Of a stretch of DNA of 64,000 nucleotides, positions 1-64,000 are shown one piece after another. The translations under genes were made by a program, and so were the position numbers. The stretch lies in the IMG/VR virus record IMGVR_UViG_2703718817_000003, one strand, 5' to 3'. Source of the DNA: a virus (taxonomy: Duplodnaviria > Heunggongvirae > Uroviricota > Caudoviricetes). The notes under the pieces were generated by a model. The model did not search any database, was not told the origin of the DNA, and saw only the letters and a list, made by a program, of their open reading frames with translations. Numbering within the stretch: position 1 is the stretch's first letter; each line of letters begins with the position of its first letter.

Positions 1-183
1 GGTTGATTCTCGGCTTTACCCTGTCTGTCGTCGCTGCATGAATGCCCTTCCAGCCAGACCAGTGCTTGTCGCATGAAATACGCAATATGCTTGCCGTGGT
101 AATCGTCTTCATCGATGTGAAAAGCGATACTGCGGATATATTCAATTGCGTTTTCAATGGCCTCCGGCGTTATCGGTGCTGAC
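1..183 (-). pseudogene. 3'-ward continuation of the IS2-interrupted gene (runs off window)
   Basis: Removing IS2 and one CTGAC copy gives an open frame ...KNMSDPITPEALKNALEYIRSIAFHIDEDDYHGKHIAYFMRQALVWLEGH... continuing to position 1. Confidence 0.6.
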
Positions 184-194
184 TGGATTTGCCC

Positions 195-1100
195 CTATAT
201 TTCCAGACACCTGTTATCACTTAACCCATTACTGGCCTGCTGCCGCAGATATTCCCGTGGCGAGCGATAACCCAGTGCACTATGCGGATGCCATTCGTTA
301 TAATGCTCGAACGCCTCTGCAAGGTTCTTTGCTGCCGTTAACCCGTCTGGTTTAGGCATGATACTGATGTAGTCACGCTTTATCGTTTTCACGAAGCTCT
401 CTGCTATGCCGTTACTCTCCGGACTCCGCACCGCCGTGTTCTTCGGTTCAAGCCCCAACATCCGGGCAAACTGCCGTGTTTCATTAGCCCGGTAGCATGA
501 ACCATTATCCGTCAGCCACTCTACTGGAGACGCCGGAAGCTCGTTGCCGAAGCGGCGTTCCACCGCTCCCAGCATTACGTCCTGTACTGTTTCACTGTCG
601 AAGCCGCCCGTAGTGACTGCCCAGTGCAGTGCCTCACGGTCACAGCAGTCCAGCGCGAACGTGACTCGCAGTTTTTCTCCGTTATCACAGCGGAACTCGA
701 ACCCGTCAGAGCACCATCGTTGATTGCTTTCTTTCACGGCCACTTTGCCAGTATGTGCCCGTTTCGATGGCGGTACAGCGGTTTTTCGCTCAAGCAACAG
801 CGCATTCTGGCGCATGATCCGGTAAACACGTTTGGCATTGATCGCAGGCATACCATCAAGTTCGGCCTGTCTGCGAAGCAGCGCCCATACCCGACGATAA
901 CCATACGTGGGCAGCTCTCCGATAACATGGTGTATACGGAGAAGCACATCCGTATCATCTGAGTGACGGCTGCGGCGACCATCTTTCCAGTCATCGGTTC
1001 GTCTGAGAATTACGTGCAACTGCGCACGCGACACCCGGAGACAACGGCTGACTAAGCTTACTCCCCATCCCCGGGCAATAAGGGCGCGTGCGCTATCCAC
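195..1100 (-). CDS. insD: IS2 transposase InsD (orfB)
   Basis: 301-aa ORF with IS2 InsD sequence ([30 protein letters not shown]...). Confidence 0.9.
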
Positions 1101-1423
1101 TTTTTTGCACGCCCGTATTCAACGGCTTCTTTAAGGAGTTCATTTTCCATCGTTTTTTTGCCGAGCAGGCGCTGGAGTTCTTTAATCTGCTTCATGGCAA
1201 CAGCAAGTTCAGAGGCAGGAACGACCTGCTCTCCTGCGGCCACAGCAGTAAGACTTCCCTCCTGGTATTGCTTGCGCCAGAGAAATAACTGGCTGGCTGC
1301 CACACCGTGTTGCCGGGCAACAAGGGAGACCGTCATTCCCGGTTCAAAACTCTGCTGAACAATAGCGATCTTTTCCTGTGTAGTACGCCGTCTGCGTTTC
1401 TCCGGTCCTAAGACATCAATCAT
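1058..1423 (-). CDS. insC: IS2 InsC (orfA), start moved to [12 protein letters not shown]
   Basis: ORF-track frame 1058..1468; canonical InsC start [26 protein letters not shown] at 1423; overlaps insD as in IS3-family frameshift architecture. Confidence 0.85.
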
Positions 1424-1519
1424 CTGCTCTCCAATGACTAGTCTAAAAACTAGTATTAAGACTATCACTTATTTAAGTGATATTGGTTGTCTGGAGATTC
1501 AGGGGGCCAGTCTACTGAC

Positions 1520-1887
1520 ATATTTTTATTTTGGAGTGCCAAGACGCGGCTGGCATCCTCTACGCCTTTAACTGCATCTGCGCAGTAGTTATAGCGATTG
1601 CATTCCACTAACTTCTGCTTGAGATTTTCAATTGCTTGTGCGACATCAGCCTGCAATTCCGGAACTGGCGGAGTGGCATATAACGGCACCCACTTTGGTG
1701 CTTTATCCCCGACCGAACGCTGATACCAGTCACCCGGTTTGTATTCATAAAAATCACCAACTGGCTCTGCTTCCAGAGATGCCAGCGCAATTTCATAAGC
1801 ACGGCGCTCAATATTGTCTCGCACGTCCAGACTGCCTATGCGCTCTTTGATTTCTTTAATCAGTTCTTTGTCGGTTAAAGTGGTCAT
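1520..1887 (-). pseudogene. 5' part of a phage gene interrupted by IS2
   Basis: ORF 1465..1887 is native for its first ~124 codons (MTTLTDKELIKEIKERIG...) then runs into IS2 sequence; reading frame resumes across the target duplication at 183. Confidence 0.7.
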
Positions 1888-1897
1888 AAATTATGCC

Positions 1898-2431
1898 TCA
1901 GTTGTATCCGATTGGATTAACCGCAACAATAACGCCATCCGCGAACAAATCTTTAATGAGGTGTTCGCTCGGCTCGCCTTTTTCGTACTCTTCAATAAGG
2001 TAAGTGTCTCCATCCTCATTGATATAAACTGGAAGAATGGAACCGTTGATGAAGTAGGTTCCGTTGTTATCGAGGATTTTTGCCTCGGCGATTTGTTTTT
2101 TGGTAAAACGATCTTCTTTTTTCAAAGTTGCCATATCTGTTTCCTTATGTGGGTTAATTTTATTGTGTAGCTTCCTGAATGGGGTCCACACTATATCGAT
2201 ATACAGTTCAACTAACGGTTCAAATACTTTCCCCATTAGAACAGTCACTAATATTGAGGCTATTGGTATCAGCAACACGAAAAACAGAATGATAAACAGC
2301 AATTCTAGTGCTCTACTCTTTCGCGGATATTCTTTTCTGAATAAAGTGGGCATTTCCTCCCCATTAAATGCCTCAATGATTTCTCCAGTGTTTTGCGCTG
2401 CACCTGAATTATCTTTAAATCCTTCTTTCAT
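1898..2431 (-). CDS. hypothetical protein with hydrophobic segment
   Basis: 177-aa ORF, 4-bp overlap with upstream gene; LLFIILFFVLLIPIASILVTVL transmembrane-like stretch. Confidence 0.5.
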   Translation of the reverse strand: MKEGFKDNSGAAQNTGEIIEAFNGEEMPTLFRKEYPRKSRALELLFIILFFVLLIPIASILVTVLMGKVFEPLVELYIDIVWTPFRKLHNKINPHKETDMATLKKEDRFTKKQIAEAKILDNNGTYFINGSILPVYINEDGDTYLIEEYEKGEPSEHLIKDLFADGVIVAVNPIGYN

Positions 2432-3126
2432 CGTTTGCTATCTTCCTCACACCCAAGATATGAAAGAGATGTAATTGCTTTTGCACGGAAACCACCAACC
2501 TTGCTAAGTGCGCTTTTAAGTGCGTCAAGGTCAGATTGTGATTTGATCATGAAAGTTAACCGCGCAATTCCAGACATAGAGTCAGAACCATTCACTGCGT
2601 TGTAGTGATATATGTATCGGGTGACTGATTGAGTCACGCCCTCCTGCTGGTGGTTTATATTGGCGTCCTGTCTTGTGTTGGCCTGCTCCAACTCTTCGAT
2701 ACGTTCAGCCATCGCAGCACACTCTTCAAAGTTGCTTAATGCTTTTCGCTCCGATTCAGCGCATTGTTTTTCCAGTTCTGCTATGCGCTTACCTCCATCC
2801 GCGATTACTCCCTCGTAATGCTCGCGCTGCTCGTTGAGTTTTGATTTTGCCGACTCCAGTTGTTTTGTTAGTTCCACAATACGGCAAACATCGTTGATAC
2901 GCGTTTCCTCTAATGCGTTGATCTCATCCAGTAGTGCCAAAGCAACCTTGGGATTAAAGGCAGCAATAAATTCAGCGTTGTTTTTCAGAACGTGTTGCGC
3001 AATGGCCTGACTACTTAGTCGGACCTCATAACCACGTGCGCCACGGTGTGGTTTATATGAGTCCCAGTCTCCCCACGTTGCTTTCACTGCCGCCTCACGC
3101 AGTGCCTGGTAATTAATTTCGCTCAC
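2428..3126 (-). CDS. Ea22-like phage protein
   Basis: N-terminus [13 protein letters not shown] typical of Ead/Ea22-like family; GTG start overlapping upstream stop (GTGA). Confidence 0.7.
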   Translation of the reverse strand: MSEINYQALREAAVKATWGDWDSYKPHRGARGYEVRLSSQAIAQHVLKNNAEFIAAFNPKVALALLDEINALEETRINDVCRIVELTKQLESAKSKLNEQREHYEGVIADGGKRIAELEKQCAESERKALSNFEECAAMAERIEELEQANTRQDANINHQQEGVTQSVTRYIYHYNAVNGSDSMSGIARLTFMIKSQSDLDALKSALSKVGGFRAKAITSLSYLGCEEDSKR

Positions 3127-3571
3127 TGGTTGCCTCCTTATTAATCAGTTTATACAGGTGCACCACAGTCACAGAGAGTGCATCCATCGCTCGTTTATCC
3201 AGGCGCGGGGCCAGAGCAACCAGTTCATTTATTGCAATCTGAATACGCTGCTCCGCCGCCAGCGTCGCGCGATTGCTCTCCAGTTCTGCAATTCGGCACA
3301 TGGCATCAATATTTGCGTCTTCCAGGCGCTTAATTTCGCCCAGTAGCGCCAGCGCAACTTTTGGTGGGATAGCCGCGATATAACGGGCATTGGCACCAGC
3401 GTTTCTCAGCCCATCAATACCAGGCCAGTCAATAAAGTATCCGCAATGCCTACCCTCAGACGTGCGCGCAGGATAAATGCCGTTATGACCCGGCAAAATA
3501 TATGCTACCCATTCATCTTGCGTTGCCTGTTCCGCCGCCTCGCGCAGTTCTTGATAGTTAATTTTGATCAC
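3113..3571 (-). CDS. Ea22-like phage protein (paralog)
   Basis: N-terminus MIKINYQELREAAEQATQDEW; GTG start preceded by GGAGG. Confidence 0.7.
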   Translation of the reverse strand: MIKINYQELREAAEQATQDEWVAYILPGHNGIYPARTSEGRHCGYFIDWPGIDGLRNAGANARYIAAIPPKVALALLGEIKRLEDANIDAMCRIAELESNRATLAAEQRIQIAINELVALAPRLDKRAMDALSVTVVHLYKLINKEATSERN

Positions 3572-3824
3572 TGGTTGCCTCCGCTTCCCACGTTTTCAGA
3601 CTTTCACCACAGAACGGGCAAAATGAAATTCGAATCGGCGATTTAGAAAACTCGCCTGACCGCAGCATGATCAGGTCTTGTGAATGAATTAATGCATGGT
3701 TATAGATTTTGTATTTCAGCAGACCTTTTCGCGTCGTGTATTCAGCGTCATGTTCCAGGGATTGCGTCAACGCCGCGCACGGTTCTATCTTGTTGCCATT
3801 AATTTGGCATTTTGACTCACTCAC
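3558..3824 (-). CDS. small zinc-ribbon protein
   Basis: GTG start 3824 overlapping upstream stop with GGAGG SD; CPFCGESL motif plus upstream Cys pair. Confidence 0.45.
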   Translation of the reverse strand: MSESKCQINGNKIEPCAALTQSLEHDAEYTTRKGLLKYKIYNHALIHSQDLIMLRSGEFSKSPIRISFCPFCGESLKTWEAEATSDQN

Positions 3825-4060
3825 TGGTTGCCTCCTTTGCGGAGTTGCGCTGCGATGCACGAAAAAAAAGACTCCCGAGTATGACAGTTAAGAGCTGGTG
3901 CGAACGCCGCGTTAAGAACGGCGGCATCACAGCCGTCATCAATATAGAGCGCAATTTTTTTCTCCAGGCGCGCTTTGGCTTCCTGCAACTGCATACCCCG
4001 GCACGCACGCGGGATATAATCAGCAATTTGAGCGATAGCTTTTTCGTTCTGTTTAAACAT
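3821..4060 (-). CDS. Ea22-like C-terminal-type small protein
   Basis: 79 aa ending [10 protein letters not shown], the C-terminal signature shared by the larger Ea22-like paralogs. Confidence 0.55.
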   Translation of the reverse strand: MFKQNEKAIAQIADYIPRACRGMQLQEAKARLEKKIALYIDDGCDAAVLNAAFAPALNCHTRESFFSCIAAQLRKGGNQ

Positions 4061-4256
4061 GCTTCACCTCGATAGGCTTGATGGTGTCTAACAGCAGTCG
4101 GCGGCGCGTATTTTCTGCAAAATGGCGGCGTCCAGTTTCTTTGTGGTAAAACTCGTTTTTGCCAACGACCCACATCCGCTCTGTTTGGTGCAGTTTTTTT
4201 ACCTGCGGGCCATCTTTGGTGATCACGGTACCGGTATGGGTTTTTACGATTGTCAT
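4053..4256 (-). CDS. hypothetical phage protein
   Basis: 67-aa ORF in operon context, overlapping neighbours by a few nt. Confidence 0.4.
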   Translation of the reverse strand: MTIVKTHTGTVITKDGPQVKKLHQTERMWVVGKNEFYHKETGRRHFAENTRRRLLLDTIKPIEVKHV

Positions 4257-4305
4257 GCCACTACCTATTCGAACAGATGAACGAGATTTGATGCATACTC
4301 ACGGT

Positions 4306-5034
4306 TTATTCCTGAATGCGCTTAAACTCGATTACCCACACCCAGGGATTAGCGTTCCAGCTTTCTTCACCATAGATGGATTCCCACAGGCGCTGGAACG
4401 CAACCTTGGCCATTGCGAAATCCCCCTTGGGAGTAAGGAATGTTCCCGGGTGATCAGGGAGCAAACTTCCAGCAGGCGGAACGCCCTCATCCCTTGCATC
4501 GCATTCGCTGATATCGTTCAACCGCTCAACGCGCACGTTGGTAATTTCCAACAGGATGCGTGATGCCCATCGCGGCATGTGAATTGATGGACGCCACCCA
4601 CCATCAAACTTTTCATTCACAGTGTGAGGTTTCCAGTCGGCATCATCGGGTATCGACCATAAACCGTAATCACCAGGCTTTTGCTCACAACTGGCCCGAT
4701 AAATCCTTGCTGCGTTCTTCTCATCGCCACGACAAAGGTTGTCGTTCCAGTCCACACTGCAACCATCTTCATTGCCTAATATCGCCCATGTTTCACGAAC
4801 CCAAATTCGATCGCCGACGATACCAAAGGGGCAATTGAAAACACTGCTTACACCATCAGCCCCGTACCACTGAAAACCTGCACCAATTTCCCTAACCATC
4901 ACTGGTGCTTCTGGACCAACTTCCGCAGGCTGATTTTTCATTATCCGCCGCGTCTGCGTTTTCCTTCCTTCGAGGATGGCTCGGACCATCTCATCGTTAA
5001 AAATCATCCCGCGTTCTTTCATTTTTTGATCCAC
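4306..5034 (-). CDS. ASCH/PUA-like domain phage protein
   Basis: MIFNDEMVRAILEGRKTQTRR resembles the ASCH motif (G-x-K-x-x-E/T-x-R); start among three nearby Met is uncertain. Confidence 0.5.
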   Translation of the reverse strand: MDQKMKERGMIFNDEMVRAILEGRKTQTRRIMKNQPAEVGPEAPVMVREIGAGFQWYGADGVSSVFNCPFGIVGDRIWVRETWAILGNEDGCSVDWNDNLCRGDEKNAARIYRASCEQKPGDYGLWSIPDDADWKPHTVNEKFDGGWRPSIHMPRWASRILLEITNVRVERLNDISECDARDEGVPPAGSLLPDHPGTFLTPKGDFAMAKVAFQRLWESIYGEESWNANPWVWVIEFKRIQE

Positions 5035-5038
5035 ACCA

Positions 5039-6034
5039 TCAGTTATTGAACGTGATCACTCCGCGCTCGATGGCGAAGTCGAAAAGCTGGTTGGCGGCTA
5101 CGTAAAGGCGTATGCCATGTGCTTTTTCCCATGCCCGGACATCGTTTTCTGCGCTTCTGGCGCATTCATCGCAAAGAGGAACGGCCCAGCGATCGTGTTC
5201 GTTTAACGAGCGGGCGCGGTACATGAACGGGTGATTAACTTTGCCTCCGCATCCGATGCACGGACGAGAAATCACAAACCGGAGATAAGCCGGGCTTTTA
5301 CCGAGAACCGCTTTTGGTCGGCGCATATACAGCAGGCCGGAATCCTCATCTACAGACAGGTTGACGATCTGCTCTGCGGTTATGTCCACCAGCTCACGGG
5401 TGCTGTGCTCCCAGGTGATATCCGATTCTTTCAGTGTGCCGGTAGGGATTTCCTGTTTTGGCTGACAAAATGCAATGCGACCGGCTTCATCTGGCAGCTC
5501 GTCTTTCAGATTCCGGCGAATGGCCCAAAAAGTGAGTTCAACCATGCTCAGATCGCGTTCTGGCGGTAGTTTTAACTCGCTCGCAGCCCAGTTCATAACC
5601 CAGTTGGCACGATTCAGGGATAACTGGTCATCCAGCTTGCCGTACCCCTTCATCATGTATTCCGCATCATGCTTCCAGCACAGGCGAACGGCAGAGCCGT
5701 TATAGAAATGAGTGGTTAGCTGGTGGCTGCAATCGCGCTTATCGTGCGCCTGGCAATCGTGGATATTGGAACTTACCCAATGAACAAGCGAATCTTCACC
5801 GCCTAATGCGTTAAATACGCGCTCGCTTTGAAAAAATGCTTTCAGAGACTGGTTGGCAACCAGCGAATAGTTCAGATCCACTACGCCATCTGGCGTGTTT
5901 TCAGCCTGTTCGCGCGGAAGTGGAGAGATAATGAAACGGCGACCTGCGCCAATGTAGTTGCTGGTGGGCTTGTCTACCGGAAAGACAGCCACACCAGCTC
6001 CGTTTACGAAATGAGGTGTGATTATTGCACTCAT
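5039..6034 (-). CDS. DUF968-like phage protein with C-terminal Cys cluster
   Basis: 331 aa; C-terminal CIGCGG...HDRWAVPLCDEC zinc-binding-like motifs typical of prophage DUF968 proteins. Confidence 0.5.
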   Translation of the reverse strand: MSAIITPHFVNGAGVAVFPVDKPTSNYIGAGRRFIISPLPREQAENTPDGVVDLNYSLVANQSLKAFFQSERVFNALGGEDSLVHWVSSNIHDCQAHDKRDCSHQLTTHFYNGSAVRLCWKHDAEYMMKGYGKLDDQLSLNRANWVMNWAASELKLPPERDLSMVELTFWAIRRNLKDELPDEAGRIAFCQPKQEIPTGTLKESDITWEHSTRELVDITAEQIVNLSVDEDSGLLYMRRPKAVLGKSPAYLRFVISRPCIGCGGKVNHPFMYRARSLNEHDRWAVPLCDECARSAENDVRAWEKAHGIRLYVAANQLFDFAIERGVITFNN

Positions 6035-6076
6035 AATGTATACCGACTCTGTTTTGTTCCGAGCGGTAAAATAATA

Positions 6077-6106
6077 TGTTAGAAAATTAAAATCAATATT
6101 CTAACA
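6077..6106. promoter_or_regulatory. palindromic operator-like site (TGTTAGAAAATT..ATATTCTAACA) upstream of phosphatase gene
   Basis: Inverted repeat with core TGTTAGAAAAT; same motif recurs at seven other intergenic positions. Confidence 0.5.
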
Positions 6107-6138
6107 CGGTTTTGAGTGCATAAACGATGTGTTCAGGA

Positions 6139-6825
6139 TTACGGCTGGCCTCCCTTCACCTGCTTTAGCGTCAGATTTCCGCAAAAAACCGCGCCAGTGT
6201 CTATGTAGTGCTGGTTCCAGAAAGATTTCGGGCTGTTTACTGGCGTATGCCCGAAAATAAAGCTATCTGCACCAGTGATCATTCCACCAACACCATCAAC
6301 CGCGTCATAAAATCGCTCACGCCGCCAGGTAACATTGAGATCGCTAACAGGTTTACCAAACTGGTATTCGTTATCAGGATAGTCGGCATGGGCTATAACG
6401 ATAGTTTCATGCCCGGTGTTCAACTCAATGATATAGGGTAAACGTCTTACCAGCTCCACCAGCGCCCTGGCTAATATTTCCCGATCAGCGTCCAGCATGA
6501 AGAACCATTGGCCGCCATTCATTAGCCAGTTATTCACGTTGCCTGCGGGGCTTAACGCATCGATCATTAATCGCTCGTGGTTTCCCATAACCGACCGAAA
6601 CCAGGGCATCTGCAATAGCTCCAGGCATTCAACATTTTCGGTGCCGCGATCGATAAGGTCGCCAACCGATATCAGTAAATCCTGTGTCGGGTCAAAGTCC
6701 ACACGATGAAGTTCAGACATCAATCTGGTGTAGCAACCATGCAGATCACCAACAACCCATATGTTTCTGTAGCCTGAACCATCAATACTGCTATATAAAT
6801 TCACTTCATGCAGCGCCTGGGTCAT
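6139..6825 (-). CDS. Ser/Thr protein phosphatase (lambda PPase/PrpA-like, calcineurin-like phosphoesterase)
   Basis: [29 protein letters not shown] motifs; start set at MTQALHEV (6825) giving ATGA overlap with upstream gene. Confidence 0.85.
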
Positions 6826-7133
6826 GCGGCAACCTTCTCCCGCAGCCAGATACAAACCGGGCCATCTTCAGTGTCATGAATAGAGCCAACAAACCATCCT
6901 TCGCCCTCTGGTCGCTCTGGTTCCCAGGCGGCAATATCGGGACCATCTGCGTCCAGATTAAAATGATCTTCATCCATACTGCGAATAGTCCACTGAAGAT
7001 TATTTTCCTTCATCCAGGCGTCAAATTCCTCAGTGGATATATATTCACGACCTGCGCAAAACTTTTCATACTCCGGATGTGTCCAGCAGCCATATTCATC
7101 ACGTTCTACCGGCATTTCTTTAATGATGCTCAC
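6822..7133 (-). CDS. hypothetical phage protein
   Basis: 103-aa ORF, operon-style 4-bp overlaps on both sides. Confidence 0.45.
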
Positions 7134-7354
7134 TCTTCATCCTCCAAGTCGGCAACGGCCTCCATCACATCAGAACCGCGAATAACCTCAAAAGCACGGC
7201 AGGCCATTTCAAACACCTGTTGTTCTTGCGGATGCGGTGACTCCCAATACTTAAAACCAGGTCGATGCTCGTAACCCAACATGGAATAAAAATCGCCAGC
7301 AAGCTCAATCGCGGCATCAACAAGTTCGCGATTTGTCATCGTCTGTTCTGTCAT
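7130..7354 (-). CDS. hypothetical phage protein
   Basis: 74-aa ORF, 4-bp overlaps with neighbours. Confidence 0.4.
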   Translation of the reverse strand: MTEQTMTNRELVDAAIELAGDFYSMLGYEHRPGFKYWESPHPQEQQVFEMACRAFEVIRGSDVMEAVADLEDEE

Positions 7355-7626
7355 TTTGTTTTCTCCTGTCTGAACATCACTATCATCAGGTCGCCTTTTG
7401 TCGCTATCCTGGCTGTTGTACCTGGTTCAATGCGGCTAAGCTCAAATGCGTCATAGAACGCTTCTAATGCCTTCTGGCGTAGTTCCTGTTTGCGCCGTTT
7501 TTTCCACTGTTTCAGGAAAATGGAACCCAGCCATCGCCATGTACGGGACATGATGTAAAGCCAACCGAGAAGTGCCAGACCGGTATTTAGGAGCGTATCG
7601 ATCGTTATTGTCGTGTCGATATTCAC
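7351..7626 (-). CDS. small membrane protein
   Basis: 91 aa with one hydrophobic helix (LLNTGLALLGWLYIM) followed by basic stretch. Confidence 0.45.
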   Translation of the reverse strand: MNIDTTITIDTLLNTGLALLGWLYIMSRTWRWLGSIFLKQWKKRRKQELRQKALEAFYDAFELSRIEPGTTARIATKGDLMIVMFRQEKTK

Positions 7627-8335
7627 TGGCTGCCTCCTTTGCGAAGCTGTTCAGCAATACTTACGCATATCTCTGCGCCTCTAATCAGCCCCGGAACGTT
7701 CTTGTTTGGCCCAACTTCACCATCGACAAAATCAATCATCGCGTTACGAGCCATATCCACGCCCTGCGCACGTACTTCAGCCAGGAAAGCATCGGTGGCT
7801 GGGGTATCAACACGGATACTGTCGCGCAAGATGAAAAATGCATTGAGCATTCCAGTCTCTGGCACTTCATCCTGATGCTTCTCATACGCATCAAGAGCCT
7901 TCATCATCTCAGCTCCGAATGGTTGAGGGTGCACAGACTTCAGCTCCGCATTCTCCGCCGCCAGCACCGCGCGTTCGCTCTCCAGTTCTGTAATGCGCCG
8001 TCTTGCAGCATCCAGTTCAATCGACAATTTTCCCAACTGCTCTTTATGCTTCTTGTATTCCTGATATGCGTGCCAAGACTGACCTTTGCGCACACTATCC
8101 GTGATATCAGTAATCTGTTCTGGTGTTAGCGTGGTCAGTGGCTGTGCTGGGAAAATCAGCACTTTCCCGGCATCCCAATCAAAACCCACCTGAATTGACT
8201 GAACCTCAACTGATGGTGTTGAACCGATGCGACCAGGCGAATGAACAACGATCGTTACATCCATATCGCGACGATGGCTGTGGTTGTTGGACAAAATACG
8301 ATTCACCAACTCAGAAAATTTGGAAAATTTCATGC
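7623..8335 (-). CDS. Ea22-like phage protein (paralog)
   Basis: C-terminus EQLRKGGSQ; start set at MKFSKFSEL (8333) directly after upstream stop with AAGGGA SD; ORF-track start 8384 would overlap 54 nt. Confidence 0.6.
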
Positions 8336-8653
8336 TGATTCCCTTTGCTCTTCCAGGATAATGTTGTTGCAATCTTTCACGCACTCGTTGCAGATGAAAA
8401 CGTTGTCCCCGGCAATTAACTTTTTAACGGTGTGCTGGGATTTGTTGCAGAAGCTGCAATAAAGCGTTGGACTGGCTGATACGGATGGTGCGCCAGATGT
8501 CAGCCGCGCGATGTCGTTCTTGCGACGCAATATCACACGGCTGCACTCGACCAGCATCTCCGGGGATATATCCTCCTCCGTGGCGAGCGCCTCCAGACGT
8601 TCGAGCAAGCGAAATACTTTTTCCCGGGTGATTGCAGAATGCGATGTGGTCAT
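8330..8653 (-). CDS. ClpX N-terminal zinc-finger (C4) domain-containing phage protein
   Basis: C-terminal [36 protein letters not shown] closely matches the ClpX zinc-binding domain; start at MTTSHS (8653) with AAGGAGAG SD. Confidence 0.65.
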
Positions 8654-8654
8654 C

Positions 8655-9140
8655 TCACTCTCCTTTGAGGCGAATGCCTGTTGCAATGCTGTTTATGATG
8701 CTGTCAGTGCATGGGGTAGAAAGCTGGGCATCTCCAGCAATTTTCATGACCTCAACATCTGCATATCGAATACCGAGGTGTATCAGACCGGCTATGCCTG
8801 ACTTAAGCCGAGCATTTTCCATAAATAGAACCTTTGCCCGCTGTTTTTCTGCTTCAAGCTCAACGCGCAGCTTCCCTACCGTTAGCGCAATATCCTCGTT
8901 CTCCTGGTCGCGGCGTTTGATGTATTGCTGGTTTCTTTCCCGTTCATCCAGTAGTGCCAGCACGGTTTCTGGTCCGGCCAGAAATTTGAAGGCGTTGAGC
9001 GCATCAATATCCACACCGTAATCTTTAAGTTCCTGTTCACTTAACAAATCATCATCAGCTGGCAACATTAACAGGCGTTCCATTGCTGGAATTGCACGTT
9101 CCGCCGCCTCACGCAGTGCCTGGTAATTAATTTCGCTCAC
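8655..9140 (-). CDS. Ea22-like phage protein (paralog)
   Basis: N-terminus [16 protein letters not shown]; GTG start with GGAGG SD overlapping upstream stop. Confidence 0.65.
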
Positions 9141-9811
9141 TGGTTGCCTCCTTTGCGAAGCTGGGCAGCGAACCTATCAGCTGCATCCGCGCAAGCAGAA
9201 GCAACGGAATCAAAAAATGGATCATCTCCTGTATCGCGCATCGTCAAAGCGAATGCCTCCACCCCTTGTGCCTGTATTTCTACAAGGGATGCCTTAGATG
9301 TAGTGCTTTTCGCCTCGCCTAATTCGTTATGAGCGATGTTCGCTATACATGCGATGTCTATATCTGGATGATTAATTGGGCAATGGCTAAGAATTGCCTC
9401 AAGTGCTGCTTTTTTGCTTTGGCATTCCGCCACCAGCGCCCCGCAATTGCTTTCCAGCTCTGCAATACACTTTTTAGCGGCCTCCAGCTCAACACGCAGA
9501 TTCTCAAGCGTTAGAGCCTTCTCCACGTTCTCGTCCAGCAGTTCAATCACATCAGGATCGCTACCATCAACTACTGATATGCGCGAATTTTTGTAATGCT
9601 CGTCAGCATAAGTTCGTCCAGTTTTGAAGCATCCGTCATCCTCCATGCCGGAACAGGCATAAACAACATGTGATCCAGATATGCGCTGCATTGACATTTC
9701 CTCGCCACAAACAGGGCATTTAGGCGCTGGTTTCGGTGAATAACGTTCACGTAACGGATAGTAAAGCTCGATCTCCGCCAGTTGCTCTGGCGTTAAACCT
9801 TCAGACTTCAT
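9137..9811 (-). CDS. Ea22-like phage protein (paralog) with N-terminal Cys4 zinc ribbon
   Basis: C-terminus [10 protein letters not shown]; CPVCGEE...YACSGMEDDGC motif; AAGGAGAG SD before ATG. Confidence 0.65.
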   Translation of the reverse strand: MKSEGLTPEQLAEIELYYPLRERYSPKPAPKCPVCGEEMSMQRISGSHVVYACSGMEDDGCFKTGRTYADEHYKNSRISVVDGSDPDVIELLDENVEKALTLENLRVELEAAKKCIAELESNCGALVAECQSKKAALEAILSHCPINHPDIDIACIANIAHNELGEAKSTTSKASLVEIQAQGVEAFALTMRDTGDDPFFDSVASACADAADRFAAQLRKGGNQ

Positions 9812-10118
9812 GTACTCTCCTTTCGAAATAAACGTACTGATTAATCATTCCCAGGGGCATTTCGAGTTTTTCTGCGATCTCACGGCGGGGAACACCACAC
9901 TGATGAAGCTGCCGCGCCAGTTCTATATCGCTCTGCCGGTATTTGGCTGACTGGTGAAAGTCTCCTTTCAGAATCATGCTGATCCGCAGTTGCCGCGCTT
10001 TAGTCCTGACAGCACCACCGGTACGCCCGATCAGTCTCCCAATACCCTCGACTGTCATAGTCCCGGCGCACTGGCGGAGCATCATGATTTCTGCCCTTCC
10101 CCATCCCCGCCAGCTCAC
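9801..10118 (-). CDS. small helix-turn-helix DNA-binding protein
   Basis: 105 aa; HTH-like segments (GVPRREIAEKLEMPLGMINQYV); candidate transcription regulator. Confidence 0.4.
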   Translation of the reverse strand: MSWRGWGRAEIMMLRQCAGTMTVEGIGRLIGRTGGAVRTKARQLRISMILKGDFHQSAKYRQSDIELARQLHQCGVPRREIAEKLEMPLGMINQYVYFERRVHEV

Positions 10119-10726
10119 GCAGAACTCCTTCTAACCAAAAGAACGCCATCTTCAGAAACAATGTTGCAGGACTTCAGGTAATTCATTGCTACTTTCGGTA
10201 ATGGATTCTTTGGATCGGCGTTTGCCAGGGATTTCGATAACCTCATGATAAATTTGATCATTACCTTCTGACGGAGCTTGTGCTCATGAGATGCAGACAG
10301 GTAATAGGAAATGGTATGGGCTAAACGCTCACGAAGCTGTTCTGTGCCGTGATATACAGCAGCGATATCACGCAGTGCATTGACCAGTTCCCGGTAAATA
10401 TGCGGAGCAACCTGGCATTCAATGTTGGTTGGTGACTCATAAATTACATTCAGCCCCAGCTTTTGAGCCAGCTCGTGCTCTGCACGAGCGCCAACTGATT
10501 CCTCCCACCCCTTGAGCAAATAGACCGCATTAGCCGAACGCACCATTGCAAGGCAAATATCCATGTATTCGCTCTCGCAGAGGCCAGCAGGTAACAGCGC
10601 CGGATTCAGAACAATATGCCCTACCTCCATCAGCTCTTTTGCTTTCGAAAAAAACGCTGTGCGGTTGTAGTCGGGATAACCAGTCATCGGCCCTGCGATG
10701 TAAATTTTCATAATGCGTTTTGACAT
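10115..10726 (-). CDS. DUF4406 / nucleoside 2-deoxyribosyltransferase-like protein with C-terminal extension
   Basis: MKIYIAGPMTGYPDYNRTAFF...NPALLP N-terminal signature; start set at MSKR (10726) where upstream small ORF stop overlaps (TGATG). Confidence 0.5.
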   Translation of the reverse strand: MSKRIMKIYIAGPMTGYPDYNRTAFFSKAKELMEVGHIVLNPALLPAGLCESEYMDICLAMVRSANAVYLLKGWEESVGARAEHELAQKLGLNVIYESPTNIECQVAPHIYRELVNALRDIAAVYHGTEQLRERLAHTISYYLSASHEHKLRQKVMIKFIMRLSKSLANADPKNPLPKVAMNYLKSCNIVSEDGVLLVRRSSA

Positions 10727-10881
10727 CAAAGTTTCCCCAGGAACGTTACGCAAAAGTTGATGAGAGCAAAGAGTTCAATGCCCAGCTCAAACAACGCCAG
10801 GACAGTGAAAAACAGGGCATATAGCAACCCAATTTCTGTACCGGATTGCTGGTGGATTGCACTTATTGCGACAAGCATCAT
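10726..10881 (-). CDS. small hydrophobic peptide (about 50 aa), first gene of leftward operon
   Basis: ATG at 10881 with GGAGGT SD; product MMLVAISAIHQQSGTEIGLLYALFFTVLALFELGIELFALINFCVTFLGKL; below ORF-track size cutoff. Confidence 0.4.
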   Translation of the reverse strand: MMLVAISAIHQQSGTEIGLLYALFFTVLALFELGIELFALINFCVTFLGKL

Positions 10882-10921
10882 GACCTCCTGATATAGCGTC
10901 TGAAAAAAGTATCTTCATTTT

Positions 10922-10953
10922 GTGTTAGAAAATCAATTTTGATTTTCTAACAC
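10922..10953. promoter_or_regulatory. 32-bp perfect palindrome operator between divergent operons
   Basis: GTGTTAGAAAATCAATTTTGATTTTCTAACAC, perfect inverted repeat; between leftward early operon and ref-like gene. Confidence 0.6.
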
Positions 10954-10997
10954 GTTTGATCAACCATAGCGGCGATGTAGACAAACCGGGTATTTCT

Positions 10998-11573
10998 ATG
11001 AAGCAAAGCTATTGGGAGAAACAGACACAAAAAGCCCTGCAAAAACTGGCTGATCCGAAATGGCGGGAGGAACAAAGGGCAAAGCGTCTTCAGCAAGCTC
11101 AACGCCTGCAGCAGCGTGCGCGAGAAAAAGCCGCATCGCCTGAATATCGGCAAAAGAAAATTGAAAAAGCGAAGCAATATGAACAGCGAAGAAAAGAGAA
11201 GGCCGCTTCTGCTCCTGTCAAAAAAACTCGCGCGTCACGCGGCCTGAAAGGCAGAACACTCACAGCAGATGAGCGCCGGATACAAACTGCCATCGGTGCT
11301 CTCCCCTGCATTGCCTGCCATATGCACGGACAGCATAGCCCTGTGGTATCCCTGCACCACATCTTCGGAAGAACAGCAGAGAACGCGCATAAATACGTCC
11401 TCCCTTTGTGTAAATGGCACCATCAACACGCAGCGCCAGCAGAGATCCGCGAGCAATACCCCTGGTTGGTTCCTGTTCATGCTGATGGAAAAATAGGCGG
11501 CAAAGCAGATTTCAGGCGGCACAATGCTGATGAAATGACGTTGTATCAGATGGTGACTGAATTAATAAATTAA
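10998..11573 (+). CDS. P1 Ref-like HNH-type protein (basic disordered N-terminus plus Cys/His core)
   Basis: Lys/Arg-rich N-terminal ~75 aa then CIACHMH...LHHIF...CKWHHQH; size (191 aa from ATG 10998) and architecture match phage P1 Ref. Confidence 0.5.
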   Translation: MKQSYWEKQTQKALQKLADPKWREEQRAKRLQQAQRLQQRAREKAASPEYRQKKIEKAKQYEQRRKEKAASAPVKKTRASRGLKGRTLTADERRIQTAIGALPCIACHMHGQHSPVVSLHHIFGRTAENAHKYVLPLCKWHHQHAAPAEIREQYPWLVPVHADGKIGGKADFRRHNADEMTLYQMVTELIN

Positions 11574-11904
11574 TTTTCTAACATTTTAAGTTGAATTGTG
11601 AGATCCGCCGTTGTACATTCACAACCGATTGGTACACCGGTCAACTTTTTGAGACAAACCGTTTGGTTTTTCGTATGATTGCCGCCGCCATACCAATGGC
11701 GGTGCAATATAGGTGGCTGAAAAGCCCCCGTTGACTCACGGTGTTCCAACCTTTATTGCGCCGCCACCAGACCGTGGAACAGTCGATGGCGGCTCCGAAA
11801 GCAAGGAGTCACTACACTATGAACAGCTACTGTCTTTTCCCATCACTCGTTATCCGCCACTCACGCGATAATCTGCATTCTTTACTCGCGCTGGGGGTGT
11901 CAAA

Positions 11905-12072
11905 ATGACCGTTCGCTATCTCAACTTTCAAATCCAGAACATCACTGGCGGTTGCTATGACTGGTTTGTCACTCTCGGAAAAGAAGTGATCACCGGAAAG
12001 CTGGATGAAGTGAAAGCTAAAGCAATGGCCTACGCCTGCAAGCAAGCCCAAAAGAAGAAAAGAAAAGCATAA
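11905..12072 (+). CDS. small basic protein (55 aa)
   Basis: ATG 11905 preceded by GGGGG; product MTVRYLNFQIQNITGGCYDWFVTLGKEVITGKLDEVKAKAMAYACKQAQKKKRKA; followed by terminator. Confidence 0.35.
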   Translation: MTVRYLNFQIQNITGGCYDWFVTLGKEVITGKLDEVKAKAMAYACKQAQKKKRKA

Positions 12073-12178
12073 TAAAACACACAGTTGCGCCCTGGCATTA
12101 TCGTGGGGTATATTTCTACGGCACCTTAGAAAAACGGGTGCCGGGATTGGAACCCCGGATAATGTCAAAGGCGACACA

Positions 12179-12200
12179 GACGCCGAAAGCGTCTTTTTTT
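12179..12200 (+). terminator. Rho-independent terminator
   Basis: GACGC-CGAAA-GCGTC hairpin followed by TTTTTTT. Confidence 0.6.
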
Positions 12201-12224
12201 GTGTCATGCCATCGCGCAGCCATA

Positions 12225-12320
12225 CGTAGCGTTTAGCTCAGAGATCAATGGTAGTGCTGGCTGGGCTGCCGAAAGGCAGGCCGGTTCCCTTTGACGCCGG
12301 TAGTTCCAACCCAGTCAGTG
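12225..12320 (+). ncRNA. c4-like antisense RNA of immI-type module (copy 1)
   Basis: Contains b' CCCTTTGAC (12288-12296) and a' GTTCCAA (12303-12309) complementary to b2 GTCAAAGG (12367-12374, at the icd SD) and a2 TTGGAAC (12336-12342); same targets repeated upstream as a1/b1 (12147-12171); boundaries approximate. Confidence 0.45.
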
Positions 12321-12385
12321 CTACCGCCATTGAGATTGGAACCTCACGCGGTAGCTCCTTAACTTAGTCAAAGGAGGCTGCCAAT

Positions 12386-12601
12386 ATGGCTACTATCCCC
12401 ACCCCAACTCATTCTGAATTTATCTGGCGTTTCTATTCCTGCCAAAAACACCTCTATATCTGCGTCATGGCTGCTACCGAAGCAGAAGCGCGCTCATACC
12501 TTCCCGAAGAACCCTGCATTTTTGCTGCTCGCTTCACTCTTGATGCGATGGAGATCCTCAATTACTGGAATCTGCCGATGAACTGCGTGGAGGTGCACTG
12601 A
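12386..12601 (+). CDS. Icd-like small protein (immI module)
   Basis: 71 aa, AAGGAGG SD, stop overlaps rha start (TGATG); paralog of 63277..63501. Confidence 0.6.
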   Translation: MATIPTPTHSEFIWRFYSCQKHLYICVMAATEAEARSYLPEEPCIFAARFTLDAMEILNYWNLPMNCVEVH

Positions 12602-13542
12602 TGAATCTGTCCATCTCTCAAAAAGCGACAATGACCAGTATTGAAATCGCGGAACTGGTAGGTAAGCGTCATGATAATGTGAAGCGTACCATTGAAGTAT
12701 TAACTAAAGGTGGTGTCATTCAATTTCCTCAAATTGAGGAAATTGAAAATAAACAATCAGTTGGCCCTCGTCGATTTTCCAAGGCTTACATCTTTGAAGG
12801 CGAACAAGGCAAGCGTGACAGTATCATTGTCGTTGCGCAGCTCTCTCCGGAATTCACCGCCCGGCTGGTGGACCGCTGGCGCGAACTGGAGAATGCCAGG
12901 GGACCGTTAAAATCAAAAGCCGAAATCCTGGCTGAAATGGCGCAAATGCATCTTGAGCATGAACGCCGGATCAACGCTGTTAATGCCCAGGTAGCCGAAG
13001 TATCGGCACAAGTGTCCAAAGTCGCTGAAACCGTCGAGCAGATCAAGAAAGGCAACATACCAGAAGGTTACATTGGCTATCGCCAGTTAGCGGCGAAATG
13101 CGGCCTGACTGAAGCCAAATGCCGCAACCTGGTCAACGCTTACCGGATCCCCACAGATACGCATGAGTTTTTGACTCCCGACGGTTTGCTTGCGCGACGC
13201 TCAATTGTGGCCCTGGCCCCCTTCCGGAAAGCCTTTAAGCAGGTGATGTCGGAGGCAGAACCACGTAACAAACGCTGGTATCATCCCAGGATGGGGCTAT
13301 TTCAGGCCATTCACCATCCTGTGCCTGAAAGTCCAAAGGCAAACCTGTCGTTGCATACCGCCAGAGAGAAGATTAAAACAGGGTATGCAACCGTATGCCG
13401 TCGAGCATCCTGGCCTGAAAGTGTCTGGGTATGGCCCGAAAGAGGCTCACGGAAAAACTGGCGCACCATTCGCGACGGCAAGATCTGTGCGATTGATTTA
13501 CAGCCAGAAGATGTAGCAGCGACCGACTGGATTGTTAGTTAA
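12601..13542 (+). CDS. Rha-family phage regulatory/antirepressor protein
   Basis: N-terminal MTSIEIAELVGKRHDNVKRTIEVL... Phage_pRha-type signature; 313 aa. Confidence 0.75.
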   Translation: MNLSISQKATMTSIEIAELVGKRHDNVKRTIEVLTKGGVIQFPQIEEIENKQSVGPRRFSKAYIFEGEQGKRDSIIVVAQLSPEFTARLVDRWRELENARGPLKSKAEILAEMAQMHLEHERRINAVNAQVAEVSAQVSKVAETVEQIKKGNIPEGYIGYRQLAAKCGLTEAKCRNLVNAYRIPTDTHEFLTPDGLLARRSIVALAPFRKAFKQVMSEAEPRNKRWYHPRMGLFQAIHHPVPESPKANLSLHTAREKIKTGYATVCRRASWPESVWVWPERGSRKNWRTIRDGKICAIDLQPEDVAATDWIVS

Positions 13543-13549
13543 TAGATTT

Positions 13550-13572
13550 GCCCCGGTCATGCCGGGGCTTTA
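13550..13572 (+). terminator. hairpin terminator after rha
   Basis: GCCCCGG-TCATG-CCGGGGC stem-loop followed by TTT. Confidence 0.45.
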
Positions 13573-13598
13573 ACTACTAAGTGACCGGACACAGCAAA

Positions 13599-13919
13599 AT
13601 GTATGCCACGAAAAAAATTGATTTCACTTATTCTTCCGCCACAATTGAGCGGCGCTTCACCCTCATTAGAGAGTTGGAACTGTCAAAAGTCTGGTATCAA
13701 ATTCTACTGGATGAAGAGTTCTCACTGATGATAATGGCTGAAAAAGAAGCAATGCCGAATGACCGGCATAAAGTCATTGCCAGCCTTGACCTGGTGACAA
13801 ACAGATACTGGGAGACAGAGGAACTGCGTGAAGCGGGAGTAATTCGTGACCTGATGGAGAGTTCCGTTCCCCGCCGCTATCGTGCGGGAAACGAAATCTC
13901 CGTGATTAAAGGGGCTTAA
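13599..13919 (+). CDS. hypothetical protein
   Basis: 106 aa from ATG 13599 (ORF-track frame 13581..13919); no recognisable motif. Confidence 0.4.
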   Translation: MYATKKIDFTYSSATIERRFTLIRELELSKVWYQILLDEEFSLMIMAEKEAMPNDRHKVIASLDLVTNRYWETEELREAGVIRDLMESSVPRRYRAGNEISVIKGA

Positions 13920-14308
13920 AGCTCACCAGCACGCTGTTTTTCAAGCGTAGATTTAACATTGGGCGCTTTCCCTTTAAAAGAATGGAAAGTGCCACATTTT
14001 TCTGTTTTAACCTCGCGCAGAGCTTCGCCATCGGCATTCTGCCATTGATGAGATAACGTCATATCACCACGAGAAGGAACATCCAGCGAGTACAACGTGT
14101 AAGTTCCCCCCATCTCGGCATACTCCTGGAACACATAGCTCATTACGTCAGATTCAGTTTTCCGGTGCGCGTTATCGACCTTATTCCCATTCAGAAATAT
14201 GGCGTTCGGATAGATTTTTATATCAAACCTACCGCACTTCACTTGTAAATTCCCGGCATGAGCGATCAAAGGGAAAGCTGCCAATAAAGCAATAGCTAAT
14301 CTTTTCAA
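13916..14308 (-). CDS. secreted protein with signal peptide (cargo)
   Basis: MKRLAIALLAAFPLIAHA signal peptide; 130 aa. Confidence 0.55.
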   Translation of the reverse strand: MKRLAIALLAAFPLIAHAGNLQVKCGRFDIKIYPNAIFLNGNKVDNAHRKTESDVMSYVFQEYAEMGGTYTLYSLDVPSRGDMTLSHQWQNADGEALREVKTEKCGTFHSFKGKAPNVKSTLEKQRAGEL

Positions 14309-14328
14309 TTCTGCCTCCGCTGCGTAAC

Positions 14329-14949
14329 TTATTGCCCGTATTGTTTACACCATTGCTCTGCCATTTGTGGGGCTAAAGGCCCAGCCACTGCGCTGTATTC
14401 TGCTGTTTTGCTTTGCACGCATGAGGCAGATGGTTTTTTATTGCGCTGTTCCTTGAGTTGTTTTTCATAGGCAACGATGGCATCGAAACCAGCTACATCT
14501 TCCTCCCTCATGAACCCTTTCTTGATCAGAAACTGCTGACCTTCCGGCACCAATGCTAGAGCATACAACGGCTGCAACAGCTCCCCCAATCCTTCCCGGC
14601 TATAAACTTGAAACTGCATCCAGCTTTTACTTAACGCTGTCATAGTGTCTTTGGTGGAATAGCCAGCCTTGCGTATAGCCTTGTCTAATCGATCTGCTGA
14701 ATACGCAAACAAACAGAAATCGCCCTTTCCTGTAAACCCCGGTTCAACCGGTTGCAACGTGATATTTTCTTTTTCGCAAAAGTCTATAAATTCATCAGGT
14801 CTATCGGTTTTATAGTCCCGCAATACCTTCAGTCCAGCCTCATACTTTGCAGGTAACGCGCCTGCATAGGCAGCATTAAGAGAAACTCCCCCCAATATAA
14901 CCGCGAGCACTGCTCCCAAAACCCTTAACTTCACAAAACCATCCTTCAT
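14329..14949 (-). CDS. secreted/periplasmic protein (cargo)
   Basis: Start set at MKDGFVKLRVLGAVLAVILGGVSLNAAYA (signal-peptide-like); ORF-track frame 14329..15090. Confidence 0.5.
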   Translation of the reverse strand: MKDGFVKLRVLGAVLAVILGGVSLNAAYAGALPAKYEAGLKVLRDYKTDRPDEFIDFCEKENITLQPVEPGFTGKGDFCLFAYSADRLDKAIRKAGYSTKDTMTALSKSWMQFQVYSREGLGELLQPLYALALVPEGQQFLIKKGFMREEDVAGFDAIVAYEKQLKEQRNKKPSASCVQSKTAEYSAVAGPLAPQMAEQWCKQYGQ

Positions 14950-15164
14950 GTAAAAAAACTGAAGTTTTATGTTACAAAAGCAAACATGTACGCCAAAATG
15001 ACCTAGGCCAAATTCAGCGCGAATAAAAAATTCAAAAAAATTGTTGACACTATTCTGGAAATCACAATCTGGACAAAATCCATTACGCAAACGGCTCCCG
15101 TTGAAGGTTCTTTTGACGACTAACTTTCAGCCGATGCGCGGTAGGGAGTCATAACGCCAAAGCA

Positions 15165-15188
15165 GGCCGCCATGTGCGGCCTTTTTTT
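15165..15188 (+). terminator. Rho-independent terminator 26 nt upstream of 15215 gene
   Basis: GGCCGC-CATGT-GCGGCC hairpin followed by TTTTTTT. Confidence 0.55.
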
Positions 15189-15214
15189 GTGCCTGCTATC
15201 GTGGAGTAAAAGCC

Positions 15215-15868
15215 ATGCAAAAGATCGCAATATTCAGCCTTTCTACTAACAAGCCGCTGATGGCTACAGCAGTCCTGAAAGACGGCGCGCTTGTAATTGA
15301 CAAAGTAAAGCCCCTCCCTGCATCTGCAATTGAGCAAAAACGAAAAATTCCACCAGCAATTGCCGAGCTGCGTAAAAGTGAATTTAAGGTGCTGGTTGAC
15401 GAAATCACGCCAACCATTTCAGCCGGTACAGGGGCCAGTCAGGTAACATTAAAAACACGGCACGCCGACGGCAGAGCGGCGATCATTGTCGGCATGGAGA
15501 GATACCGAGAGCTGAAACTACAAAGACTGCTATCCCTGCCTGACAAGAACAAAGGGGCATTCGAGATCCCCGACTCTATCGTCGATACCGAATACAACGG
15601 CAACGGTGAAGAGGTTTATCGAGTTAACTGGCAAGATATCCGACCAGAGCACATCCTGATGATTCTGTGCTGCTATGCAACGGTATACCACAATGTTGCC
15701 AGCGCGGATTACCTGAAACAAATGACAGGAGCGGTAGAGAAAGAAAACAAAGCAGGGATAATGGCCTCGTTCCTGTCAATTATCAGCGATCAAAAAGCTA
15801 AAGCAGGAAATACCCAACCAAAATCGCTGGCCGGGCAAGTAATTGATGAAGATACGGTGATACTTTAA
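15215..15868 (+). CDS. hypothetical protein (cargo)
   Basis: 217 aa, GGAG SD; no recognisable catalytic motif. Confidence 0.5.
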   Translation: MQKIAIFSLSTNKPLMATAVLKDGALVIDKVKPLPASAIEQKRKIPPAIAELRKSEFKVLVDEITPTISAGTGASQVTLKTRHADGRAAIIVGMERYRELKLQRLLSLPDKNKGAFEIPDSIVDTEYNGNGEEVYRVNWQDIRPEHILMILCCYATVYHNVASADYLKQMTGAVEKENKAGIMASFLSIISDQKAKAGNTQPKSLAGQVIDEDTVIL

Positions 15869-16003
15869 TCAACTCAGTAGCTTTGTTAACTCCCTTAATA
15901 CAAGGTAGAAGAGTAACAAAAACACTGACGTGGATACCTGCTGAGTTAAAGAAGCACTAATGAATTTATTCAATAAATCAATCAGCTTATTAAAAATATT
16001 CAT
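15869..16003 (-). CDS. possible small hydrophobic peptide (44 aa)
   Basis: MNIFNKLIDLLNKFISASLTQQVSTSVFLLLFYLVLRELTKLLS; AT-rich context, weak support. Confidence 0.2.
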   Translation of the reverse strand: MNIFNKLIDLLNKFISASLTQQVSTSVFLLLFYLVLRELTKLLS

Positions 16004-16204
16004 CTTTTCGAATCCATTCGATCGGTAAATAACACCCAGCTCACTATCGAGCTGGTCCATGCCTTAAGATTAATGAAAGTCACTTGTTGACAGTCAATAA
16101 ATTCCAGGGCGGCGAAAAAACTCTGTCTATACGGATAGTGCTTGCATTTTGCTCTTTCTGCGTGTAGCGTATATACACAGGTTACACGCACGAATGGAAT
16201 TATT

Positions 16205-16486
16205 TTGATTAAGTCATTTCGCCATAAAGGGCTTGAACGCTTTTTCAAGACAGGTTCAACCGCAGGCATTCAGGCCAAACATGCGGTTAAGCTACGCATT
16301 CAATTGACTGCGCTTAATACAGCTAAACGCCCGGACGATATGTCTGCGCCTGGATGGGAATTGCACCCTCTAAAGGGGGCGGACCTTAAAGGTCACTGGG
16401 CAATATCGGTAAACGGTAACTGGCGACTTACCTTCCGATTTGAAGGAGAAGACGCAATTCTAGTTGACTATCAGGATTATCATTGA
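16205..16486 (+). CDS. higB: HigB toxin (RelE/ParE superfamily, plasmid maintenance killer type)
   Basis: [18 protein letters not shown]...[31 protein letters not shown] signature; TTG start at 16205 (ORF-track frame starts 16142). Confidence 0.75.
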
Positions 16487-16494
16487 GGAACACT

Positions 16495-16776
16495 ATGAGT
16501 CGTATGCATAATCCCGCGCATCCAGGCGCGGTTCTTCGTGAATATTTGGGAGACATGTCAGTCACAGACGCCGCTGCTGCATTAGGCATTACTCGCACGG
16601 CGCTTTCCCGAATTCTGAACGAAAAAGCAGGTATTTCTGCTGATATGGCACTTCGTCTGGAGTCCGCTCTTGGAACCAGTGCCGAAATGTGGACCGGTAT
16701 GCAATCCCAGTATGAGCTTTGGGTTGCTTCGCAAACCACTCGCCCAAACATCCGTCCATTATTTTTCCACGCATAA
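16495..16776 (+). CDS. higA: HigA antitoxin (XRE-type HTH)
   Basis: [18 protein letters not shown]... with HTH; directly downstream of higB; GAGGAA SD. Confidence 0.75.
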
Positions 16777-16868
16777 TTTCACAGCGTCACCAAGCCAGGT
16801 GGCGCTGCTTTCTCGCATTTCACACCCTGCATACAGTTCCCCCCAGGTTATGACTGTGAGGAACTGTT

Positions 16869-17198
16869 ATGAGTTACAGCAGGCTCGACGATCGATGCAT
16901 TGAAGACGATGTGCTGCGCGCACTATTCCATCAGGAGATGATCAAGCGGGTATCGGAGTATCACTCCGATAATTTCCAGTACACGATAAAAATTGATGAG
17001 GTTTATCGCTCAGACCTGGCGGCCTATCGCGCCTATGGCAACGCTGATTTGCGCTGGGTATTTCGCGTGCTGGTGGGCCATGAGTCAGAAATGGAAGAAA
17101 TGCCGGTCGGGACAACGTTAACTCTTCCTGACGCAGCATGGCTAAGAAACAAGATTCGCGATTACGCTGGCTCGGCACCGGAGATAGAAAATGCCTGA
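16869..17198 (+). CDS. hypothetical protein, first gene of unknown two-gene operon
   Basis: 109 aa; stop overlaps next start (ATGCCTGA). Confidence 0.45.
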   Translation: MSYSRLDDRCIEDDVLRALFHQEMIKRVSEYHSDNFQYTIKIDEVYRSDLAAYRAYGNADLRWVFRVLVGHESEMEEMPVGTTLTLPDAAWLRNKIRDYAGSAPEIENA

Positions 17199-18396
17199 CT
17201 TCCTGAAAAATCAGGACGGGCGATATATCACTGACGGCCTGTCCTCTAAGGATTTCACACGCGTATTTGAACTCATCAGGAAAGAGCAAAACCGCAAACG
17301 CCGCCAGGCGCACAGGACACTCACGCCGGGCAGGCTTAGGAATAAATCAGCCGAAGACATTCTTAAGCTGGGGAAAAAGAAAGGCGGCACGTTCTTTACG
17401 CGTGACGATCTGAAAGGCTTCGAAAAGCTGCGAAGCAAAGCTCGCGAAAAATACGACAGCAAGACGGCTGGCATTACATACGCACAACTGGTAGCGTCCA
17501 GCCAGGCTATCGATATTAAGCGAGCAAATAACGCCGTAGACGACGGTTCTGGTATCAAAAGAGCTACGCCCGTATCTCTTCGTCACAATGTGATTAATAT
17601 CCGCGTGGAAGCGTCCGATATATCCGTTCACCAGCACCACATTGTCCGGGTACGTTTTGAAGAATGGGATCAGATGGTCGATGACATCGCAGAAGACGAT
17701 AAATCAGCCCTGAAAGTCACAAAATCACTGTGTGCCGGGCGAGTGTCTTTCGATTGTGACTGCGGTCGCCATCAATACTGGTATCGCTACATCGCCACTG
17801 CGGGTAACTTTGCCCTGGCCCCGCCAAAAGAATACGCCTATCCAAAAGTTCGCAACCCTAAGCTGCAAGGCGTCGCCTGTAAACATGTGATCCACTCAAT
17901 GACACGACTACAGTCTGCCAGTTGGCAGATGAGTATTGCTCGCGCCCTGCAAAAAGCTGCAACGCAAGTTGCCTTTGGTGACGATCGCCGCCGCACGACA
18001 AAACACTTCACAAAAGAAGACGAGAAGGCGTTCAATCGAAACCGTAGCAGCAAAACGAATGTTGAGGCAGCTAAACGTGAATGGAAGCTCTATCAGAAAC
18101 GCCAGGCCGCTTTAAGCTCAAAACTGGCAAAGGACAACGGTAAGATCGACAAGCTGCGCGACCAACTGACCAGGGCCAGAAAGTTATCCGACGCACAGAA
18201 AAAACGGGCAGCGGCAAAAGAAGCTGCTTTGCAACGGGAGAAGCAGAAAAACAAGGAACTTCAGCAACGCCTTGCTGATCAGTTCGCACTGAAGAAGCAG
18301 GCGTTCATTGATGCGCTTGTTATGGCAGGAACACCACCAGCACAAGCCGAAAAGATGTTCATGGCGTATGTGAAGAACAACGTAAAAAATGTATAA
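17191..18396 (+). CDS. hypothetical protein with Cys/His cluster and Lys-rich coiled-coil C-terminus
   Basis: 401 aa; FDCDCGRH...CKHVIH motif; C-terminal ~120 aa strongly basic/coiled-coil. Confidence 0.5.
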   Translation: MPDFLKNQDGRYITDGLSSKDFTRVFELIRKEQNRKRRQAHRTLTPGRLRNKSAEDILKLGKKKGGTFFTRDDLKGFEKLRSKAREKYDSKTAGITYAQLVASSQAIDIKRANNAVDDGSGIKRATPVSLRHNVINIRVEASDISVHQHHIVRVRFEEWDQMVDDIAEDDKSALKVTKSLCAGRVSFDCDCGRHQYWYRYIATAGNFALAPPKEYAYPKVRNPKLQGVACKHVIHSMTRLQSASWQMSIARALQKAATQVAFGDDRRRTTKHFTKEDEKAFNRNRSSKTNVEAAKREWKLYQKRQAALSSKLAKDNGKIDKLRDQLTRARKLSDAQKKRAAAKEAALQREKQKNKELQQRLADQFALKKQAFIDALVMAGTPPAQAEKMFMAYVKNNVKNV

Positions 18397-18596
18397 GTGT
18401 TTGCAAGGACATGAATAGTACACTATTATGATGGTGAAGGAATGGTACATGTTGAACCAAACCTTCGAGGATGCAGCAGACTGAAGAAATTCAGACATCC
18501 CGCAACCAGCTATCATAACAGGTCAAACCAGTTGTGATACTTGGTCAAGGCAAAGTCCGGTAATGGCGTTCTGAATACCAGAAAATAATTTCTGGC

Positions 18597-18630
18597 GAAG
18601 CCCACCTTAAGGTGGGCTTTGTTATTTTGG
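18597..18630 (+). terminator. Rho-independent terminator between convergent genes
   Basis: AAGCCCACC-TTAA-GGTGGGCTT hairpin then TTTGTTATTTT. Confidence 0.7.
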
Positions 18631-19161
18631 TGGCTTAGGAAGCGGTTTGTTCCTTAACAGATTGTATGCGATTGCGAAAAACTTCACTGACCTGCCATTT
18701 GGTTTTTCTGATACCGGGTAGGCGCTAGTGATGTGTAACCGCAACTTTTTCTTTTCCCTGAAAGCCTTAAACGCAACAAAATAATACTCCTTGTTACCCT
18801 CCCCAATATTTACCTCAATAACGGCATAGCTTCCGTATCCGGCATGGATCACCTTACCTTCCGACAATGACAGAATTGCCTCTTTTAAGTGAAGTTTGGC
18901 AAGATTATAGCGACGCTCACAAAATGGACGAGACTCTTTAGGGGCGTGGTACATTAACGCCAGTTTCTCTTCCTCAGTCTGGTGTGCATAGTCTTTTGTG
19001 AAGCAGTGAAAAGAGTACGTAACCCAAAAGCGATACTCTATCGGTTGCTTTCCTTCTTGTTGCTGAACAAACACAGCCTGATGAGCATCAAGAAATGACA
19101 AATCACGAATAACACCATCAGGGTGTTCAAATGCTCGCCACTTTTCAACTTCCTGACTCAC
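18622..19161 (-). CDS. hypothetical protein, single-gene opposite-strand insertion (moron-like)
   Basis: 179 aa on minus strand between plus-strand operons, own upstream region and shared terminator. Confidence 0.5.
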   Translation of the reverse strand: MSQEVEKWRAFEHPDGVIRDLSFLDAHQAVFVQQQEGKQPIEYRFWVTYSFHCFTKDYAHQTEEEKLALMYHAPKESRPFCERRYNLAKLHLKEAILSLSEGKVIHAGYGSYAVIEVNIGEGNKEYYFVAFKAFREKKKLRLHITSAYPVSEKPNGRSVKFFAIAYNLLRNKPLPKPPK

Positions 19162-19312
19162 TGTCTCTCCTTAAATTTCAACCGAGCAATGATACCGCAC
19201 CTCTGATAGTTTTCGCCTCCCCAATCTACATAAATCTCCTGTCAGCAAACAAATCACAATCTCCCGAAAATCTTCCTTTCGATACCTGATAAATCGACCT
19301 TTGAGGACGCTT

Positions 19313-20107
19313 ATGGGCCGTTTTGATGAATGGCTTGCTGATGATGCAAGCCTGATGAGAAAGGGAACAGAACATGACAGCACGCAGAGAGAAGAGACAA
19401 CGACGGTTGAAGCGAATGAAGGAAGCACAACGGAAAATGGGAAGGTCAGTACAGGGCCATTCAGTATTCTGGAAGAACGCGCTGCCACCGAAGCAGATAG
19501 CCGCCATGATAATTGGTCTGATAATGCTGGTGACTCTGTTACGGAAGTGATTGAACCTGACATCGCTCCCCTACCGGCATCGCTCGCTAACAGAGAACCA
19601 AACCAGCAGCTTAAAACCCGATATAACGGACACAAAGCGTTCAACGACCAGATCCGCGCCGATTGGATGCTCATTATTGAATCAAGCCCTGACGCATTCG
19701 AGGCGCTTTTATATCGCCCGGCTGATGGCACCTATGGCGTCGTAAACGATGAAACAGGTGAAGAGTCATTCACGCAACTGGACAACAACCAGCGTGAGCT
19801 TACCTATCTGGAACCGGAAATCGTATACGTCCTGGACAACCCGGACGGAAGGGATTCGTTTCATGCCATTGATGCCGATGGAGAACAGGATGGTCTTGCT
19901 GATGAAGTGCTAATCCTGCGTATTGCTGCAAACAACGTACCTGTTGGTTCAATCCTGGAATGGAACGAAGAAATGGCGAATGGCCTCGCCCGCCGCTGGT
20001 GGTACGTGCACCGAATCTTCAGCTACGGAACACAACACGTCGGCTCCCTTTATTACTGCATCCCGGCCAGGAACTTTGATACCACTCAAAACGGAGTGAT
20101 CGAATGA
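19313..20107 (+). CDS. hypothetical acidic protein
   Basis: ATG 19313 with GAGGA SD (ORF-track frame 19301..20107); acidic N-terminal half. Confidence 0.45.
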   Translation: MGRFDEWLADDASLMRKGTEHDSTQREETTTVEANEGSTTENGKVSTGPFSILEERAATEADSRHDNWSDNAGDSVTEVIEPDIAPLPASLANREPNQQLKTRYNGHKAFNDQIRADWMLIIESSPDAFEALLYRPADGTYGVVNDETGEESFTQLDNNQRELTYLEPEIVYVLDNPDGRDSFHAIDADGEQDGLADEVLILRIAANNVPVGSILEWNEEMANGLARRWWYVHRIFSYGTQHVGSLYYCIPARNFDTTQNGVIE

Positions 20108-20871
20108 CATCCAACAAAACTCTCCTGTCCCGCATTGGCGAGTGGCAGACAACGCGTACTGGAAAATTCCAGACAACTGGTCTGGAAAGAGTGGATAACG
20201 CTTTTGCTACGCTAATCAGCGACATTTTTTCTGACGTAACGCTGGTGGAACCAGCAAAAGAAGAAAGGCGCTTTGCATCATTCCTGAGTCGCCCACCAGC
20301 GGAGCGTGTTTATGTTGCCCGTTTTGATAACGCGGTCGAGTTCCTTAAATCGGTTCGCCGTGCTAATGCCGGGCAAGGGAGAAAGCCAGAGAATCCGAAC
20401 ATTAATCGCGATGCGCTCCCTCTGATTAATATCTCGCGCTCAATGGATATCAGCTATATCAACAATGACCAGCAGATAGACCGCAAAAGCTGTGATCACT
20501 TCTGCGAACCTGGCAGCGGTATGCCTTTAGTAGCCCTGGAATACACCCAGGCAAATCTGACGTATGACGTTACGTTAATGGCGACGGATAAGGCGACCAT
20601 GAGTCTGATGTGTAATTCGCTAGGAGCACGTCTTCGCTTGATGGCAGGAACGCAGTTTGAAGCAACAACCCCGCTGGTACGAGTACCCGTCCCGCTAATT
20701 TGCGCGATTCAGGATGCTAAAGACATCAGTTTTACTGATGTTTCAGCCCCAATTGGGGAAGAGCGTATTTATGCTGCACAAACGGCAATTAGTGTTATAG
20801 CAGACGTGATCACCGCCTGGGAGCTGGACGCGAAACGAATTATTACTGAAACCTCTCTGAGAATGGGGTAA
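20104..20871 (+). CDS. hypothetical protein (possible virion/baseplate-associated)
   Basis: 255 aa; ATGA overlap with upstream gene; no specific motif. Confidence 0.4.
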   Translation: MTSNKTLLSRIGEWQTTRTGKFQTTGLERVDNAFATLISDIFSDVTLVEPAKEERRFASFLSRPPAERVYVARFDNAVEFLKSVRRANAGQGRKPENPNINRDALPLINISRSMDISYINNDQQIDRKSCDHFCEPGSGMPLVALEYTQANLTYDVTLMATDKATMSLMCNSLGARLRLMAGTQFEATTPLVRVPVPLICAIQDAKDISFTDVSAPIGEERIYAAQTAISVIADVITAWELDAKRIITETSLRMG

Positions 20872-20874
20872 GCC

Positions 20875-21855
20875 ATGTCCCAGGAGCTACAGCAATACTT
20901 TCTACAGTCCGTTACCATCAACGGAAACAAAGTACCCAGGGAGTGGATATTCACTGCCGTATATGTGGAAAAGGCAAACCTGCGTGCACCATTGCTGAAA
21001 CTGGAAATTCACGACATTACCGGCACCATAATTGATGACTGGAAAACAAAATACGGCGCAGCACTGGTTGCAGAGATGGGAGATCCACAAGGCAATTCAG
21101 GCACGTTTAAAACAACTTTTTTCGTAACATCTGCGGTGCTGGCTGGTGATGTCATCACGGTCATTGCAGTCAGTGAAGACGTTCGGATATTTAAGATCCC
21201 CGCTATACGGGCTAACCTGCATACAAATAAAACGCCTGATACCATTTTCAAGACGTATACCGGTACACTGAAAATCGCCTCCAGCGCATTGAAACGAAGC
21301 TGTACGTACCATCTTTCCGCCGGGGAAAAACCCTCCAAAATGCTATCTGAAATGGCCCGCGACAAAGGCGCTTTATGCTGGGCCTGCCGTGGTCAGTTTA
21401 ACTTTTATACATTAGCTGACCTTATGAAAGCCAAACCATCATTCACCTATGAAGGGAACAACCCCAGGGCGGAATACACGATTTCAAAAATGAGGCTTAT
21501 ACAGCAAGAGTATGCCGTTACGGCAAATACTCAGTATCGATTTACCGGCTATTCAATGACTGAAGGCTATGTCGAATATGGCGATAGCTCACTTCCAATA
21601 CGCTATATATCCGATCCGGATATGGAAACTCTGCGCAATATGCAATTGTCGCTCGTACCCAAAATGGATATTGAGGTCGCGGGTAATCCCGACATCACGC
21701 CGGGAATGGTTATTGAGATCCTCGTGTATCGTTACGACCAGGAAAATAAGCTGGACGAATCGTTGCCTCGTAAGCTGTTGGTGAAAAACGTAGCCCATTT
21801 TGAGGACCGGATCGGATATACAACACGAATGATATTAGGAGTACCCAACCAGTGA
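20875..21855 (+). CDS. possible baseplate hub-like protein
   Basis: 326 aa immediately upstream of gpV-like spike gene with GTGA overlap; assignment by position only. Confidence 0.3.
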   Translation: MSQELQQYFLQSVTINGNKVPREWIFTAVYVEKANLRAPLLKLEIHDITGTIIDDWKTKYGAALVAEMGDPQGNSGTFKTTFFVTSAVLAGDVITVIAVSEDVRIFKIPAIRANLHTNKTPDTIFKTYTGTLKIASSALKRSCTYHLSAGEKPSKMLSEMARDKGALCWACRGQFNFYTLADLMKAKPSFTYEGNNPRAEYTISKMRLIQQEYAVTANTQYRFTGYSMTEGYVEYGDSSLPIRYISDPDMETLRNMQLSLVPKMDIEVAGNPDITPGMVIEILVYRYDQENKLDESLPRKLLVKNVAHFEDRIGYTTRMILGVPNQ

Positions 21856-22529
21856 AACGCAGAGCGCAAATCGTAGGGACCAAACACCCTGCCGGACTTA
21901 TGCGAGCGCAGGTCCGCATACTGCCTGACTGGAACGGTGTACCGGATGAAGACCTCCCATGGGCAGAGTATCAAATGCCTATCGGTAACGCCTTTACACC
22001 TACAGTCAGCGGCGATTTAGTCTGGGTAGAATTTCCTTATCTGGATGCTAAAGGCAGGATAGACACGCGCCGACCTTTAATCGTTGGTGCGGCGCAGGAT
22101 GCCCCAGGAGGCGTACCAAATGTGCCTCCGGAAGCCTCCGGACAAGGAAGTGGATGGTCGCCAGAAGAAGTTGATGGTGCTCCTGCCCGCCCCCAGTTTT
22201 CGGCGACTGAAGATTTTGTTATTCACCGAAACAATATCCTTGAGGTCAGAACGGCTGGCGGTGGCTATGAAATAGCAAACACCGCCGCAGGATCAAGGAT
22301 AGGGATGAACGAATCCGGCCAGATTTACATAATCGGCCCGGCGAATATAGTGCTTAATGCTGGAGGTGAGGTTAACGTCAAATCAAGCAGCAAAACCAAT
22401 GTATCCTCTGATGGAGACGTTAATGTAAAAGGCAGCAATGTAACCGTCGCCGCTGATGGTGATATAGCCCTGAAAGCTGGTGGCGCGCTAAAAGCAACAG
22501 CGAGCAATTTCTCCTTTGTGAAGGGATAG
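21852..22529 (+). CDS. baseplate central spike protein, gpV/Phage_base_V-like
   Basis: N-terminal OB-like region (GDLVWVEFPYLD...RRPLIVGA) and C-terminal beta-helix-like repeats (GGEVNVKSS..GDVNVKGSNVTVAADGDIALKAGG). Confidence 0.5.
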   Translation: MKRRAQIVGTKHPAGLMRAQVRILPDWNGVPDEDLPWAEYQMPIGNAFTPTVSGDLVWVEFPYLDAKGRIDTRRPLIVGAAQDAPGGVPNVPPEASGQGSGWSPEEVDGAPARPQFSATEDFVIHRNNILEVRTAGGGYEIANTAAGSRIGMNESGQIYIIGPANIVLNAGGEVNVKSSSKTNVSSDGDVNVKGSNVTVAADGDIALKAGGALKATASNFSFVKG

Positions 22530-22540
22530 CAAAATGCAAA

Positions 22541-22576
22541 ACTGTGTTAGATAATTGAGTTTTATTTTCTAACACA
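22541..22576. promoter_or_regulatory. palindromic operator-like site upstream of rdgC
   Basis: CTGTGTTAGATAAT-N8-ATTTTCTAACACAG inverted repeat. Confidence 0.55.
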
Positions 22577-22588
22577 GTTTTGCGAAAC

Positions 22589-23494
22589 ATGAGATTAGTC
22601 GCCTTTAAAAACATATACGTCTATCGCCTTGCCCGCGAAATTAAACTGGACTCAACCACCGTTAGTGATGCCTTAAGCCAATTCACATTCACTCCATGCG
22701 CATCACAAGAAATGGCAAAAGTCGGATGGGTGCCGGTTCTGGCTGACAACCTGATCCATGAATACCACGGTTTTCTACTTCTCCAGCAACAGCGAGAAAT
22801 TAAGCTCCTGCCCTCTCATGTCATTAAGGAGGAAGTGCAGAAAAAAGTGGAAAAGCTCGAAAATGAGCAATCTCGTAAGCTGAAGAAGTCGGAAAAAAAC
22901 ACCCTGAAGGATGAAGTTCTCCACTCTTTGTTGCCTCGCGCATTCACTCGCAAATCATTGTCGCGAATCCTTATTGATCGCGACAACTATCTGGTCTTCG
23001 TAGAAGCTTCCAGCGCCAGAAAAGCAGAAGAAATGCTGGCGCTCTTACGTAAATCACTTGGCAGCCTGCCAGTGATTCCATTCACGCCGATAGAACCGCT
23101 CGAAATGACTATGACCGAATGGTTCAAGTCAACATTTCCTCAAGGCTTTAAAGCAGGCGAAGAAGCCATATTGAAATCGCTGTTCGATGACGGCGGCGCA
23201 GTTCGTTGCAAGAAAGTAGACCTACAGTCAGAGGAAATAATGACTCATATTGAAGCCGGAAAAGTTGCAACAACAGTTGCAATCAACTGGCAGGACCGCG
23301 CGACCTTCAGGTTAAACGATGATATGAGCATCAAAGCACTGACGTTTTGCGATGATCTCTATGACCAGAACGATGACATCGACCGTGAAGATGTTGCCCA
23401 GCGATTTGATGCTGACTTCATTCTGTTCACAAGCGAATTATCCGCGATGTTTAGCTCGCTGGTGGAGGCCATTGGCGGTGAAGCAGAGCATTAA
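22589..23494 (+). CDS. rdgC: recombination-associated protein RdgC homolog
   Basis: Strong match to E. coli RdgC along whole length (VAFKNIYVYRL..., KLKKSEKNTLKDEVLHSLLPRAF, ALLRKSLGSLPVIPF, DIDREDVAQRFDADFILFTSEL, GGEAEH). Confidence 0.85.
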   Translation: MRLVAFKNIYVYRLAREIKLDSTTVSDALSQFTFTPCASQEMAKVGWVPVLADNLIHEYHGFLLLQQQREIKLLPSHVIKEEVQKKVEKLENEQSRKLKKSEKNTLKDEVLHSLLPRAFTRKSLSRILIDRDNYLVFVEASSARKAEEMLALLRKSLGSLPVIPFTPIEPLEMTMTEWFKSTFPQGFKAGEEAILKSLFDDGGAVRCKKVDLQSEEIMTHIEAGKVATTVAINWQDRATFRLNDDMSIKALTFCDDLYDQNDDIDREDVAQRFDADFILFTSELSAMFSSLVEAIGGEAEH

Positions 23495-23537
23495 TAACCG
23501 ACCGCTGGCGGTGAGTCTTTGTGATTATACAGGGAAT

Positions 23538-24158
23538 ATGGTTTCCCCCTGGCTGGAACACGGCATTGATGCAGTCATTGTCGATCCGCAACACCAGGAG
23601 TCCGGCAGCCAATTGATGGAGTCAGGTGCTGTACTCACACGTATCAGCGCAATTATTGACAGTGATGAGGTCTACAATTTCCTTCGGAAAAATTTGCACA
23701 GAGTTGTATTTTTAGCCGGTTTCCCTCCATGTACTGACCTGGCTGTATCTGGCGCACGCTGGTTCGCAGATAAAGCGAAAAAAGATCCGGTTTTCCAGTT
23801 CAAAGCAATGCAGGTTGTCTGGCAGTGTTACGACATTGCAAAGATGATTGGTTGCCCGTACATGATTGAAAACCCGGTCAGCCAAATATCGACATTCTGG
23901 CGTAAACCTGATCACATATTCCATCCTTATCACTTCACTGCATATTGCAAGGAAGACAATTACACCAAAAAAACATGCCTGTGGAGCGGACAAGGATTCA
24001 TCATGCCAACTCCGCGAATCGACGAGTCGTTAGGTGATCCAGACAACCGAATACACAAGGCACCGCCAGGACCTGAAAGAGCGAATTTTCGTAGCGCAAC
24101 ACCTTACGGTTTTGCAAGAGCTGTATTTGAAGCAAATAAGGAGGGAATCCGTGGCTGA
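23538..24158 (+). CDS. C5-cytosine methyltransferase-like protein (PPC and ENV motifs, no obvious target-recognition domain)
   Basis: AGFPPCTDLAVSG (motif IV Pro-Cys) and YMIENPVSQ (motif VI-like); AdoMet motif I atypical; alternative GTG start at 23511. Confidence 0.5.
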   Translation: MVSPWLEHGIDAVIVDPQHQESGSQLMESGAVLTRISAIIDSDEVYNFLRKNLHRVVFLAGFPPCTDLAVSGARWFADKAKKDPVFQFKAMQVVWQCYDIAKMIGCPYMIENPVSQISTFWRKPDHIFHPYHFTAYCKEDNYTKKTCLWSGQGFIMPTPRIDESLGDPDNRIHKAPPGPERANFRSATPYGFARAVFEANKEGIRG

Positions 24159-25068
24159 TATTGGTGCTAAATTTATTTCTTATAGCGACAATCATCGTCC
24201 TGCGGCGGAAGCCACTATCAACCATATGCGACGTATTCGCTCGGAGGACGAATTTGATCGCCCCGTCTTTAAGTGGGTCGGCGGCAAATTTTCTGCACTG
24301 CCCATTATCTTCGAACACCTGCCCCACGGAAAACGGTTGATAGAACCTTTCGTTGGAGGTGGCGCTGTTTTCACTAATGCCGGATTTAAAAGCAACCTGC
24401 TGAACGATATCAATAATGACCTGATTAACTTCTATCAGACATTGCAGCGTGAAGGGCATTCTCTTATCACACTGGCATATCGTTTTTTTCAGGATTACAA
24501 CTCTGCTGATGCATTTTTGAATGTTCGCAATGCATTCAACAATGGTGCTTATGATTCTCTTCACCATGCGGCGGCGTTCCTGTATCTCAATCGTCATTGT
24601 TTTAATGGCGTCACTCGCTATAACCGTAAAGGAGAGTTCAACGTCGGATATGGAAAGCAGAAATCTCCCTACTTCCCTCTCGCGGAAATGGAGGCGTTCC
24701 TGGATGACGATATTTCAAAGTATTCGGAGTTTGTGTCCGGCGATTTTGCTGGTGTAATTGAGGCTGCCGGGAATGATGATGTGATTTTCTGCGATCCCCC
24801 CTATGAACCATTGCCTGACACTACCGGATTTACAAATTACTCAGGGCATAGCTTTAGGTTTGAAGATCAACAACGGCTGGTGTCACTGCTGGTGGATGCC
24901 CACAGACGCGGAGCGAAAATTGTGATAACAAACAGTGGTGCGCCTAACATTCGCGAACTTTACGTTGGCAATGGCTTCAAGGTGTATCCTATGCCATCCC
25001 GTCGCTCTGTATCCTGTAAAGCATCAACGCGAATGATAGCTAACGACATTATAGCCACGCTTAATTAA
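24151..25068 (+). CDS. dam: DNA adenine methyltransferase (Dam family)
   Basis: FKWVGGK, EPFVGGGAVF, DPPY motifs and overall similarity to E. coli Dam; GTG start with AAGGAGGG SD. Confidence 0.85.
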   Translation: MADIGAKFISYSDNHRPAAEATINHMRRIRSEDEFDRPVFKWVGGKFSALPIIFEHLPHGKRLIEPFVGGGAVFTNAGFKSNLLNDINNDLINFYQTLQREGHSLITLAYRFFQDYNSADAFLNVRNAFNNGAYDSLHHAAAFLYLNRHCFNGVTRYNRKGEFNVGYGKQKSPYFPLAEMEAFLDDDISKYSEFVSGDFAGVIEAAGNDDVIFCDPPYEPLPDTTGFTNYSGHSFRFEDQQRLVSLLVDAHRRGAKIVITNSGAPNIRELYVGNGFKVYPMPSRRSVSCKASTRMIANDIIATLN

Positions 25069-25070
25069 GA

Positions 25071-25092
25071 AAAGCCCCATATGGGGCTTTTA
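25071..25092. terminator. bidirectional hairpin terminator between dam and parG-like gene
   Basis: AAGCCCC-ATAT-GGGGCTT hairpin with flanking A/T runs. Confidence 0.6.
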
Positions 25093-25109
25093 TAACATCA
25101 AACAAGCAC

Positions 25110-25200
25110 CGTTACGGTACACTAATAACACCATTCTGGTACTAAAAAGGAACCAAAGCAGCCTCAAAATAACACATGGAACCAAAACGGTGTTATTCCG
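25110..25200. repeat. centromere-like repeats (GGTAC/GGAACCAAA family) downstream of parA/RHH operon
   Basis: GGTACTAAAAAGGAACCAAAG and GGAACCAAAACGG; related repeats recur at 26140-26365 on the other side of the operon. Confidence 0.4.
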
Positions 25201-25203
25201 GCG

Positions 25204-25491
25204 TCATTTTGTATCCTCAGACTCTGCAAGCATGAGGATAGCATGGCGGATCATATTCAATTTGCTGCGATTATGCTTTTTGCTTAACGCATCAAGTACC
25301 TGGTACTCGTATTCATTGAAGCCAACACGAATGGATTTAAAATCACGTGGGGCGTCCTTATCGAGCACTTTGTTGTCTTCTGGTTGCTCACCCGGCACCA
25401 AATCAGCTTTGCTGGCAAAAGCCTCAATTCGGCGTTCAAGATCGAGGTCTTTTACTTCGGGGGCTTTTACCGATTTACGAGGCTTAATCAC
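25204..25491 (-). CDS. ParG-like ribbon-helix-helix partition protein
   Basis: 95 aa downstream of ParA-type ATPase; C-terminal RHH-like segment (KLNMIRHAILMLAE). Confidence 0.5.
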   Translation of the reverse strand: MIKPRKSVKAPEVKDLDLERRIEAFASKADLVPGEQPEDNKVLDKDAPRDFKSIRVGFNEYEYQVLDALSKKHNRSKLNMIRHAILMLAESEDTK

Positions 25492-26125
25492 TTAATAACT
25501 CCTTAACCAACATCTGGATTTCACCTTTAGCTTTCCCGTTGTCCATCTCAACAACGCCCTTCCCTTCAGCCATACAATCGCGGTAAACCTTGCGATCGCG
25601 AATGATGGTTTTCAGCAACTTCAGTTGCGGATATTCAGCAAGGTACTCTTTGGCCTCATTGGCTTCATTCACAACCGGATTGGATGGGGCCATTGTTAAG
25701 ACTGCGCACGCCTTAATGCTAGGATTAGGCATCAGATCCAAAGCCTCTTCAAAGACTTCAACAAAATGCGCCAGCGTGTCTAAATCTGGCTGAGATGGCC
25801 TGAATGGAACAAGCAAAACATCCGCCGCAGTAATACCGGTGCGCATCTCTTTGCTATCACGACCAGCGGTATCAACAACCACAAATTCATAACGCTTGTC
25901 CAGATCAAGAAGTGTTTCACGAATATTCCCAAACTTCTGGACGCAATGAATTACTGGAGAAACCTCTGCCGCATTACGGTCCGATGCCCAACGGGCAGAT
26001 GTTCCTTGCTTATCTGCATCAAGTAGAACTACGTCCTTATTTGCGCGGGCAAGCTCCGCACAAATGTTTACGCTGGTGGTTGATTTGCCACAGCCACCTT
26101 TTTGGCTGGCTACCAATATAATCAT
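25484..26125 (-). CDS. ParA/ParF-type partition ATPase (small, type Ib)
   Basis: Deviant Walker A KGGCGKST at N-terminus; 213 aa. Confidence 0.8.
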   Translation of the reverse strand: MIILVASQKGGCGKSTTSVNICAELARANKDVVLLDADKQGTSARWASDRNAAEVSPVIHCVQKFGNIRETLLDLDKRYEFVVVDTAGRDSKEMRTGITAADVLLVPFRPSQPDLDTLAHFVEVFEEALDLMPNPSIKACAVLTMAPSNPVVNEANEAKEYLAEYPQLKLLKTIIRDRKVYRDCMAEGKGVVEMDNGKAKGEIQMLVKELLSD

Positions 26126-26139
26126 ATCCGTTCCTCGGT

Positions 26140-26365
26140 GTTATTTTGGTATCAAAATGGTTCCAAACAGAAGCCTTATTGATGCGGTTTTGGCTCTATA
26201 GTGGAGTCACTATGCTTTGCAAAAGTATAACACTAAACACTCTAAATTTGCCCTCTGTTGCATCCTGTTTAACACGAAATCAGCCTCAAAGTGGAACCAG
26301 ACACAAAACAGCACCATAACAACACCGTTTTGGTACTAAAAGAACACCAAATTAGAACCATAACA
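26140..26365. repeat. centromere-like repeats upstream of parA-type gene
   Basis: TTTTGGTATCAAAATGGTTCCAAAC, GTGGAACCAGACACAAAACAGCACC, GTTTTGGTACTAAAAGAACACC, AGAACCATAACAG. Confidence 0.4.
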
Positions 26366-26370
26366 GTATA

Positions 26371-26396
26371 AAAAAGGCTGCAAATTGCAGCCTTTG
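26371..26396 (-). terminator. Rho-independent terminator after parR
   Basis: GGCTGCAA-AT-TTGCAGCC hairpin followed by U-run on minus strand. Confidence 0.6.
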
Positions 26397-26410
26397 AAGA
26401 TGTAGATTTG

Positions 26411-26776
26411 TTAATCAGGGAGTGAGTTTGCCAAATTCTGTGCAGAGCGGCTTTTCGAAACGCCAGGTTTTTTAACATCCGCTGAGGCAGAGGGGTTTCC
26501 TTCAGGGTTTTCCCGAACTTCAGGCGAAATTTCAAGAAATGAAACCAGCATTTTTCTGATCACTTCAGGGCTATTATCACCGGATAAAAGCGATGCCAAC
26601 ATGGGAGGTAATCTGCTATCAACCTCGCCAAGAGCGATACCTGCAAGCATCGCTGTGCGCGCCATATCATTGCGATCTCTTAATGGATGGCCCTCAAGTT
26701 TTGCATCAGCATATTGCTCACTGGCGTTAAGACCAGGACGAAGATAAAACAATACTTTTCGACGTTCCTGAGACAT
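26411..26776 (-). CDS. parR: ParR-like centromere-binding protein
   Basis: RNDMARTAMLAGIALGEVDSRLPPMLASLLS resembles plasmid R1 ParR; directly downstream of parM. Confidence 0.65.
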   Translation of the reverse strand: MSQERRKVLFYLRPGLNASEQYADAKLEGHPLRDRNDMARTAMLAGIALGEVDSRLPPMLASLLSGDNSPEVIRKMLVSFLEISPEVRENPEGNPSASADVKKPGVSKSRSAQNLANSLPD

Positions 26777-26786
26777 GGCAACCTCA

Positions 26787-27746
26787 TCAACCGATAGATT
26801 TTAGACCATAGACAAGAGCAAGTTGTGGATCATCAGCAACGAAAAACCTATCGTCACGAATGTTTACCTGCTCACGGATAGCATCAGCAACAAGCGGCGC
26901 GCCGCCACCAATGACCATAACATGCGTGTATCCTTTGAAATCACTGATCACATCCAGTACGCGTGTACGGAGTCGTTCTATGCTTGACGAAATGGCTTTC
27001 TTAACATCATCAATAGCAGACGGATCGTTAATATTGTCGGTCAAATAATCCTCATCATCACGATTAATGATTAATTGATCGACATTATAATTAGAGGTTT
27101 CGGTATTCGCTTTTGCAAGTGCCTGTCTGACCTCTTTAGTTACCAGCGAAACGCCGAGATTAGAATCGCCAAATACGCGAGAAACGGCGGTCATTTGCCC
27201 GGCGACCATCGACACATCCAGAGTAGTCCCACCAAGATCAACAATAAGCACAGAATGCGCTGGCACAAGGCTGTCGCACAGACCGATCCCTGCGGGTATT
27301 GACTCCGGGCGCACAGTCACTTTTTTGATAGTAAAAACCTGACCTTTGTTAAGGGTGACTGGTCGCATCAGGCTGGCCTTTTTCCGCTCAATATTTTTCA
27401 TGTTGTATTGTGCGTCGTCGTCATAAAACTCTGCCAGTGGCAACGTGACAACTATTTCCACTTCTTGAGGCTCAATGCCACTTGTAAGCAGGGCATGATG
27501 AACAGCAAGCACATTAAGCGGGCTGTATTGCCATTCAACGTTATTCGTCGGCAGCACATCCGGCGAGATCAAGTCATATGAATATTTTTCGTCATCAATG
27601 ATGTAGTTAAACGGCTTTCCTGCGCCAAATGTGGCGGACCATCCACGTTTAAAACTGTTCGGACAGATATGGGTTCGAGTTTCCCCGTCTTGTTCCCACA
27701 GCATTTTGATATTGGTAGAACCATCGTCGATAAAAATGCGCATCAT
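26787..27746 (-). CDS. parM: ParM/StbA actin-like plasmid segregation ATPase
   Basis: MMRIFIDDGSTNIKMLW..., SPNSFKR, NVLAVHHALLTSG, LIVDLGGTTLD, GYTHVMVIGGGA closely match R1 ParM; start at 27746 with GGAG SD. Confidence 0.85.
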   Translation of the reverse strand: MMRIFIDDGSTNIKMLWEQDGETRTHICPNSFKRGWSATFGAGKPFNYIIDDEKYSYDLISPDVLPTNNVEWQYSPLNVLAVHHALLTSGIEPQEVEIVVTLPLAEFYDDDAQYNMKNIERKKASLMRPVTLNKGQVFTIKKVTVRPESIPAGIGLCDSLVPAHSVLIVDLGGTTLDVSMVAGQMTAVSRVFGDSNLGVSLVTKEVRQALAKANTETSNYNVDQLIINRDDEDYLTDNINDPSAIDDVKKAISSSIERLRTRVLDVISDFKGYTHVMVIGGGAPLVADAIREQVNIRDDRFFVADDPQLALVYGLKSIG

Positions 27747-27842
27747 ATTGCTCCACTTCTGAGACACATTTGAGAAAGAATTGAATTTTATATGAGAAAA
27801 CAAAATAAGACCAGAAGTTAGATAGCGTAAAAAGCATCAAAC

Positions 27843-27970
27843 TAGAGACGTAAAAGAGACACAAAAGAGACTTAGATGATACATGATGTACCCACGATAC
27901 CCATTTGAGACAAATCAGAGACAAATATGAGAAGTAAGAAATCTGAAGAGTGAAAATCACAAAGTGGAGA
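27843..27970. repeat. parC-like centromere: two clusters of ~11-bp direct repeats (core GAGAC) flanking promoter
   Basis: TAGAGACGTAA AAGAGACACAA AAGAGACTTAG ... TTTGAGACAAA TCAGAGACAAA TATGAGAAGTA at 11-bp periodicity upstream of parM. Confidence 0.65.
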
Positions 27971-27995
27971 AGATTTAAGAAAAAGGAGGTGTTAG

Positions 27996-28280
27996 ATGAG
28001 TGCAATAGCGACCAGTGACACAGTTTGTTCTGGTCATGGAGGATTCCCTCCGCGACCTGTAGCAGAAACAGTTTCCTGGTTTACCGTAAATGGAAAGCCA
28101 GTGGTTGTAGATGGGGGAGCGTTCCCCAGCCATACAGACGGAAATAGCGCGCACCCCGGATCAGCCGTATCGACGCGCTCATGGTTTGCAATAGGCGGAA
28201 AAGGAGTTGTTTGTGTGGGAGATCCCCTTTCTTGTGGCTCAGTCATCGCCAATGGTGAGGCAATTTTTCAGGTGTCATAA
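27996..28280 (+). CDS. PAAR-like spike-tip domain protein
   Basis: 94 aa with repeated G-K-x-V-x-V / GD..xCG motifs (FTVNGKPVVVDGG, IGGKGVVCVGDPLSCG); AGGAGG SD. Confidence 0.45.
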   Translation: MSAIATSDTVCSGHGGFPPRPVAETVSWFTVNGKPVVVDGGAFPSHTDGNSAHPGSAVSTRSWFAIGGKGVVCVGDPLSCGSVIANGEAIFQVS

Positions 28281-29074
28281 TGCTTGATTCAATCGCTGAA
28301 GTTAATGCATTCAAAATTCTAAATGCATCAGGCACAACTACGCCTGCATCTATCACGCTAAGTAAAACAGCGTCATCCAATGCCAGTTCTCTGGAAGAGA
28401 ATATCCAGGCTCTTATCCTGAAGGATAAAGCATACCCGGCGTCGGTGGTTTCATGGGTCAATCAGCTTTCTGTCTTTTCAGAACAACTGAAAACTGTCAG
28501 TGCAGAAGCAACCAATTTAGCCGACTCGCTGTCTCCGTATACTTCGCCAACTGAATTACTTCAGATGAAAATTGGCTGGGAATGTTACGTCAAAGGTAAT
28601 GAGTTATCTCCTGCGCCAGAATTTGCTCTCGTAACAGTTATGGGAGATACCCTGCATCCGCAATCGCTTATTGACGCGTTGGCTGCATTTGAACTGGTGC
28701 CAATCACTTCAGCCATGGCCGCTATAAATGCAAAAGTTCAGGCGTCAAGCGGGGAGGCTTCAGGCAACGGAAGTTCCACCGGAACAACACAGCAACCAGC
28801 ACTAACAGAAGAAGAGATCAAAGCACTAAAAGACGCTGTGGAAGCAGCAACAGAACAAATAAATGCAATAAACAACACGAGCAGTAGTCTCTCAACACTT
28901 GCACAGCAAGTTAAGGACTCTACCGGAAAAGCCAAACAGGGACTGGAAAATGCTGTAGCTATTACGTTAACCGGTTCTCTACTGGGCGATGAAGTAATGA
29001 GTCCGGCAATCAGTTTGATCATGCCACAAGGTGTAATCGATGCGCTCCAAAGCAACACTAAAAAGGAATCATAA
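28280..29074 (+). CDS. hypothetical protein coupled to PAAR-like gene
   Basis: 264 aa, start overlaps upstream stop; Ser/Thr/Ala-rich, no enzymatic motif. Confidence 0.45.
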   Translation: MLDSIAEVNAFKILNASGTTTPASITLSKTASSNASSLEENIQALILKDKAYPASVVSWVNQLSVFSEQLKTVSAEATNLADSLSPYTSPTELLQMKIGWECYVKGNELSPAPEFALVTVMGDTLHPQSLIDALAAFELVPITSAMAAINAKVQASSGEASGNGSSTGTTQQPALTEEEIKALKDAVEAATEQINAINNTSSSLSTLAQQVKDSTGKAKQGLENAVAITLTGSLLGDEVMSPAISLIMPQGVIDALQSNTKKES

Positions 29075-29144
29075 CCACACCATTTAAGCCCATAAATGGT
29101 TACAAATTGGTACACATATCACACCAACAAAAAATCTGAAGAGG

Positions 29145-29603
29145 ATGGTTTTGAAAAAGATAATTTTGATAGTAGTTGCGCTTTTAGCCATTTATGGAAT
29201 TTACCGTACTACGGCGGCAGTTATCGATCACATCAGGTATATCCGTTCCCTGGAAGACTCAAAATCACAACTTGAAAGCGAGAACAACACGCTTTCTACC
29301 GCATTGCAGTTAAGTGAAAAATCGCGATCTGCCATGATGGCTGAAAACGAAAGAATTAAAACACTGGAGAAGGAGTACCAGCGCAAAACAGCAGAACTGA
29401 ATACCAGCCTGATCAAACAACGGGAGGAAAGCCAGAATGAAATCAATCGTCTTGAAACTGCGTTACGTAATGCCGGGGTTAATGATGTGCGTGTGCCTGA
29501 TGACGTTATCAGGATGCAGCGGGAACGGGCAAAAGAAATCAATCAGCGTGCCAATGCAAATTACCGTAGAAGCCACCAGCAAACCGCAGGGAAATCTGAT
29601 TGA
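29145..29603 (+). CDS. i-spanin (Rz-like)
   Basis: N-terminal TM helix (IILIVVALLAIYGIY) then long coiled-coil periplasmic domain. Confidence 0.65.
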   Translation: MVLKKIILIVVALLAIYGIYRTTAAVIDHIRYIRSLEDSKSQLESENNTLSTALQLSEKSRSAMMAENERIKTLEKEYQRKTAELNTSLIKQREESQNEINRLETALRNAGVNDVRVPDDVIRMQRERAKEINQRANANYRRSHQQTAGKSD

Positions 29604-29769
29604 TTATACCCCTTGCATAGTGCCAGAGGACACACCTGTGCTGTTAAACAAGTATCCGGCATACACTGAACAGTTATTCAGCACTATCGATGAATGCAAC
29701 CAACGAAATGCACTGAATAACCAAAGGAACAGGGAAATTTGGGAAGGGAAGGGGGATCACGGCTCCTGA
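29437..29769 (+). CDS. o-spanin (Rz1-like lipoprotein), overlapped with i-spanin in another frame
   Basis: Signal peptide with lipobox LMTLSGC; starts inside i-spanin gene and extends past it; GGGAGG SD. Confidence 0.6.
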   Translation: MKSIVLKLRYVMPGLMMCVCLMTLSGCSGNGQKKSISVPMQITVEATSKPQGNLIDYTPCIVPEDTPVLLNKYPAYTEQLFSTIDECNQRNALNNQRNREIWEGKGDHGS

Positions 29770-30215
29770 AGCCAGATATCCTGGCTGTCAGCTTCTTCAA
29801 AACCGTGACAGACGTTAAAGTCACTCAAGCGATACTGGCGCTGACGGCCTCTATTTCGCTCATGCCAATGCATATATCCACCGGCAAATGCCAGCGGACA
29901 ATCGCTATAGTCGATGTAGCCAATACCATTACCCAAACGCGCTTCGCGCGCCCCGGCTTTCCAGGACAGTAGAAAAGAGTCACGATCTGCCAGCATGACT
30001 ACAAAATCATCTGGATCGCCTATGCAGTGAAGAATGCCTGCCTTGCATAACTGTTTGAGTGCCTTAGACTGGCTCAGGATGTCTTCACCGTAATACTGAA
30101 AACAATCATCAACAATAGCGGGATAGCCAGCGGGTGGATTCAGGCTGGTTGGTATAGCTGACGCGATAGCCAGCATTAAACGATATTGTGTTTTCGATGG
30201 GTTCGCGTGACTCAT
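29757..30215 (-). CDS. hypothetical protein
   Basis: Start set at MSHANPSK (30215) with GAGGA SD; ORF-track frame 29757..30239. Confidence 0.4.
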   Translation of the reverse strand: MSHANPSKTQYRLMLAIASAIPTSLNPPAGYPAIVDDCFQYYGEDILSQSKALKQLCKAGILHCIGDPDDFVVMLADRDSFLLSWKAGAREARLGNGIGYIDYSDCPLAFAGGYMHWHERNRGRQRQYRLSDFNVCHGFEEADSQDIWLQEP

Positions 30216-30226
30216 GTTTCCTCTAC

Positions 30227-30619
30227 TCACTGTCTCCATGCATTTTTCAGCTCCGGAATATCAGCCATTTCCACTAACTTCCGAAGCCCCGCGCTGACCT
30301 TCCCATTACCAACCGCAGCAAGCCAATCCCTTACTGACTTCGGCATATAAAGAGTGGTCGTTACAGGATCTTCCACTCTTACAGGCGTGCCAATTTGAGG
30401 CCACTTAACAGATGCCAAAACGTCAGAAGGCGGGGTAAGCGCGGGAACATTAAGAATAGCCTTTCCTGAATGGAGAATCACGATTCGTTCAGCCAGGGAA
30501 AGAATGTCTCTTTCAGTAAGGATTGATGACAGTTGAGCTTCTACAAGGCATCTGCTGCTTGTATTCAGAGAATGGCTTTTAGCACCATTTTTGTATGAAA
30601 CGAAGATCTTGTACGCCAT
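30227..30619 (-). CDS. hypothetical protein, candidate regulator adjacent to operator cluster
   Basis: 130 aa; transcribed divergently from head gene; C-terminal helical segment (VRDWLAAVGNGKVSAGLRKLVEM). Confidence 0.4.
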   Translation of the reverse strand: MAYKIFVSYKNGAKSHSLNTSSRCLVEAQLSSILTERDILSLAERIVILHSGKAILNVPALTPPSDVLASVKWPQIGTPVRVEDPVTTTLYMPKSVRDWLAAVGNGKVSAGLRKLVEMADIPELKNAWRQ

Positions 30620-30620
30620 T

Positions 30621-30700
30621 TGTTCTAATGTTTTATGTTAGAAAATTAAGATTAAAACATACTAACACAAGATTGTTAACGAAAATTATTTTTCTAATGC
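30621..30700. promoter_or_regulatory. cluster of operator-like half-sites (TGTTAGAAAAT / TTCTAATG) in divergent promoter region
   Basis: TTCTAATG (30623), ATGTTAGAAAATT (30635), ACTAACAC (30661), TTTTTCTAATG (30689). Confidence 0.5.
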
Positions 30701-30778
30701 TATTGACTAAATAACAAAGTGAGTATTGTCACCTCGTCAAAAGAATCTTCACGCCGCGCCCGAATTTAGGGTTTAACC

Positions 30779-32476
30779 GTGAACAAGAACATTGAGCCAG
30801 CTCGTAAGCGCGAGCGCGAGATTATGAATCGGGCGGCAAGCGTCATGGCTATGACCGTCGATCCAACCACTGATGCTGCCGGTAACATGATTGCCGACAA
30901 CGAAGTGATGATGGCTAACCTGGAAAAAGCTATCCAGAAAGAGCCTATGTTTGAAGGCGTTGAACCAGAAGCAGCTCGCCAGATCATTGGTAGCTGGGCC
31001 ATGTCTATTCATGAATACAAACGCCAGTATGGGCATTATCCGGCAAGCGATGTATTAGCCAACGCCCATGTAGCACTTGAGCGCCTGATGATGGAGTCCG
31101 CTAAAGAGACTCATGAAGGCGCTGGCAAAGCCATGTTTGAATCAGTAGCCAAGGACATGCGCACCTCCGATGGTGTAATGAAGGTTGCACAATATGCCGC
31201 ACTGATCCTGCCTGCTTCTCTCGGCGCAGCCACCAGCGACGCATGTACGTTTATCCCTTGTGATCGTGATGAAACCAATATTTACGAGCTGACCAACGTT
31301 GCTGGTACAAAATTCGGTACATTCGAGCAGGGCGATGAACTGAACATGCAGTCTGCTGGAGTGTATTCGCAGATGAAACGCCTGTACATCCTGACCGAAA
31401 AAGGAGATGGCAGCAAAACCACCTTCCAGTTTGATATCCAGAACTTCGAAGGCCAGGCCTGCCCACTGCGCCAGGGCTACAACAAACTGCTGATTAACCG
31501 CAAACCGTCCAAAGTAGATGATGGTGACGGCAACCTGTATTTCAACGACAAAGACGTCAACGGCAACTCTTTCTCTGTGACGGCAAAGGTTCGATACGAT
31601 ACCGGCGTTATCGATATCACCTTTAATGAAGCACCAGCAGAAGGCACAGAAATCGCTGTTCAGGTTGAAATCAACATTGAACGCAATCCGAACCTGATAC
31701 CTGTCATTAACCAGTCCATGCGCAATTACGCCCTGCGCCCGTCGGAGTACGTGATCGCATCCGAACATACGGTTATGGCTGCATCTGACCTGAGCCGTGA
31801 ACACGGACTCGAACTGGCAGCATTGCAATTCTCTGCAATGCGCAACTGGATTTCCCACGAAATCGATATGATGCGCCTGCGCACTCTGGTATTCCACACC
31901 GTTTACGGTCGTGAATTTGATGTGGCACTGCCAGAAGCGCAGAACTACGAGTCGTGGGTTGGTTTAATTCGCCATGTTGTGAACGCGCTGTCACAGGAGA
32001 TGGCTGACCGCACCCTGACTACCGGTATCCGTGGTGGCTTTGCTGGTGGCGATGCTGCTAACTTCCTGCGTTCCTTACCGCCGCAGCACTTCCAGTTGGC
32101 ACCGGGCTATGTACAGTCGCCGTACATTCAATACATCGGCACCCTGTTTGGTTCCATTCGTATCTACGAAGTGCCGAAGCCTATCTGCAAACAATTCCAG
32201 AAATATGGCTACGACTTCGGCCTGGACGACATCTATTTCTATGGTCGTGGCGAAGGCATTGGTAAAGCAGGCCTGGTCGCAGGTGATGCTGTGCCTGCTA
32301 TTCCGTATGTCCACGAAACAAATCCAGCCCTGGTGAACCGCACCACTTTCTGGGGCAAAGCAATCAACGATGTGCATCCGCGCAACGGTGAGAACTATTT
32401 CACTCGCCTTCGCCTGACACGTTCGAAAGAAGGTGCGATTGACATGTTGAGCGGGCAAATCAACGAAAAAAAGTAG
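30779..32476 (+). CDS. putative major head (capsid) protein precursor
   Basis: 565 aa (~62 kDa) with helical N-terminal ~120 aa (delta/scaffold-like) followed by large beta-rich body; immediately upstream of sheath-like gene; start GTG 30779 or ATG 30824. Confidence 0.45.
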   Translation: MNKNIEPARKREREIMNRAASVMAMTVDPTTDAAGNMIADNEVMMANLEKAIQKEPMFEGVEPEAARQIIGSWAMSIHEYKRQYGHYPASDVLANAHVALERLMMESAKETHEGAGKAMFESVAKDMRTSDGVMKVAQYAALILPASLGAATSDACTFIPCDRDETNIYELTNVAGTKFGTFEQGDELNMQSAGVYSQMKRLYILTEKGDGSKTTFQFDIQNFEGQACPLRQGYNKLLINRKPSKVDDGDGNLYFNDKDVNGNSFSVTAKVRYDTGVIDITFNEAPAEGTEIAVQVEINIERNPNLIPVINQSMRNYALRPSEYVIASEHTVMAASDLSREHGLELAALQFSAMRNWISHEIDMMRLRTLVFHTVYGREFDVALPEAQNYESWVGLIRHVVNALSQEMADRTLTTGIRGGFAGGDAANFLRSLPPQHFQLAPGYVQSPYIQYIGTLFGSIRIYEVPKPICKQFQKYGYDFGLDDIYFYGRGEGIGKAGLVAGDAVPAIPYVHETNPALVNRTTFWGKAINDVHPRNGENYFTRLRLTRSKEGAIDMLSGQINEKK

Positions 32477-32580
32477 CAGTGGCGAACGTGTCAGTTTCAC
32501 CAACGGCAATTGAAGTAAACGAAGGTGAAACTATCGCCGCGAGCACTTCAAAGACACGAAAAACACCCAAAAAGAAGTAA
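32467..32580 (+). other. candidate -1 programmed frameshift site (A_AAA_AAG) and 35-codon -1 frame extension encoding start of an Ig-like (Big_2) domain
   Basis: Heptamer A AAA AAG at last two codons of head gene; -1 frame reads VAVANVSVSPTAIEVNEGETIAASTSKTRKTPKKK then stops at 32578-32580. Confidence 0.4.
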
Positions 32581-32617
32581 AACCAGCCCCTGAATAGGGG
32601 GCTATATGGAGGAAAAA

Positions 32618-32896
32618 ATGGCTGATATCAAAGTAACTATTACCCCACCAAATGCGACAGATAAAACTTTCACTGTCGAATCCGATCATCCGGAAATTGT
32701 GAGAGTTGATGGAACCACATGCACCGCAGTATCTGCTGGTACTGCGGTACTAACCATCAAAACTACAGATGGAAATAAAACCGCAACGTGCACTGTAACG
32801 GTTAATGAAGCCGTAGTAAGTGTCGACTCTGTCAGCGTTGATCCGTCAACCAAAGAAGTGACGGTAGGTGACAGCTTCACGGTCGGCGAAGCCTGA
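32618..32896 (+). CDS. Big_2 (bacterial Ig-like) domain protein
   Basis: ITPPNATDKTFTVESDHPEIVRVDGTTCTAVSAGTAVLTIKTTDGNKTATCTVTV matches Big_2 pattern; GGAGGA SD before ATG 32618; alternative ATG 32606. Confidence 0.55.
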   Translation: MADIKVTITPPNATDKTFTVESDHPEIVRVDGTTCTAVSAGTAVLTIKTTDGNKTATCTVTVNEAVVSVDSVSVDPSTKEVTVGDSFTVGEA

Positions 32897-32961
32897 TAAA
32901 AGCCTCCCCATGCAAATGGGGAGGCTTCTCTCATCCGCTCGATAAAGAGGAAAAGAGCAGC

Positions 32962-34617
32962 ATGAATAAAATTGGTTTTTCTGTTGGTCAGGCTGCGGGC
33001 GTTGCGGTAGCGGACGTTAATGCCGATGCTACTCTGACTAACACATCTGGCGGTGCTTCCGTCTTTGCCGGGCTGGTCATTTCCCGCAGAGGGGCGCCAG
33101 GTAAGGTTTTGCAGGTTACAGCAGCCAACTATCAGAGCGTGTTAGGTTCACCTCTTCACCCGCGCACCGGGGCCGCATTTGAACCATATCGCCACGTTGA
33201 ACGCGCAGTAAAAGGCGGCAGCGGTTATGTGGTTCGCGTATGCGCAAAAGACATGAAAGTACCGGGCATTGCCGTTTCTGTTCAGGCCAAGTCGAAAAGC
33301 ACTAAGTCTGCAAAAACTCTGCAAATTGCTCCGACCGAAGCAACGGTAAACATCGGCGATACACTGACCGTTCGTGCCGTTTCTGGTGCCACTTCTACGG
33401 TAACTTTCGCTGCAAGCGAAACACCTGAAATTTCCGGCAGTGAACTGGCTATTTTCTACATAAAGGACGGTGATGCTTCGACAAACCGCACGTTATCACT
33501 GACCCGTGAGGACGAAGAAAATGACCTGTTCACTCTGGAACTGAAAGAGACACAGACCGATGGTTCTGTAGAAACTCTGGAAAGCTACCAGGTTTCTTTC
33601 GATCCGGATGCAACGAACGATATGGGCCAGCCAGCATGGATTCCTGCGTTGTTAGAAAGTCAGTCCACCAGGCTTGGAGCTGTACTGGCTGATGGTGCCG
33701 AAGACTCCGCTCACTTGCTGACTTTCGAAGATGTAGCGTTTGAAGGCGGTACAGATGGCGATCTGTCCTCAATTGACGCTGATGATTATCTGAAAGCGTT
33801 AGAGGTTCTCGAAGCGTCAGAAGTTAATTATACCGCGCTGCTTTCTCTGGGCTGCTACGACGCATCCGTGCTGGCAAAAATCAATTCGCTGGCAGAAGAC
33901 GTTCGCGTGGATATGTTCTACGACCTGAAATGTGCTCAGACTGGTGAAAACGCTATCGCAGAAGCTAAATCACATGGTTTCGGCAAATCCCACCAGGCTG
34001 CACGTTATCACTTCCCGTACTCATGCCGTGACACTTTCAGCGGTATGAATGTGGTTTACGGAATCAGTTGCGACGCATTTGTGGCAAAAGCGAAAGGCGT
34101 TGCGCTTGTGTCTGATGTAGGCGGCTGGCATTACGCCCCGGCTGGTCTGTCTCGCGCAATCATTGATCGCCAGAACATCACCAGACTCTCCGGGATTGGC
34201 ACAATCGATCGTGAAGCGTATGTAACCGCTCGTATTAACCCTGTAAGCGTTGCAGCGGATGGTTCTGTCTACATCGACGACTCCCTGACGACATACAGCA
34301 AAAATAACCATCTGCGATTCCAGCACGTTTCATCACTGATGAATGCAATTGCCCGCAATTTCTATGAAGTTGCTCAGGCAATCAAGCATGAACCTGATGG
34401 CGTAACGCAGGAAAGTCTGACTAACGCACTGACAGATCTTCTGGACCGTTTTTATGCGGCTGGTGCGCTGGTTACACCACGCGATGAATCTCAAGGTTCA
34501 GACCCTTATGTGGTCAAGGTAACTCAAAAAGACATCGACTTGTGGGAAGTGGAATGGTCCGTGTGCCCAACAGGCACTGCTCGTCGAATCCTCGGCAAAC
34601 CAATCCTGATGCGTTGA
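32962..34617 (+). CDS. putative tail sheath protein (with Ig-like insertion)
   Basis: 551 aa (~58 kDa) following head gene, consistent with P1-like head-sheath order; internal Ig-like segment (QIAPTEATVNIGDTLTVRAVSGATSTVTF). Confidence 0.4.
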   Translation: MNKIGFSVGQAAGVAVADVNADATLTNTSGGASVFAGLVISRRGAPGKVLQVTAANYQSVLGSPLHPRTGAAFEPYRHVERAVKGGSGYVVRVCAKDMKVPGIAVSVQAKSKSTKSAKTLQIAPTEATVNIGDTLTVRAVSGATSTVTFAASETPEISGSELAIFYIKDGDASTNRTLSLTREDEENDLFTLELKETQTDGSVETLESYQVSFDPDATNDMGQPAWIPALLESQSTRLGAVLADGAEDSAHLLTFEDVAFEGGTDGDLSSIDADDYLKALEVLEASEVNYTALLSLGCYDASVLAKINSLAEDVRVDMFYDLKCAQTGENAIAEAKSHGFGKSHQAARYHFPYSCRDTFSGMNVVYGISCDAFVAKAKGVALVSDVGGWHYAPAGLSRAIIDRQNITRLSGIGTIDREAYVTARINPVSVAADGSVYIDDSLTTYSKNNHLRFQHVSSLMNAIARNFYEVAQAIKHEPDGVTQESLTNALTDLLDRFYAAGALVTPRDESQGSDPYVVKVTQKDIDLWEVEWSVCPTGTARRILGKPILMR

Positions 34618-34660
34618 TTTATCTTCCCCGCTGAAACGCGGGGATGAATGAGGTTTCCTA

Positions 34661-35407
34661 ATGAAAAACTATTCTGTTGTTGATCCATTCATGCGCGCGC
34701 TATTTGCAGGCAAAACAGCCGATAACGCAGATACAGCCATACTGGAAAGCGCCAAAGATTCTGGTTGTTTTGAAAGTGGCGATAACGCCATCCTGGAAAG
34801 TGCCAAGAATGGAACCGATGGCGCGGATATCGAAGCCGCAATGATGGAAGCGGTGGAATCCCGTGCACAAAGTGACATCCGCAGTCTGGCAGCTTCAATG
34901 CTGGCGAGCTGGGTAGAAGATGGCGACCCTGAAGCGGATTCATTTGATGCGCTGGCAATCACAATGGCTGGCCTGGCCGACATTGACGAAGACACAGAAC
35001 TGACCGACGAACAGGTTGACGCATATAACGACGCACTCGCGGCGTTGGCTAACGCGGCTGTGGCCCTGGGCGCTGATCAGGACGACGTCACCGAGATGAT
35101 CGATGACGAAGATGACGCGGCAGCAGAACGCGTATTTGACGCACTGTCAGAAAGCGATAGCGAAATGATGGAAGAAGCCATTGCAATTTACACCGTTGCT
35201 GGTGGCAATACAGCAATGCTCGAAGCTGTAAGCAAAAAAGTCGTCCGTGATGGCAAGGTTACTATCATCCGCAAACGCCCGCGCCCGCGTCGCATGACGT
35301 CCTTACAAAAGCAGGCGCTGAAAAAAGCGCGCCTTAAGGCGCATACGTCGATAGCTAACACTCGCCGCCGGAAGTCTATCCGCATTCGCAAAAAACGCGG
35401 CCTGTAA
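34661..35407 (+). CDS. acidic protein with basic C-terminal tail (virion-associated candidate)
   Basis: 248 aa, very acidic (D/E-rich) body, C-terminal RKRPRPRR...RRRKSIRIRKKRGL. Confidence 0.45.
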   Translation: MKNYSVVDPFMRALFAGKTADNADTAILESAKDSGCFESGDNAILESAKNGTDGADIEAAMMEAVESRAQSDIRSLAASMLASWVEDGDPEADSFDALAITMAGLADIDEDTELTDEQVDAYNDALAALANAAVALGADQDDVTEMIDDEDDAAAERVFDALSESDSEMMEEAIAIYTVAGGNTAMLEAVSKKVVRDGKVTIIRKRPRPRRMTSLQKQALKKARLKAHTSIANTRRRKSIRIRKKRGL

Positions 35408-35425
35408 TTATGTAAGCCACCTGTA

Positions 35426-36043
35426 ATGGTGGCCTGTTTGGGAGAAATAGCAGTGATTTGCGGCGCGATCATGGCAGACGGCATAAGCCCGCTAATGAAA
35501 GCCTACATCAAGTCAAGTGAGGATATGGTAGTCGGATATATCGGCGAAGGTTCCTCTGCCGAACTATCGTCTCTGTGGCAGTCGCCATTTGAAGATAAAG
35601 CGATGGGCAGCATGTTAGGCGCTATTAGCGAGGCTGCATCATCTCTTGCAGGCATCGTGCAGACATCATCAGGGTACACGAGTAAAAGCCGGTTCAACTC
35701 CACCCTCGTGTGGGAAGGGCAACAACCGCCGGAATTTACCCTTGTCCTGGATTTTTTAGCTACATCCAGCGCAAAAATTGAGGTGAATGACGCCATCACG
35801 ACGTTGCTGAAAATGGCATCGCCAGAACTAAACGACATTACGCCTTTTGGTCGAGTCCCGGAGGCCGTAACGATAAATATCGGCAGGAACGTGATGTTAA
35901 CGAACGTTGTGATCAAAAGCGTCAGCTATCAGCTTGACGCCCCGCGCACATCGGAAGGCTATTTCACCCACAACACGGTCACTCTGCAATGCAGTGGCAA
36001 CACATCTATTAACCGCAGCAATATCTCATCTGTTTTTGTTTAG
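35426..36043 (+). CDS. hypothetical tail-region protein
   Basis: 205-aa ORF in structural operon; start uncertain (alternative GTG 35453). Confidence 0.4.
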   Translation: MVACLGEIAVICGAIMADGISPLMKAYIKSSEDMVVGYIGEGSSAELSSLWQSPFEDKAMGSMLGAISEAASSLAGIVQTSSGYTSKSRFNSTLVWEGQQPPEFTLVLDFLATSSAKIEVNDAITTLLKMASPELNDITPFGRVPEAVTINIGRNVMLTNVVIKSVSYQLDAPRTSEGYFTHNTVTLQCSGNTSINRSNISSVFV

Positions 36044-36051
36044 GAGTAATT

Positions 36052-36543
36052 ATGGCCGGTTTTTCAAACACAAAAGCCGATCTCGCCTTCCTGAAAGCCA
36101 GATTCAACAAGAACCTGGCAGCAGGCGAAAAATTAATTGGCACTGAATACTGGATGACCATTAAGGGATACGAAAATCTGTCAGTGCTGATCCGCACTGC
36201 GCAGTTACCGGAAATGACGCGTGAAGACGTAGAAGATTACGCACCAGGCGGTATGAAGTTCAACCAACACGGTCCGCTGCGTAACTCAGGTGAATTTCAG
36301 GTTACCTGTGCGGAGACGATTGAAGGTGTTGTACTCGCTGCCGTCAAAGAGATGGTTTATCAGAAGAAATATCTGGATATCTCTTTCCAGGCTGCCGCTG
36401 AATCTAACAGCGGTGACAGCAAAGGTCTGTCACGTACTTACTCACACTGCAAAGTGTATTCCGATGCCGTTGATTTCTCATCAGAAGATGTAACGGCGGT
36501 TGTCAGACCGACCCTGCGTATTGTGTACAACTGGGTTGAGTAA
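36052..36543 (+). CDS. possible tail tube protein
   Basis: 163 aa, size and position downstream of sheath-like gene. Confidence 0.35.
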   Translation: MAGFSNTKADLAFLKARFNKNLAAGEKLIGTEYWMTIKGYENLSVLIRTAQLPEMTREDVEDYAPGGMKFNQHGPLRNSGEFQVTCAETIEGVVLAAVKEMVYQKKYLDISFQAAAESNSGDSKGLSRTYSHCKVYSDAVDFSSEDVTAVVRPTLRIVYNWVE

Positions 36544-36594
36544 TACCGATCCCGCTCAAAAGAGCGGGGTTATCCCCCTCCGTCCGGAGCATCT

Positions 36595-37146
36595 ATGACA
36601 CCTTCTGAACTATTAGAAAGCGTTAAAGCGCGATTCAATCCTCTTCTTGTACGGGAAGAGGAGACACTGAAAGCATTCCTGATCAAAGCATTGACTACTT
36701 ACCAGGACAGAGCGGGAGTAGTGAAGGCATTAAAGCTGGAGAAAGCAGACGGTACGGCGATCCCTGTTCCGGATGATTATCTGTCTCTGGTCCACGTCAC
36801 TGACCACAACGGACTTCTGGTTTACGCCGACGAGATTGCCGGTTTTGTCGAACTTGAGCTTACCGGTTCTGAACGCTGGCCTTTCAAGATGCAATACCTT
36901 GTAAATCTCCGCGATCGCAACCTGGATGAGTGGCAAGTTCCACCTGCGATTATCGGAATGCTTGAGGAATATCTTGAAGCACTAATCAATGTCCGCAACG
37001 TTGCCCGCCAGCGAAGGGCGTCAATTGATGGCAAGTTTGATTACTCCGATCTTCCTGATGAGGCGACGCTCTACGCGCGTGTTCAGGAGATAGAAGAAAA
37101 AATGGCAGCCAACCGGGCCATTATCCCTGGTGCCACCATTTTTTAA
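36595..37146 (+). CDS. hypothetical tail-region protein
   Basis: 183-aa ORF in structural operon. Confidence 0.4.
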   Translation: MTPSELLESVKARFNPLLVREEETLKAFLIKALTTYQDRAGVVKALKLEKADGTAIPVPDDYLSLVHVTDHNGLLVYADEIAGFVELELTGSERWPFKMQYLVNLRDRNLDEWQVPPAIIGMLEEYLEALINVRNVARQRRASIDGKFDYSDLPDEATLYARVQEIEEKMAANRAIIPGATIF

Positions 37147-37159
37147 CACGGAGGGCTAC

Positions 37160-37867
37160 GTGAGTATTTTTAGTGCTACAACGCAAACGCTAGCCAGTGC
37201 GGTATCGTTTAGCGCGAAATCGTTCACCAGCAACCTTATCAGCGACATTCTGGATAGAGCGGTGTCTGGCAGTGGCGTTAGTGGGAGCTACGGCAATGAC
37301 ATCGCTTACGGAAAGAACGTAGTTGCTACGGCTATGCGTATCCGCTATGCCCAGGGCTGGCAGTGGACGGTAGACGTAGACGGATTAAGCGGCTTTGATA
37401 TGTTCGTTAAGGACATCACTTACAGTAGCGGGAATATTGAAACAGAAAGCAAAATCATTGGTAGCGTCGAGTTCAATAAGCCAACGCACGTAACCGCCGG
37501 ACCGGTAACAATGACGGTCAGAGACACAGAAGACGGCAAAATAATGAATTGGTTCAAGGAGCGCCGCGCCCGTGTAACCAATAGCGATGGTACGCTAAAC
37601 CTGCCGCCAGATTATCTCATGAATATCAGGCTATACCGCGTTACACAGGAAGGCGGGAAAGAGCTGGAAGAGGAAATGCGTGTATTTCCGACTCAGATAG
37701 GAGAGATCAGCCGCTCACGTGATCAGGTGTCCGAATTCTTGTCCTATCCGATCACGTTCCAGCGATACACATCTGCTGGTTCCGGCCTGTCCGCATTAGT
37801 CAATGGAGCTGCTGGTTTAGCAACAAGCGCACTTAAAAGCGCCGCCAGCAACGTGATCAAGTTTTGA
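37160..37867 (+). CDS. hypothetical tail-region protein
   Basis: GTG 37160 with GGAGGG SD (ORF-track frame 37130..37867). Confidence 0.4.
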   Translation: MSIFSATTQTLASAVSFSAKSFTSNLISDILDRAVSGSGVSGSYGNDIAYGKNVVATAMRIRYAQGWQWTVDVDGLSGFDMFVKDITYSSGNIETESKIIGSVEFNKPTHVTAGPVTMTVRDTEDGKIMNWFKERRARVTNSDGTLNLPPDYLMNIRLYRVTQEGGKELEEEMRVFPTQIGEISRSRDQVSEFLSYPITFQRYTSAGSGLSALVNGAAGLATSALKSAASNVIKF

Positions 37868-37907
37868 AATGCAATATTAAAGTGCGAGAAGGAGAGGAAA
37901 GGACAAA

Positions 37908-38203
37908 CTTGAGGGCAATTTTTACACCAGCTATTTACACCAGTGATGGCATTTTTTACACACCACAACAAAATCAATGAGTTACATTCAAAAAACACTT
38001 AACAGGTGTGCTATAAAAATAGCTATAACATACGATGCTATCTGAGGGTGATTTTTACACATTACTTATTAATCAATAAATTACAAATGATGTTAGCCGT
38101 TAAAGCTCCAACCAACTCACTAATGGTGTAAGAATTGCCCTCAATCTCCCATCTTTAAGGGCAAATCCTACACCTACAGAGAGGTGTAGAAATTGCCCTT
38201 AAG
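37908..38203. repeat. iteron cluster downstream of repE (incC-like), mixed orientation
   Basis: Five copies of TGAGGGCAA(A/T)NNTTACACC-type 19-21-bp repeats at 37908, 38042, 38125(inv), 38156, 38183(inv). Confidence 0.7.
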
Positions 38204-38954
38204 ACTGCTGATAGGTGAATTTTATTTTTGTAACTCTGCCACCTTCTGTAACCTCTGAGAAAACTATTTTCATTTTTGTGTTTTTTTCGATTTCAGCTAC
38301 AGCTTTTGCCAGAAAGCTTCTCTTAAATTCGGCGTACCGTTGATAGCTTTTGGGAAGACCATAACGCTCCCGCATCCATTCAACGCCAAGTATAGCGAAG
38401 CCGCTCCCATCATCCTTTCTATACTGGCATAAGGACTCATAAAGCCGCATAGAATAAGGGTTTGTCAGGCGAGACACTTCAGTAAAATTCAGCCTCGTGA
38501 ACCTCTTATCAAGCAGAGTAAAAAACGGCATGAGATATGGATTCAGATGAATAATGTAAGTCCCCCGGCGTGGTGAGTAAGCATCCTTAATCATCCAGGG
38601 ATAAGACTCATAACTGTCTTCTGATTCGGTTGATTCATCAGGGTTATATATCGTGACTTTCTTCTCACTAAGTCCGGAGATAGCTTTACGAATATCCTTG
38701 CTGGCTTCAGCAGAGGGCAAATTATACATCTCTGCATATTCGTTGACCGTCAACTCACAGGCTCCTGAACCAAGAACGCCATCCTTAGAAGCATAGCGAA
38801 GTCTTCCCACCACAATAAACAACAGTCGCTTTTGGTCGCGTGTCAGGTGATAAGCCGCCTCTGTGATCTCATTGGCCTGCGCCAAGCTACGGCTAATTGG
38901 TGTCGCTGATTCAATCAGACTGACGGCTTTTGCCGTTAATTCCGCTCTGTTCAT
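38199..38954 (-). CDS. repE: RepE-type (Rep_3 family) iteron-binding plasmid replication initiator
   Basis: 251 aa from ATG 38954; similarity to F RepE (ITEAAYHLTRDQKRLLFIVV, AEASKDIRKAISGLSEKKVTIY, YESYPWMIKDAYSPRRGTYIIHLNPYLMPFF, NPYSMRLYESLCQYRKDDGSGF). Confidence 0.85.
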   Translation of the reverse strand: MNRAELTAKAVSLIESATPISRSLAQANEITEAAYHLTRDQKRLLFIVVGRLRYASKDGVLGSGACELTVNEYAEMYNLPSAEASKDIRKAISGLSEKKVTIYNPDESTESEDSYESYPWMIKDAYSPRRGTYIIHLNPYLMPFFTLLDKRFTRLNFTEVSRLTNPYSMRLYESLCQYRKDDGSGFAILGVEWMRERYGLPKSYQRYAEFKRSFLAKAVAEIEKNTKMKIVFSEVTEGGRVTKIKFTYQQS

Positions 38955-38976
38955 AACCCTGTGTGATCCTTCAAAT

Positions 38977-39239
38977 GGTGAGGGCAATTTTTACATCACT
39001 TTGAGGGCAATTACTACACCTTTTGAGGGCAAATCTTACACCTGCTGAGGGCAAATCTTACACCTCAATAGCTTAATTGAGGGCAAATCTTACACCTTGG
39101 TCCTCTACAAGCCCCGCCACACCTGACCTCCGCGATGCCTAAAAAGGATCTAAAAAGGATTAAAAAGAGAAAAAGGTTTATAAAAATACTCTGTGGATAT
39201 GTGAATTGCGTCACTTAAGGTGTAAAAATCACCCTCAAT
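38977..39239. repeat. origin-like region: five direct iterons at ~22-bp spacing, DnaA-box-like site, A-rich repeats, GATC pairs
   Basis: Iterons at 38977, 39001, 39023, 39046, 39077 (TTGAGGGCAAATCTTACACC), inverted copy 39214-39239, TGTGGATAT at 39193, TAAAAAGGA repeats 39140-39175. Confidence 0.7.
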
Positions 39240-39340
39240 AGTTGCTGTTCGATCGACAAAGATCCTTATTCAATACTCCCACAAATCACACACTCCCTAT
39301 CCTCTGAAAAACTAACTGAACCTAGCTTTCGGAGGAATCC

Positions 39341-40165
39341 TTGAACATTCCCAAATTCCCATTGCCTTCACAGCCTGAAATGGAAATTCAGTTTCATGCA
39401 CCTACTGTGAAAGATGCCCTGAAATATTCAGACATCAATCCGGCAGAAGACGAGGCAACCACAACAGAATACCTCAATGCCATGCAAGACGGCGAAATTA
39501 ACGACAGCTCAAACTGGACAGTTCAGGATCGCAGAACCGCACTTTGGTGGATCTTTGTCAATTCCAGACCAGATGCCGTAATGACTTACTCATACGAGTG
39601 TGGTCACTGTGGAAGCGTTCATCACGCAGATATTAACCTTTCCGACCTTGCCGAAACGGTAGAAATCCTGACTGTTCCGCCGTTTATTAAAACTATGGTC
39701 CCAATAAACGGAGTACCAACCGAGTGGACGCTTAAACCACTAACAGGGAAAGGCGCTGAATTGCTTGAGCGTATGCGCGCCACTCTGCCTGATATGAAAA
39801 CTCCAGAGTACAGTGCTAAGGTTGCTCGTCTCCGCATAGCTGAGTTGGCCTTGTGTACATCTCTGAACGACGATCCAGAAGACTTCACACAAGCTGCAAA
39901 CAGACGATTCGATATCATTGAAAACATGGCACTGGAAACCGAGTTTACCCCTCTGGTAGCTCGCATTCAGCTCATGCAGAAAGACCTTCGCCACGGCTTA
40001 AAAATGGCTATTGAACGAGGCACAAGCCGCCTGATCCTACCGCCACAACGTTGCAAAAACGCTAAGGAGGGTGCAGACGTGACTACCACGCTGTACGCCC
40101 CATTTCTCAATAGAGAGTTTATCCCATCAATTAGATCTGAATGGATGGCTAACCATTATCAATAA
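39341..40165 (+). CDS. hypothetical protein
   Basis: 274 aa with Cys cluster (YECGHCGSVHH). Confidence 0.45.
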   Translation: MNIPKFPLPSQPEMEIQFHAPTVKDALKYSDINPAEDEATTTEYLNAMQDGEINDSSNWTVQDRRTALWWIFVNSRPDAVMTYSYECGHCGSVHHADINLSDLAETVEILTVPPFIKTMVPINGVPTEWTLKPLTGKGAELLERMRATLPDMKTPEYSAKVARLRIAELALCTSLNDDPEDFTQAANRRFDIIENMALETEFTPLVARIQLMQKDLRHGLKMAIERGTSRLILPPQRCKNAKEGADVTTTLYAPFLNREFIPSIRSEWMANHYQ

Positions 40166-40216
40166 CCTGACGTTATACGGCTACCAGCCAGTTAGTGACG
40201 TTGAACAATTACCGCA

Positions 40217-43200
40217 GTGGCGGGCACTCCATATGGAAAAAGCACTGGAAGAGAAATACAAAGCCCACGCCAAAAAAACAGGGTGATCACCGCCGATGTA
40301 AGTGAGGTTATTTTGAACGATAAAAAAGACCGAATAGCGATAATCGACGCAATACAAACGGCAAACGCGAAAGAGCTAGCTGCGCTTTCAGAAATAAAAA
40401 AAGCACTTGAGTCTTACGGACGCAATCCTGATACCAGCGACGCACCACAAGGACGCGTAAGTCGTCGCCTGGCCCGAACAGGGAAAGCAGGGGCGCAACG
40501 CAACAGTTTCACACAGGGGCCGTATAAAGACCGGCTCCCTGCCAAGAAACAGAGATTACGTATAAACAACGCTAGCGAGATAGATAATCCGCAAAAAGCA
40601 GCAGCAGATCACCGCACCGCTCATTCGGAATCAAAAACAGCACCGCTGGCTGAAGGCAAAGCCACGAAGTCATCACCTGAGCGCATTCAGTCGCTCACTT
40701 CTGACATTCAGCCTGCAAGGCAAGAACAACCAGTTAGAGAAAACCAGAGTATCGCTGGTGCACCGTTACGGGATAGCAACGGACGATTTGCCTCTCAGAA
40801 AAAAAACGAGGATCTCGCACGCCAGAATGAGCTACGCGCACAGGCAAAACTACAGGTTGGGTTCCTGCGAAAACTCGGTTCCATTATGGGGGTTGATGGT
40901 TCAGGGAAAGTCGACGATGGAGCTGTAACCGATGCTGCTGGGGTAGGTGCTGGTGGTCCACTATGGATGGCAGCACGGGGCGTATTTGATATCAGCCGCG
41001 AGATTACTGGTAAGGCTAAATCATTGAAAGAATGGATAGATAATGGCAACGACAAGGCGGCTGGCGCACCGGTGGTCGCAAAATCCCCCGCCATTACTTA
41101 CCCGGCACCTGACAATGAAAGGAAGACTCCAGATAACGCGCCCGGTTCAGCAAAGGCATTTACTGAAGCCGTTAAAGAAAAATCTGTACGTGCGATCGAA
41201 GAACAAACGAAAGTTCTTCAACGCAACGACAGCCAGATAATTGATGAGCTGGAAACTGTATCCGAAGAGATCCGGAAACTACGAAAGTCGCAGGAGAGTG
41301 GGCTAAAACTGAGCGACCTCCTCGGCGGTGGCGGATTACGTACCAAAATATCCCCTACACGCGGTCGTAGCAGTGCACGTGGTGGCAACACGGGCCGCAC
41401 TGGAGACAGTAAAGAAAACAAGGGCAAGAAGGGAAAAAACACCAGCAAACCTACTGAGACGGGCAGGAGTCAGGAAGGCAAAGAGGGGAAAAAAAATCAG
41501 CCAGGCAAAAACAACAGTGCGGGCGAGGAAAAAAATCGGACAAAAAATGCTGGTGGGAACGAGGGTAGTACCTCACCAAAATCATCGGGTGATAAATCTT
41601 CAGTTAAAACCAGAGCAGGTAAGGTCACTGAAGAAAGTGTAGCCAAAACGGTGACTGGTGGAGCGGCAGGGAAAGACGCTGGTAAAGCGGCAACTTCCGC
41701 TGGGGAAAGCCTTACCAGGAAAGAGGCGGGTAAGGTTGCCGTTGCCACTGGTGAAAACATCGCGAAAAAAGAAGCTGGAAAAGTGGCTCTCAAAGCTGCC
41801 GGAGGTGTTGCCGCAAGGGCCGGATTCAGGGCGATTCCAGTCATCGGCCAGGTGGCTATGGTTGGTTATGATGCCGTAGACGGCTACAGCGACACAGAAG
41901 CGCAGAGGGCGACTTATAACCTGAAGGAAGGGCAGGACGTTACAACACAGCAAAAGAGCGCCTACGCCGCTGCTAACGTCCTGGATATGGGCGGTCTGGT
42001 GACGGGAGCGGCTAACCTCATTGGCGAGGGGATGTCCGCGCTAGGCTTTGAAGGTGTCGGACAAAAACTTCAGAGTCTTGATACCAGCAATATCGCTCGC
42101 GGCATAAATAGTTCTATCGACGCGTCGAAGAACGCATTCAGCAGCCTAAAAGAATCGTTCTCATCAAGCAGCGAAGGCACTGCGCAGGTTAAGAAAGCCG
42201 TTGAAGATGGCACCAAGCAAACGGTAGCCGCAATTAATGATCTGGCCCGACAGCTACAGGGCGGGCGCAGAGGTGAGGATGGCGTGGGTGAACACGGCTA
42301 CAAATCGCCAGACGAATTTAAAGCGCCTGAAAAAAATACAATAACGGCTGATCTGAATATAGGCGGAAGCAACGCCAAGAACAGGAATTACCGGAATAAC
42401 AACCTGGGGAACCTGGTTTTTGCAAATCAGGAGGGGGCGGTACTGGAAGCGCCGAACGCGAAAGGCGAACAGCGTTTTGCGCGGTTTAATACGCCCGAAG
42501 AAGGGATTCGGGCATTGGCAAACCAGGTATCGAGTTATTACAACGGTACAAGTGCTGCCGCCGGGTATCAGAAGCTGCAAACAGTATCCAGCATCATTTC
42601 AAAATGGGCACCACCAACAGAGAACAACACCAATCAGTACATTGAAAACGTCAGCAAATATCTCGGGGTATCCCCCAACGATAAAATAGACGTTAGCAAC
42701 CCTGAAGTTATGACGCACCTTGTTCGCGCCATTGCGACGAAGGAGGGGGGTAACCCGGCGGTTAACAACAATTTCATCAAAACAGCTCTTGGTTCATTCA
42801 ACGCTAAAACTGGGCGTTGGGAAGGGCAATTCAATGATGAAACGCTGGAACACATTAATAAAATCCAGAAGGAAAAGGGCGGTCCTCTAATCGCTCGCAA
42901 CTCCCAATATAGTGTCGGTAGCAAAGTCAAATACGCCAACGGCTCATCTTCTGCTATTCCTGCGTCAAGCGTAGCCCAGGCTGTAATGCCTAGCCCTACT
43001 GACGTGGTTCAACACGCACAGGCAGCTAAAAAACCGAAGGCAGCTCAACAGGAAAATGCCCAGGCGATCAGCCACGCGAAAGCTAGTGGCAATTCTTCCG
43101 CCGCAGCCGGATTGACGGAGCGGTTAATGAGTGCAGACGGTGTTGGGGGCGTCATCGCCGGGATAGTTGGGGGAGATCCCAATATGGGGCTAAATCTCGG

Positions 43201-44080
43201 CCCTGTCAGTTCTCCGGAAGAGATGTCCTCGTTAGCAGCAAAAGCCAAGCAATTGGATAAGTTTCTTGTTGAAAAAATATCCAGAGCAACGGGCAAAAAC
43301 TTTAGTTTCCAGAAGGCGGAACAGATCGCCGATATCACTACGGCTATACAGCAAAAGCGCAACGTTAACCGCGATACAGAAACCATTGGCCTGCTTCCGG
43401 AGAGTCCGGCAACCATCAGCGAGAAGCGTGCCACATCGACACCGGCGGGTGTGCAGATGTACGACAACGGCTACAAGGTGGTTGAAGGTGAGGACAGGGG
43501 CTTCTTTGGCTCGCTATTTGATTCAACTGTGTCAGGGCTTAACCAGGTAGGCTCCGCCGTCCTCCCCGCCGTTGGAGATAACCTCTCGCGACTTGTGGGC
43601 GGTATTGATAGCACCGGAATGTTAAATGACTTTGTATTGCAGTCCTCTGGACAGAATACCGATGTTGCTCGCGCTATTAGTCCGTTAACAAGGAGTGTTG
43701 GCGGTTGGCTGAATGGTGGCATACAGAAAACGGCGGATACGATCAGGGACACAACTGGCGCAATCAATCAAAGCCTGTTTGCTTCGGGCGTGGCTGCTAA
43801 AGAACCGTTCCTTGCAATGCCTCCGCAGCTACCAATCGTCACGGACCTCGCACGAAGCGGAATAAGGCAGATGCTAACAACAGATACCGCAAATAACGAT
43901 CCGGCTATGTTGAAAGCACTGGAGAACGTTTATTCCGTTCTCAAAGAGATTCTTGGCGTAAGCAAAGACAACCGAAAAGGCGATCAGGACAAAGTTGTGA
44001 ACACATCACAACCACAACCTCGTCAGCGTGCCAGCACGACTATCAATGACCCATCTCTTGACAAATTACTGGAGGATTAA
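40217..44080 (+). CDS. large virion-associated protein (tape-measure / injection protein candidate)
   Basis: 1287 aa, Lys/Gly-rich low-complexity N-terminal third, immediately upstream of baseplate W-J-I genes; start uncertain (GTG 40217, GTG 40283 or TTG 40313). Confidence 0.5.
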   Translation: MAGTPYGKSTGREIQSPRQKNRVITADVSEVILNDKKDRIAIIDAIQTANAKELAALSEIKKALESYGRNPDTSDAPQGRVSRRLARTGKAGAQRNSFTQGPYKDRLPAKKQRLRINNASEIDNPQKAAADHRTAHSESKTAPLAEGKATKSSPERIQSLTSDIQPARQEQPVRENQSIAGAPLRDSNGRFASQKKNEDLARQNELRAQAKLQVGFLRKLGSIMGVDGSGKVDDGAVTDAAGVGAGGPLWMAARGVFDISREITGKAKSLKEWIDNGNDKAAGAPVVAKSPAITYPAPDNERKTPDNAPGSAKAFTEAVKEKSVRAIEEQTKVLQRNDSQIIDELETVSEEIRKLRKSQESGLKLSDLLGGGGLRTKISPTRGRSSARGGNTGRTGDSKENKGKKGKNTSKPTETGRSQEGKEGKKNQPGKNNSAGEEKNRTKNAGGNEGSTSPKSSGDKSSVKTRAGKVTEESVAKTVTGGAAGKDAGKAATSAGESLTRKEAGKVAVATGENIAKKEAGKVALKAAGGVAARAGFRAIPVIGQVAMVGYDAVDGYSDTEAQRATYNLKEGQDVTTQQKSAYAAANVLDMGGLVTGAANLIGEGMSALGFEGVGQKLQSLDTSNIARGINSSIDASKNAFSSLKESFSSSSEGTAQVKKAVEDGTKQTVAAINDLARQLQGGRRGEDGVGEHGYKSPDEFKAPEKNTITADLNIGGSNAKNRNYRNNNLGNLVFANQEGAVLEAPNAKGEQRFARFNTPEEGIRALANQVSSYYNGTSAAAGYQKLQTVSSIISKWAPPTENNTNQYIENVSKYLGVSPNDKIDVSNPEVMTHLVRAIATKEGGNPAVNNNFIKTALGSFNAKTGRWEGQFNDETLEHINKIQKEKGGPLIARNSQYSVGSKVKYANGSSSAIPASSVAQAVMPSPTDVVQHAQAAKKPKAAQQENAQAISHAKASGNSSAAAGLTERLMSADGVGGVIAGIVGGDPNMGLNLGPVSSPEEMSSLAAKAKQLDKFLVEKISRATGKNFSFQKAEQIADITTAIQQKRNVNRDTETIGLLPESPATISEKRATSTPAGVQMYDNGYKVVEGEDRGFFGSLFDSTVSGLNQVGSAVLPAVGDNLSRLVGGIDSTGMLNDFVLQSSGQNTDVARAISPLTRSVGGWLNGGIQKTADTIRDTTGAINQSLFASGVAAKEPFLAMPPQLPIVTDLARSGIRQMLTTDTANNDPAMLKALENVYSVLKEILGVSKDNRKGDQDKVVNTSQPQPRQRASTTINDPSLDKLLED

Positions 44081-44085
44081 GACCG

Positions 44086-44460
44086 ATGCTTTATGAGATT
44101 GATGCCCGCCTTCAGACAAACGAGAGCGGGGTGGTGATCGCTGAAGGCGACACAAACGCCTGGATAGCCCGACTCGATGAATGGCTACGGACACCAAATG
44201 GCAGCGTTTACGGATTGCCGTCATGGGGGAATCCGATGGAGGAGTTCAAACACGAACCCTTCGGTTCTGATACGTCACACATTGTTGAAGTGGCGATTGA
44301 AGCGCGAATGATGACGAAGCTACAGCAGGACTTACCAGGGCTTGGACTCCAGGCGATCCGCTGCGCGACTGTCTCTGAAGACCAGTTACTAATTAGCTTC
44401 CAGGCAAAAGGAGGCACCGTGAATGTTGTTATGCAGAAAGATAGCGGAGATACAGCGTGA
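44086..44460 (+). CDS. baseplate wedge protein, gpW/gp25-like
   Basis: WLRTPNGSVYGLPSWGN motif resembling P2 gpW (ILRTPVGSRVMRRDYGS); 124 aa. Confidence 0.6.
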   Translation: MLYEIDARLQTNESGVVIAEGDTNAWIARLDEWLRTPNGSVYGLPSWGNPMEEFKHEPFGSDTSHIVEVAIEARMMTKLQQDLPGLGLQAIRCATVSEDQLLISFQAKGGTVNVVMQKDSGDTA

Positions 44461-45887
44461 GTATTACCGAATTACTGGACAAGTTTAATGCCAAGCTGAA
44501 CGAAAACCCCTGGTGGGCGCGATTTGTAAACAGCCAGTTTATTCAAATGCAGTCCGTTTTGGGCGCGCAGATTGTTTATATTGCGCGTACATTTGCAAGC
44601 CGTGCACTTACAGAAGGATTCATTTCCACCGCGACGCGTAGAGCAAGTATTCTCGCGGCAGCGGAAGACCGTGGCTATGTCGGTCGTTTGGTCGATGCGT
44701 CATACGGCACTGTTTCCATCACCAACAAAACCGACAGGGATATTACTCTACCCGGAGGGGCTGAATTACTGACAAGTGACCAGACACCAATTGCAACCAG
44801 CAGTAGTGTTGTTATCCCTGCTGGTGAAACAGTACCCGGCATAGAAGTAAAACAGCATGAAGCAGTCAGCGTAACGTTCGACGTGGTGCAAGAAACACCA
44901 TTCTTGACGCTGTTACTTTCCCGTGAGTTAACAGCAGAAGTCGCCAGCCTGGAAGTTGTCGTGATAACTAATGGTGTCGAGGAAAAATGGACACATAACC
45001 CCCTGTTCCGCATGTCCAGGGATAACAGTAAACATTATGTGTTGGTTTATAAGCCGACAGAACAGATCGGCGTGCGCTTCGGTGATGGATCAATGGGGAT
45101 GATGCCAGCGGCAGGGAGTCAGGTACGCATTGACATTATGGCAAGCCTCGGTGATTACACGCTGGCTGAAGGCCAGAAACTTGAACCAGCAGGGAACATC
45201 TCCGGGTATGTCGAATCACTGGAAGTAAAAACCGATTCGATCATTTCTGGCGGTGGTGGCATGGAAACTACCGAGGAAACCCGAAACAGGGCGCAGTATT
45301 ATGTGGCCTACGATGAGCAGGTTGTTTGGGGCGGTGATTACCGCCAGTTCATTCAGAACGTGGTCAGTGGCACGTCATGGCTTAACGTGTGGGGGGAGGC
45401 GCTACAGGAGAAAATAACGGGCTTTGATGTGCGTAATATCAACAAAATTTTCTTTTGTGGGCATAAGCCCGGCGTAACACAGGAAGCTCTGAAAACAGAG
45501 ATATTATCAGCCCTTGAGAGTATCCCTAATGAGCTGAATAAGAAGTTCGAATACGTCGCCACCAATGAACAGCCGTTCAACATCAAATTTACCGGTATCG
45601 TAAAAAAGAGTGTGCTGGTGGATGACGCGCTAACTGCAATTAAAGCGGCACTGGAGGAGAACTTCGGTAAAGACTCCATGTCATTTAACCAGCTATTGCA
45701 GAGTGATGACGACTCACAGCAATGTTATGCACAGGTCAAAGTAAAAGATATCTGGCGAGTAATCGAATCGCTGGATATGTTCCTGTCTTATGACGTGGCT
45801 ACGCAGAACATGAAAGAAGCAGTGTACTTTAATGATTTTGTTTATCTGGACGTGGAATCATCAACGTTCAGCATAACCTATCCGTAA
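44457..45887 (+). CDS. baseplate J-like protein
   Basis: 476 aa directly after gpW-like gene with GTGA overlap; W-J-I order. Confidence 0.55.
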   Translation: MSITELLDKFNAKLNENPWWARFVNSQFIQMQSVLGAQIVYIARTFASRALTEGFISTATRRASILAAAEDRGYVGRLVDASYGTVSITNKTDRDITLPGGAELLTSDQTPIATSSSVVIPAGETVPGIEVKQHEAVSVTFDVVQETPFLTLLLSRELTAEVASLEVVVITNGVEEKWTHNPLFRMSRDNSKHYVLVYKPTEQIGVRFGDGSMGMMPAAGSQVRIDIMASLGDYTLAEGQKLEPAGNISGYVESLEVKTDSIISGGGGMETTEETRNRAQYYVAYDEQVVWGGDYRQFIQNVVSGTSWLNVWGEALQEKITGFDVRNINKIFFCGHKPGVTQEALKTEILSALESIPNELNKKFEYVATNEQPFNIKFTGIVKKSVLVDDALTAIKAALEENFGKDSMSFNQLLQSDDDSQQCYAQVKVKDIWRVIESLDMFLSYDVATQNMKEAVYFNDFVYLDVESSTFSITYP

Positions 45888-45896
45888 GAGGTCACA

Positions 45897-46739
45897 ATGC
45901 AGAATAACTGGCTAAAAGAGCGTCTGACGCAATTTAAACAGGATTCTAAATTGTGGGCCGCCTTTGTTGATACGATTCAGGACGTGTGGAATGAATCGGT
46001 TGAACCTATTCTCACGCGAATAAGCAACCGTAAATCGTTTTTCACAATGGCAAGCGAGGATATGGACACTCGCATTGCTGAATATGGTCGTTTCTTTGTT
46101 ATCACAGAAACGGACAAAACACGCAGGCCAATGCTATTAGCTCAACGACTGGATGAGGTGCACTTCAAAGGAACAGTAAGGCCGATAGAGCAAACGTTCT
46201 GGCGTGAATTTGGCACAATCCCCGTCTCATGGGAACCTTTGTATGCGCCTGTCGATACAGAAAAACATCCCTATGGTTCATTCTTCGCGACTGCAAATGA
46301 AATACCGACTGCTCAGGCACAATATGGTGAGTTTTTCCTGACATCCAGAGGGCTGGTTGTCGTCAACCAAAATAAGCTGTATCGAGCTTATGATAGCGAT
46401 GACAGAGACGTTGCTGTACAGAAGCTACTTGCTGATTTTGATACGGTTATAGCGCCGCTATTGCCATTGCATATCGTGTTTGATGGTGTTTCTTTCCAGT
46501 TGAGCGCAACATTGCCGGAAATGGCGGAGATCCTGAATTGCTTATCTGCGGAAGTGTCCTTTATTGAGGGGGTGTACACGACGCAAGAGATGGTCGATGA
46601 ACTATCTATTAGCGATACGATCATTCAATTAGACGGCATCCAGTTCGCAGGAAGGCCAGACCGGACGACGGAAAGAGTGCTTCATCTCGATGAACTCCCG
46701 CTCGACGCCTGGGCGCTGGATTATAATTTTGCACCTTAG
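45897..46739 (+). CDS. baseplate/tail protein I-like
   Basis: 280 aa following J-like gene, position-based. Confidence 0.4.
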   Translation: MQNNWLKERLTQFKQDSKLWAAFVDTIQDVWNESVEPILTRISNRKSFFTMASEDMDTRIAEYGRFFVITETDKTRRPMLLAQRLDEVHFKGTVRPIEQTFWREFGTIPVSWEPLYAPVDTEKHPYGSFFATANEIPTAQAQYGEFFLTSRGLVVVNQNKLYRAYDSDDRDVAVQKLLADFDTVIAPLLPLHIVFDGVSFQLSATLPEMAEILNCLSAEVSFIEGVYTTQEMVDELSISDTIIQLDGIQFAGRPDRTTERVLHLDELPLDAWALDYNFAP

Positions 46740-46855
46740 CAAACCAGGCCCCACCAACCTGGGTGGGGCCATTTCTCAAAACAAAAGACCACTGGAAATC
46801 ACAAACTGAACATACTGCCCTTCGATTTATTGCTTGTTAAAGGGGCTATGTTCGT

Positions 46856-47302
46856 ATGGCTGAAACTTTAAAATCCCAAAGCGATTCAAGTATTTACAAG
46901 GCGCAACTCCTTTCTTACTACTACTCTCGCCGTGCAGAGTCTGCAATCGGCAGGGGTGAGCGTTTTGTTATGACAAAGGCTTATTGGTGCAAGTCCGATC
47001 TTGTGACGGTAAATAGTGCTGGTGGCTGGACTATTTCTGATATTCCGCTCGACTTCAAGTTAAGTGATGCACAGCATTTTGCTGAATCCAATCTCATTCT
47101 TTCCAGCCTCGATGGTGTCATTACGATTAATGCCGCTTTTCCACAAGAAACGATGCCGGACGATACACCTTACGATTTCAATACGCTGGTTCTCGTAGAT
47201 GCAGAGGATCAGGCTTTTGGGGTTGTTTGTACTCAACAGGACACCTTATTCAAAGGTAAGCGATACAGCTTGCTCATGACCATTGAACAGGTCGAGGGAT
47301 AA
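46856..47302 (+). CDS. hypothetical protein upstream of tail fibre
   Basis: 148-aa ORF. Confidence 0.4.
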   Translation: MAETLKSQSDSSIYKAQLLSYYYSRRAESAIGRGERFVMTKAYWCKSDLVTVNSAGGWTISDIPLDFKLSDAQHFAESNLILSSLDGVITINAAFPQETMPDDTPYDFNTLVLVDAEDQAFGVVCTQQDTLFKGKRYSLLMTIEQVEG

Positions 47303-47304
47303 TT

Positions 47305-50300
47305 ATGTGCGCAGATAAAGTAAAGAATATTGTCACCTTATCTTCGGACATTTCCGCTCCACTAATTGCAGACATGCAATACTTTGAGCTGTATAGCACC
47401 GAAGCTCTAAACAGGAAGATGAAAAATATCGTTCTGCCCGGAGTGTACTGTGGGTTTGAACCGGTGCCAGGGGATGGTCTGTTTGTGCGTATTACATCCG
47501 AGAAAACAGAGGGAAGAGGGGCGGCTTCAATTGACGTGGGTAAATGTCAGATATCCGTGCAGCAAGTCAGTGATGTTCTTGTTCCTGTAGAAGCTGGTGT
47601 AACGACAATCATCGTTCTTGAAGCTAATTACGAACATGGAGTGAAAACCAGCCAGGTAGATAGCTCATCGGATATTAGCGCAGCGAGAATTATTGCTCTC
47701 GTTGATGAGGAAATAGCATCTAACCAGATTGAGCTATGCCGCGTGATCGTGCCTGACAATGCTCAAGCCGTTACCGCAGATATGATTAGCACTGAATATC
47801 GTGCTAATCGTGCTGTTGGTGTTGAGTTTTCCAGTGCTTTGGATAGTGACGAAGAATATAAAGCCGCAACACCTCTTGCTATCAGCACGTTAAACAAACT
47901 AAAAGCTCCGGTTGATAGCCCGGAGTTTATTGGTATACCTAAATCTCCAACTCCGGAACAAGGTACAAACAGTACACAAATCGCAAACACTGCCTTTGTT
48001 CAGGCCGCAATAACCGCCCTTATTGATGGTTCTCCTTCAGCGTTGGATACGCTGAAAAAAATTGCAGATGCAATTAACAATGATCCTCAGTTTAGCCAGA
48101 CGATTAATGCTGCTTTAGCTCTTAAAGCACCGTTATTAAGCCCGGCATTTACAGGGGTGCCAACAGCGCCTACAGCGTCACAAGGTACGAACAACACTCA
48201 GATTGCAACAACCGCTTATGTTCGTGCCGCTATTTCTGCATTGGTCGGCTCATCACCAGAAGCTCTTGATACTCTTAATGAGCTTGCTGCGGCGCTGGGC
48301 AATGACCCGAACTTTGCGGCTACAATGACAAATGCCCTGGCAGGTAAGCAGCCTCTCGACGCAACCTTAACCGCGCTCGCTGACCTGGCGACGGGGGCAA
48401 ATAAATTACCGTACTTTACCGGAACAGACACTGTAGCCCAGACTGATTTAACGTCAGTCGGTCGCGATATTCTTGCTAAAACAAGCACACTGGCTGTTAT
48501 CCAATACCTTGGTTTAAGAGAACTCGGAACCAGCGGAGAAAAGCTCCCCCTGTTGAGCACAGCTAATACCTGGAGTGCACGCCAGACTTTCAGCGCGGGG
48601 ATCACTGGTACGCTGACCGGGAACGCCGATACTGCGACGAAATTAAAAACAGCCAGAAAGATTAACGGTGTGGCATTTGATGGGTCGGCAGATATTACTC
48701 TGACCCCTGAAGATCTTGGCTTAACGGATATTGCTTCTCAAGCTGGTAACGCAGTTCAGCGTTCTGGCGACACAATGGGGGGGCAGCTAAAAATTGGCAC
48801 AATAAATGCCCTTCGAATATTTAACCAGGACTTTGGCCTTATCTTCAGGAGATCCGAGGAATATCTTCATCTTATCCCGACAAATGAAGGTGAGGGAGAA
48901 AATGGTGACATCGGCCCATTAAGACCTTTTGCTATAAATTTAAGAACCGGGTTGGTGTCCATCGGTAATGGGGTAACAGTTAGTGGTGGCATTACAGGTA
49001 ATTTGACGGGAAACGCAGATACTGCGACAAAGCTCAAGACGGCACGCACAATCGGCGGAGTGTCATTTGATGGCAGCGCCAATATCGACCTGCCAGGCGT
49101 GAATAAAACAGGTAATCAGAGCACTACCGGCAATGCTGCAACCGCAACGAAACTTCAGACGGCACGCACAATCGGCGGAGTGTCATTTGATGGCAGCGCC
49201 AATATCAACCTGCCGGGTGTGAACATTGCCGGTAACCAGAACACAACAGGTAATGCTGCAACCGCTACAAAACTGCAAACAGCCCGCACAATCAACGGTG
49301 TTAATTTTGATGGTTCTGCGAACATTTCGATACCAACAATTACGTCCAGAGGGCGTGTTACTGCGCTCACCGGTACAACGCAAGGTGCTGCTGCTGGATT
49401 GCAGATGTATGAGGCGTACAACAACGGCTATCCTTCTGCTTACGGGAATGTGCTTCATCTTAAGGGCGCAACGGCAGTTGGTGAAGGCGAGTTGTTCATA
49501 GGCTGGAGCGGTACAAGTGGCGCTCATGCTCCGGCTTTTATTCGCTCTCGCAGAGATTCAACAGATGCAGCATGGTCTGATTGGGCGCAGGTCTACACAT
49601 CGAAGGATTCCATCCCTGGTGTAAATACAACAGGCAACCAGAACACAACCGGAAACGCGGCGTCTGCAACGAAATTACAAACGGCAAGAACCATTGGTGG
49701 CGTTTCATTTAATGGCACCGCAAACATCGACCTGCCAGGTGTGAATAAAACAGGTAATCAGAGCACTACTGGCAATGCCGCAACTGCAACAAAACTGCAA
49801 ACAGCACGCACAATAGGCGGGGTTTCGTTTGATGGCACCGCAAACATCAATCTTCCGGGCGTCAATATTGCCGGGAATCAAAATACAACTGGTAATGCAG
49901 CTACAGCGACAAAGTTAAAAACAGCCAGGAAAATAAGTGGCGTGGCTTTTGATGGTTCCGCAGATATCACATTAACGGCAAGTCATGTTGGTGCGTTAGC
50001 AACAACAGGTGGTACTGTTACCGGTGAAATTATATCCAGCAGCCAAAATGCTATACGCCTAACTTATAATAATAACTATGGATTCCTAATAACTAATACT
50101 GGATATAGTTTCCAGATATCAACCACTGGGCAAAATGTTAATGGTGATGTCGTTTACACTCCATTAAAGATAGATGGCGGTGATGGTCGCGTAGAATTAG
50201 GACGTGCTGATGGTCATGTAAGGGTTATGGGGAATTTATCTGCCGCTGGTCAGATTACCCCTGGTAACTATAGTAATTTCAACACGAAATATCAGGCTAA

Positions 50301-50574
50301 AAACACTGCATATGCCAACATTCATGGATGGCATAAGGATACATCAACTAAGGTGATGATGCAGTGGGGGTTTATAACAAATTTAACTCCAGGAAGCGTG
50401 GTTAACTTTCCGACTACTTTTCCTGAGGCGTGTGCGGTAGTTGTGATTTCGCCTCACAGCGGGAATGCTGTCAATTCAATTCTTTATACATACAACCACT
50501 CAGTCACTGGTTTTACAGTGAAAAGTAGCTCCACTGATAAAATATATGCACAGTATGTTGCTTATGGTTATTAA
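47305..50574 (+). CDS. tail fibre protein with multiple Phage_fiber_2-type repeats
   Basis: 1089 aa; about nine copies of GNA(A/D)TATKL(Q/K)TARTIGGVSFDGSANI repeat; followed by Tfa. Confidence 0.8.
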   Translation: MCADKVKNIVTLSSDISAPLIADMQYFELYSTEALNRKMKNIVLPGVYCGFEPVPGDGLFVRITSEKTEGRGAASIDVGKCQISVQQVSDVLVPVEAGVTTIIVLEANYEHGVKTSQVDSSSDISAARIIALVDEEIASNQIELCRVIVPDNAQAVTADMISTEYRANRAVGVEFSSALDSDEEYKAATPLAISTLNKLKAPVDSPEFIGIPKSPTPEQGTNSTQIANTAFVQAAITALIDGSPSALDTLKKIADAINNDPQFSQTINAALALKAPLLSPAFTGVPTAPTASQGTNNTQIATTAYVRAAISALVGSSPEALDTLNELAAALGNDPNFAATMTNALAGKQPLDATLTALADLATGANKLPYFTGTDTVAQTDLTSVGRDILAKTSTLAVIQYLGLRELGTSGEKLPLLSTANTWSARQTFSAGITGTLTGNADTATKLKTARKINGVAFDGSADITLTPEDLGLTDIASQAGNAVQRSGDTMGGQLKIGTINALRIFNQDFGLIFRRSEEYLHLIPTNEGEGENGDIGPLRPFAINLRTGLVSIGNGVTVSGGITGNLTGNADTATKLKTARTIGGVSFDGSANIDLPGVNKTGNQSTTGNAATATKLQTARTIGGVSFDGSANINLPGVNIAGNQNTTGNAATATKLQTARTINGVNFDGSANISIPTITSRGRVTALTGTTQGAAAGLQMYEAYNNGYPSAYGNVLHLKGATAVGEGELFIGWSGTSGAHAPAFIRSRRDSTDAAWSDWAQVYTSKDSIPGVNTTGNQNTTGNAASATKLQTARTIGGVSFNGTANIDLPGVNKTGNQSTTGNAATATKLQTARTIGGVSFDGTANINLPGVNIAGNQNTTGNAATATKLKTARKISGVAFDGSADITLTASHVGALATTGGTVTGEIISSSQNAIRLTYNNNYGFLITNTGYSFQISTTGQNVNGDVVYTPLKIDGGDGRVELGRADGHVRVMGNLSAAGQITPGNYSNFNTKYQAKNTAYANIHGWHKDTSTKVMMQWGFITNLTPGSVVNFPTTFPEACAVVVISPHSGNAVNSILYTYNHSVTGFTVKSSSTDKIYAQYVAYGY
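48600..49960 (+). repeat. tandem near-identical ~120-bp DNA repeats inside tail fibre gene
   Basis: For example 49021-49140 vs 49141-49260 and 49680-49800 vs 49800-49920 are nearly identical at nucleotide level. Confidence 0.7.
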
Positions 50575-50605
50575 AAATATAGTTAATTAGAATGAAGGTG
50601 CTTAA

Positions 50606-51028
50606 ATGGCAAAGTATTACAGCAAAGAGACTGGTGGTTTCTACGACGACAGACTAAAAGAAGATTACGATAAAAACGGTTCATGGCCGTCCGATACTGT
50701 ACATATACCTGATGACTTATATGATGAATTGTTATCAGGGTATGGCAATGGGAAAATAATAATTGCAAATGGCGATGGTTATCCAATGTTATCTGACCCA
50801 CAACCTATGAGCTTAGAGGATAGAGTCAGCATTGCTGAAAACACCAAAAGTAGTCTTATCAATGATGTGAGCATAAAAATATCAACGCTTCAGGATGCTG
50901 TTGATATGGATATTGCCACTGATGAGGAAATAGAAATGTTGACAAAGTTAAAGAGGTATAGAGTTCTTCTTAATAGAGTTGACACTTCTGTTGATGCAGA
51001 TATCTCATGGCCTGAGATGCCTGCATAA
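50606..51028 (+). CDS. tail fibre assembly protein (Tfa)
   Basis: N-terminal MAKYYSKETGGFY and C-terminal LQDAVDMDIATDEEIEMLTKLKRYRVLLNRVDTSVDADISWPEMP match Tfa family. Confidence 0.8.
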   Translation: MAKYYSKETGGFYDDRLKEDYDKNGSWPSDTVHIPDDLYDELLSGYGNGKIIIANGDGYPMLSDPQPMSLEDRVSIAENTKSSLINDVSIKISTLQDAVDMDIATDEEIEMLTKLKRYRVLLNRVDTSVDADISWPEMPA

Positions 51029-51070
51029 ACAATCATAACAATCCAATCAGCACTGCTTTTTTGATATTTC

Positions 51071-51096
51071 AAGCCCTCTTTTGTTGAGGGCTTTAT
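51071..51096 (+). terminator. hairpin terminator after tfa
   Basis: AAGCCCTC-TTTTGTT-GAGGGCTT hairpin then T-rich. Confidence 0.5.
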
Positions 51097-51142
51097 TAGT
51101 GAGTGCTTTTGTGACCTTTTTTAGTAATACAATCCTTTGGTA

Positions 51143-51176
51143 CAAAAAAGCCGCCGTCCAGTCAATGACGGCGGGC
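51143..51176 (-). terminator. Rho-independent terminator for small minus-strand gene
   Basis: GCCCGCCGTC-ATTGACTG-GACGGCGGC hairpin followed by TTTTTT on minus strand. Confidence 0.6.
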
Positions 51177-51187
51177 AAAATGAACAC

Positions 51188-51406
51188 TCAGTTAGTGGTA
51201 TCTGAGAGGGGGGCATTATATTCACTGAATGACGCTTGTGAAGACTCACATGTCATCATTTTGTCCTCAAGAATCAGCTCACATCTTGCGCATTCAAGCG
51301 TATTTCTCTTTAAAGCCGTGTTTGGACCATTTTGTTGATACGCGAATTTGGCATCCTCCACGCTCTGAGTGACGAGGTTTACGGACCACCGGGCCATCAT
51401 ATGCAT
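51188..51406 (-). CDS. small protein on opposite strand between tfa and holin
   Basis: 72-aa ORF with own terminator 12 nt downstream. Confidence 0.4.
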   Translation of the reverse strand: MHMMARWSVNLVTQSVEDAKFAYQQNGPNTALKRNTLECARCELILEDKMMTCESSQASFSEYNAPLSDTTN

Positions 51407-51488
51407 CCATTTTGTGTGAATGGCATTTAGTCGGGAAATAACAAACTGGATAAGTTGAAGCCGCGTTAAACGTCATTTCTGGAGGGGT

Positions 51489-51815
51489 ATGTTTGCAGAT
51501 TATGAAAATCTGGCTGTAGCAGTCATAACATCCCTGCTGAGTGGAACCGGCGTATTCCTTCTCGGAGTTAGAGACGGGCGCATTTCTGCGTCACTGCTCA
51601 ACCTCGCGAGTGAATTGTTTACTGCGGTAACTGCCGGGCTTGCGGGGTTTTGGGTGGCTGATAGCTATGAATGGCCGGAAGGCATCATTTACTGCGTTGT
51701 TCTGATTGCCAGTAACAACGGAAGTGAAATTTTACAGGGCTTGAAGTCCAGAGCTAGTAACGTCTTGAATCTCTTAAGCGTAATAGCGAGTGGGGGAAAA
51801 GGTGGAGAGAAGTAA
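51489..51815 (+). CDS. holin (multi-TM small membrane protein, lambda S / P1 LydA-like)
   Basis: 108 aa with three hydrophobic segments and charged C-terminus. Confidence 0.55.
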   Translation: MFADYENLAVAVITSLLSGTGVFLLGVRDGRISASLLNLASELFTAVTAGLAGFWVADSYEWPEGIIYCVVLIASNNGSEILQGLKSRASNVLNLLSVIASGGKGGEK

Positions 51816-52261
51816 TGGGTGACTTTGGAAATTATTTCATTTTTATCATGGCATTTGTTGCCGTTATTGACCGTTTCTTATTTCGTCGCAAGAGTGTTGA
51901 TATTTTGAGCATTGGCGAAGCTGTAGTGAAAGAGTCTGCTATAGCGTTTCCTGTGTCGCTTCGCGTTAAACGAAGCTGGGTAAGCAATGCACAAATCGAA
52001 TATTGGTTGCAGGACTTGAAAAATCCATCTGTGGTTATTTCGGGGAAAACCAGACCAGTTGACGCATCAAAACGCGGTGAGAGAGAAGAATATTTGCTCA
52101 TCGACACGAAATATCTTGAGCCAGCGAAGTGGGATCTAAAGGTCACATTGACTAACGGTAATTGCCGCCTGAATCCGCTTTATCGCATTTTCCCTATCAA
52201 TGACTGCATAGAACGTCAGTTTATGATTGAAAAGTGTGAAGGAGACTGGAATGTCAAATAA
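51815..52261 (+). CDS. membrane-anchored protein downstream of holin (antiholin/LydB-like candidate)
   Basis: 148 aa, N-terminal TM (YFIFIMAFVAVI); start overlaps holin stop. Confidence 0.4.
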   Translation: MGDFGNYFIFIMAFVAVIDRFLFRRKSVDILSIGEAVVKESAIAFPVSLRVKRSWVSNAQIEYWLQDLKNPSVVISGKTRPVDASKRGEREEYLLIDTKYLEPAKWDLKVTLTNGNCRLNPLYRIFPINDCIERQFMIEKCEGDWNVK

Positions 52262-52868
52262 GTCTAATTATGTTCTTCTTAATTATGATGAGTTAAACGA
52301 AAAGGGGCTGGCAAAACTCGTCAAAGAAATCGATAAAGGAGGCTACAAGATAGCGAGGGTGATCCCCGCCAGTAATGGCAGGAAGAAAGACGGGATCATG
52401 ACGCGCACGTTTACCCTTATCGGAATCGATGAGCAGACGATGGACGTTCAGGTTAATGATACTGGTGATATTTCTGGTGTAAAACTGAACGGAAAAATTG
52501 TTCCTTTCAAGCCAGTTAAAACGCTGATGGCTTTAGGGCAATCACTGGCTGCTTTATTTAATAAAGGCGCATCATCATTTCAGAAATCATTGGCGCGTAA
52601 GTTAGCTCGTGCGGCGAAAGATATTGATGATGGGAATAAGAAAATAAAAGGCGTTAAGTCCAATGCGCAGAAACTAGCAGAGGCAAAGGAATCTCGCGAT
52701 GCGATCCGCGAGGATATTGAAAGGGCCAAAGAAAAATTAAATCAGGTGCAAGGTAATTCAGACCGCGCAACAAGAGAAACTGAAATCATTAGAACCGAGA
52801 TGGCGCAGGAACTGGCGAAAACTCGCGTATTGAAAGAAGAAATAGCGCGCCTGGAGGAAGATGCATGA
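52251..52868 (+). CDS. hypothetical coiled-coil protein (dar-like operon)
   Basis: ATG 52251 with GGAGA SD; C-terminal half charged coiled-coil. Confidence 0.45.
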   Translation: MSNKSNYVLLNYDELNEKGLAKLVKEIDKGGYKIARVIPASNGRKKDGIMTRTFTLIGIDEQTMDVQVNDTGDISGVKLNGKIVPFKPVKTLMALGQSLAALFNKGASSFQKSLARKLARAAKDIDDGNKKIKGVKSNAQKLAEAKESRDAIREDIERAKEKLNQVQGNSDRATRETEIIRTEMAQELAKTRVLKEEIARLEEDA

Positions 52869-54817
52869 TAAAGAAACCTATTCGAATAAATATCCAGTCC
52901 ACTTTTGCAGATACGCTCACTGGATATACGCCTAATCGTTGGGTGGCGGAAGATATCACCGAGGATGATTTACTTATCGAGCCTGCGACGCTGGAAGATA
53001 TCGAGCTGGCCTATATGGGCAACGAAATTTTGGTAACTACCAATGAGGCAATGTTCGAAGCTATAACCACAACAAAATTGCGGTTAGCGCAAACAATGCG
53101 AGCATTTGTCCGGGCGCTTAATCGCGGCCTGAATGGCACTGACATTGCTGCGGGTACGGATGAGGCAGGTGAATATGAAGACGGACGTAATAGTATCGGT
53201 GGGGCAATCATTGGGCGCGTGCGCCGGGTTGCTAATATCCCTGTTGTAACAGCACAAATACCTCTAACCGATGGACAAACGACAAGCATAATTTTCCATT
53301 CTCCAACCGCAGACGGCACAAGAATTAAAGGGGATGACGAGCTGGTTGCGTTTCAGTTTCTTCTTAACAAAAGAAACGTTACGCATGTTGTTGCGCCAAT
53401 CGGTGGGCGTGATGTATCTCTGAGCCAGGTGTGTCAGGCGCTTTCTAACCTCATTGAGCGTAACAGTGCAAAATTCAAAAAAGCAAAGGAGCGCCAGGAC
53501 AAAATGAAGGCTGATATTGAGGGGTATCTCAATGAAGCCGACAAGCTGGCAGAAGAACGTTCTGTGCTGATTGAGCAGGTTGAAGACGCACAGCGGGGGC
53601 TGGCAGAGAAACGCTCAACACTCAATGATATGCAGAATAAATTAGACGCACAAAAAGCCCTTAACGCGGAATTGCAGGCTAAACGCGATAATTTATTGTC
53701 AGCTAAGAGCCAAGGAACTAAAGAGCGTGCCTTCAATGATCAACTGCGACACATAAAACATAATCTTGCTACAGAAGGCCAAACAACGCTGGATAATGGT
53801 GCTGTAGTTAAGTATGTCACGTCAGGCAGTGATAGCTTTGTCACGATTGAGGCACCAGAAGGCAATTTCAGTATTGATGTCAGTGCTGTTAAAGGTGGGA
53901 GTTCAGCGGACGCTGCAACCAAATTACTTAAAGCCTATCGTGAACATAATGCTGATCAATACAAAGTGGATGTGTTGCCGGGCCAGCCTGAGCCAACTGA
54001 TCAGCCGCAGCCTGAACAGGAGCCACAACCAGCATCACATCCTGATCCCCTGGAGGTTGGTAAATATCGCTATGCGCTCCAATCTCGCCCGGCGGGTGTT
54101 GGTGCGGTTCCTGAAGGAAATAAAGCTGTACTTGACCGTCCTGATCAGGCTGATCCGTATTACGAATATGCTCGTCACGGAATCATTACGTATGACCGCA
54201 AACTGACAGACGAAGAAGTCAGTCAGTACGAGTTGCTATATCTCCCTGGTGACGATGAATTGAAAGAGATTGCAGGCGAATTGGTTGCGTCCAGTATGTC
54301 GAACCATATTGATGGCTATGTTGATCTGTTTGGAAGCGACTTGAAAACCTTTAAGGCGCAGATAAAAATCCTCTTCCGCAAAGCATTTCCTAACGTCGCT
54401 TATCCACTTGGAGATGGGGAGAACCTTTTTATAATGGATATCTATGACGCGCTTCAGAATCAATCAGAAGTAGTCGAAGCTGAACAGACATTAGATCAGG
54501 CACCGGAAGCAGTACAAGAACCAGAACCTGAGTCTGAACCTGAATCCCCCCAAGAGTCTGATACAGGTTCAGATGGGCCAGTAGTTAGTGAGGCTGATCA
54601 GGAGGCGGACAGTGCGCTGGAATATCTGAAATCCGTGCCGTTGCAGTTTACGTCCCGTGATTTGACGGTGATTAGAGCGGAGTTTGATCGCATTCAGGAG
54701 GCAGCTAATGTTCTTATCAACGCAGGTCGATATGATGAGAACGAGTCACTTGTTGGTGCGGCAGCCGATCACCTGATCAACATTCTGGCAGAGATACAAC
54801 AAGGGGGCGTGTGGTGA
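52865..54817 (+). CDS. large hypothetical protein (DarA-like by size and position)
   Basis: 650 aa; ATGA overlap with upstream gene; acidic Pro/Glu-rich linkers; no enzymatic motif. Confidence 0.45.
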   Translation: MIKKPIRINIQSTFADTLTGYTPNRWVAEDITEDDLLIEPATLEDIELAYMGNEILVTTNEAMFEAITTTKLRLAQTMRAFVRALNRGLNGTDIAAGTDEAGEYEDGRNSIGGAIIGRVRRVANIPVVTAQIPLTDGQTTSIIFHSPTADGTRIKGDDELVAFQFLLNKRNVTHVVAPIGGRDVSLSQVCQALSNLIERNSAKFKKAKERQDKMKADIEGYLNEADKLAEERSVLIEQVEDAQRGLAEKRSTLNDMQNKLDAQKALNAELQAKRDNLLSAKSQGTKERAFNDQLRHIKHNLATEGQTTLDNGAVVKYVTSGSDSFVTIEAPEGNFSIDVSAVKGGSSADAATKLLKAYREHNADQYKVDVLPGQPEPTDQPQPEQEPQPASHPDPLEVGKYRYALQSRPAGVGAVPEGNKAVLDRPDQADPYYEYARHGIITYDRKLTDEEVSQYELLYLPGDDELKEIAGELVASSMSNHIDGYVDLFGSDLKTFKAQIKILFRKAFPNVAYPLGDGENLFIMDIYDALQNQSEVVEAEQTLDQAPEAVQEPEPESEPESPQESDTGSDGPVVSEADQEADSALEYLKSVPLQFTSRDLTVIRAEFDRIQEAANVLINAGRYDENESLVGAAADHLINILAEIQQGGVW

Positions 54818-55182
54818 AAATATCAGTAACGGAGCGCCTTAGCTTAGGCAAAGAACTGTCTGAGCTGATGTCAGCGCAAAAAAGCGCGACTGCGGTACAA
54901 CGTGTCACTATTGGCGTGCGGATAGTTGAAGTGATGATGAAGCTGGGGCTTGGTTCATCGAATAATCCAGCACAACAGCAAGAAGAGGAAGTGCAACCGG
55001 CGGCACAAGAAACGCCTAAAATTGTTGCTGACTTCCTTAGTGGTGCATTTACTAAATCATCACAAATGGAGTTCATCGATGCTTTGAGAGGCATATCTCA
55101 ATATATTGGTGAATTTTTGACACTCGACCAGGCCAAAGAACAGACCGTAAACTGGGTTTCAGCTAACGGGTATGCAGCGTAA
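54811..55182 (+). CDS. hypothetical protein
   Basis: 123 aa, GTG start overlapping upstream stop. Confidence 0.4.
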   Translation: MVKISVTERLSLGKELSELMSAQKSATAVQRVTIGVRIVEVMMKLGLGSSNNPAQQQEEEVQPAAQETPKIVADFLSGAFTKSSQMEFIDALRGISQYIGEFLTLDQAKEQTVNWVSANGYAA

Positions 55183-55273
55183 AAGAGAGGGGCAGAATGC
55201 CCCTTTCTTCTTAAAATAGTCACCGAAATAACACACTTTTTACACTGCCTTTTTTACAGAAAGGTGGTTAATT

Positions 55274-56659
55274 GTGACTCAAAACGTAACATCAGCACTT
55301 CTGGCCGCAGCGAACATTGAGGGGGTTATCGCTGTGGTGTCATCTCTTGAAAAGCAAGAGACGAAGTTGGGGCGTAGCAGCTATGTCGTCACCAGCAAAG
55401 GCGACGAAGTTAAAACAGCGTTCAAGGTTATTGATGCCAAAAAGCTCATCATTTCTAACAACCTGGACGGAAGTATAAATCCGTCATTTCCGGAGGAACT
55501 CCAGCCTCGCGATCGCACCCGACTGTCAAGTAAGCTCCAGGTTAACCGTATCGCCGCCAATTTACGCCCGGCACAGCTCACTGATTCGGGTATGAGTAGT
55601 CATGGTTCCCCGATTGTTGGTCCGGATAATGTCGTTGAGTCTGGTAATGGTCGAAGCATGGGAATCTGGCGTGCTTATGAACAAGGACAGGCTGAAGATT
55701 ACCGACAATATCTTATCGATCACGCTAAAGAGTTTGGCCTTAATCCCGAAGACGTCAGGGCAATGGTGATGCCTGTACTGGTTCGCGAGCGCCTCACTGA
55801 CGTTGATCGTGCTCAATTTGCACGCGACTCAAACATCAGCGATCTGCAAGAGATGGCTGCAAGTGAGAAAGCGTATGCGGATGCGCAATTTCTCACTGAG
55901 AGCGTCATGGCGCTATTTAATCCTTCAGATGATGGAAATCTACTGGCGCGGTCCAATGATGCGTTTATTCGTGCGTTTTTGCACGAAATAGGCGATACCG
56001 CGACGGCAGGTTTGCTTACAGCCGATGGACGTCCAACGAAACAGCTTATCGATCGCATTCAGAATGCGATTTTTGCCAAAGCCTATAAGGATGAGCGACT
56101 TGTTCGGCTTGTGGCGGAAGAACCGGATCCGGAAATGCGCAATATCCTGACCGCGCTTAATACAGCAGCCAGTGACTTTGCGCAAATGCAGTCGATTTCT
56201 GGCGATGCACATCATGATGCTGTAACTGGTCTGGTTGATGGTATAGAGCAGGTGAACGGTCTGGATAAACAGGCTATAGCAGCACTCCAGGACGCGATTA
56301 ACCTTGTTCGTGAAGCCAAAGACAACGGTCAGGCAGTGGAAGAGGTGATAGCCCAGCGCGGACTCTTCGGTGATAGCACGCCGGAAGCTGAGGCGTTGGC
56401 GCTATTCATCGTGGCAAATAATCGAAGCGCGAAGCGCATGGGGGCTGCATTCAAAAAAATGGCACAAAAAATCAACGACGAACTGATTCATAAACAGCAG
56501 GCGTTGGGCGATATGTTCGGCGGTGGAGATGTCGATCTACGTAGTATTTTGACCGCTGTTTCTAATGAGATTGAACTGGAACATGGAGAGGGGAAAGGGC
56601 TTAACTTCACGATGTTCGAAGCCAAAACAGAACAAAGCGATTTTGGGCTGGAAACCTGA
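55274..56659 (+). CDS. hypothetical protein
   Basis: 461 aa, GTG start with AAGGTGG SD; terminator hairpin (CCCCGGA..TCCGGGG, 56675-56693) downstream. Confidence 0.45.
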   Translation: MTQNVTSALLAAANIEGVIAVVSSLEKQETKLGRSSYVVTSKGDEVKTAFKVIDAKKLIISNNLDGSINPSFPEELQPRDRTRLSSKLQVNRIAANLRPAQLTDSGMSSHGSPIVGPDNVVESGNGRSMGIWRAYEQGQAEDYRQYLIDHAKEFGLNPEDVRAMVMPVLVRERLTDVDRAQFARDSNISDLQEMAASEKAYADAQFLTESVMALFNPSDDGNLLARSNDAFIRAFLHEIGDTATAGLLTADGRPTKQLIDRIQNAIFAKAYKDERLVRLVAEEPDPEMRNILTALNTAASDFAQMQSISGDAHHDAVTGLVDGIEQVNGLDKQAIAALQDAINLVREAKDNGQAVEEVIAQRGLFGDSTPEAEALALFIVANNRSAKRMGAAFKKMAQKINDELIHKQQALGDMFGGGDVDLRSILTAVSNEIELEHGEGKGLNFTMFEAKTEQSDFGLET

Positions 56660-56771
56660 CCTGGCGACCGGACACCCCGGATAACCTCCGGGGGATTCGG
56701 TATTTCTTCTTTGAATAGAGCATTTTTAACAAATATCCCGTAAATCCTCGCCCAGCCAGGGCGGGGAGCAG

Positions 56772-57203
56772 TCACCGCATTGGTGTGACAGATACGGCGA
56801 TATTTTTATTCAGTTGATGCAGTGCCAGCTCGACAGTTTCAACTTTCGATGAATGTTCGACGTCGAGAAGCCGATCAATCTGTGTTCCATTTTTTCCGAG
56901 TTTGCGCGCCAACTCTGCTTTGCGTGTGCCGGTTTCTATCATCGCGTTGTGGAGTGCAGCCTTCATTGCTGGTAGCACTGGCAAAGAGACAACGTACTCA
57001 CCTTCTTTTGGCTCGCTACCAGTGGGAACAGGTCGGCGTTCTTCAATCTCAATCGCAACCGCTGCGACCAATCCATAACCAGCCTCAAGCAACGCTTCTT
57101 TAACTGAGTCACCCACGGAATTAAACAATGGTAGGTCGCGGCATGATACGACATACGCGCCGGTTTTGTCGTCGCGCTCCAGTTTTACCGGATAGTTAAA
57201 CAT
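56772..57203 (-). CDS. hicB: HicB antitoxin
   Basis: N-terminal YPVKLERDDKTGAYVVSCRDLP RNase-H-like HicB fold signature plus C-terminal HTH; downstream of hicA. Confidence 0.75.
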   Translation of the reverse strand: MFNYPVKLERDDKTGAYVVSCRDLPLFNSVGDSVKEALLEAGYGLVAAVAIEIEERRPVPTGSEPKEGEYVVSLPVLPAMKAALHNAMIETGTRKAELARKLGKNGTQIDRLLDVEHSSKVETVELALHQLNKNIAVSVTPMR

Positions 57204-57233
57204 AGAGAAGCTCCTAGTGAAAAAGGCTGGGGC

Positions 57234-57440
57234 TTAAAGCCACAGGTCCTTCATTATTTTCTTGCGTAGCGGTTCAGGCATTTCCTTTGAACCGTGGTCC
57301 GGGAAAACCGACCGCTTTCCGTTCAGGTTCACTTTCTGATGACTGCCGCCACCTGGCGCTTTCCTGAACTCTGCCCCTTGCTGGATTAACCAGCGTTTGA
57401 ACTGTGACTGCTCCCCGCCCGGTCGGACGAGGATTCCCAC
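57234..57440 (-). CDS. hicA: HicA toxin
   Basis: GSHQK, RSVFPDH, LRKKIMKDL motifs of HicA family; no ATG, putative GTG start 4 nt after tnpB stop. Confidence 0.65.
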   Translation of the reverse strand: MGILVRPGGEQSQFKRWLIQQGAEFRKAPGGGSHQKVNLNGKRSVFPDHGSKEMPEPLRKKIMKDLWL

Positions 57441-58720
57441 TTCTCAGGCCGCAACCGTCTGTTCGACGGATTTACGCTGGCCTCCATGGACAGAAACGAC
57501 GAGTCCCGCCGCCTTTAGTTCCAGTATTCCTTTTTGCCGGATGTTGAGTGCCGCATTGATATCGCGGTCATGCTCTGCTCCACATTCAGGGCATCGCCAG
57601 ATGCGTTTATGAAGAGGCATTTCCGGCATCCTGTAACCACAACAATGGCAGTTTTTCGAACTGGCAAACCACTGGTCGAGTTTTACCAGGTGAACGCCTT
57701 TTTCTGCAGCCTTGTACTCCAGCTTTGTGATGAAGCTGTGCCAGCCTGCATCACCTATCGCTCTTGCCAGATTGTGGTTTTTCATCATGTTGGCTGTTTT
57801 CAGCGTCTCCACAATTACCGCTTGGTTTTCGTCAACAATTGCACGAGAGAGCTTGTGTTGAAAATCAGCACGGGCATTAGCCACCCGTTCGTGTAAGGCC
57901 GCAAGACGGATTCTGGCCTTTTTACGATTCGCGCTTCCCTTTTGCTTACGGGATAATGCTTTTTGTTTGCGTCGCAGATTACGACCTGCATTGATGAGAT
58001 GGCGAGGATTCGGAACTTTTACAGCATCAGAAGTGATGGCATAGTGCTCCAGTCCCATATCCAGACCTGTAATCTTTTCTTCCTTCAGGTACGTGGGTTT
58101 CTCTGGTGCGGAAGCGCCATCGTCACAAAGAATGGAAGCGTAGTATTTCCCCGTTGCAGAACGGGTGACAGTGATGCTTTTCAGCTTTCCATGAAGTTCA
58201 CGATGAAGGCGTGCTTCTATCGGGGCCAGTTTGGGGATTTTGATGGCATTATCCAGCACCTTAATCCCGACACAGTGATAGCTCGATTGTTTTCCGCGTT
58301 TGCGTTTAAACGTCGGGAACCGGGCTTTCAGCTTCGGATTAAAAAAGTTGGAAAACGCCACATCAAGATTGATTACCGCCTGTTGCAATGCCATTGAATC
58401 AAATTCTTTAAGCCAGGCATATCTGCGGGACTTCTTCGCCACAGACAACAACGGCTTTAAATCTTTACGCGGACTTAAATTCACTCCGTGTCGCTGGTAA
58501 GCGTGTTTTTTGATGTGAAGAGCTTTGTTGTACGCAAAACGCACTGCACCGAACTGAGCATTGAGATACTCAGCCTGTTCAGTGGTTGGATAGATGCGTA
58601 CTTTTGTTGCTCTTAACATAGTCACGGCTCATTGATACAGGTTTTTATGCTAACACCGTAATAATATTTTTAAAGCCCTTCGAGCTTTTCCGCCTTTCCT
58701 CCCCGCCCGCATTGGGCGAG
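57415..58720 (-). mobile_element. IS605/IS1341-group tnpB-only element (ends approximate)
   Basis: tnpB with no adjacent tnpA; element ends not defined from sequence alone. Confidence 0.45.
57444..58625 (-). CDS. tnpB: IS605-family TnpB (OrfB) RNA-guided nuclease-type transposase accessory protein
   Basis: 393 aa; N-terminal KVRIYPTTEQAEYLN..RFAYNKAL, central GLDMG, C-terminal CHCCGYR...CPECGAEHDRDINAALNI zinc finger. Confidence 0.85.
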   Translation of the reverse strand: MTMLRATKVRIYPTTEQAEYLNAQFGAVRFAYNKALHIKKHAYQRHGVNLSPRKDLKPLLSVAKKSRRYAWLKEFDSMALQQAVINLDVAFSNFFNPKLKARFPTFKRKRGKQSSYHCVGIKVLDNAIKIPKLAPIEARLHRELHGKLKSITVTRSATGKYYASILCDDGASAPEKPTYLKEEKITGLDMGLEHYAITSDAVKVPNPRHLINAGRNLRRKQKALSRKQKGSANRKKARIRLAALHERVANARADFQHKLSRAIVDENQAVIVETLKTANMMKNHNLARAIGDAGWHSFITKLEYKAAEKGVHLVKLDQWFASSKNCHCCGYRMPEMPLHKRIWRCPECGAEHDRDINAALNIRQKGILELKAAGLVVSVHGGQRKSVEQTVAA

Positions 58721-58883
58721 GGTTCTCGGCGGTTGTTTGCTGAATACTTCACAAGTTTCCTTATGCGATTTATCCATCGTGGGCGATAAGAATAGCAACA
58801 CAAAAGATGTAAAACACAACAAAAATGTTTATAAACATAACTTTTGTGTTTAGTGATTGCGTTTTTGGAAAAGCATTTCCGCA

Positions 58884-58958
58884 TATGAAAAAAAACATAA
58901 ATGATGAAAAAAACATCAATAAATGGTGAAAACAACGAAAAATTACTGATGAAATCAC
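58884..58958 (+). repeat. four direct (T/G)RTGAAAA repeats in AT-rich region upstream of portal-like gene
   Basis: TATGAAAAAAAACAT, GATGAAAAAAACAT, GGTGAAAACAAC, GATGAAATCAC at ~20-bp intervals. Confidence 0.35.
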
Positions 58959-59004
58959 ACACTGGATAAGCTGCCACGAAATCGGAAACCTTTTGCGGTG
59001 AATC

Positions 59005-60690
59005 ATGGCAACGAAAGACAAAAACAAGGGCTTTCTGTCGGCATTGAAGAAAGCCTTCAGCGGTGGTGATGTTACGCCTGCCGATCCGGTCGTATTTGCG
59101 AGCGGGCATAGCGTCGTTGCTCGTTCTGGCCTGTCCGCCTTGCGTCCTGGCATCCTGGGGAGCAATAGCGATGGCATGACAAGCGCGGCGGATACTGTAT
59201 CTATATCGGCAGAATTACCGAGTGACCGCCTGCAAAAATACAACATACTGGAGACGATGGCGAAAAGTCCGACTATCTCCACAGCATTAAACATTCACAT
59301 TGCGCATTCTCTGGCTCCATCAAAAAAAACAGGCCTCGCATTTATTCTCTCTCCGAAAAATGGGGCGGATAAGGAGGCTGTAAGTCGATGTGAGGAATTG
59401 ACCGCTGATTTAAGCTCAATGATTAATGATGGCCTGCCATCGTGGGCCATGATCATGGCTATTTTCGGTGTGTCGTATATCCGTCCATATGCAGAGCAAG
59501 GGAAGGGGATAACTGGAATTGAGTCGAGCTATTACACGCTCCCTCATTTCGTTCAGGAGTTTTATCGCGGTAGCCAACTTGTCGGATTCAGCGGTGATTA
59601 TATTCTGGATACGCATACTTTGCGCAGAGTTATAACCGAACCGTGGAATCTGGTTTCCATGAAAAACCCGTACTGGATGCCTCAGCATAAAGTAATGCCA
59701 GTAACTTACGGCACTAACGGCTATTCCTTGCTTAGTGAACAGCAGGACAAGCCGTTAATGGAGACGCAGAACTACGGTACGTCGTTTCTTGAATACAGTT
59801 ATGAACCCTACCTGAATTTATGTGCCGCGCTTGCTGCGCTGAAAGCAACGCGAAACAACGCTGCAAAAATTGATCGCCTGATTGCACTCACAACGAACAC
59901 GATAGATCCGGTAAACGCGGCGAATTATACGCGCGGGGTCAGCCAGGCACTGAAGCGTCATAGCGACCTCGTAGCGCAACGGTCGATTAATTCTAATGCT
60001 CTCCCATCTGTACTTAACCATCTGATACCCGTCATGGGGGATGGGAAGAACGGGATCACCATTGATACGCAATCTATACCCGCAGATATCAGTGGTATCG
60101 AAGACGTTATGTTTCATCTCCGACAGCTCGCGGCAAGCCTCGGTATTGACGCAACAATGCTTGGCTGGGCTGATCAGATGAGTGGTGGACTTGGAGAAGG
60201 CGGTTGGCAGCAAACAGCTATCCAGGCCGCCTTACGCGCGAACTGGATCAGACAGGCCGCCCAGCGGACTATTTATCGGCTTCATGACATTCACCTCGCT
60301 TATAAATACGGGAAGGTTTACACCGAAAAAAACCGTCCTTATGACGTGCAATTCAACTCAATGAACACAGCTATCCAGGAAGAGGAAAACCGAGAGCTGG
60401 ATGCGCGCGCCAACTTCGTAGCTGTCATCTCGCAAATAATGGACCAGATCCAGAACAACCCGAAACTGGCGGGTAGCGACGCGTTTATGCGTTATCTGTT
60501 CACCGAACAGCTTCGTATCGACGATGACACTCTCAACGTAATGATCAAAGAGTTTAAGGCGAATGAATCAGAGCAAAACAACGAGCATGGTATGTACGAA
60601 TCCGCGCCGTTGTCGTCCGGTGACGATCCGGAAAACTGGACGCAAGAACAATTAATCAACTTTGCAAAATTTGTGATGAGCAATAATTAA
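59005..60690 (+). CDS. putative portal protein
   Basis: 561 aa followed by protease/scaffold-like gene; assignment by size and gene order. Confidence 0.35.
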   Translation: MATKDKNKGFLSALKKAFSGGDVTPADPVVFASGHSVVARSGLSALRPGILGSNSDGMTSAADTVSISAELPSDRLQKYNILETMAKSPTISTALNIHIAHSLAPSKKTGLAFILSPKNGADKEAVSRCEELTADLSSMINDGLPSWAMIMAIFGVSYIRPYAEQGKGITGIESSYYTLPHFVQEFYRGSQLVGFSGDYILDTHTLRRVITEPWNLVSMKNPYWMPQHKVMPVTYGTNGYSLLSEQQDKPLMETQNYGTSFLEYSYEPYLNLCAALAALKATRNNAAKIDRLIALTTNTIDPVNAANYTRGVSQALKRHSDLVAQRSINSNALPSVLNHLIPVMGDGKNGITIDTQSIPADISGIEDVMFHLRQLAASLGIDATMLGWADQMSGGLGEGGWQQTAIQAALRANWIRQAAQRTIYRLHDIHLAYKYGKVYTEKNRPYDVQFNSMNTAIQEEENRELDARANFVAVISQIMDQIQNNPKLAGSDAFMRYLFTEQLRIDDDTLNVMIKEFKANESEQNNEHGMYESAPLSSGDDPENWTQEQLINFAKFVMSNN

Positions 60691-60703
60691 CCGGAGGGAA
60701 ATA

Positions 60704-61702
60704 ATGCAATCACTGAATACCGTTACGGATCGCTTCTCCCTGGTAGAGAAAATCCGCAAACACACACCTCAGAACAATCGCAATTACGTTATCCAGTCGG
60801 TACGAGACACATTCAACTCGCCAGAAACAAAAGAGCGTATCGCACTGGGTGAGATGTATGGTTATTACGGTCATGGTCGCCGGGCGATGCACTATAACAA
60901 AACGAAAAGCCTGGACTTGCCGGAAGTCTCTGTTGTGATGGTAGATGGGAAGCCTGTTGTATTGGAGAACGTGCCGTCAAACAGGACTATCGACATTTCA
61001 ATTGACGACAACGGCATTGTTACCCATACACAGGAAATACTGGATACGGACACCGGACGTATTGTTCAGGGTATGATTAATTCTGGCGCAGGTGGTTGGT
61101 CATGGGCTACATCTGGTCCAGATTACTCTGTATCCCTGGTAAAGTCTTTTCACGGTTTTGATTACGTAACTGTGCCTAACTATATCAGCCTCGACAAGAA
61201 AAGCCTGATGCTTGAATCAGCAGAAGAACGCGACGCGGCGATTCATGCGGCACTTATCGAACAAGGTTTTACCGATAATGCTGCTACGGATCTGGTTCAC
61301 CACTTTTCAGCAATGAAGAGTCAGCAAGCCATATTCGAATCAGCACAACGTGAAGTTCTGGAGTCGGAACTGATACATCTTGAAGTGGAAAATATGCAGC
61401 TTCGCGACAAACTACGCGACCAGGCCGCGATGATGGAAAGCCAGGGGGAGAACGCGAAGAAATGCCGCCGTATTTTGCGTGATGCTATCCAGGAAATGCC
61501 TGTTTTTATCAGCGCAGAACAGCGCCGGGCGCTCTGCCGTATGCAGTCAGAGGATGATGCACGCATTGTCGCAGCGATGCTTGAATCCCTGGGGGCTAAT
61601 GCCACTTATGGTCTGCCAATATCAGCCAATAAACAACAAGAAATACCGGTGAAAGAGAACAAGACGGTGACTCCGCTGATCTTTGTGTCTAAGAGGATGT
61701 GA
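60704..61702 (+). CDS. putative head maturation protease / scaffold protein
   Basis: 332 aa with C-terminal coiled-coil region; position after portal-like gene. Confidence 0.35.
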   Translation: MQSLNTVTDRFSLVEKIRKHTPQNNRNYVIQSVRDTFNSPETKERIALGEMYGYYGHGRRAMHYNKTKSLDLPEVSVVMVDGKPVVLENVPSNRTIDISIDDNGIVTHTQEILDTDTGRIVQGMINSGAGGWSWATSGPDYSVSLVKSFHGFDYVTVPNYISLDKKSLMLESAEERDAAIHAALIEQGFTDNAATDLVHHFSAMKSQQAIFESAQREVLESELIHLEVENMQLRDKLRDQAAMMESQGENAKKCRRILRDAIQEMPVFISAEQRRALCRMQSEDDARIVAAMLESLGANATYGLPISANKQQEIPVKENKTVTPLIFVSKRM

Positions 61703-61818
61703 GCTAAAAGCTAGCTTAATTTTCTAACACAGTGTGTTTTTATACACTGTTGATCCGATGGCGCGTGATCGAGTAGGATCGCGGTCACTGCTCCGGTAGC
61801 GACTGCCAAAAAAGCAAA

Positions 61819-61840
61819 AGCCGCTGAGAAGCGGCTTTTG
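61819..61840 (+). terminator. Rho-independent terminator
   Basis: AGCCGC-TGAGAA-GCGGCT hairpin followed by TTTTG, preceded by A-run. Confidence 0.6.
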
Positions 61841-61842
61841 GG

Positions 61843-61870
61843 TGTATAAATCTCCGGACATAGATTTATA
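61843..61870. promoter_or_regulatory. perfect 10-bp inverted repeat (GTATAAATCT-N8-AGATTTATAC) upstream of 61901 gene
   Basis: Seen directly; followed by second imperfect IR TAGATAG..CTATCT. Confidence 0.45.
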
Positions 61871-61900
61871 CGGTAGATAGATTTTTCACGGTACTATCTG

Positions 61901-62860
61901 GTGAGTATTTTAAATTCAGTTTCAGTAACTTTCAACACTTCTGAGTATAAAAACAACACTGAATACCACAAAAAAATCAAAGGTCATCAGTTGAGTTTTT
62001 TTGCTCGTCATAGCGGTTTTCTTTCCCCTTCACATAGCGCCATTATTGCCGAGTTCGCCAACCTGGCAGGAGCTACCGATGAATACATGATCCGTCGCTC
62101 ATATGCTGATATGTCCGAGATTACAGGACGCAGTATTTCTACTGTGCGCCGGGCATTTACCGAAGCGACGAAGTGCGGAATGCTTGTTAAGCAGCATCAG
62201 GTAGCGAATAACAATGCTCAGGTGTGTAACGTGTACCGGTTTACAACACAATTTCTCCACTTCATTCATGTAGCAATGGAGATAGGGAGTAAGCAGGGCA
62301 TCAAATTTGCCAACGCCACAAAACTGGTTAAGCAGTTGATTTCAAAGGTTCGTTATTTTTTTGAAACTGGGAACCCCCTGTTCAAATTGAACAAGTCCCC
62401 CCATGTTCAAAATGAACAGCCAATAGAAAATAAGAGTCACTCTATAGCCAAAAGAAGAGAAAGATCATGCGCGGTTCAGCCAAAGGCTTCACCAGCAGAT
62501 AGTTCTCAAGCGGATAATGGCTTGCTGGATAAAAAAACAGTAATCAGGGAAGAACTTACCAACCACTGCCTGGCGGCAGCAAAAGCGAGAGCTGCAAAGC
62601 GTCGTTCAGACGAGGGGTACGCAAAACGGCAGGCTCTGTATCGTACCGCTGAAAAACTGGCAAAAAAATTTGCATGGTTACGTAGTGCTACCACAGTGAA
62701 TAAGCCCAAACGATCCAGCGCCCTGGATTTCTCTATGGATTATTCTGCTTCCCAGGGATGTGCAACCATCAATGAAGCATTTGACCTGATGAAACAGCGT
62801 GGCTATCGGTCTGAATTTGACCGGGAAGACTGGTCAATTCCGGAGGGCTTTCGGGGATGA
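61901..62860 (+). CDS. HTH DNA-binding protein (candidate regulator or replication-associated protein)
   Basis: HTH-like segment MSEITGRSISTVRRAFTEATKCGML; start uncertain (GTG 61901, TTG 61991 or ATG 62084). Confidence 0.45.
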   Translation: MSILNSVSVTFNTSEYKNNTEYHKKIKGHQLSFFARHSGFLSPSHSAIIAEFANLAGATDEYMIRRSYADMSEITGRSISTVRRAFTEATKCGMLVKQHQVANNNAQVCNVYRFTTQFLHFIHVAMEIGSKQGIKFANATKLVKQLISKVRYFFETGNPLFKLNKSPHVQNEQPIENKSHSIAKRRERSCAVQPKASPADSSQADNGLLDKKTVIREELTNHCLAAAKARAAKRRSDEGYAKRQALYRTAEKLAKKFAWLRSATTVNKPKRSSALDFSMDYSASQGCATINEAFDLMKQRGYRSEFDREDWSIPEGFRG

Positions 62861-62916
62861 TGTTGCGATTGACTGTACAATAACCGTGCGGCGGGAATTT
62901 CATCGCTCGAAAATGT

Positions 62917-62946
62917 ATGTTAGAAAATTAAATTGATGTTTCTAAT
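62917..62946. promoter_or_regulatory. palindromic operator-like site upstream of second immI module
   Basis: ATGTTAGAAAATTAAATTGATGTTTCTAAT; further half-site TCTTTCTAATG at 63005-63015. Confidence 0.5.
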
Positions 62947-63139
62947 CAAGAATGTATGATTTATATCGTCACTAAAAAACAGCATCTGATAAAAATTCTG
63001 TTGATCTTTCTAATGTTCAGGCTTATATTCATGCCGTCGTAGCAAATTCTGCGACCGGGTTTAGCAGCCTGAATGTTAGTGCGGACAACCGCAGATATCC
63101 GATATTGCGGTATTTTTGTGTCCGTAAAACCGCGTTACG

Positions 63140-63225
63140 CCCAAATTATGGTGGGGCGTGATGGGGAGGCTTCGGCCTGCTGGTTTCACTAACGCCAGTC
63201 TGCTAACCCCGTCACGTCCTGCCAC
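63140..63225 (+). ncRNA. c4-like antisense RNA of immI-type module (copy 2, different specificity)
   Basis: b' TTCACTAAC (63185-63193) and a' CTGCTAA (63200-63206) complementary to b2 GTTAGTGAG (63260-63268, includes SD) and a2 TTAGCAG (63230-63236); a1/b1 copies at 63061-63081; boundaries approximate. Confidence 0.45.
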
Positions 63226-63276
63226 CTGTTTAGCAGCGGGTAGCAGGTTGTTAAACCTGTTAGTGAGGCCGTAACT

Positions 63277-63501
63277 ATGGTTAATGCCAATCCTTGCTCA
63301 CGTCCAGAATTCATCTGGCGTTTTCACTCCCTGCAAAAACACTGCGATCACTTCGCAATTGCCGCAACTGAAAAAGAAGCCCGTTCTCTGATCCCGGATC
63401 AGTATGGCGTTCTCACTGGTCGTTTCTCTACTTCCCCACAACCAAACACCAATCCCTGGTATCGCAATATTACCAATCCCGGCATTGTGGAGGCTCACTG
63501 A
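63277..63501 (+). CDS. Icd-like small protein (immI module copy 2)
   Basis: 74 aa paralog of 12386..12601 (PEFIWRFHSLQKH...); stop overlaps rha start. Confidence 0.6.
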   Translation: MVNANPCSRPEFIWRFHSLQKHCDHFAIAATEKEARSLIPDQYGVLTGRFSTSPQPNTNPWYRNITNPGIVEAH

Positions 63502-63986
63502 TGGATATCTGCATTCTCGAAAAGCCATCAATGACAAGCATTGAGATCGCGGAGCTGGTGGGAAAACGTCATGACAATGTGAAACGCACTATTGAGACAT
63601 TAGCCAAAGGTGGCGTTATTGTTCGTCCTCAAATTGAGGTTTTCGAAAAAATCAATAACTTAGGACTACGACGTAGTGTTGAGGCTTACGTCTTCGAAGG
63701 CGAGCAAGGCAAGCGCGATAGCATTATCGTCGTCGCGCAGCTCTCTCCCGAATTCACCGCCCGGCTGGTGGACCGCTGGCGCGAACTGGAAGAACAAGTA
63801 CGCCAGCCGTTGACCGAAATAGAGATGATCGCTGCAATGGCTGCAAATGCAGTTCAGCAGCAAAAGCGGCTTCATGTTGTTGAGTCAAAGGTTAGCCAGG
63901 TTGCTGAAACCGTCGAGCAGATCAAGAAAGGCAATATTCCGGAAGGCTACATTGGCTATCGCCAGTTGGCGGCAAATGCGGCCTGA
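63501..63986 (+). CDS. Rha-family protein, copy 2, apparently frameshifted/truncated
   Basis: N-terminal 150 aa paralogous to 12601..13542; 1-nt deletion relative to copy 1 near 63975 (GCGGCAAATGC vs GCGGCGAAATGC) gives stop at 63986. Confidence 0.55.
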   Translation: MDICILEKPSMTSIEIAELVGKRHDNVKRTIETLAKGGVIVRPQIEVFEKINNLGLRRSVEAYVFEGEQGKRDSIIVVAQLSPEFTARLVDRWRELEEQVRQPLTEIEMIAAMAANAVQQQKRLHVVESKVSQVAETVEQIKKGNIPEGYIGYRQLAANAA

Positions 63987-64000
63987 CTGAAGCCAAATGC

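What the first reader, a model, noticed from the sequence alone, without database searches (positions are those of the whole stretch)
27996..29074. PAAR-like small protein coupled to an unknown 264-aa protein, separated from the baseplate genes
The 94-aa product has the repeated Gly-Lys/Gly-Asp beta-strand pattern of PAAR spike-tip proteins, yet it lies between parMRC and the spanins, about 5 kb from the gpV-like spike gene and 16 kb from the W-J-I baseplate genes. Its stop overlaps the start of a Ser/Thr-rich protein of unknown function. PAAR proteins commonly carry or recruit effectors in secretion systems; a phage PAAR with a coupled partner could deliver a protein on the virion spike.
Basis: inference. 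Interest (0 to 1): 0.45.

Follow-up and report, generated by a model that had tools for sequence, protein, structure and literature searches.

The report
Phage spike-tip PAAR and tripod genes

Summary
A 94-aa ORF (27996-28280) and a 264-aa ORF (28280-29074) overlap by one base (TAATG). They lie between parMRC and a spanin pair, 5.5 kb from the gp5-like spike gene and 16 kb from the wedge genes.

The window is a D6-like, P1-family phage-plasmid.
- **94-aa protein:** a PAAR protein. It passes the Pfam threshold and matches the solved P1 UpfC over its full length (E=6e-36).
- **264-aa protein:** a full-length homologue of P1 UpfB. It is all-alpha and has no Pfam family or solved relative.

A 2026 cryo-EM study of P1 places UpfC as the monomeric cap on the gp5 spike. 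It assigns UpfB, at medium resolution, to a tripod anchored on UpfC. Both genes are dispensable for P1 plaque formation.

The arrangement away from the baseplate genes, upfC-upfB-spanins beside the plasmid maintenance genes, is conserved in all 8 loci examined.

New here:
- UpfB is the fastest-evolving of 19 compared genes. Its alleles are shuffled by recombination starting exactly at the upfC/upfB junction, while its termini stay conserved.
- A 12-nt late-promoter-like motif precedes upfC.

Verdict: real, ordinary for this phage family, already known.

The parts
27954..27965 (+). Candidate late-promoter or activator motif AAATCACAAAGT, 31 nt upstream of the upfC start codon
   Evidence: The pattern AAATMACAMWST has 10 exact copies in the window against 0.2 expected. 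Each lies just upstream of the first gene of a late block. It is conserved at the same position in D6, upstream of orf57 and of the capsid gene. DNA similarity to D6 resumes exactly here. Function is inferred.
27983..27991 (+). Shine-Dalgarno sequence AAGGAGGTG of upfC
   Evidence: Read directly from the sequence.
27996..28280 (+). upfC homologue: 94-aa PAAR spike-tip protein
   Evidence: Pfam PF05488 scores 30 bits (cut-off 27) and phrog_281 gives 1.7e-28. P1 UpfC chain 9vyi_A matches with E=6e-36 over residues 1-94, and T4 gp5.4 with E=7e-7. H14, H46, H53 and C80 are invariant across 10 phage PAARs. Identity is 88% to D6 and 57% to P1. Omega is 0.03-0.06.
28280..29074 (+). upfB homologue: 264-aa all-alpha protein, counterpart of the P1 'tripod' reported on the PAAR tip
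   Evidence: phrog_1559 gives 6.6e-101. tblastn to P1 UpfB gives 31% identity over 97% of the length, E=2e-19. The AlphaFold2 model has pLDDT 87.5 and pTM 0.79, is made of helices only, and has a disordered Gly/Ser loop at 158-170. There is no sequence or fold relative in the PDB. It always follows upfC within 12 nt.
29145..29603 (+). Rz-like i-spanin, downstream in the same orientation with no terminator predicted in between
   Evidence: phrog_214 Rz-like spanin, E=8.6e-15. N-terminal hydrophobic segment followed by a coiled-coil-like sequence. Same position as P1 ppfA.
29437..29769 (+). Rz1-like o-spanin candidate, overlapping the Rz-like gene in another frame
   Evidence: LSGC lipobox in the translation. 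Weak tblastn similarity to the region of P1 mlp, which is annotated as Rz-like spanin.
21900..22529 (+). gp5-like trimeric spike, the predicted docking partner of the PAAR protein
   Evidence: P1 Gp5 chain 9vzk_q matches with E=2.3e-49. phrog_430 baseplate hub/spike, E=1e-37.

Best explanation
The two genes are the upfC and upfB orthologues of a D6-like, P1-family phage-plasmid. They encode the distal end of the tail's cell-puncturing device.

**UpfC.** The 94-aa PAAR protein folds into a small cone, probably holding a metal ion through H14, H46, H53 and C80. It caps the blunt beta-helix end of the trimeric gp5-like spike encoded 5.5 kb upstream.

**UpfB.** The 264-aa protein is an elongated helical bundle. 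Its copies attach to the faces of the PAAR cone and project beyond the baseplate as a tripod.

**Expression.** Both are made late, from one operon that continues into the spanin genes. Translation is coupled through the TAATG overlap.

**Action.** On sheath contraction the spike, cap and tripod are the first parts driven into the host outer membrane.

**What is shown and what is inferred.**
- Shown here: homology, fold class, synteny, purifying selection, and the unusually fast, recombination-driven diversification of UpfB.
- Shown elsewhere, for P1: UpfC sits on gp5.
- Reported elsewhere at medium resolution: UpfB forms the tripod on UpfC.
- Inferred: the same assembly forms in this phage. 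The conserved N- and C-terminal segments of UpfB form the UpfC-binding end. The variable shaft and loop face the host envelope, as an accessory, non-essential penetration or contact module.
For: **PAAR membership and full-length match to the solved P1 UpfC:**. Invariant His/Cys.

**The cognate spike is present:** it matches P1 Gp5 in baseplate entry 9vzk.

**UpfB homology:** full length to P1 UpfB and to phrog_1559.

**UpfB fold:** confident all-alpha model.

**P1 cryo-EM:** a spike complex of trimeric gp5 plus monomeric UpfC, with a UpfB tripod anchored at the tip (PMC12810830). This is restated in PMC13611949.

**Synteny:** strict upfC-upfB adjacency, with a gap of 12 nt or less, followed by spanins in 8 of 8 loci from Escherichia, Salmonella-type D6, P1, Cronobacter, Enterobacter, Citrobacter, Pantoea and an IMG/VR contig.

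**Late expression:** a late-block motif lies directly upstream.

**UpfB is maintained by selection:** omega is 0.16-0.18.

**UpfB evolves fast:**
- dN of 0.337 against D6 is the highest of 19 genes.
- Nucleotide identity between two backbones falls from 100% to 81% exactly at the upfC/upfB junction.
- Residues 1-14, 86-118 and 223-260 stay conserved.
Against: - No experiment exists on this phage.
- In P1 the UpfB tripod was modelled with AlphaFold3 into medium-resolution density, not built de novo.
- The two papers differ on stoichiometry: 'three trimeric' against 'three copies'.
- The P1 virion LC-MS/MS study does not mention UpfB in its main text. However, it also missed UpfC, gp5 and gp26.
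- upfC and upfB are dispensable for P1 plaque formation, so any role in penetration is accessory.
- I could not run a complex prediction, and I could not inspect model coordinates to verify that the conserved segments sit at one end.
Confidence: 0.8

Rival explanations
1. UpfB is a cargo or effector in the T6SS sense. It rides on the PAAR tip only in order to be delivered into the periplasm or membrane. There it acts after release, for example as a membrane-active helical bundle that helps open a channel or interferes with the host.
Confidence: 0.1
2. UpfB is not a virion component. It is a non-structural helper, either a chaperone or assembly factor for the PAAR cap or a lysis-associated protein co-expressed with the spanins. 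On this view the P1 tripod density belongs to something else.
For: UpfB is not mentioned among the P1 virion proteins found by LC-MS/MS. The P1 assignment rests on fitting a predicted model to medium-resolution density. The gene sits directly upstream of the spanins. There is a very weak phrog_2975 Rz-like hit, E=0.43.
Against: The LC-MS/MS study also missed the bona fide tip proteins gp5 and UpfC. UpfB has no signal peptide, lipobox or transmembrane segment. Its adjacency and translational coupling are to upfC, not to the spanins. The predicted trimer fitted the P1 density well, according to the authors.
Confidence: 0.08

Closest known systems
Phage P1 UpfC/UpfB spike-tip complex (PDB 9vyi, 9vzk; PMC12810830)
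   Same: - Orthologous proteins of the same lengths: 94 aa, and about 260 aa.
- The same gene order, upfC-upfB-Rz-Rz1, beside the plasmid maintenance genes.
- The same gp5-type spike without a lysozyme domain.
   Different: - UpfC is 57% identical and UpfB only about 30% identical.
- The plasmid neighbours are parMRC here, against oriR/repA/parAB in P1.
- The upstream regulatory sequence differs: the P1-type late promoter box is absent, and a D6-group 12-nt motif is present.
Phage D6 orf57/orf56 (NC_050154)
   Same: The same phage group and identical synteny. The D6 record already notes 'similar to P1 upfC / upfB'.
   Different: UpfC is 88% identical but UpfB only 58%. The divergence is concentrated in residues 15-85 and 119-222, so this is a distinct UpfB allele. 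That allele is shared at 98% or more with a protein cluster of 169 member sequences, and the surrounding 3-kb region recurs at 98.4-99.2% nucleotide identity in 7 plasmids of E. coli and E. marmotae.
T4 gp5.4 PAAR tip on gp5 (PDB 5iv5, 4ku0)
   Same: A monomeric PAAR cone capping a trimeric beta-helical spike. It is non-essential for plaque formation.
   Different: T4 gp5 carries a lysozyme domain. T4 has no UpfB homologue, and a gp5.1-gp5.4 contact has only been modelled (PMC13611949). The T4 gene lies inside the baseplate cluster.
T6SS VgrG-PAAR-effector assemblies
   Same: A PAAR cap on a trimeric spike serves as a docking point for a further protein encoded immediately downstream.
   Different: The partner here has no toxin or adaptor domain, and it is a fixed structural appendage of a virion. 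No immunity gene is present.
Canonical myophage V-PAAR-W-J-I baseplate clusters (e.g. Shewanella phage Spp001, Pseudomonas phage ZRG1)
   Same: A homologous PAAR protein, 31-34% identical.
   Different: In those phages PAAR sits between the spike and wedge genes and has no UpfB-like neighbour. In the P1 family the gene is displaced and paired with upfB.

Membership tests
PAAR spike-tip proteins (Pfam PF05488) | Profile match above the curated gathering threshold | tested here: met
   30.0 bits against a cut-off of 27. phrog_281 'PAAR motif' gives E=1.7e-28.
PAAR spike-tip proteins (Pfam PF05488) | Full-length similarity to PAAR proteins solved on a spike tip | tested here: met
   P1 UpfC 9vyi_A matches residues 1-94 to 1-94 with E=6e-36. 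T4 gp5.4 5iv5 gives E=7e-7. Vibrio-type 4jiv_D gives E=1.6e-4.
PAAR spike-tip proteins (Pfam PF05488) | Conserved His/Cys set near the apex (metal site) | tested here: met
   H14, H46, H53 and C80 are invariant in an alignment of 10 phage PAARs that includes three from outside the P1 family. That they bind metal is taken from knowledge of solved PAAR proteins and was not tested.
PAAR spike-tip proteins (Pfam PF05488) | A cognate trimeric beta-helical spike encoded in the same genome | tested here: met
   Window 21900-22529 matches P1 Gp5 of baseplate entry 9vzk with E=2.3e-49.
PAAR spike-tip proteins (Pfam PF05488) | Physically caps the spike in the particle | not testable with these tools
   Shown for P1 by cryo-EM. 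Needs virion structure or proteomics for this phage.
UpfB 'tripod' family (phrog_1559) | Full-length homology to P1 UpfB | tested here: met
   phrog_1559 matches residues 1-261 against profile positions 1-263 of 263, E=6.6e-101. tblastn to P1 UpfB gives 97% coverage, 31% identity and E=2e-19. The family is small: 46 representatives at 50% clustering, all about 250-265 aa.
UpfB 'tripod' family (phrog_1559) | Encoded immediately downstream of the PAAR gene | tested here: met
   8 of 8 loci, with a gap of 0-12 nt. There is a 1-nt overlap here.
UpfB 'tripod' family (phrog_1559) | Elongated alpha-helical fold with a loop at one end | tested here: met
   The AlphaFold2 model has pLDDT 87.5. It has ten helices, including a 58-residue helix, and a disordered loop at 158-170.
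UpfB 'tripod' family (phrog_1559) | Binds the PAAR cone and forms a tripod under the baseplate | not testable with these tools
   Reported for P1 from medium-resolution density plus an AlphaFold3 model.
T6SS-type PAAR-associated effectors or adaptors (toxin domains, DUF4123/Tap, DUF1795/Eag, DUF2169) | Partner carries a recognisable toxin or adaptor domain | tested here: not met
   No Pfam family reaches its threshold for the 264-aa protein; the best is E=0.009, well below cut-off. No homologue has a precomputed Pfam domain.
Spanins (considered for the 264-aa protein because of its neighbours) | N-terminal membrane anchor or lipobox | tested here: not met
   No lipobox or transmembrane segment. 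The protein is acidic, with net charge -13. The only spanin hit is phrog_2975 at E=0.43.

The most novel reading that the evidence does not exclude
The UpfB tripod is a second, previously unrecognised specificity module at the very tip of P1-family tails.

- Its conserved termini dock on the PAAR cone.
- Its shaft and Gly/Ser loop diversify and are exchanged by recombination between otherwise near-identical phage-plasmids, as happens with tail-fibre tips.
- This would occur because the shaft and loop contact a variable host envelope component, or evade an envelope-level exclusion system.
- Its dispensability on laboratory K-12/B strains would then hide a host-range or efficiency role on natural hosts.
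Probability: 0.25. Interest if true: 0.5.

Novelty: already known. Interest (0 to 1): 0.22.

Why it matters
The result settles the annotation of two 'hypothetical' genes that recur in at least 121 sequenced E. coli, Salmonella and Shigella phage-plasmids in PLSDB. In the nearest plasmid record, the gene table available here does not even list the PAAR gene.

The pair shows that a phage PAAR cap can serve as a docking platform for an extra protein, as it does in secretion systems. That point has already been made for P1.

The one forward-looking element is that UpfB is the most rapidly diversifying and recombining protein of the region, yet it remains under purifying selection. It is therefore a reasonable candidate for an overlooked determinant of infection efficiency or host range in P1-like phage-plasmids. 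These elements matter as carriers of resistance genes and as transduction tools.

Tried and rejected
**Promoter searches**
- A search for the P1-type late promoter (AAGTNACTT-N4-TANNNT, derived from annotated LPs) found nothing near upfC. It gave 2 hits elsewhere against 0.8 expected.
- The sigma-70 scan found no promoter in 27700-30300, and its three terminator-like sites lie inside genes at chance level.

**Structure and sequence searches for UpfB**
- PDB sequence search: no hit.
- Foldseek against the PDB: nothing below E=0.04.
- BFVD gave DUF7217 phage proteins at TM about 0.47. I could not obtain those sequences or their gene neighbourhoods, so the lead is left open.

**Wider searches**
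- The profile search with the wide alignment found no members outside Enterobacterales phage-plasmid-sized contigs and no Pfam link.
- The search for related loci found nothing for two distant members in viral contigs.

**Selection analysis**
- dN/dS between the window and D6 is unusable because synonymous sites are saturated. I used closer D6-group loci instead.
- Gene-wide omega of 0.17 gives no evidence of positive selection. Site-level tests were not done.

**Literature**
- The P1 genome paper and the D6 genome paper are not held in the library. I therefore cannot say whether the 12-nt motif has already been described.

**Readings rejected**
- A lysis function for the 264-aa protein.
- A plasmid-maintenance function.
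- A T6SS-like toxin or adaptor identity.

The reasons are given in the membership tests.

Full report
**1. The observation**

The window carries a 94-aa ORF at 27996-28280 and a 264-aa ORF at 28280-29074, both on the + strand. The TAA stop of the first gene (28278-28280) shares its last base with the ATG of the second. The first gene has a strong ribosome-binding site, AAGGAGGTG, at 27983-27991. The second has AGGTG at 28270-28274.

The stated surroundings are correct:
- parM and parR lie upstream on the other strand. Two clusters of 11-bp GAGAC-N6 iterons at 27845-27932 look like parC.
- An Rz-like i-spanin gene and an overlapping ORF with an LSGC lipobox lie downstream.
- The gp5-like spike gene lies at 21900-22529, and the wedge genes at 44086-46739.

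**2. What the element is**

The region is 99% identical to several roughly 90-kb non-mobilizable plasmids of E. coli and E. marmotae. It is about 86% identical, in pieces, to phage D6. D6 is a P1-related plasmid prophage.

The D6 record already labels its orf57 and orf56 as 'similar to P1 upfC' and 'similar to P1 upfB'. In P1 the order is upfC-upfB-ppfA-mlp(Rz-like)-upfA, next to oriR, repA and parAB. The position beside plasmid maintenance genes and spanins is therefore a family trait.

I checked eight loci: the twin plasmid, D6, P1, Cronobacter phage JK004, contigs from Enterobacter, Citrobacter and Pantoea, and an IMG/VR contig. In all eight, upfC is followed within 12 nt by upfB and then by spanin-like genes.

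Other myophages with related PAAR proteins differ. They keep the gene in the canonical spike-PAAR-W-J-I slot and have no UpfB-like neighbour.

**3. The 94-aa protein**

- It passes the Pfam PAAR gathering threshold (30 against 27 bits) and matches phrog_281 with E=1.7e-28.
- It aligns end to end with the solved P1 UpfC chain 9vyi_A (E=6e-36) and with T4 gp5.4 (E=7e-7).
- H14, H46, H53 and C80 are invariant across ten phage PAARs. This is the pattern expected for the apical metal site.
- Its docking partner is present: the gp5-like protein matches P1 Gp5 of baseplate entry 9vzk with E=2e-49.

**4. The 264-aa protein**

- It matches phrog_1559 (unknown function) over its whole length with E=6.6e-101.
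- It matches P1 UpfB by tblastn with 31% identity over 97% of the length.
- An exhaustive HMMER scan of 1.84 billion cluster representatives finds only 46 relatives, nearly all 245-265 aa. The named hits come from Enterobacterales, on contigs the size of phage-plasmids. None has a Pfam domain.
- AlphaFold2 with a 17-sequence alignment gives a confident all-helical model (pLDDT 87.5, pTM 0.79). It has a 58-residue helix and a disordered Gly/Ser-rich loop at 158-170.
- The protein is acidic (net charge -13), 21.6% Ser+Thr, and has no membrane anchor.

**5. What is already known**

The P1 record already notes the resemblance of UpfC to T4 ORF 5.4.

Gonzales et al. 2022 (PMC9024508) assigned UpfC as the gp5.4-like spike tip by HHpred. 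They found that delta-upfC plaques normally. They did not detect UpfC, gp5 or gp26 by virion LC-MS/MS, and UpfB is not discussed.

A CRISPRi screen scored both upfB and upfC as non-essential (PMC10695390).

The 2026 cryo-EM study of P1 (PMC12810830) built UpfC as the monomeric cap on trimeric gp5. It described UpfB as a novel tripod anchored to that cap, by fitting an AlphaFold3 trimer into medium-resolution density. It speculated that gp5, UpfC and UpfB form the membrane-piercing apparatus. A later paper repeats this and notes that the role of the tripod is unclear (PMC13611949).

It is not new. The effector reading is not supported by any domain evidence.

**6. What this analysis adds**

*(a) UpfB evolves unusually fast.*
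- Against D6, UpfC is 88% identical and UpfB 58%.
- The non-synonymous divergence of UpfB (dN 0.337) is the highest of 19 genes compared. Most of the others lie between 0.02 and 0.16, UpfC is at 0.063, and only ParR comes close at 0.294.
- The divergence is confined to residues 15-85 and 119-222. Residues 1-14, 86-118 and 223-260 stay conserved.

*(b) UpfB is still constrained, but its alleles are shuffled.*
- Among four closer D6-group loci, UpfB has omega 0.16-0.18. UpfC has 0.03-0.06 and ParM 0.02. UpfB is therefore constrained, but several-fold less so than its neighbours.
- The synonymous divergence of UpfB exceeds that of its flanks.
- In one pair of loci, UpfC is identical (dS 0.04) while UpfB is 80% identical (dS 0.70). 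Nucleotide identity drops from 100% to 81% exactly at the gene junction.
- This is the signature of allele exchange by recombination. I infer, but could not verify from coordinates, that the conserved segments form the UpfC-binding end and that the variable shaft and loop point away from the phage.

*(c) A shared motif precedes upfC.*
- A 12-nt motif, AAATMACAMWST, occurs 10 times in the window against 0.2 expected.
- Each copy lies just upstream of the first gene of a morphogenesis or lysis block, and one ends 31 nt before the upfC ATG.
- It is conserved at the corresponding sites in D6 and absent upstream of P1 upfC.
- The pattern was derived by eye from eight of these sites, so the count is partly circular. 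Two further window sites and the two D6 sites are independent.
- It is a plausible late promoter or activator site, consistent with late co-expression of upfC, upfB and the spanins.

**7. Mechanism and confidence**

The best-supported account, at confidence about 0.8, runs as follows:
- UpfC caps the gp5-like spike.
- UpfB units dock on the cap and form a tripod.
- The assembly is the leading edge of the tail during contraction.
- UpfB is an accessory, non-essential, rapidly diversifying tip module.

Two rivals remain: UpfB as a delivered effector (about 0.1) and UpfB as a non-virion helper (about 0.08). Virion proteomics and mutant structures would separate all three.

**8. Verdict**

The feature is real and correctly interpreted. 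It is ordinary for P1-family phage-plasmids and already described for P1. Interest is low. The open question is what the variable tripod does on natural hosts.

Noticed in passing
window 2533-2544(-), 15059, 19251, 27954, 30709, 39283, 46796, 51436, 55226, 58952 (+); L001 8962 and 11736: The 12-nt motif AAATMACAMWST occurs 10 times against 0.2 expected. Each copy lies shortly upstream of the first gene of a late (structural or lysis) block. It is conserved in D6 and differs from the P1 late promoter box AAGTTACTT-N4-TACAAT. It is a candidate late promoter or activator site for the D6 group. I could not check whether the D6 genome paper already describes it.
   Followed up: partly
window 27845-27881 and 27907-27932: Two clusters of 11-bp-spaced GAGAC-N6 iterons lie between parM and upfC. 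This is the likely parC centromere of the ParMR system. This stretch is not conserved with D6 at the DNA level, and ParR is also only 59% identical to its D6 counterpart.
   Followed up: partly
window 25068-25204: No glnS (glutaminyl-tRNA synthetase) gene is present here or anywhere else in the window. D6 has it between dmt and the parA-like operon. A population study states that glnS is present in all D6-like genomes (PMC6799933).
   Followed up: partly
L004 20997-21281 (NZ_LR890273.1), equivalent to window 27996-28280: The gene table of the 99%-identical plasmid lists no CDS for the PAAR gene, and the other six plasmids at 98.4-99.2% identity show no PAAR label either. D6-allele plasmids carry 'PAAR domain-containing protein'. 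This may be an annotation gap, or a gap in the PLSDB table.
   Followed up: no
L014 vs L016, upfC/upfB junction (L014 position 4001): Two D6-group phage-plasmids have identical UpfC proteins but UpfB proteins that are only 80% identical. The breakpoint lies exactly at the gene junction, so upfB alleles move between backbones by recombination.
   Followed up: yes
window 28280-29074 (protein): This UpfB allele contains no arginine at all (15 Lys, 0 Arg) and a single Cys and a single His. The D6-type alleles do contain Arg. Unexplained.
   Followed up: no
model of window 28280-29071; BFVD hits A0A5P8D468 and A0A3G2YS51: The best viral fold matches are DUF7217 proteins of Pectobacterium phage Wc4 and Serratia phage vB_SmaA_3M (TM 0.46-0.52, about 11% identity). 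Whether these sit next to spike or PAAR genes was not checked.
   Followed up: no
window 38988-39340: Repeated TTGAGGGCAAATCTTACACC-type iterons lie in the 38988-39340 intergenic region, beside the minus-strand ORF 38199-38987 whose counterpart in the 99%-identical plasmid is annotated as a RepB-family replication initiator, and upstream of the 39341 ORF. This is the probable plasmid origin.
   Followed up: no

What the first reader, a model, noticed from the sequence alone, without database searches (positions are those of the whole stretch)
32462..32620. Slippery heptamer A_AAA_AAG at the end of the putative head gene leads into a split Ig-like (Big_2) domain
The last two sense codons of the 565-aa gene form the classic -1 slippery sequence A AAA AAG in the correct frame. 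A -1 shift reads 35 more codons beginning VAVANVSVSPTAIEVNEGETI, which looks like the first strand of a Big_2 domain. That frame then stops at 32578, and the rest of the domain is a separate ORF with its own strong SD (32618..32896); all three frames are closed between 32578 and 32597. This looks like a frameshift-appended Ig-like decoration domain, as described for tailed-phage structural proteins, that has been split, or a sequencing artefact.
Basis: partly seen in the sequence, partly recalled or inferred. Interest (0 to 1): 0.55.

Follow-up and report, generated by a model that had tools for sequence, protein, structure and literature searches.

The report
Frameshifted capsid tag for split Ig protein
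In this D6-like phage-plasmid of E. coli, a conserved -1 ribosomal frameshift at the end of the major capsid gene adds only the first two strands of an Ig-like domain. The rest of the domain is a separate 92-residue protein, so the virion may be decorated by snapping a split domain together, which has not been tested.

Summary
The window is a D6-like P1-family phage-plasmid.

- **Capsid gene end.** The gene 30779..32476 ends GA[A AAA AAG] TAG. The -1 frame then reads 35 codons.
- **Split domain.** Those codons match Pfam Big_2 positions 1-21. The next ORF (32618..32896, p92) matches only positions 22-79, then carries a second copy of the first two strands.
- **Not an artefact or a recent break.** 30 D6-type loci (19 haplotypes) keep the heptamer, the adjacent stop, the 35-codon ORF (one locus has a tail indel) and a 92-aa Ig ORF.
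- **Frameshift signal.** A predicted stem-loop starts 5 nt after the heptamer.
- **More distant lineages.** Relatives down to about 70% capsid identity keep the same split. Some use the same heptamer, and there the -1 ORF has no start codon at all. Others carry the two-strand "tag" in frame.
- **Wider pattern.** All p92 relatives (91-96 aa, down to 43% identity) start at strand B and end just after a C-terminal tag. Phages with p92 also carry a tag-like insertion in the tail sheath; relatives without p92 lack it.

Best reading: a real -1 frameshift (about 0.85) makes a minor capsid form whose tag docks p92 by beta-strand complementation (about 0.5, untested). New variant of a known kind.

The parts
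30779..32476 (+). Major capsid protein gene (565 aa), homolog of P1 gp23 and of D6 MCP
   Evidence: PHROG 1014 at E 9e-214. 87% aa identity to D6 'major capsid protein' and 44% to P1 gp23. PDB 9ukm Gp23 at E 1e-164.
32467..32473 (+). Slippery heptamer A_AAA_AAG in X_XXY_YYZ phase, followed directly by the 0-frame stop TAG at 32474-76
   Evidence: Sequence. Only in-phase heptamer in the gene. Invariant in 30 D6-type loci, while the stop varies TAG/TGA/TAA and the codons upstream vary. Also present at the capsid gene end in L038, L138, L140 and L141.
32479..32540 (+). Predicted frameshift-stimulating stem-loop. The invariant lower stem GUGGCGA (32479-85) / UCGCCGC (32534-40) starts 5 nt after the heptamer
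   Evidence: Consensus fold. Single-sequence folds give z = -3.2 to -4.0 in 4 of 5 lineages. Synonymous divergence is low here, pS 0.21 against 0.54 in the Ig ORF.
32473..32544 (+). -1 frame extension, first 24 codons (VAVANVSVSPTAIEVNEGETIAAS): the 'tag', Big_2 strands A and A' plus the start of B
   Evidence: Completes Pfam Big_2 positions 1-21 when joined to p92. 18.8 bits with the A-A' model against a control maximum of 9.6. Coding signature in this frame: variable columns 10/5/16 by codon position, pN/pS 0.51 against 1.4-1.6 in the other frames.
32545..32580 (+). Lys-rich tail of the extension (TSKTRKTPKKK) and its stop TAA 32578-80
   Evidence: Sequence. The basic tail is present in the D6-type and in L141 but absent in L038, L138 and L140, so it is not the conserved part.
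32585..32603 (+). Intergenic hairpin AGCCCC-TGAATAG-GGGGCT between the extension and p92
   Evidence: One compensatory pair, A-U to C-G, across lineages. Unique in the window. No T-tail on the + strand. P1 has a hairpin with the same CGCCCC/GGGGCG stem after gene 23.
32618..32896 (+). p92: a 92-aa Ig-like protein with its own SD (GGAGG 32608-12). It holds Big_2 strands B to G only, plus a C-terminal tag
   Evidence: Pfam Big_2 profile 22-79 at 28.8 bits. AF2 with 19 sequences gives pLDDT 84. The body superposes on Big_2 of 7quz at rmsd 1.3 A over 58 columns and also matches lambda gpV-C. pN/pS is 0.20. Relatives of 91-96 aa, down to 43% identity, all have the same boundaries.
32822..32893 (+). 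C-terminal tag of p92 (VDSVSVDPSTKEVTVGDSFTVGEA): strands A-A' of a 'next' domain, cut at the same structural point as the capsid tag
   Evidence: 27.9 bits with the A-A' model. Joined to the p92 body it gives Big_2 2-79. pN/pS is 0.27 with pS 0.53. No strand is assigned to residues 63-92 in the AF2 monomer.
32894..32933 (+). Hairpin after p92 (arms 32894-32911 and 32916-32933)
   Evidence: Inverted repeat I1, 18 nt, 89% complementary.
33283..33396 (+). Insertion in the tail sheath gene (32962..34617), sheath aa 108-145. It holds a tag-like motif KTLQIAPTEATVNIGDTLTVRAV (33313-33381)
   Evidence: The insertion is present in all p92-carrying lineages (much shorter in L138) and absent from P1, Leclercia, L039, L055 and L056. 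A-A' model scores: L140 16.5, L139 12.7, L036 10.1, window 7.0, D6 4.5, L141 3.5; control maximum 9.6. It completes Big_2 from profile position 1-4 when joined to the p92 body for the window, D6, L140 and L139, but not for L036.

Best explanation
The proposal has two steps.

**Step 1 (strongly supported, not shown experimentally).** A fraction of ribosomes translating the major capsid mRNA slip -1 on A_AAA_AAG. They are helped by the adjacent stop codon and by a stem-loop that starts 5 nt downstream. These ribosomes make a 600-aa capsid form carrying a 35-aa C-terminal extension.

**Step 2 (inferred).** The conserved part of that extension is a "tag": strands A and A' of a Big_2 Ig-like domain. 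The next gene makes p92, a Big_2 body that lacks exactly those strands.
- p92 docks on the tag by beta-strand complementation, which rebuilds a whole Ig-like domain on a subset of capsid subunits.
- p92 carries the same kind of tag at its own C-terminus, so units could chain head to tail.
- A tag-like loop inserted in the tail sheath may recruit p92 to the tail as well.

The expected function is that of other phage Ig-like decorations, weak surface adhesion. That function is assumed here, not tested.
For: **For the frameshift**
- The heptamer phase and position are right, and the -1 frame opens only 33 nt upstream.
- The heptamer is invariant in 30 D6-type loci (19 haplotypes), while the adjacent stop uses all three stop codons.
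- The extension is as conserved at the nucleotide level as the capsid gene, at 0.86-0.89, and shows a coding signature only in the -1 frame.
- The stem-loop 5 nt downstream has an invariant 7-bp base and z = -3.2 to -4.0.
- The same heptamer sits at the capsid gene end in four further lineages. In each, the -1 frame again encodes an A-A' tag of diverged sequence. In L038 and L138 that ORF holds no ATG, GTG or TTG.
- A sister lineage has G_GGA_AAG plus a stop, a 5-6 nt spacer and a 9-11 bp hairpin whose sequence differs between members.

**For docking**
- p92 covers Big_2 positions 22-79 only. The capsid tag, the p92 C-tag and the sheath motif each restore coverage from position 1-4 with a gain of 6-10 bits; controls do not.
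- The split is kept whether the tag is frameshifted (D6, L038, L138, L140, L141) or in frame (L036, L139).
- All 19 aligned p92 relatives keep the same start and the same truncation point.
- The C-tag is under purifying selection.
- p92 has no other domain that could bind a virion.
- The p92 ORF, the capsid tag and the sheath insertion occur together across lineages.
- L140 has an extra 68-aa body-only ORF, which is what a chain cap would look like.
Against: - No protein-level data exist. The frameshift product, the presence of p92 in virions and the complementation itself are all untested.
- The D6 GenBank record annotates the extension as a separate small ORF (orf50). In the window a GTG lies 2 codons into the extension, so independent initiation is not excluded for this particular lineage.
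- The lower stem never varies, so there is no covariation support for it. The Shigella dysenteriae variant loses the predicted fold, z = -0.16.
- A multimer prediction could not be run. The AF2 monomer says nothing about binding in trans.
- All split lineages probably share one origin, so the conserved layout shows long-term retention rather than independent invention.
- The sheath motif is weak in the window lineage (7.0 bits, below the control maximum of 9.6). For L036 the Pfam splice test failed.
- The tags also contain the first half of strand B, which p92 has too, so the fit is not a clean jigsaw.
- The position of the capsid C-terminus, outside or inside the shell, was not checked.
Confidence: 0.5

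Rival explanations
1. The frameshift is real, but the tag and p92 do not interact. The A-A' fragments are inherited leftovers of a tandem Ig array that now serve as linkers or have no role. p92 either binds the virion some other way or is not structural.
For: All split lineages may descend from a single rearrangement. The pN/pS of the extension is only 0.5. No structural test was possible.
Against: - The tags keep the Big_2 A-A' pattern while diverging to about 40% identity, and survive a change from frameshifted to in-frame attachment.
- The p92 C-tag has pN/pS 0.27.
- The truncation point is identical in 19 relatives.
- p92 lacks both a complete fold and any other binding domain.
- The sheath insertion occurs together with p92.
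Confidence: 0.2
2. p92 is a circularly permuted Ig domain that complements itself in cis with its own C-terminal tag. The capsid tag then has another role, or competes by strand exchange.
For: p92 contains exactly one full set of Big_2 strands in permuted order. AF2 gives the C-tag residues pLDDT 87-90.
Against: - DSSP assigns no strand to residues 63-92 in the AF2 model, so they are not paired with the body.
- Only about 6-9 residues link strand G to the tag. Strand A must start at the opposite end of the domain, about 35-40 A away; this rests on general Ig-fold geometry and is an inference.
- This reading does not explain why the capsid and the sheath carry tags.
Confidence: 0.13
3. The 35-codon ORF is translated on its own, by termination-reinitiation at the ATG or GTG beside the capsid stop, giving a free 33-34 aa peptide, as annotated in D6 (orf50).
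For: D6 has TGATG (stop and start overlapping) and the window has GTG at 32479.
Against: - There is no SD, and the GTG lies inside the predicted stem.
- L038 and L138 have no start codon in the ORF, and L141 has one only in the middle of the tag.
- The model does not explain the invariant heptamer or the in-frame versions of the tag.
Confidence: 0.05
4. The same extended protein arises by transcriptional slippage: RNA polymerase adds one A in the A7 run, and the ribosome does not slip.
For: The run GAAAAAAAG has 7 A, and an extra A gives an identical protein (sequence). One locus, L021, has an indel in another A-run of the extension.
Against: A7 is shorter than the runs usually reported to slip efficiently in E. 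coli (own knowledge). A conserved structure with 5-nt spacing points to the ribosome. The sister lineage uses G_GGA_AAG, which is not a homopolymer run.
Confidence: 0.06
5. Sequencing or assembly artefact, or a recently broken gene.
For: None beyond the split itself.
Against: The layout is identical in independent isolates, plasmids and metagenomes. Both halves are under purifying selection.
Confidence: 0.01

Closest known systems
Ig-fold or other C-terminal extensions added to phage structural proteins by programmed frameshifting. Examples: SPP1 tail tube gp17.1*, an FN3 domain at 3:1 (PMC8718954); T7/K1F capsid gene 10A/10B, -1 (PMC13370021); Lactobacillus phage A2 capsid gp5A/5B and the survey by Fraser et al. 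2006 (own knowledge, not checked here).
   Same: The slip site lies at the very end of a major structural gene. A minor C-terminally extended form is mixed into the virion. The extension is Ig-related.
   Different: Only about 21 of the 79 profile positions of the domain are appended. The rest is a separate gene with its own ribosome-binding site, and this split is conserved. A complete in-frame version exists only in more distant relatives, L056 and L057.
E. coli dnaX and IS911/IS3-type -1 frameshift signals (own knowledge)
   Same: The same heptamer A_AAA_AAG, which suits the single E. coli tRNA-Lys. A stem-loop begins 5-6 nt downstream.
   Different: No conserved upstream SD-like enhancer was found. 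The 0-frame stop follows the heptamer directly. The stem-loop is long and irregular. The outcome is an extension rather than a truncation.
Donor-strand complementation in chaperone-usher pili, and engineered split Ig-like domains such as SpyTag/SpyCatcher (own knowledge; Caf1/F1 in PMC3708895)
   Same: An Ig-like fold lacks an edge strand, and the missing strand sits on another polypeptide. The subunit carries its own donor segment, which would allow chains. A body-only unit in L140 could act as a cap.
   Different: The missing strands are N-terminal (A/A') rather than the C-terminal G strand, and the donor is C-terminal. There is no chaperone, no usher and no isopeptide chemistry. No sequence relationship was tested or expected. 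This is an analogy of mechanism, not family membership.
Separately encoded Ig-like decoration proteins: T4 Hoc, T5 pb10, N4 gp17 (PMC10385173, PMC5292684, PMC11768535)
   Same: A small Ig-like accessory protein encoded beside the head genes.
   Different: Those proteins have a dedicated capsid-binding domain and complete Ig domains. p92 has neither.

Membership tests
Programmed -1 ribosomal frameshift site | X_XXY_YYZ heptamer in the 0-frame phase | tested here: met
   GA[A AAA AAG] TAG at 32467-73. It is the only in-phase heptamer in the gene.
Programmed -1 ribosomal frameshift site | Stimulatory RNA structure 5-9 nt downstream | tested here: met
   By prediction only. The stem starts 5 nt after the heptamer, with z = -3.2 to -4.0 in 4 of 5 lineages. 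The lower stem is invariant, so there is no covariation. The sister lineage has a clean 9-11 bp hairpin with a 5-6 nt spacer.
Programmed -1 ribosomal frameshift site | -1 ORF conserved as coding sequence, and heptamer conserved in homologs | tested here: met
   30 loci keep both (in one, L021, an A-run indel lengthens the ORF to 41 codons). Codon-position pattern 10/5/16, pN/pS 0.51 against 1.4-1.6 in the other frames. Four further lineages also keep both.
Programmed -1 ribosomal frameshift site | No independent way to translate the -1 ORF | tested here: inconclusive
   The window and D6 have a GTG or ATG near the junction. L038 and L138 have no start codon at all.
Programmed -1 ribosomal frameshift site | Trans-frame protein detected | not testable with these tools
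   Needs mass spectrometry or a reporter assay.
Frameshift-appended phage Ig-like domain (Fraser et al. type) | The extension encodes a complete Ig-like domain | tested here: not met
   The extension supplies only Big_2 positions 1-21, and all three frames are closed after it.
Pfam Big_2 (PF02368) | Score above the gathering cut-off over the full profile | tested here: inconclusive
   p92 scores 28.8 bits against a cut-off of 22.8, but covers only 22-79 of 79. The same holds for L036, L038 and L140 relatives. The fold of the body is confirmed at rmsd 1.3 A to 7quz.
Donor-strand complementation / split Ig domain (analogy) | Subunit with an incomplete Ig fold | tested here: met
   Profile coverage starts at position 22-23 in all relatives tested. 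The boundaries are conserved in 19 sequences.
Donor-strand complementation / split Ig domain (analogy) | The missing strands are present on partner polypeptides | tested here: met
   At sequence level only. The capsid tag, the p92 C-tag and the sheath motif restore the profile and score above the control maximum, apart from the weaker sheath motifs of the D6-type lineages (window 7.0, D6 4.5) and L141 (3.5), and the capsid tags of L139 (9.0) and L141 (3.1).
Donor-strand complementation / split Ig domain (analogy) | Physical complementation between chains | not testable with these tools
The AF2 monomer is uninformative on this point.
Translational bypassing (T4 gene 60 type) | Matched take-off and landing codons, with a take-off codon held in a stem-loop and a nascent-peptide signal | tested here: inconclusive
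   AAG-TAA at the end of the extension and an in-frame AAA 0-1 codons before the p92 ATG occur in every variant. That is expected in any A-rich SD spacer. The gap length varies (37-43 nt) and the hairpin does not include the take-off codon. There is no positive support.

The most novel reading that the evidence does not exclude
D6-like phages may use a natural "tag and catcher" system. One small protein, p92, is an Ig-like domain missing its first two strands. It would be attached to the head and to the tail sheath by inserting strands supplied by those proteins. On the head, the tag comes from a frameshift-dosed or in-frame capsid C-terminal extension; on the tail, from a loop inserted in the sheath. 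p92 could also chain through its own C-terminal tag, with a tagless body (the L140 68-aa ORF) acting as a cap. This would be a non-covalent way of building virion decoration that does not need a chaperone, and it has not been described for phages in the literature searched.
Probability: 0.4. Interest if true: 0.85.

Novelty: new variant of a known kind. Interest (0 to 1): 0.68.

Why it matters
**Annotation.** If the frameshift is real, the capsid gene of a widespread group of E. coli, Salmonella and Shigella phage-plasmids is mis-annotated. There are 119 plasmids of this type in PLSDB alone. D6 lists the extension as a separate orf50, and PGAP omits it altogether.

**Mechanism.** If the docking model is right, it is a new way of attaching decoration proteins. 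A split Ig domain would be completed across polypeptides, with the capsid dose set by recoding.

**Testability.** Phage D6 is in culture, so the model can be tested directly.

**Possible uses.** A short genetically encoded tag that captures a small Ig body would be useful for phage display and protein assembly.

**Evolution.** The related loci form a series at one capsid C-terminus: no add-on, an in-frame Ig domain, a frameshifted Ala/Lys-rich repeat, an in-frame tag, and a frameshifted tag.

Tried and rejected
- **Megablast against phages:** no match, because D6 is only about 77% identical at the DNA level. Protein mode was needed.
- **Genome-contig scan:** gave a single partial locus.
- **First p92 homolog search:** found only close relatives.
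- **Exhaustive representative search:** swamped by giant tandem Big_2 proteins. It showed only that p92 aligns across a domain boundary of such arrays.
- **AF2 with 12 close sequences:** poor, pLDDT 58.
- **Rfam:** nothing near any gathering score.
- **Terminator scan:** does not call the 32585-32603 hairpin on the + strand.
- **Best intact tblastn match, MT838075:** a bacterial contig, uninformative.
- **D6 genome paper (PMC5800970):** not held. I could not check whether its authors discussed this region.
- **Bypassing from the extension into p92:** considered and set aside. All its apparent features are ordinary intergenic features.
- **Mobile-element origin of the roughly 80-nt interruption:** not supported. 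The hairpin is unique in the window.
- **Direct repeat 32456-70 / 32549-63:** A-rich and probably chance.
- **Lineage-specific co-variation between tags:** inspected by eye. Too few lineages to say anything.
Full report
**What the window is.** The 565-aa gene 30779..32476 is the major capsid protein of a D6-like member of the P1 family of phage-plasmids.
- It matches PHROG 1014 over its full length. The genes after it are sheath, PmgG, tube and PmgC.
- It is 87% identical to the annotated capsid protein of Escherichia phage D6 and 44% identical to P1 gp23. P1 gp23 has a solved structure, 9ukm.
- The region 32000-33100 is 98% identical to an E. coli plasmid. It is found at full length in 119 PLSDB plasmids from Escherichia, Salmonella and Shigella.

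**Checking the observation.**
- The gene ends ATC AAC GAA AAA AAG TAG, so A_AAA_AAG (32467-73) is in X_XXY_YYZ phase and abuts the stop.
- It is the only in-phase heptamer in the gene.
- The -1 frame opens 33 nt upstream and runs 35 codons past the slip site to TAA at 32578.
- All three frames are closed by 32597.
- The next ORF has GGAGG and ATG at 32618. The earlier ATG at 32606 overlaps the SD and is not conserved.

**Is the Ig domain really split?**
- Pfam Big_2 matches the ORF (p92) only over profile positions 22-79.
- Joining the first 21 residues of the extension to the p92 body extends the match to 1-79 and adds about 8 bits, or about 10 bits in D6. A shuffled extension or an unrelated capsid segment does not reach position 1.
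- The joined sequence aligns without a break to intact Big_2 domains of other phages and to a crystal structure.
- p92 continues past strand G into a second A-A' fragment and stops there. Over its full length it aligns to tandem Big_2 arrays across a domain boundary.
- p92 is therefore one repeat unit shifted in phase by two strands.

**Not an artefact or a recent break.**
- D6 has the same layout and annotates the extension as a separate orf50.
- Thirty D6-type loci (19 haplotypes) keep the heptamer, an immediately adjacent stop (TAG, TGA and TAA all occur) and a 92-aa Ig ORF. All but one keep a 35-codon -1 ORF; L021 has an A-run indel in the tail that lengthens it to 41 codons.
- The extension is as conserved at the nucleotide level as the capsid gene, at 0.86-0.89, and more conserved than p92.
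- Its variable columns fall 10/5/16 on codon positions 1/2/3. pN/pS is 0.51 in its own frame against 1.4-1.6 in the other two frames.
- p92 has pN/pS 0.20 and its C-terminal fragment 0.27.

**Frameshift signal.**
- A stem-loop is predicted to start 5 nt after the heptamer. Its 7-bp base, GUGGCGA/UCGCCGC, is invariant, and its upper part differs between lineages.
- z-scores are -3.2 to -4.0 in four of five lineages. The Shigella dysenteriae variant is disrupted.
- The invariant stem explains the low synonymous divergence of the extension (pS 0.21 against 0.54). It gives no covariation evidence.
- A_AAA_AAG with a hairpin 5-6 nt downstream is the classic efficient -1 signal in E. coli, as in dnaX and IS911 (own knowledge).

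**Wider comparison.** Capsid relatives show a series of arrangements at the same C-terminus.

| Relatives | Capsid identity | Arrangement at the capsid C-terminus |
|---|---|---|
| P1, Citrobacter, Leclercia, L039-L054 | 43-65% | Capsid gene runs straight into the sheath gene, with no module |
| L056, L057 | 51-53% | Complete Big_2 domain fused in frame (55.9 bits, profile 2-79), directly after the same ATC GAA AAA AAG codons |
| L055, L105, L131 | 57-62% | G_GGA_AAG plus stop, a 5-6 nt spacer and a 9-11 bp hairpin that differs in sequence between members; the -1 frame encodes an Ala/Lys/Asp-rich repeat of about 70-85 aa |
| L038, L138 (the latter an Enterobacter hormaechei contig) | L038 78% | A_AAA_AAG, then a -1 ORF encoding VGVTGVSVSSDGQELSEGDSF(A/V)IE with no basic tail and no ATG, GTG or TTG anywhere; then a hairpin and a 92-aa p92 relative |
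| L140, L141 | not measured over the full length (about 70% estimated) | Also use A_AAA_AAG followed by a tag |
| L036, L139 | L036 72% | The tag sits in frame on every capsid subunit, again followed by a hairpin and a separate p92 relative |

The split is therefore retained over long divergence and across a change in the way the tag is attached. In some lineages the tag can only be made by frameshifting.

**The p92 family.** A profile search found members of 91-96 aa down to 43% identity.
- All begin at strand B, with M-[PA]-x-I-[KQ]-V-x-I-x-P-E-N-A-T.
- All end 3-5 residues after the G-[DE]-x-[FI] motif of the C-terminal tag.
- With this deeper alignment AF2 gives pLDDT 84. The body superposes on Big_2 of 7quz (rmsd 1.3 A over 58 columns) and matches lambda gpV-C.
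- No strand is assigned to residues 63-92, so there is no sign that the C-tag folds back onto its own body.
- L140 additionally encodes a 68-aa body without a C-tag.

**A third tag, in the sheath.**
- Every p92-carrying lineage has an insertion of about 30-48 aa at one site of the tail sheath; it is much shorter in L138. In the window this is sheath aa 108-145, nt 33283-33396. Relatives without p92 lack it.
- I scanned with a 22-position model of strands A-A', built from 863 unrelated repeats. The top hits in the whole window are the p92 C-tag (27.9 bits) and the capsid extension (18.8 bits). The sheath motif scores 7.0 and is the fourth hit.
- In other lineages the sheath motif scores 16.5 (L140), 12.7 (L139) and 10.1 (L036).
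- The maximum in about 1.0 million control residues is 9.6.
- Joined to the p92 body, the sheath motif restores the Pfam profile from position 1-4 in the window, D6, L140 and L139, but not in L036.
- The sheath link is therefore solid in some lineages and weak in the window's own lineage.

**Interpretation.** I put the -1 frameshift at about 0.85. The mechanistic proposal is inference from sequence and comparative data, and I put it at about 0.5. It says that p92 is an Ig body completed in trans by tags on the capsid, on the sheath and on other p92 molecules.
- It explains why p92 has no other binding domain.
- It explains why both breakpoints fall at the same structural position.
- It explains why the C-tag is under selection.
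- It explains why tags and body occur together.

The closest mechanistic analogies are donor-strand complementation in pili and engineered split Ig-like domains. These are analogies, not memberships. P1 itself has no decoration protein (PMC9024508, PMC12810830). Frameshift-added Ig-fold extensions are known for SPP1, and frameshifted capsid extensions are known for T7 and K1F (PMC8718954, PMC13370021).

**Limits.**
- There are no protein data.
- The D6 genome paper could not be read.
- The location of the capsid C-terminus on the shell was not established.
- All split lineages may share a single origin.

Noticed in passing
L055 4193-4470; L105 2490-2765; L131 1062-1368: A sister lineage (57-62% capsid identity) ends its capsid gene with G_GGA_AAG plus a stop. 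A 5-6 nt spacer and a 9-11 bp hairpin follow; the stem sequence differs between L055/L105 and L131. The -1 frame encodes an Ala/Lys/Asp/Gln-rich repeat of about 70-85 aa (AKADAKAKADA...) with no Pfam match.
   Followed up: partly
L056 4148-4453; L057 4148-4459: Relatives with a complete in-frame capsid-Big_2 fusion keep ATC GAA AAA AAG at the junction. A -1 slip there would stop after 1-5 codons. The same heptamer could therefore produce a short, undecorated capsid form in these phages.
   Followed up: partly
L140 2238-2444: An extra 68-aa ORF with its own SD lies between the capsid gene and the p92 relative. It is a Big_2 body (profile 22-79) without a C-terminal tag, so it could cap a chain.
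   Followed up: partly
window 32414-32425 and 32483-32494: A perfect 12-nt inverted repeat (CTGACACGTTCG / CGAACGTGTCAG) brackets the slip site and overlaps the lower stem. It is perfect only in the window lineage, with one mismatch in E. fergusonii and four in D6. Its role is unknown.
   Followed up: partly
window 33271-33460 (sheath aa about 104-166): This is the most variable stretch of the whole capsid-to-sheath region among D6-type lineages, with pairwise identity 0.56-0.68 against about 0.8 elsewhere. It coincides with the sheath insertion.
   Followed up: partly
L005 768-851 (Shigella dysenteriae plasmid NZ_CP026808): This variant has substitutions that abolish the predicted frameshift stem-loop (z = -0.16), together with unusual changes in the tag (E to K, A to V) and in p92 (V to C). 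This may be decay in a Shigella lineage.
   Followed up: no
L021 about 4260-4300: One IMG/VR contig has a 1-nt indel in an A-run of the extension tail, giving a 41-aa extension that ends in the hairpin loop. It is either a homopolymer sequencing error or a natural variant.
   Followed up: no
window 32585-32603; L002 5720-5745: The hairpin after the extension has the same CGCCCC/GGGGCG stem in D6 as the hairpin that follows gene 23 in P1. It may be the ancestral post-capsid hairpin, acting as an mRNA stabiliser or attenuator.
   Followed up: no
L097 (SKEN01000208.1): A metagenome contig encodes a capsid protein 100% identical to that of the window. It is the closest public relative seen.
   Followed up: no
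L036 4268-4291; L139 about 2440-2460: In the lineages with an in-frame tag, an A6G run (ACC AAA AAA GAT) still lies just before the capsid stop, but out of slippery phase. It may be a relic of the frameshift site.
   Followed up: no

What the first reader, a model, noticed from the sequence alone, without database searches (positions are those of the whole stretch)
51489..56659. Holin-led operon whose gene sizes parallel the P1 lydA-lydB-hdf-darA-ddrA antirestriction/head-internal-protein operon
The order holin-like (108 aa), membrane protein (148 aa), 213 aa, 650 aa, 123 aa, 461 aa resembles in order and size the P1 operon encoding holin/antiholin together with the Dar internal head proteins that protect injected DNA from type I restriction. 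I cannot verify sequence similarity from memory, so this rests on synteny and size only. If correct, the 650-aa and neighbouring proteins are candidate anti-restriction factors.
Basis: inference. Interest (0 to 1): 0.45.

Follow-up and report, generated by a model that had tools for sequence, protein, structure and literature searches.

The report
P1-type lysis and Dar antirestriction operon
This is the ordinary, already annotated lydA-lydB-hdf-darA-ddrA-ddrB operon of a D6-like (P1-related) phage-plasmid, encoding a holin/antiholin pair and head-internal proteins that in P1 shape the capsid and shield injected DNA from type I restriction.

Summary
All six are sequence homologs, in the same order, of P1 LydA, LydB, Hdf, DarA, DdrA and DdrB: 34-41% identity for the first five, and 64% for the 461-aa ORF against P1 DdrB residues 2-442. 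The stretch is about 80% identical in DNA to Escherichia phage D6, whose record already labels these genes as P1 lydA/lydB/hdf/darA/ddrA/ddrB homologs, and about 99% identical to three E. coli plasmids. The size-and-synteny guess is therefore correct and is now backed by sequence.

Refinements:
It keeps the ParB-like module and lacks P1's C-terminal half, as in D6.
- Hdf probably starts at ATG 52251, giving 205 aa rather than 213.
- DarB and Ulx, the other two Dar components, are not in the window. By synteny they lie about 1.7 kb past its right end.
- A conserved promoter-like motif precedes lydA. A second copy precedes ddrB, after a hairpin.

Virion packaging and antirestriction activity are inferred from P1, not shown here. 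This is a good confirmation of a known system, with low novelty.

The parts
51435..51456 (+). Promoter-like motif GAAATAACAAACTGGA-TAAGTT, 54 nt before the lydA start. It is a candidate D6-group late promoter (conserved box plus a TAnnnT -10-like hexamer).
   Evidence: The pattern gives 8 hits at up to 1 mismatch against 1.42 expected, and 0 of 100 shuffles reach 8. The four best hits lie 49-61 nt before the + strand genes R-like, lydA, ddrB and prt. A weight-matrix scan finds the same motif at syntenic D6 sites that were not used to build the matrix. Function is inferred, not shown. The P1 LPdar sequence AAGTTACTT-TGCA-TACCAT is not present here.
51489..51815 (+). lydA homolog: holin, 108 aa.
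   Evidence: 41% identity to P1 LydA (E 4e-25) and 94% to D6 LydA. PHROG holin phrog_1527, E 1.3e-38. The Pfam Phage_holin_3_3 (LydA) hit scores 20.5 bits, below the 28.4-bit cut-off. Hydrophobic segments at about 5-29 and 34-57.
51815..52261 (+). lydB homolog: LydA antagonist (antiholin), 148 aa. Its start overlaps the lydA stop (ATGA).
   Evidence: Pfam PF16084 LydB, 86.9 bits, E 1.5e-24. PHROG 'lysis determining protein', E 4e-68. 34% identity to P1 LydB and 94% to D6. N-terminal hydrophobic segment at about 3-26.
52251..52868 (+). hdf homolog: DarA_N-domain head-internal protein. Likely 205 aa from ATG 52251; the mechanical ORF starts at TTG 52227 (213 aa).
   Evidence: Pfam DarA_N, 66 bits. 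PHROG 'Hdf-like antirestriction', E 2e-72. 40% identity to P1 Hdf and 80% to D6. Matches the Hdf chain 9ukm_H, E 3e-25. Shine-Dalgarno AAGGAG before ATG 52251.
52865..54817 (+). darA homolog: head-internal protein, 650 aa (DarA_N plus DarA_C). Its start overlaps the hdf stop (ATGA).
   Evidence: Pfam DarA_N 136 bits and DarA_C 69 bits. 40% identity to P1 DarA over residues 36-649 (E 1e-144) and 78% to D6. Matches chain 9ukm_I 'Defense against restriction protein A', E 5e-124.
54811..55182 (+). ddrA homolog, 122-123 aa. The start is GTG 54811, or GTG 54814 overlapping the darA stop (GTGA).
   Evidence: PHROG 'DdrA-like anti-restriction protein', E 1.4e-44. 36% identity to P1 DdrA (E 3e-26) and 65% to D6. 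No Pfam family, and P1 DdrA also has none. Start context.
55188..55212 (+). Terminator-like hairpin AGGGGCA-GAA-TGCCCCT followed by TTCTTCTT, just after the ddrA stop.
   Evidence: Sequence read. The scan reported the same stem, on the - strand. Whether it acts as a terminator or attenuator is inferred.
55225..55246 (+). Second copy of the promoter-like motif (GAAATAACACACTTTT-TACACT), 49 nt before the ddrB start.
   Evidence: D6 has a syntenic site before its ddrB (16.6 bits) that was not used to build the matrix. P1 has only 12 nt between ddrA and ddrB.
55274..56659 (+). ddrB homolog, short form: 461 aa, DdrB-like ParB domain plus a conserved about 290-aa extension, with no C-terminal half.
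   Evidence: Pfam ddrB-ParB, 137.8 bits. 64% identity to P1 DdrB residues 2-442 of 995, and 90% to the 454-aa D6 DdrB. PHROG phrog_2299, profile positions 10-447 of 995. The motif VESGNGR, with R127, is invariant in the window, D6 and P1. P1 DdrB residues 441-995 find nothing in the window or in D6's first 46 kb, and only weak chance-level matches (E 0.33 and 0.50) in the rest of D6 and the related plasmid.
56674..56710 (+). Possible operon-end hairpin (CCCCGG-ATAACCT-CCGGGG, with a T-rich stretch shortly after), convergent with hicB.
   Evidence: Sequence read. A weak terminator-like hit at 56688-56700. Tentative.

Best explanation
The region is the darA operon of a D6-like, P1-related phage-plasmid: lydA-lydB-hdf-darA-ddrA-ddrB.

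Shown here:
- Six-for-six homology and collinearity with P1 and D6.
- Intact reading frames under purifying selection.
- Tight start/stop overlaps from lydA through ddrA.

Inferred from P1 work:
- The operon is transcribed late in the lytic cycle. The likely promoter is the conserved motif at 51435, driven by an Lpa-like activator encoded outside the window.
- LydA forms the membrane lesion that releases the endolysin, and LydB delays it.
- Hdf and DarA bind as pairs to the inner capsid surface at penton-hexon junctions. They help set the large head size and are needed to load the other Dar proteins.
- DdrA and DdrB are packaged with them.
- On infection these proteins leave the head with the DNA and protect it, in cis, from type I restriction. 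In P1 the DarA/Hdf/DdrA branch acts against the EcoA and StySA systems. The DarB/Ulx/DdrB branch acts against EcoB and EcoK.

As in D6, DdrB is a short ParB-like protein without P1's C-terminal half. It is preceded by a hairpin and a second copy of the promoter-like motif, so its dosage may be set separately.
For: ORFs. Pfam domains LydB, DarA_N, DarA_N plus DarA_C, and ddrB-ParB. PHROG families holin, lysis determining protein, Hdf-like, DarA ('released from the phage upon host infection') and DdrA-like, plus the unnamed phrog_2299 (profile length 995, as P1 DdrB) for the 461-aa protein. BLASTP to each P1 and D6 protein. tblastn of DarA finds DarA in P1, P7, SJ46, RCS47 and others at about 39% identity over 94% of its length. 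About 80% DNA identity to D6 over window 51435-56625, with gene-by-gene P1 labels in the D6 record. The P1 operon map gives the same order, with sizes 109/147/203/639/121/995 aa. DarA and Hdf match chains of the P1 virion structure 9ukm. dN/dS against D6 is 0.05-0.22. The surrounding window is a D6-like phage-plasmid: tail fibre genes upstream, portal, Pro-like and RepL-like genes downstream, and Rep3, ParM and Ref elsewhere. P1 functions come from papers: six Dar proteins in the virion with assigned roles (PMC9024508); 55 DarA-Hdf pairs on the inner capsid, absent from emptied heads, and loss of all Dar proteins without DarA or Hdf (PMC12810830); action in cis against type I systems and BREX (PMC12707154). 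Promoter-like motif.
Against: No experiment on this element or on D6 shows that these proteins are in virions or protect against restriction. Identity to the P1 proteins is only 34-41% for five of the six. DarB and Ulx are absent from the window, so the full six-protein system cannot be shown for this molecule. The Pfam LydA hit is below its cut-off. DdrB lacks the C-terminal half present in P1, so its processing and role may differ. No P1-type late promoter sequence lies upstream of lydA. The element carries signs of decay or remodelling nearby, a cin relic and an IS insertion in hicA, so its ability to make phage is unproven.
Confidence: 0.9

Rival explanations
1. The operon is orthologous to P1's, but in this lineage it serves mainly or only capsid morphogenesis and lysis timing, with little or no antirestriction activity. 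Hdf and DarA would act as inner-capsid braces and head-size determinants.
For: In P1, DarA and Hdf are head-size determinants bound to the inner capsid (PMC9024508; PMC12810830). Strong purifying selection on Hdf and DarA (dN/dS 0.08-0.10) fits a structural role. DarB, the P1 effector against EcoB and EcoK, is not in the window.
Against: DdrA and DdrB homologs are retained and under selection. In P1 these are assigned antirestriction or DarB-loading roles rather than head-size determination (PMC9024508). A 99%-identical plasmid and D6 both carry DarB (2278 aa) and Ulx. The two roles are not exclusive in P1.
Confidence: 0.07
2. The cluster is a relic in a defective plasmid prophage and is no longer used. 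The 461-aa DdrB would be a truncation caused by insertion of the hicAB/TnpB block downstream.
For: A cin invertase relic lies just upstream, and the invertible tail-fibre segment is missing. A TnpB-type insertion sequence sits 750 bp downstream and interrupts hicA. P1 DdrB is 995 aa against 461 aa here.
Against: All six frames are intact and identical in length to those in 99%-identical plasmids. dN/dS is 0.05-0.22. D6, a phage propagated on E. coli C600, has the same short DdrB (454 aa) ending at the same place, with different downstream genes and no hicAB or TnpB there. The short form is therefore ancestral to the D6 group, not a local truncation. A plasmid without the insertion sequence has the same 461-aa gene.
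Confidence: 0.03

Closest known systems
Escherichia phage D6 orf30-orf25 (lydA, lydB, hdf, darA, ddrA, ddrB homologs; NC_050154 / MF356679)
   Same: Same six genes in the same order and orientation, with the same short DdrB (454 against 461 aa), a similar about 90-nt gap before ddrB, and the same upstream motif. DNA identity is about 80%. Protein identities are 94, 94, 80, 78, 65 and 90%.
   Different: D6 has an intact cin invertase and an invertible tail-fibre segment immediately upstream; here only a 24-codon cin relic remains. Downstream of ddrB, D6 has a DUF4145 gene and orf23; here there are hicB, hicA and a TnpB insertion sequence. This DdrA allele is rare: 6 of 613 plasmids with a DdrA match are at least 95% identical, 112 fall in the 60-80% band that includes the D6 type, and 495 are below 60% (P1 type among them).
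Phage P1 darA operon (lydA-lydB-hdf-darA-ddrA-ddrB, late promoter LPdar), part of the six-protein Dar system
   Same: Gene order, sizes of the first five products (109/147/203/639/121 aa in P1), domain content, and position next to the tail-fibre genes. DarA and Hdf align with the chains resolved inside the P1 capsid.
   Different: Identity is only 34-41% for five proteins. DdrB here lacks P1 residues 443-995; that half was reported to contain a zincin-like metallopeptidase thought to process DdrB (PMC5512222). P1 has lydC upstream and hxr downstream, and neither is found here. P1 has 12 nt between ddrA and ddrB; here there are 91 nt holding a hairpin and a promoter-like motif. The LPdar sequence is not conserved.
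Phage T4 internal head proteins (for example IPI*). Functional analogy only, from general knowledge and as cited in PMC9024508 and PMC12810830.
   Same: Proteins packaged in the head and injected with the DNA to counter host restriction.
   Different: There is no sequence relationship. T4 IPI* targets a type IV system, whereas P1 Dar targets type I systems and BREX. No comparison was run here.

Membership tests
P1-type Dar (defence against restriction) system, darA operon | Hdf, DarA (DarA_N plus DarA_C), DdrA and DdrB homologs encoded together, co-oriented, directly after lydA-lydB | tested here: met
   The order is identical to P1 and D6.
P1-type Dar (defence against restriction) system, darA operon | Resides in a P1-like myovirus or phage-plasmid genome with P1-type head genes | tested here: met
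   The window is about 80% identical to D6 across structural and plasmid genes. Homologs of the portal, Pro and RepL genes follow the operon. Rep3 and ParM plasmid functions are present.
P1-type Dar (defence against restriction) system, darA operon | Companion darB (about 2250-aa methylase/helicase) and ulx genes present in the same genome | tested here: inconclusive
   Neither is in the window (tblastn). A plasmid 98.9% identical to the window's last 5 kb has a 2278-aa DarB (98% identical to D6 DarB) and a 144-aa Ulx starting about 1.7 kb beyond where the window ends.
P1-type Dar (defence against restriction) system, darA operon | DdrB with the C-terminal half found in P1 (reported metallopeptidase domain) | tested here: not met
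   The 461-aa protein aligns only to P1 DdrB residues 2-442. Nothing in the window or D6 convincingly matches residues 441-995; the only hits outside the window are chance-level, E 0.33-0.50. D6 shares this state, so it defines a D6-type variant rather than excluding homology.
P1-type Dar (defence against restriction) system, darA operon | Products packaged in the virion head, DarA processed by the Pro protease, and released with the DNA | not testable with these tools
   Needs virion proteomics or cryo-EM. There is only the sequence match to the 9ukm chains.
P1-type Dar (defence against restriction) system, darA operon | Protects incoming DNA in cis from type I restriction | not testable with these tools
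   Needs plating assays on restricting hosts.
P1-type Dar (defence against restriction) system, darA operon | Transcribed from a P1-type late promoter (-22 box AAGTTACTT plus -10) | tested here: not met
   No such sequence lies upstream of lydA, and there is only one strict match in the whole window, at 16085 on the - strand. A different conserved motif occupies the equivalent place.
LydA/LydB holin-antiholin pair | Sequence membership in the LydA and LydB families | tested here: met
   LydB: Pfam 86.9 bits against a 28-bit cut-off. LydA: the Pfam hit is only 20.5 bits against 28.4, but BLASTP gives 41% identity to P1 LydA (E 4e-25) and PHROG holin gives E 1e-38.
LydA/LydB holin-antiholin pair | Small membrane proteins, adjacent and translationally coupled | tested here: met
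   Hydrophobic segments in both proteins. The ATGA overlap at 51815.
LydA/LydB holin-antiholin pair | Controls lysis timing | not testable with these tools
   Needs genetics.
DdrB-like ParB domain (ParB/sulfiredoxin superfamily) | Domain match with the conserved active-site arginine | tested here: met
   PF18763, 137.8 bits, residues 42-173. VESGNGR with R127 is invariant across the window, D6 and P1. The conserved arginine is described in PMC5512222.

The most novel reading that the evidence does not exclude
The D6-type cassette may be wired differently from P1's. ddrB is a stand-alone ParB-like protein without the self-processing half. It sits behind a hairpin and its own copy of a D6-group late-promoter motif (GAAATMACAMACTG-NN-TAnnnT) that differs from the P1 late promoter. 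This particular lineage also carries a rare, strongly diverged DdrA allele: 65% identical to D6, 36% to P1, and at least 95% matched in only 6 of 613 plasmids. That allele could have shifted which restriction systems are countered.
Probability: 0.25. Interest if true: 0.3.

Novelty: already known. Interest (0 to 1): 0.12.

Why it matters
The finding matters mainly for annotation. In the 99%-identical RefSeq plasmids these genes are labelled only 'hypothetical protein' or 'head protein'. They can be named LydA, LydB, Hdf, DarA, DdrA and DdrB with confidence. D6-like phage-plasmids are common in Escherichia and Salmonella, with hundreds of plasmid records matching. Their Dar cassettes probably influence which restricting hosts they can enter. 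The three discrete DdrA allele classes and the short DdrB offer a natural series for testing how Dar specificity is set. None of this changes current understanding of the system.

Tried and rejected
1. Chance resemblance in size and order: rejected, because all six proteins are homologous to their P1 counterparts.

2. The 461-aa ORF as a ddrB truncated by the downstream hicAB/TnpB block: rejected. D6 and a plasmid without the insertion sequence have the same short gene. No convincing remnant of the P1 C-terminal half exists in the window, D6 or the related plasmid (nothing in the window; weak chance-level matches, E 0.33-0.50, elsewhere).

3. A P1-type late promoter upstream of lydA: not found.

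4. Sigma-70 promoter and terminator scan of 50900-57500: counts were no higher than in shuffles and showed nothing useful upstream of lydA. It did find the hairpin after ddrA.

5. Lpa, DarB and Ulx in the window: none.

6. Solved structures related to DdrB: none at E up to 0.01.

7. Rfam scan of 50500-59500: only a sub-threshold IS009 hit, 36 bits against a gathering score of 117, inside the tail-fibre assembly gene. I treat it as chance.

8. Key papers not held in the library: Piya et al. 2017 (PMC6011833), Gilcrease and Casjens 2018 (PMC5800970) and Lobocka et al. 2004 (PMC523184). P1 functions are therefore cited through later open papers, and I could not check whether the D6 late-promoter motif has already been described.

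9. The large protein-database searches, structure prediction and fold searches were not run, because the answer was not in doubt.
Full report

| ORF | Size |
|---|---|
| 51489-51815 | 108 aa |
| 51815-52261 | 148 aa |
| 52227-52868 | 213 aa |
| 52865-54817 | 650 aa |
| 54811-55182 | 123 aa |
| 55274-56659 | 461 aa |

Four junctions are overlaps typical of translational coupling. These are ATGA at 51815, an 11-nt overlap before ATG 52251, ATGA at 52865, and GTGA at 54814. Only ddrA and the last gene are separated, by 91 nt.

**Identity.** Pfam recognises four of the products:
- LydB in the 148-aa protein (86.9 bits).
- DarA_N in the 213-aa protein.
- DarA_N plus DarA_C in the 650-aa protein.
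- The ddrB-like ParB domain in the 461-aa protein (137.8 bits).

The LydA holin model hits the 108-aa protein below its cut-off (20.5 against 28.4 bits). PHROGs assigns five of the six to named families: holin, lysis determining protein, Hdf-like antirestriction, the DarA family, and DdrA-like anti-restriction protein. The 461-aa protein falls in an unnamed family, phrog_2299, matching positions 10-447 of a 995-position profile, the length of P1 DdrB (E from 1e-38 to 0).

I fetched the P1 and D6 operons and compared each protein by BLASTP:

| Protein | Identity to P1 | Identity to D6 |
|---|---|---|
| LydA | 41% | 94% |
| LydB | 34% | 94% |
| Hdf | 40% | 80% |
| DarA | 40% (E 1e-144) | 78% |
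| DdrA | 36% | 65% |
| DdrB | 64% (P1 residues 2-442 of 995) | 90% |

The DNA is about 80% identical to phage D6 over window 51435-56625. The D6 record already labels these genes 'similar to P1 gene lydA / lydB / hdf / darA / ddrA / ddrB'. DarA and Hdf also match the two Dar chains in the solved P1 virion structure 9ukm (E 5e-124 and 3e-25). Against D6, dN/dS is 0.05-0.22 for five genes, and dS is saturated for ddrA. These are working genes.

**Refinements.**
- Hdf most likely starts at ATG 52251 (205 aa). An AAGGAG lies 6 nt upstream, the D6 alignment begins at residue 9, and RefSeq calls a 618-nt gene in a 99%-identical plasmid.
It keeps the ParB-like domain, with the motif VESGNGR (R127) invariant in the window, D6 and P1, plus about 290 further conserved residues.
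- The short DdrB lacks P1 residues 443-995. That half was reported to hold a zincin-like metallopeptidase proposed to process DdrB before packaging (PMC5512222). No convincing trace of it exists in the window, in D6 or in the related plasmid: there is nothing in the window, and only chance-level matches (E 0.33-0.50) elsewhere.
- D6 has the same short gene ending at the same place with different neighbours. The short form is therefore a trait of the D6 group, not a local truncation.

**Context.** The window is a D6-like phage-plasmid.
- Upstream are a 1089-aa tail fibre gene and a tail-fibre assembly gene.
- Downstream are hicB and hicA, a TnpB gene, and then homologs of the portal, Pro and RepL genes.
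- Elsewhere are a Rep3 initiator, ParM and ParA partition genes, Ref and a Rha-type gene.
- The 20-44 kb part is also about 80% identical to D6.
- Plasmids of 90-94 kb from E. coli and E. marmotae match at 97-99%. In those records the operon is labelled only 'hypothetical protein' and 'head protein'.
- DarB and Ulx, the other two Dar proteins, are not in the window. In a plasmid 98.9% identical to the window's last 5 kb, they start about 1.7 kb beyond where the window ends, and they are 98% identical to the D6 proteins.

**How it most likely works.** These steps are inferred from P1 and were not tested here.
- The P1 virion contains six Dar proteins. The roles assigned are as follows: DarA and Hdf determine head size and incorporate the Dar system; DdrA antagonises EcoA; DdrB and Ulx help load DarB; and DarB inhibits EcoK and EcoB (PMC9024508).
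- Cryo-EM shows 55 DarA-Hdf pairs on the inner capsid surface at penton-hexon junctions, touching DNA and absent from emptied heads. Loss of either protein removes all the other Dar proteins (PMC12810830).
- Protection acts only in cis, on the DNA packaged with the proteins. It extends to several type I systems and BREX (PMC12707154).
- I therefore expect late expression here. LydA and LydB would time lysis, and the four Dar homologs would be loaded into proheads and ejected with the DNA.

**Regulation.** The P1 late promoter LPdar (AAGTTACTT-TGCA-TACCAT) is not conserved here.
- A different motif, GAAAT[A/C]ACA[A/C]ACTG-NN-(T/C)AnnnT, lies 49-61 nt before the starts of the R-like gene, lydA, ddrB and the portal gene. 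It gives 8 hits at up to one mismatch against 1.42 expected, and none of 100 shuffles reach 8.
- A weight matrix built from seven sites finds weaker copies before the capsid gene and the pmgB-like gene in the window. It also finds copies at syntenic D6 sites that were not used to build it, before ddrB, prt, pmgB, upfC and the lysozyme-like orf16.
- This is a good candidate for the late promoter of the D6 group. The Lpa-like activator gene lies outside the window.
- The copy before ddrB follows a hairpin with a T-rich tail right after ddrA. P1 has only 12 nt at that junction.
- I could not check whether this motif has been published, because the D6 genome paper is not held.

**Comparison and novelty.** This is a member of the P1 Dar/darA-operon family in its D6-type variant.
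- The defining features testable in sequence are met.
- The exceptions are the long DdrB and the P1 promoter sequence, and D6 shares both differences.
- The companion darB and ulx genes could not be confirmed within the window.
- Packaging and antirestriction activity cannot be tested with these tools.
- The DdrA allele here is uncommon. Of 613 plasmids with a DdrA match, 6 are at least 95% identical, 112 fall in the 60-80% band that includes the D6 type, and 495 are below 60%, P1 type among them.

The system, its architecture and even its D6 version are already annotated in public records.

Noticed in passing
window 51260-51331 (- strand), within the 460-bp gap 51029-51488: There is a relic of the Cin DNA invertase. 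24 codons match Cin residues 11-34 of P1 and D6 (71% identity, E 6e-6). The rest of cin and the invertible tail-fibre C segment found in P1 and D6 are absent, so this element appears to have a fixed tail fibre. A strong hairpin with a T run on the - strand at 51151-51174 looks like the old cin terminator.
   Followed up: partly
window 57408-58739 (TnpB ORF 57444-58625, - strand): A 1332-bp insertion sequence carries only an IS605-type TnpB gene (393 aa; Pfam OrfB_IS605 and Cas12f1-like TNB domains). Compared with plasmid NZ_LR890273.1, it is inserted within the first three codons of hicA. The hicA ORF in the window (57234-57440) gains 11 new N-terminal codons from the end of the insertion sequence.
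   Followed up: partly
window 56660-59004, between ddrB and the portal gene: This is a variable cargo spot. It holds hicB-hicA plus TnpB here, and a DUF4145 gene plus orf23 in D6. In plasmid NZ_CP085065.1 it holds DUF3944, an HTH regulator, hicBA and TnpB, with ddrB relocated to the far side of that block.
   Followed up: partly
window 46795, 51435, 55225 and 58951 (+); weaker copies at 15058, 27953, 30708 and 39282 (+): The recurrent motif GAAAT[A/C]ACA[A/C]ACTG-NN-(T/C)AnnnT lies 43-157 nt upstream of late-type genes and is conserved at syntenic sites in D6. It is a candidate D6-group late promoter and differs from the P1 late-promoter box.
   Followed up: partly
window 47305-50574 (+): The 1089-aa tail fibre protein contains many copies of a roughly 30-residue repeat of the form GN..TATKL.TAR.I.GV.FDG.ANI.LPGVN..GNQ.TT, visible in the translation. 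It was not analysed further.
   Followed up: no
operon compared with its neighbours and with D6: Divergence from D6 is uneven. lydA and lydB are 92-94% identical in DNA with dS 0.15-0.36. hdf, darA and ddrB are 76-80% identical with dS 1.3-1.6, and ddrA is 65% identical. DarB in the related plasmid is 98% identical in protein to D6 DarB. This suggests recombinational mosaicism within the D6 group.
   Followed up: partly
window 195-1100 (- strand): An IS3-family transposase (rve integrase core plus HTH_21) sits at the left edge of the window.
   Followed up: no
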